A stretch of DNA of 10,094 nucleotides from Fidelibacterota bacterium (lineage in GTDB: Bacteria > Fidelibacterota > Marinisomatia > Marinisomatales > TCS56): NCBI GenBank assembly GCA_043822705.1, contig JBDRBK010000171.1, positions 1-10,094 of the forward strand. The letters are read 5' to 3'. The translations under genes and the position numbers were made by a program. Below are positions 1-10,094 of the stretch, piece after piece. The notes beneath the pieces are model-generated. The model did not search any database, had not been told where the DNA came from, and was given only the letters and a program-made list of their open reading frames with translations. Positions within the stretch are counted from its first letter, which is position 1; each line of letters starts with the position of its first letter.

Positions 1-572
1 CCCCGGCTGCCGCCGATTTCCTCATCATGACCGAAAGCCAGCAGCACGGTCCGTTCCGGCTGGAAATTCTGTTGCAGCAGGTATTCCACCGCCTCCAGGA
101 TCCCCAGCACACAGGATTTATCATCCAGCGTGCCGCGTCCGATGACAGTATTATCATGGATCACTCCGGCAAACGGCGGTGTCCGCCAGGCCACGGAATC
201 GGCCGGCACTACGTCGGTGTGCCCCAACAACAGCAGCGGCTCCAGCGCCGGATCGGAACCGGTCCAGGTGTACAGCAGGCTGTAGTCGTTGACGATTTCC
301 CGCTGCAGGTGATTATGCACCGACGGAAAGGCTTCCGCCAGATAGGCGTTCAGAGCCAGAAAAGCGGCGCTTTCGGTGGGCGCCGTCTCGCTATAAGAAA
401 CAGTCGGAAATCGCAGCGCCCCGGCCAGCCGTTCCATAACTGCGGCCTGGTCCAGTTCCGGTAGGGACGCCGGTTCGACCTGAACCTGAAAGGAAAGCCG
501 TGCGCAACCGGCCAGAAGCACCAGTACCGGAATCATTGATGGAAATCTGGATAACAATCGTGTCAAATTCAT
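1..572 (-). CDS. M20 family metallopeptidase/amidohydrolase (carboxypeptidase S / PM20D1-like), predicted lipoprotein; 3' end outside the window
   Basis: Not in the ORF track; translated by hand from ATG at 572: MNLTRLLSRFPSMIPVLVLLAGC...LAGALRFPTVS...SLLYTWTGSDPALEPLLLLGHTDVVP...PPFAG...GRGTLDDK...PERTVLLAFGHDEEIGG. The HxD, GRGxxDDK and DEE motifs are the M20 metal-binding and catalytic motifs. Lipobox LAGC (Cys23). Starts 3 nt after the murB stop, with SD-like AGGTG overlapping that stop. Confidence 0.93.
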   Translation of the reverse strand, partial: MNLTRLLSRFPSMIPVLVLLAGCARLSFQVQVEPASLPELDQAAVMERLAGALRFPTVSYSETAPTESAAFLALNAYLAEAFPSVHNHLQREIVNDYSLLYTWTGSDPALEPLLLLGHTDVVPADSVAWRTPPFAGVIHDNTVIGRGTLDDKSCVLGILEAVEYLLQQNFQPERTVLLAFGHDEEIGGSR

Positions 573-575
573 TTT

Positions 576-1592
576 TCACCTGATAATTTTTACTTCGGGA
601 TGTAGCGTGACGGCAAATTTCTGCCGGACCGAGTCGACGATATCATCGGCCAGCCGGACCAGTTCCGGGCCGCTGGCGCCGCCGTAATTCACCAGCACCA
701 GGGCGTGTTTTTCATAAACGCCGCAATTGCCGCGCCGTTTACCTTTCCAGCCACAACGCTCGATCAACCAGGCGGCGGATATTTTAAATTCCTCGGTACC
801 AGTTACATACAGCGGTACATCCGGGTACCGGGACCGCAAATTTTCGGCAGCGGCGGCAGGGATGACAGGATTCTTGAAAAAGCTGCCGCCGTTGCCCAAC
901 TGCAACGGGTCTGGCAATTTACCGCGGCGAATTTCGCTGACGGCGGCCAGCACAGCGGCGGCGGTCGGTTGCGCAATTCCGCTTCTCTCCAGATGACCGG
1001 CCAGATCACCGTATTCCAGCCGCGGCATAAATTGTTTTTCCAGTCGCAACATCACCTGCAGAATCACCAGCTGCGGATTGGCCTTGAAGAAGCTGTCGCG
1101 ATAACCGAAACCACCGGCGGCGGCTGTGTATTCCGACACGCGACCATCAGTAAGATTGAATGCCGTCAGGGAATGGAATACATCAGATAGTTCCACGCCA
1201 TAGGCGCCGATATTCTGGACCGGGGCGGCTCCGACTGTCCCTGGGATCAGGGCCAGGTTTTCGATCCCGCTCCAGCCGGCGGCGACAGTGTACTCGACCA
1301 GCGCCGGCCAGTCCTCCCCAGCCCCAACATCCAGCCAGATGTACTGCTCATTCTGCTCGGCAATGCGGATATCGGCAGCGGCGATCTTCAACAGCCAGCC
1401 GTCAAAATCCCCGGCAAACAAGATATTGCTGCCGTGCCCCAGCGTCAACAGGTTCCCTGCCGTAAAATCGGGCCGGGCCAGCAATTCTTCCAGGTCGGCC
1501 GACGTATCGATCACTGCCAGCCGGCGCCCGCGGGCCGGCACCCGGAAAGTACTCAGTCCGCTCAGGTCGACATTTTCAGTCACGCGCAGCAT
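576..1592 (-). CDS. murB: UDP-N-acetylenolpyruvoylglucosamine reductase (UDP-N-acetylmuramate dehydrogenase), long type I form
   Basis: Motifs LGxGSNILF, GAGExW, GIENLALIPGTVGAAPVQNIGAYG, FGYRDSFFK, GSFFKNP (catalytic Ser), SAAWLIE, HALVLVNYG and C-terminal LxPEV. 338 aa, with the LxYGDL loop of E. coli-type enzymes. Confidence 0.98.
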   Translation of the reverse strand: MLRVTENVDLSGLSTFRVPARGRRLAVIDTSADLEELLARPDFTAGNLLTLGHGSNILFAGDFDGWLLKIAAADIRIAEQNEQYIWLDVGAGEDWPALVEYTVAAGWSGIENLALIPGTVGAAPVQNIGAYGVELSDVFHSLTAFNLTDGRVSEYTAAAGGFGYRDSFFKANPQLVILQVMLRLEKQFMPRLEYGDLAGHLERSGIAQPTAAAVLAAVSEIRRGKLPDPLQLGNGGSFFKNPVIPAAAAENLRSRYPDVPLYVTGTEEFKISAAWLIERCGWKGKRRGNCGVYEKHALVLVNYGGASGPELVRLADDIVDSVRQKFAVTLHPEVKIIR

Positions 1593-1602
1593 AGTAACAA
1601 AC

Positions 1603-2154
1603 CTATCGCCGTTTGCTCAACCGGCGCTGGGTCCATAAGATACCAATTATGGTCTTTACGTCGGTGATGGTGCCGTTGGTGGCCATAGTCACTGCCGTTT
1701 CCAGGGGTACCGGATATAGCTCGATGAATTCATCGTGGTCGAGGTTGTTTTCCGTGGCGGTCAGCTCATCCGCCAGACAGATCCACATGTGTTCATCACT
1801 ATAGCCGACACAGGGATCGATTTCACCTAAAAGGGTAAGACGTCCCACACTATATCCGATTTCCTCGATCAGTTCACGGTGAGCGGCTGTCAGGTAGTCC
1901 TCTCCGGGGTCCAGTTTGCCGGCCGGCAGCTCGATCATTACCTTCCGCACGGGATAGCGGTATTGCCGGATCAACACGATCCGGCCATCAGGCAGAATCG
2001 GCACCAACGCCACCGCCCCGGGATGCCGGGTGTACTCCCGGGTGGAGGTGCTGCCGTCGGGCAGCCGTACCTGGTCGCTGTATATCTCCAGCAGATGTCC
2101 TTTGAAAATCAGCTGGGAAGCAAGCGTCTCTTCGTGCAGGTGTTTATCGTTCAT
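1603..2154 (-). CDS. nudF: Nudix hydrolase, ADP-ribose pyrophosphatase (NudF)-like
   Basis: Complete Nudix box GKLDPGEDYLTAAHRELIEEIGY (GX5EX7REUXEEXGU), plus ADPRase-subfamily features VRLPDG, RE...HPGAV, RQYRYP, ELPAG, LDxDEFIE and IxDxKT. Substrate is inferred. Confidence 0.9.
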   Translation of the reverse strand: MNDKHLHEETLASQLIFKGHLLEIYSDQVRLPDGSTSTREYTRHPGAVALVPILPDGRIVLIRQYRYPVRKVMIELPAGKLDPGEDYLTAAHRELIEEIGYSVGRLTLLGEIDPCVGYSDEHMWICLADELTATENNLDHDEFIELYPVPLETAVTMATNGTITDVKTIIGILWTQRRLSKRR

Positions 2155-2222
2155 CGGGTTTTAATTTATTAACGGCAGGTCATTAAATTAATCTGTCCGG
2201 CATTATGAATACCCTAATGGCG

Positions 2223-2251
2223 GAAGTGCGGCCGTTTATCAGCCGCACTTC
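2223..2251 (-). terminator. GC-rich stem-loop (possible atypical terminator or mRNA stabiliser)
   Basis: Perfect 10-bp inverted repeat GAAGTGCGGC (2223-2232) / GCCGCACTTC (2242-2251) with a 9-nt loop, downstream of the YtfJ-like gene. No U-tract follows on either strand, so terminator function is uncertain. Confidence 0.45.
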
Positions 2252-2281
2252 ATCACTCATAACTAATAATGGCACTTTCAG

Positions 2282-2311
2282 GATTGAGACTTGGAGAAAG
2301 ACGTCTCAATC
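2282..2311 (-). repeat. Inverted repeat / stem-loop immediately after the YtfJ-like stop codon
   Basis: Perfect 9-bp inverted repeat GATTGAGAC (2282-2290) / GTCTCAATC (2303-2311) with a 12-nt loop, beginning 2 nt after the TGA at 2314-2316. Confidence 0.6.
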
Positions 2312-2313
2312 GA

Positions 2314-2850
2314 TCAGTTAGTATCTTTTTTCTGGAGATCGATAATCAGATCAATATATTTCTGAACATCCGCTTCCGGTACTCTATCCTTGATTACCGC
2401 TCTTACAATCCGGTCCTGATCCACTATTACAATATTGTAGGAGTCCTTCTTCAAATCCCAGGCTTCTCTCATTACTGCATCATAATCGAACAGGATGGTT
2501 GTATCGAATTTCTTGGCTTTACCGCCAGCGATTTTCCGGATTAAAATATCAGGTTTCCAGGTAGCGGCACAGTCGACAATTCCGAATCCTTTAAATGTCT
2601 CCCGGTCGATTATTTTTGTACTGTCAACTGCATATTTAATGGCATCGTTGAAATGTTCATTCAATTCAGATTCGTCCGGATCGACATAATTGATCTGAAG
2701 AATTTTTCCCGGCCAGGAATCCATGGTGAACGCTTTGCCATCGGCATCGGGGAATGTCCAATCCGGAGCTTTTTCTCCCACCGTTAATTGTGCCATCAAT
2801 CCGGTTGCACAAATTAGTAAAGCTATCAGAACAGCAAGACCCTTTTTCAT
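2314..2850 (-). CDS. Exported thioredoxin-fold (redoxin/YtfJ-like) protein lacking CxxC
   Basis: Signal peptide MKKGLAVLIALLICATGLMA|Q. Redoxin-style start VGEKAPDWTFPDADGK...GK and end DxDxxxxxAWDL...IVIVDQDRIVR. YVDPD occupies the usual CxxC region. Strong SD upstream. Confidence 0.75.
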   Translation of the reverse strand: MKKGLAVLIALLICATGLMAQLTVGEKAPDWTFPDADGKAFTMDSWPGKILQINYVDPDESELNEHFNDAIKYAVDSTKIIDRETFKGFGIVDCAATWKPDILIRKIAGGKAKKFDTTILFDYDAVMREAWDLKKDSYNIVIVDQDRIVRAVIKDRVPEADVQKYIDLIIDLQKKDTN

Positions 2851-2854
2851 TGTT

Positions 2855-2862
2855 CCTCCTTA
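2855..2862 (-). promoter_or_regulatory. Shine-Dalgarno site of the YtfJ-like gene
   Basis: Minus strand reads TAG-T-TAAGGAGG-AACA-ATG: a full consensus SD 4 nt before the ATG at 2850. Confidence 0.85.
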
Positions 2863-2863
2863 A

Positions 2864-3673
2864 CTAGAAATATTCGATGTAGGTGATTTTCAACTCACGG
2901 TTGAAGTAGTCGACTTTATCCTTATCAAACAGCAGGTTGTTAAACTCCAGTTCGATGTGCAGATGTTCGACAAAGGTCCAACGGATGGCGGCATTGAGAA
3001 AGCCACCCTTGTTCAGTGCCAGCGATTGAACGGTTTGATCGTTATCATTCAGCGCGGCGTTGTATTCCAGCAGCAGGGCGAATTCCGGATTCAATTCGGC
3101 ATCGGCGCCGAAAAACAGGTTGATATCCTTGTCACCGTCGCTGGTCTCGGTAAAATTGTAATTCAGGCCGCCGTGAAACCCGGCATTGCCCAGCAGAAAA
3201 CGCCAGTTCTTGCTGGCCGCGGCATAGACGCCGTAGGCCTTCACGTCGTAACGCTTGAGCGAATCGGCGGGATGATACTGCCCGAATCCCTGGGTGTCCA
3301 GTCCGATAGCAACGCCCGGAACGGACCCGGTCTCGTCGATCAGGCGGTATTTGAGATTGGCCTCGGGCCGGGGATAGGGCGTCGGTTCGTTGTCGCCGAT
3401 CAACTGGCTGGCACCGTAGGAAATGCCGAACATGAACCGGTCGGTGAGACCAGCCGCCAGTCCGGCCGTAAGACTGCCGTTTTTCTGCAGGCGCATGTCC
3501 ACGGCGAAACTGCCCCGGACCAGCGTGCCGGCGGTCGGCACGGTGATCAGACTGGTGGGCGGCGGGTAGGCCGCCTGCTGGGCCGAAACACTGACTGACA
3601 GCATCAAAACCGCCAAAAGAATGAATTGATAACGATTTGGTTTACCTGCGGAATACATTAATTGTGTTCCCAT
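2864..3673 (-). CDS. YjbH-domain-like outer-membrane beta-barrel protein
   Basis: Signal peptide ending VSA|QQ. LITVPTAGTLxxG and LKYRLIDE...PGVAIG resemble YjbH-like barrels. Amphipathic beta-strands and C-terminal beta-signal ITYIEYF. The start may instead be the ATG at 3658. Confidence 0.65.
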   Translation of the reverse strand: MGTQLMYSAGKPNRYQFILLAVLMLSVSVSAQQAAYPPPTSLITVPTAGTLVRGSFAVDMRLQKNGSLTAGLAAGLTDRFMFGISYGASQLIGDNEPTPYPRPEANLKYRLIDETGSVPGVAIGLDTQGFGQYHPADSLKRYDVKAYGVYAAASKNWRFLLGNAGFHGGLNYNFTETSDGDKDINLFFGADAELNPEFALLLEYNAALNDNDQTVQSLALNKGGFLNAAIRWTFVEHLHIELEFNNLLFDKDKVDYFNRELKITYIEYF

Positions 3674-3703
3674 GATGTTATTTCTTGAAAATCGATTAAG
3701 TTC

Positions 3704-3744
3704 AATTTAATCCCGGTATTCAGGGAAAAGCAACCTTGTTGCTT
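3704..3744 (-). promoter_or_regulatory. Small hairpin overlapping a possible sigma70-type promoter for the YjbH-like gene
   Basis: 7-bp inverted repeat AAGCAAC (3728-3734) / GTTGCTT (3738-3744), ending in a short T run on the minus strand. TTGCTT-N18-TAAATT (3733 to 3704) is a loose -35/-10 match in the AT-rich 87-nt spacer. Confidence 0.3.
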
Positions 3745-3760
3745 AGCAGGAATAATAAAA

Positions 3761-4744
3761 TCAGGGGTAAAGCCGTTCGCCATAGCGGGAAACGACCAGG
3801 CGTACTTTTTCCAGTGGCAGGGAATAGTCGACCCCCTCACCCGGCCGCTGGAATTGCAAAATTGGTCCCGCCAGACCGATGAAATTGATATCCAGTTCTT
3901 CCCCGGTTTTCAGCACCAGGCGGTCCCATTCGGTTTTTGGGATCAGGGTCTGGTAGGGCAATTGACTCTTCTGGCGGCCGATTTCACTCATGATCAGTTC
4001 GACTTCATCGAGAATGTTACCGGTCCGGGGGGGCGGCACCTTGTAAAGCTGGTCCGCCGGCGCCATCGCCAGGGCTACGTCACTGACCATTTTCCCCTGC
4101 CGATTATACTCAGTCAGGCGGATCGAATTGGCGGAATAATCCTGCTGGTAGCGGTACAGCCGGACGACCTTGTTGTCAGGCAGGGTCAGCCAGGATTCGG
4201 ACAACAGGCCGGCCTGATTGTCGTACTGGAACACGATCCGGCCGTAATCGGTGCCGTCCACAGTGCGGAAACCGATCGAGCCGACCCGGCCGTTGGCGGC
4301 AAAAGTAAAAGTGCTGTTCTGGTCGGTATAGGCCAGGTTCTGGTTGCCGATCGCGGTATATTCCCGGAACGCCCGACTCCAGGCTTCATCGGCGCCGTAC
4401 CGGATCACCTTCTCCACCTGTTTGACCTCGTTCAGGACGGCACGCTGCACCAGACGCCGCTGATTATCGTAGGAATAGAGTTCGTGGCCGGTGGCCAACC
4501 CCAGTTGATTGTAGCGGGTGACGAACAGCGGGTCGCCGGATTCACCATAGACCACTTCCAGATGCGCAATGCCGTTGCGGCTGGTCGCCAGCAGGGCGTT
4601 GTCGGCCAGAAAAGCACGATCGTCGCGGAAGTATTTGAAGTAGGCTACCTGTTCCTGGGCCGCCAGGACGCCCAACAAGACTGCCAGCAGAAAAATAAAA
4701 TATGCGCGCGCGCTCAGGGCGCAAATCTCCACGCCACCGGACAA
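3761..4744 (-). CDS. Exported hypothetical protein with YD-like beta-hairpin repeats and a small C-terminal beta domain
   Basis: 327-codon GC-rich ORF filling the gap in a co-directional cluster. Signal-like SARAYFIFLLAVLLGVLAA|Q. Repeated YGESG, YNQLG, YDNQRRLV, FAANGRV, YDNQAGLL and YNRQG. No N-terminal ATG; candidate starts are TTG 4744, GTG 4732 and CTG 4717. Confidence 0.8.
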   Translation of the reverse strand: MSGGVEICALSARAYFIFLLAVLLGVLAAQEQVAYFKYFRDDRAFLADNALLATSRNGIAHLEVVYGESGDPLFVTRYNQLGLATGHELYSYDNQRRLVQRAVLNEVKQVEKVIRYGADEAWSRAFREYTAIGNQNLAYTDQNSTFTFAANGRVGSIGFRTVDGTDYGRIVFQYDNQAGLLSESWLTLPDNKVVRLYRYQQDYSANSIRLTEYNRQGKMVSDVALAMAPADQLYKVPPPRTGNILDEVELIMSEIGRQKSQLPYQTLIPKTEWDRLVLKTGEELDINFIGLAGPILQFQRPGEGVDYSLPLEKVRLVVSRYGERLYP

Positions 4745-5640
4745 TGATCAGAAACATTCTCTTCGTATTGGTACCAGCCTCCATCCAGATATTCATCAAT
4801 GCGAATGACTCGGATTTCGGATTGTTCTTCTTCGGCTTCGTCAAACAATGGTGAAGTAATTAAGATATGATCAATATGGCTGGGCCAGGTTGGGTAGGAA
4901 AAACCTGATTTCGGTCCATTGGCGATATCCATGTCGATGAATTTAAAGCCGTCCGGTTGAGAAATGAAATTCCAGAATACATTATCGTTTTCATCGTCGG
5001 TCAATTCATCATTCCAGTCACCGATTATGATAACGTTATCCGTGGCCAGGTTCTGTTCAATATAATCCTCCAGCAGCAAGCAGGCCGACCGTCGGCGAGC
5101 TTCACTATCTGCGTCAGACATTGCTTTTAAATGATTATTGATAATGGTATATGATTCCCCGGATTTAGTTACGGTCAGCACATACGGTTCCCGGGGAAAT
5201 GCACTGCCTTCGGATTGATAAATTTCAACCGGTGGAGAGTCAACAAGCACTTGGTCCGTATTCACTATATATGCCAATTCCATCATGAATCCACCACTGT
5301 AATCTTTTGCCAAATATCCCAACCAACCGCCGTCCTGGTCAAGCTGATTCAGCCTATCTACAATTGCATAGAAACTGGGGCCATCACCAATTTCCTGAAA
5401 ACCTACCACATCGATTTGAAGATAGAAAATTATCTGGGCGACATAATCAACAGTCTGTTGACCAACCAAAGGAAATTCTTTTAGATTCCAGGTGACAACT
5501 TCCAGGGTGGAATCGGAGCCGAACTGTATTCCGCTAAGGCCATCGGGCACATCATCCAGCCGGGATTCAGTCGGCTTGGCACAGGCCGCCAATAGCAGTA
5601 AAACAGCCCCTGCCAGCAGGTACCGGGTGTGGAAAATCAT
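4714..5640 (-). CDS. Endonuclease/exonuclease/phosphatase (EEP, DNase I-like fold) family lipoprotein
   Basis: Lipobox LLAAC (Cys20). Full EEP motif set VVTWNL, DVVGFQEI, FPREP, NNHLK, IIGDWND, SYP...IDHILIT and SDHCPV. ATGA overlap with the upstream gene. Confidence 0.92.
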   Translation of the reverse strand: MIFHTRYLLAGAVLLLLAACAKPTESRLDDVPDGLSGIQFGSDSTLEVVTWNLKEFPLVGQQTVDYVAQIIFYLQIDVVGFQEIGDGPSFYAIVDRLNQLDQDGGWLGYLAKDYSGGFMMELAYIVNTDQVLVDSPPVEIYQSEGSAFPREPYVLTVTKSGESYTIINNHLKAMSDADSEARRRSACLLLEDYIEQNLATDNVIIIGDWNDELTDDENDNVFWNFISQPDGFKFIDMDIANGPKSGFSYPTWPSHIDHILITSPLFDEAEEEQSEIRVIRIDEYLDGGWYQYEENVSDHCPVAWRFAP

Positions 5641-7568
5641 TCTACGGGAAAACCGACCATCACCGGCTGGTGGTCGGAAATATAGTCTTCATAGACGCTA
5701 TAACCGCCCATATAATCACCCAATCGCAGGGTTTGTACACGCTTGGTACTGGTTCGTGGTACGAACTGATCCGTGACCAGTATATGATCCAGGAAGCTAA
5801 CATAGGGTTCTTTCGGATATGACGCCTGTTCCAGGTCATATACGAGATCACGATTGACAAAATAAAACCGGTCATCATCGAAAAACGGATGAAATCCGTG
5901 GGCGTTACCGGCATCTTTGAGATCATCATTCCAGTCACCCAGTACGACAAAATTGCGTTGTCCCCGATTCCATTGTTCAGCCAGATAATCATGGAGCATC
6001 TGCACGGCATTCTGGCGCCTTTTCAGACCGGAATCACAACACTTCATGTGCAGATTGATCACGCTGAAATGCACGGTTTTCCCGTTGACAAAATAACTGA
6101 AATCCGCCTGCAGGGGTGGACGACCGGCGAAATTATAATCATCCTCGGCGAAGATTTCCAATTGCCGCTCCAGAGTAAACAGATCCTTTTTGAAGATAAT
6201 CGCTTGATCGAGAAACGAACTCTGGCGGGAAATAACAAAATCATATTCCGGCAGATAATCCATCAGGTCGCTGAACCGGCCGGCGAACCGGATTTCCTGG
6301 AATGCGATAATATCGGGGTTCAGATCATGTACGGCTTCGGCCAGGGCGGTAATGGTAGTATCTTCCTTATGCGGAAAATTCTCGACGTTCCAGGTCATTA
6401 TCTCAATCTGGTCATCACGATTGATATCGGGGAAATCCCAGTTATCCGGCAATTCGGGCCAGGTCCCCGGAGATACACCAGCCAACGGAAATATTTTTGG
6501 CGAGTTATAAATCGCGTTAGTGGCAGTGTTGACCCGCTGACGAATCCAATCCCTAACGGTATAATCGGGTTCAAAATCATCCGCCAGTAACGATTGTGTG
6601 ACCCGGCCGTCCACAGCCGGTTGATAGCCGATAAAATGTCGTGTCGCAGTGTCCACTTCCAGTATAATATGACCGATTTCTGTTCCACCGCCATAATTCT
6701 GAAACAGGTAGGTATGACTATTGGGATCGTACCAGGGCTCCGGGTAACTGCGGCTGACTCCACCGGTAATCATGATATCGACACCTTCGGCAAAATAGCA
6801 CATCTCCAACGCAGATAAAGGTGACTCAACCGGGTTCCACCCGGGCGTGGTTGCCATGCTGTCGATAAAATCAGCGTAGACTTCTTCCCGGTCGTAGGGC
6901 TCACCGGCACTGGTGAGGCAGATAATTATATCGGCACCAGCTTCGCGGACCTCCGGCAGCCATTTGCGCAACGCCTGTACCTCGGTCAGCGTTTCAATAC
7001 CGGGGATATTTTGCCGCAGGACAGTATTAATAATATTTGATGAAACGACACCCAGGATACCCAGCTTCACTCCCGCCACTTCGTGAATAATATATGGCTT
7101 GAAATTGGTGGAAGTCAGGGAACAGCCATTGCAGATCAGATTTGAGGCCAGGAAGGGGAATTCGGCCGCCTCGGCCAGGGCGTTGAGTTTATCCGCGCCC
7201 AGAATGAAATCATATTGGCCGGGGACCAGGGCCGTATACCCGAGGCCGTTCATCCATTCCAGCATCGATTGACCGTCATCGTAAATCCCGAACGGGTGCC
7301 CCTGAAAAAAATTACCGCCATCCAGGATCAGTACTCCCGAATTCTGTCCCGCTAACTCCTTCCGCAGGTCGGATACATATTTATTGATGGCGGCGCCGCC
7401 GGTCATTTTCGGCGGGTATTCGGGATTCATGAAAGTGGCATCCTGCTCGCCGATAACACCGTGCAGATCGTTGGTGGTTATCAGATGGATCGTCGTTACT
7501 ATTCCCTGCCCCATGGCGAAACCCAGGTTCAGGCTCAAAACAATTGCTATCTTTTTTATGCCGTTCAT
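5637..7568 (-). CDS. Exported two-domain protein: degenerate UshA/5'-nucleotidase-type metallophosphoesterase N-domain fused to an intact EEP domain
   Basis: Signal peptide ending AMG|Q. N-domain has TNDLHG, LDGGNFFQG, PGQYDF, FPFLASN, KPYII.EVAGVKLGILG and GADIIICL, which follow the UshA N-domain pattern. C-domain (about 5640-6407) has MTWNVE, PDIIAFQEI, NLHMK, LGDWND, LDHILVT and SDHQPV. Confidence 0.9.
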   Translation of the reverse strand: MNGIKKIAIVLSLNLGFAMGQGIVTTIHLITTNDLHGVIGEQDATFMNPEYPPKMTGGAAINKYVSDLRKELAGQNSGVLILDGGNFFQGHPFGIYDDGQSMLEWMNGLGYTALVPGQYDFILGADKLNALAEAAEFPFLASNLICNGCSLTSTNFKPYIIHEVAGVKLGILGVVSSNIINTVLRQNIPGIETLTEVQALRKWLPEVREAGADIIICLTSAGEPYDREEVYADFIDSMATTPGWNPVESPLSALEMCYFAEGVDIMITGGVSRSYPEPWYDPNSHTYLFQNYGGGTEIGHIILEVDTATRHFIGYQPAVDGRVTQSLLADDFEPDYTVRDWIRQRVNTATNAIYNSPKIFPLAGVSPGTWPELPDNWDFPDINRDDQIEIMTWNVENFPHKEDTTITALAEAVHDLNPDIIAFQEIRFAGRFSDLMDYLPEYDFVISRQSSFLDQAIIFKKDLFTLERQLEIFAEDDYNFAGRPPLQADFSYFVNGKTVHFSVINLHMKCCDSGLKRRQNAVQMLHDYLAEQWNRGQRNFVVLGDWNDDLKDAGNAHGFHPFFDDDRFYFVNRDLVYDLEQASYPKEPYVSFLDHILVTDQFVPRTSTKRVQTLRLGDYMGGYSVYEDYISDHQPVMVGFPVE

Positions 7569-8917
7569 AAACTATAAGAGACGCTGATCAACACATCGAT
7601 TCGTGATTCGGTAACATGGTCCAGATCAGGACGCACATCGCCGGTTACAGGAAACAGGTCAGGATAGTCATAGGTGGTACTCGCAAAACCACCAGCCACG
7701 TCAATGGTAAAATCGCCAATCTGTTTGCCGGTTCCGAAAGTGTAGATGCTGGTAGGACCGATAGCAGCAAACGGTGATTCCCGAAATTCCAGACCAGCCC
7801 GCACCGGAATTTCCTTCATTGCCAGGTATTCGAAGCCGAATTTCCAGGAATTCACCGCCGGCATTTTTAGGCTGGTATCAGTCAACGCCAGCGTATACCC
7901 GGTTGTTCTCTGCCACTCGAAGGCCACTGTCATGGGAACTTCACCGACAGTCTGATAATCCAGACCCAAACGTCTAGTAGCCCCAAATACTTGTTGCATC
8001 CCGTCGGCATAATCAATTACCTGCCCCACAGTGGGAGCGTAATTAGCATAAATCGGCAAACCAGCGTCTGTCCCAAACGATGGCATAATAACGCTATCGG
8101 TCTTAACAGTATAATCGGAATCGAAAGCAAAATTGATTGAAAGTCCGAGGCTAGTTCTCAGACTAAATCCTATAGTGAATTCTTCATTACCTGGGAAATT
8201 AGTATTTAAACGCTGTTCCGCTACTCCAGCTAGATAATTTGAGGTTGTTAGTATCGTATCAACATAGAATTCTTCGATAAAATCACCGGCTGAAATAAAG
8301 TGATAGCTAAATCCAACAGAAAATACCAGTGATTTAGATAACTCTACACCAACCGCAGTACCAAGGCTGAAATGATTCAGATCACCAGCCGTGGTATAGA
8401 CATGGTAGCCCAACAGCGGATCGCGGTTATCGATTACACCATCGGCGGGGCTCAGACGCCCGCGTACTTCCTCGCGATACTGATAATTGAAATTAGTCAA
8501 CTGGCCGAAACTGATCCCGAAACCAAACCGCTGTCCCGCCAGGTGGGTACCGTAGACAGCTCCACCCTGGGCGGCAAAATCGTTATTGCGATTGATTACA
8601 TAATCACCACTGGTGAGAAAATCGCCGAAGGTATCCATCATATCCATGCTGCGGCGCTCCGAAATCAGCGTACCACGGGATTGAAAGTCGAGGCCGATTC
8701 CCGCTGCGGCATCAGCCAGCCCGGCTGGATTGGACAACAGAATTCCCGACGAGCGATCCGAAACACTGCTGGTGAAGCCCATAGCCATGGAACGGGCCGA
8801 ACCCGTAAAAACGGAGGCGGCTGTGCGGTTAAAATAGGACTGCCCAAAACTGCTGCCGGAAGTGATAAGCAGAGCGGCAGTCACGCTGATTGAAGTAAAA
8901 TTTTGTTTAAAGCGCAT
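7565..8917 (-). CDS. Outer-membrane beta-barrel, FadL/OmpP1- or PorV-like
   Basis: Signal peptide ending SFG|Q. N-terminal hatch motif GSARSMAMG...NPAGLA. Barrel-end features FGFEY, PVRAG, YTFGTG and IDVA. C-terminus LISVSYSL. ATGA overlap with the downstream gene. Confidence 0.8.
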   Translation of the reverse strand: MRFKQNFTSISVTAALLITSGSSFGQSYFNRTAASVFTGSARSMAMGFTSSVSDRSSGILLSNPAGLADAAAGIGLDFQSRGTLISERRSMDMMDTFGDFLTSGDYVINRNNDFAAQGGAVYGTHLAGQRFGFGISFGQLTNFNYQYREEVRGRLSPADGVIDNRDPLLGYHVYTTAGDLNHFSLGTAVGVELSKSLVFSVGFSYHFISAGDFIEEFYVDTILTTSNYLAGVAEQRLNTNFPGNEEFTIGFSLRTSLGLSINFAFDSDYTVKTDSVIMPSFGTDAGLPIYANYAPTVGQVIDYADGMQQVFGATRRLGLDYQTVGEVPMTVAFEWQRTTGYTLALTDTSLKMPAVNSWKFGFEYLAMKEIPVRAGLEFRESPFAAIGPTSIYTFGTGKQIGDFTIDVAGGFASTTYDYPDLFPVTGDVRPDLDHVTESRIDVLISVSYSL

Positions 8918-10094
8918 AATCTATTTGTATCCTGAAATCGGTATTGGAATTATTTACCAGGGGATTACTAATCCATTGGCCGGTATAAATCTGGCCCGAA
9001 GTCACCCGGGTGGAGGGAAAATCAATAGTGGAACTAATCTTGAAGCGCAGGGACAGGTGGGCATTGGGCTGGAGATTAAAAGCAACCCAGTTGTGCATGC
9101 CCCCGGATTCCGAATTGAAGATGCGAAAATCGGTATCTTCGAAATACCACATAAAGCCCTGGATGAACAGTAATCCGCCACGAACACTAAAATGTGTATC
9201 AAAATTATGGGTAGCACTAACACCAATCGTTTCATCCGGCGAGCCAACATCGCCCACCATCATATCAGCTCCAACCAACACATTCCCGGTCAACCGTGGT
9301 CGCGGTGAAAAAGTTGTATGTCCACGGGAATACAGCAGCTCAACCTGGTTGTAACGTGACATACGCAGTTGCACCCGCACGCGCGTCTCGCGCGAATTGA
9401 AAGGACTGGGGTTGGAAACATCCAGAGCACCACGAGCCTGCCATTTCTGGCGGACATTGATCCGGTAATTGAAGACTGGTCGCCAGTCCAGCGACATTAC
9501 TGTACGGTAATATTTTGCTTTGTCTGCTTTCCGGGTCCAGGTGTCATAGTTCAATGTAGCAACCACAGAACGATGAAACTGGTAACGGCCGGACAGGAAG
9601 GTACCTACTTCCGCCTGGGGCTGGGGATTCCCGGAATAAAGGTAGCTGTACACCGGATCTTCCAGCCAGTAGCTATCCTCGAAAATCGAGGTCTTGAAAC
9701 GCTGGTAGTTGGAGAATGAGCGTTGGTAAGGATTGTCATATTCCAGATCGTAATCGCGGTGCAGAGCCAGCAGATTCAGATTATCAAACTGAACAAAGGC
9801 GCTCAATACATAGGCATGGGGATCGTTACCCCATTTGAATATATTGTCATCCAGTGATAATTCGCCATATTCTCCCTGAAACGCAATATTGCCCACAACC
9901 CAGGTGAAATCCAGGCCACTGACCCGGCGAAAAGACTTGGCGGCAGCCCACAAATCTGATTCTCCGGAGGAGGCATACATGGCAGCAATTTCGGGATCGG
10001 CGGAGTTGGTCATATACTGGAGGTAATAAGCGTCACCGGAATAGGCGTCATAATCGGTGGCTGCATCAAAACCGGGATTGTCATCATCCACGCC
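8907..10094 (-). CDS. C-terminal part of a large outer-membrane beta-barrel protein, resembling the barrel region of FCB-group helix-hairpin-helix-domain proteins; 5' end outside the window
   Basis: Frame is open to the window edge, so the GTG at 10091 is probably internal. Many aromatic-rich amphipathic strands; ends FRIQIDYAL. The pattern GLDF...N...GE...L.LL..RDY...Y.NPY...FS...E.G.F....Y...YD.W recalls that family from memory. The HhH domain itself is not visible here. Overlaps the next gene by 11 nt. Confidence 0.6.
   Translation of the reverse strand, partial: GVDDDNPGFDAATDYDAYSGDAYYLQYMTNSADPEIAAMYASSGESDLWAAAKSFRRVSGLDFTWVVGNIAFQGEYGELSLDDNIFKWGNDPHAYVLSAFVQFDNLNLLALHRDYDLEYDNPYQRSFSNYQRFKTSIFEDSYWLEDPVYSYLYSGNPQPQAEVGTFLSGRYQFHRSVVATLNYDTWTRKADKAKYYRTVMSLDWRPVFNYRINVRQKWQARGALDVSNPSPFNSRETRVRVQLRMSRYNQVELLYSRGHTTFSPRPRLTGNVLVGADMMVGDVGSPDETIGVSATHNFDTHFSVRGGLLFIQGFMWYFEDTDFRIFNSESGGMHNWVAFNLQPNAHLSLRFKISSTIDFPSTRVTSGQIYTGQWISNPLVNNSNTDFRIQIDYAL

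Follow-up and report, generated by a model that had tools for sequence, protein, structure and literature searches.

We analyzed a window comprising the entire 10,094-nt contig JBDRBK010000171.1 of a Fidelibacterota bacterium (GCA_043822705.1) and found that its genes A to D are the downstream part of an envelope operon with at least seven genes (u3-u2-u1-A-B-C-D). Judging from sequence, genomic context, and structure prediction, this operon probably (roughly 60%) serves to capture extracellular DNA/RNA, import it across the outer membrane, and break it down for nucleoside and phosphate salvage. The original prediction had described a system of four consecutive overlapping genes. These minus-strand ORFs and their overlaps (11 nt between A and B, then 4 nt, ATGA, at each of the next two junctions) were confirmed, but the four genes are an incomplete set, as the operon holds at least seven and is tied to type IX secretion. 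Contig C89 shares 141 identical bases with the window end and supplies the front of gene A together with three more genes. Promoter and terminator scans of the locus gave no usable operon boundary. A YjbH-like barrel gene downstream (2864-3673) was rejected as an operon member because it was found in five of five operon-negative genomes.

Table 1 Features of the operon in the window and on the overlapping contig C89
Feature	Position	Strand	Description
Gene A, C-terminal 395 aa of ~830-aa protein	window 8907->10094, 5'-open	minus	Large outer-membrane β-barrel (predicted), conserved arginines
Gene B, 450 aa	window 7565-8917	minus	FadL/TodX/PorV-superfamily barrel
Gene C, 643 aa	window 5637-7568	minus	UshA-type + EEP fusion
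Gene C, N-terminal part	window 6504..7568	minus	Signal-peptide-like N-terminus and UshA-type metallophosphoesterase domain
Gene C, C-terminal part	window 5637..6410	minus	EEP domain
Gene D, 308 aa	window 4714-5640	minus	Predicted EEP lipoprotein
Gene A, N-terminal half	C89 1-1470		ComEA-like HhH domains
u1	C89 1457-2338		PorV-like barrel; upstream of A
u2	C89 2352-3902		Lamin-tail/OB/FlgD-like cargo; upstream of u1
u3	C89 3902-6547		OB/PKD/T9SS-CTD cargo; upstream of u2

The co-location of these genes in other genomes, on which the original prediction depended, was borne out by a neighbourhood conservation analysis. We identified 120 loci in several phyla, which are related to one another and collapse to 43 clusters at 70% identity and 12 at 50%. 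Gene order was near-invariant across them; in loci with enough flanking DNA, u1 adjoined A in 108/108, u2 adjoined u1 in 91/92, and A adjoined B in 106/111. The operon is widespread in marine and subsurface Fidelibacterota, and it is accessory: 14 of 41 relatives carry it (27 are operon-negative), with u1 and A co-occurring in the same 14 genomes. Of the nucleoside transporters, which the original prediction had suggested looking for, NupC is present in all 41 genomes. NupC and DeoC (38/41) were rejected as operon-linked genes, and ComEC, secretin, and AphA-like genes were rejected as operon partners, since their presence does not track the operon. Endonuclease I was modestly enriched (10/14 operon-positive vs. 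7/27 operon-negative genomes); in the source genome its genes are present and unlinked to the operon. D-like EEPs also occurred in 7 of the 27 operon-negative genomes.

The HhH domain suspected at the N-terminus of the large barrel was found in the upstream sequence on C89. This N-terminal region matched the EEPD1 HhH (E 1.3e-9) and ComEA (E 1.5e-5) profiles, and its predicted fold superposed on ComEA 8dss with a Z of 11.7 and an rmsd of 1.4 over 64 aa, giving it the tandem HhH fold that defines ComEA. A distant homologue of A contains two comE stretches. ComEA is a stand-alone periplasmic or membrane receptor that acts with a pilus, whereas here the HhH region and a barrel form one protein; a distinct ComEA-like gene (141 aa) lies on contig C70, near dprA. 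Within the barrel region arginine is the most conserved residue, with 23 of 44 arginines at least 90% conserved across 75 rows, and the conserved arginines alternate. For the structure we used the predicted model of a relative 78-81% identical to A, in which the barrel is predicted to be wide, arginine-rich, and about 24-stranded; the state of its lumen and plug and the side occupied by the HhH domains are inferred. An N-terminal HhH domain on an outer-membrane barrel is normally periplasmic under general OMP topology. The model aligned lengthwise with ushers and MtrB and weakly with TonB receptors, and structure comparison returned no close relative of the barrel (best whole-barrel Z about 12, rmsd 4.6-6). 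No TonB-receptor match from Pfam or NCBIfam was found in A, which is absent from the 19 PF00593 matches of the genome, and no energy coupling or motor is evident.

Gene B is followed by a slot whose occupant changes between lineages. In 32 loci, spread across most phyla carrying the operon, the slot holds an intact UshA 5'-nucleotidase; in 55 loci it holds a UshA-type domain fused to an EEP domain, as in gene C. The dimetal ligands and catalytic His of UshA, which we take to be D41, H43, D84, N116, H117, H217, and H252 in E. coli numbering, are substituted in gene C at five positions (D84->N, N116->Q, H117->Y, H217->S, H252->G). With most metal ligands and the catalytic His gone, the domain is by its residues a pseudo-enzyme, in agreement with the original prediction; H117 was kept in 0/55 fusions vs. 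32/32 full-length UshA proteins. Gene C is also devoid of the 5_nucleotid_C base-binding domain, with the EEP in its place, and a search of the genome (93% complete) for PF02872 (5_nucleotid_C) returned nothing. An inserted e(P4)-type nucleotidase, unrelated to UshA, occurred in 8 loci and in none of the 32 intact-UshA loci, and Endonuclease I genes flank 7 loci, so that nucleotide-acting enzymes of three unrelated families are found repeatedly at the locus. These loci form a natural series: intact UshA, dead UshA with EEP, and dead UshA with EEP and the inserted e(P4)-type enzyme. The original prediction had assigned the cutting of the polymer to the EEP enzymes. They are a lineage-specific addition and not part of the conserved core: 32 loci hold intact UshA in the slot, and only 3 of these have an EEP anywhere in the locus.

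Both the C-terminal domain of C and protein D matched PF03372 above the cut-off. The EEP of C retains the full catalytic set (N394, E425, R483, H507, D545, N547, D594, H595, D632, and H633), and D combines a lipobox-like LLLAAC (Cys20) with an intact set. The catalytic residues are kept by at least 55 of the 56 C domains and 47 of the 50 D proteins, and the R-x-P motif of DNase I/gamma was present in all 56 and all 50 sequences. Based on these two EEP domains with intact catalytic sets, we consider that the locus encodes putative secreted nucleases. The best PDB matches of the D profile were DNase gamma (E 1e-8) and DNase I (E 1e-5); the EEP matches also included phosphatases (4c1r, TDP2, and nocturnin), the C EEP alone gave no PDB match below E 0.1, and the EEPs scored below the nuclease subfamily cut-offs for MnuA (31 bits, cut-off 185) and ExeM (17-20 bits, cut-off 300). 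D is low in basic residues (5.1% K+R). Its acidity had been raised as an argument for phospholipids or other small substrates; this argument carries little weight, since the Endonuclease I domains encoded in this genome span 11.7-18.3% D+E, a range that includes D (17.6%). Nucleic acid as the substrate class, as originally suggested, is supported.

The remaining barrels and the surface proteins point to type IX secretion. By profile matches to TbuX (E 1e-8), FadL (E 4e-5), and PorV (E 3e-4), none reaching the family cut-offs, B is assigned to the FadL/PorV barrel superfamily and may act as a channel or a scaffold. hhalign gave 97% for B against u1, which itself had no PDB sequence match, and a distant B homologue scored against BamG (E 9.6e-18, below the cut-off). 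u3 matched the N-terminal part of ExeM/NucH that has no catalytic role (E 8e-22), and it ends in a C-terminal sorting domain (TIGR04183, 33 bits, above the cut-off), which marks it as a type IX cargo in a genome that encodes SprA. The u2 tail is weakly assigned, resembling FlgD_ig/Por_Secre_tail and not clearly TIGR04131. Several homologues of u3 or u2 contain DUF5689 (E down to 5e-12), for which the u3 of this genome received no score; in the accessible text of PMC12478041 and PMC8459023, this is a domain of DdbD and of RA0C_RS04920, respectively.

We propose that u3 and u2 are exported by the type IX system and held at the surface, u2 likely through its own PorV-like barrel u1, where their OB-fold and lamin-tail domains would bind polymer. 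Secreted nucleases (Endonuclease I or EEP cargos, adjoining in some genomes and unlinked in this one) and lipoprotein D would cut it, and fragments would cross barrel A, held by its fused, presumably periplasmic ComEA-like domains. The enzyme encoded after barrel B would complete the breakdown, in most phyla as an intact UshA 5'-nucleotidase. In the present genome the dead UshA domain was likely retained as a docking or binding module while the fused EEP would trim oligonucleotides, and phosphate removal in the fusion lineage would fall to another phosphatase. Nucleosides would then enter by NupC and be catabolized by DeoC, both encoded elsewhere in the genome.

Alternatively, polymer might not be imported: A, B, and u1 could scaffold binding proteins and enzymes for digestion at the surface, with only nucleotides or nucleosides crossing, perhaps via B. 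The superfamily of B and u1, whose Bacteroidota members include shuttles, the score of the B homologue against BamG, and the lack of an evident motor fit such a scheme, as does the use of mononucleotides by UshA (PMC8475336, accessible text). We consider it unlikely, since the predicted barrel of A is wide, aligns lengthwise with ushers and MtrB, and carries alternating conserved arginines, and a periplasm-facing HhH makes sense only if polymer reaches the periplasm. Uptake without a pilus might also serve chiefly natural transformation, with A standing in for PilQ and ComEA as one fused protein and the enzymes reusing the strand that is discarded. The source genome encodes ComEC and DprA with no secretin detected, one clade (5 loci) keeps A without B or the nucleotidase, and DUF5689 is essential for Riemerella transformation in the accessible text of PMC8459023. 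Against this, ComEC occurs in 35/41 genomes, mostly without the operon; the stand-alone ComEA sits near dprA on a different contig; secretins are found in 41/51 genomes, and among the 41 relatives each of the other 13 that carry the operon has one; and degradative enzymes dominate the locus, with no competence gene in the flanking ORFs scanned. This makes transformation as the main role quite unlikely.

It is improbable that the operon acts on small phosphoesters or phosphodiesters (nucleotide sugars, NAD, cyclic nucleotides, or phospholipid head groups) in place of polymer: the breadth of UshA-family and class C enzymes, the phosphatases among the EEP matches, the acidic D, and the FadL-like B would suit them, but the HhH, OB, and DUF5689 domains and the adjoining Endonuclease I genes would be left unexplained, and the acidity is shared with Endonuclease I. 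We regard as very improbable an accessory or export module of type IX secretion with no link to nutrient uptake. The operon does hold PorV-like barrels and CTD cargos, and 2-10 kb upstream of it are sprA, additional PorV-like genes, and one gene that is PorZ-like; however, SprA is present in 41/41 genomes vs. 14/41 for the operon, leading us to reject a core type IX role, and the nucleotidase slot is conserved across phyla.

Within the preferred reading of capture, import, and salvage, we tentatively suggest that protein A might represent a new class of nucleic-acid channels in the outer membrane. It would be a barrel lined with arginines and free of a plug, equipped with its own ComEA-like ratchet and working without pilus or TonB. 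DNA-binding proteins displayed by type IX secretion would feed it, and it would be coupled to a periplasmic enzyme that can be exchanged. In Fidelibacterota this enzyme would have been rebuilt once, the dead nucleotidase becoming a docking adaptor that carries a nuclease. To our knowledge, DNA crosses the outer membrane through a pilus and secretin or through a TonB-type transporter; a barrel carrying ComEA domains of its own would add a third way across, and SAR406/Marinimicrobia would be unrecognized consumers of dissolved DNA. Strong homologues occur in 99 of 201 sampled Fidelibacterota genomes and also in several uncultured phyla besides this one, so a role of the operon in environmental DNA turnover is conceivable. 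For each enzyme the series yields predictions that can be assayed, and it would exemplify a pseudo-enzyme kept as an adaptor. We found no description of the operon in the literature searched, which consisted mainly of non-subscription papers.

Several known systems share parts with this operon, and the comparisons with cited work draw on the accessible text of each source. The u2-u1 pair, with cargo directly upstream of a PorV/PorQ-like barrel, resembles Type B CTD cargos with their cognate PorP/SprF shuttles (PMC12618676), although the u2 tail departs from a clear TIGR04131 and its binding to u1 is putative. ExeM/NucH nucleases with UshA (Shewanella/Vibrio type; Izemoplasma DNA-degradation loci, PMC8289736) likewise represent lamin-tail, OB-fold, EEP, and 5'-nucleotidase domains; here these lie on separate proteins, the UshA domain is inactivated and EEP-fused, and dedicated barrels belong to the operon. 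The HhH fold of A recalls ComEA/PilQ/ComEC uptake, but it is fused to the barrel, the locus has no pilus genes or ComEC, and the genome has a separate ComEA. In Riemerella anatipestifer, DNA entry requires a surface protein with DUF5689 as well as a barrel in the outer membrane and a protein with HhH (RA0C_RS04915/04920/02645; PMC8459023); there the HhH protein and the barrel are encoded separately, and the barrel resembles TonB receptors. The ddbABCDEF operon of Bacteroides thetaiotaomicron (PMC12478041) is PUL-like, combining an outer-membrane transporter, a DUF5689/OB-type surface binder, and surface or periplasmic nucleases, and its enzyme content also varies between subtypes. DdbC, its transporter, carries a TonB-dependent annotation, and the partners are lipoproteins or SPI proteins, whereas barrel A has no TonB-receptor family match, about 24 predicted strands, and a fused HhH; the binders here are type IX cargos that have a PorV-like barrel of their own, and the operon additionally contains a FadL-like barrel and the nucleotidase slot. 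The best reading is that the operon is analogous to ddbABCDEF and assembled from different parts.

The four minus-strand ORFs (genes A-D) were present where the original prediction had placed them, and their overlaps of 11, 4, and 4 nt were confirmed. The window is the entire contig C171, and its end consists of 141 bases identical to the start of contig C89 and found on no other contig. The first half of gene A lies on C89, making the whole protein ~830 aa, and three further genes precede it there. Part of this upstream region recurs on contig C160 at 87% identity, probably from a sister strain in the 6%-contaminated assembly. Duplicates at 87-91% identity on contigs C160, C209, and C153 (u3-u2-u1 with an asparaginase, and two Endonuclease I-CTD gene pairs) suggest that the assembly contains two strains or species.

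Features of the operon surroundings and of selected loci (C, contigs of the genome under study; L, sequence records)
Feature	Location	Length	Observation
u1	C89, tightly linked upstream of A	293 aa	PorV/PorQ-like, E 7e-8
u2	C89, tightly linked upstream of A	516 aa	Lamin-tail, OB, FlgD-like tail
u3	C89, tightly linked upstream of A	881 aa	ExeM-like N-terminal match (E 8e-22), PKD, T9SS CTD
T9SS gene run upstream of operon	L023 (C89) 8644-15564		Two PorV-like barrels, PorZ-like CTD protein, choice-of-anchor X protein, M28 peptidase, end of sprA
Downstream protein	Window 3761-4744	327 aa	No family match; recurs after operon in 20 loci
Downstream YjbH-like barrel	Window 2864-3673		Recurs after operon in 28 loci; also in 5/5 operon-negative genomes
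Downstream NudE-like Nudix hydrolase and YtfJ-like protein	Window 1603-2154 and 2314-2850		Nudix gene recurs in 14 loci; could act on nucleotides
u1 homologue fused to OmpA peptidoglycan-binding domain	L061:8413-9837		Clade without B and nucleotidase
Carbohydrate-type ABC transporter (SBP_bac_1/8, two permeases)	L124:3-2981 and L136:1286-4741		Immediately precedes operon in two distant loci; putative breakdown-product importer
C and D as a single ORF	L032:5373-8381	1002 aa	Fusion or sequence error
DeoC	C72:3314-3946		Open frame around it reaches ~470 aa in many relatives, suggesting fusion or a long extension

We annotated 123 loci, 120 of which contain A; they are interdependent, grouping into 83 clusters at 90% identity, 43 at 70%, and 12 at 50%. 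The gene neighbourhood, whose conservation was proposed as a check on the original prediction, held firm: u1 stands immediately before A in 108/108 loci with upstream DNA (12 others cut), u2 before u1 in 91/92 (16 others cut), and the FadL/PorV-type barrel B after A in 106/111 (9 others cut). The five loci without B after A are related to each other, and housekeeping genes come next. Among 41 close genomes, A occurred in 14 and u1 in the same 14, genomes of this kind having supplied the u1 profile. Twelve of them encode the C fusion, a UshA-type domain joined to an EEP domain, at full length; in one a contig end truncates it, and in another, 81% complete, it was not found. A two-domain match was found in 0/27 A-negative genomes, and B in none of five operon-negative genomes examined. 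A matched in 65/151 class-level and 107/201 phylum-level genomes, with eight of the 107 being weak short matches. Named relatives belonged to Ca. Neomarinimicrobiota/Fidelibacterota, and distant homologues were named from Eisenbacteria, WOR-3, Caldipriscus, and Fermentibacteraceae. A record titled Flavobacteriales (L020), possibly mis-binned, holds a Fidelibacterota-like operon copy with 59% identity to A. We conclude that the envelope operon is real and conserved; it is apparently undescribed, and literature searches found no publication on it.

Scanning the first gene for HhH domains, as had been suggested, was successful: a profile of 75 A homologues matched those of EEPD1 (E 1.3e-9) and ComEA (E 1.5e-5). 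In an AlphaFold2 model of an A relative (78-81% identical; pLDDT 78.7, pTM 0.74), a helical N-terminus reaches to about residue 190 and is followed by 24 long strands, counted manually from the DSSP string; ComEA can be superposed on residues 21-84 (Z 11.7, rmsd 1.4). Solved structures offer no close relative of the barrel, since its best alignments, which run its whole length, were with FimD, PapC, and MtrB at Z 11-12 and rmsd 4.6-6. Its Atlas look-alikes were unstudied clusters of Bacteroidota, Cloacimonadota, and Fidelibacterota. In the barrel region arginine stands out as the best-conserved residue, with 23 of 44 kept at 90% or more, and in several strands Arg/Lys and hydrophobic residues alternate. 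The arginines may face the lumen, with the HhH domains on the periplasmic side.

The slot after B (106 loci) held an intact UshA in 32, one UshA split into two ORFs, the C fusion in 55, and a cut N-domain in 7; no enzyme was detected in 11, seven of them running out within 130 nt. The intact form combines Metallophos with 5_nucleotid_C and keeps D84, N116, H117, H217, and H252 (UshA numbering) in 32/32. The 55 fusions keep D84 in 1, N116 in 5, H117 in 0, H217 in 32, and H252 in 3, bearing out the predicted pseudo-nucleotidase. The window's C was modelled as two confident domains (pLDDT 88.8, pTM 0.88), with UshA/CD73 as top folds. Because non-catalytic motifs, e.g. FMNPEYPP and QNYG, are common to both forms, their sequences suggest that C's UshA domain was retained for binding or docking. 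A quick tree of 81 distinct N-domains placed a single branch (SH-aLRT 99) between the two types. Although it is unrooted, the fusion is most simply read as a derived form that arose once, since intact enzymes are found in distant clades as well as in Fidelibacterota. In 8 loci B is followed by an e(P4)-like class C phosphatase, which lies directly before the fusion in six and occurs in 0/32 UshA loci; class C enzymes include 5'-nucleotidases (PMC8475336). The genome under study yielded neither this insert nor a 5_nucleotid_C domain, and has an unlinked AphA-like gene.

The catalytic set is kept in at least 55/56 C EEP domains and 47/50 proteins of D, the predicted EEP lipoprotein. A D-based profile, EEP cargo proteins included, matched DNase gamma and DNase I best and phosphatases next; a lipobox-like motif occurs in 28/49 D-slot proteins, whose starts are uncurated. 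In 7 loci, several of them closely related, the operon is flanked by Endonuclease I genes bearing a T9SS tail; at least 5 loci have EEP cargo genes upstream. Genomes with an intact-UshA operon carry a D-like EEP elsewhere (4/5) and Endonuclease I (4/4 examined). Counting against specificity, D-like EEPs also occur in 7/27 operon-negative genomes, and Endonuclease I in 7/27 versus 10/14 operon-positive ones. D is indeed acidic (17.6% D+E, 5.1% K+R), the original reason for keeping phospholipid or small phosphodiester substrates in view, but so are the same genome's Endonuclease I domains (11.7-18.3% D+E, 6.3-9.2% K+R). Judged from sequence, gene context, and predictions, nucleic acid is likely the substrate (probability about 0.85).

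The best full mechanism, which sequences and models make reasonably probable, is that nucleic acid would be captured, imported through A, and salvaged. A dedicated transformation role could draw on the failure to detect a secretin in the genome under study, but ComEC (35/41), secretins (41/51 genomes), and a stand-alone ComEA with DprA do not follow the operon's distribution, arguing against it. SprA was present in 41/41 relatives, in contrast to the literature sampled, where T9SS is described as Bacteroidota-specific; because SprA is universal, the operon is a client of type IX secretion, and a place in its core was rejected. Our own profiles counted 12 u1-like PorV paralogues and 71 CTD-like proteins across the genome under study. 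As for capture with import and salvage, the nucleoside transporter looked for does co-occur (NupC, 41/41) but is non-discriminating; with DeoC (38/41) it allows salvage, and the pair does not discriminate operon-positive genomes.

The closest tested system is ddbABCDEF (PMC12478041), which is related to Riemerella transformation genes (PMC8459023). That system has its logic in common with this operon and a DUF5689-type binding domain in common with several u3/u2 homologues, whereas the transporter is different. The u2-u1 pair mirrors the cargo-shuttle pairs of Flavobacterium (PMC12618676), and sediment DNA foragers are marked by lamin-tail, nuclease, and nucleotidase genes (PMC8289736). The locus is distinctive for its enzyme swap, compensation by an unrelated nucleotidase, and recruitment of Endonuclease I.
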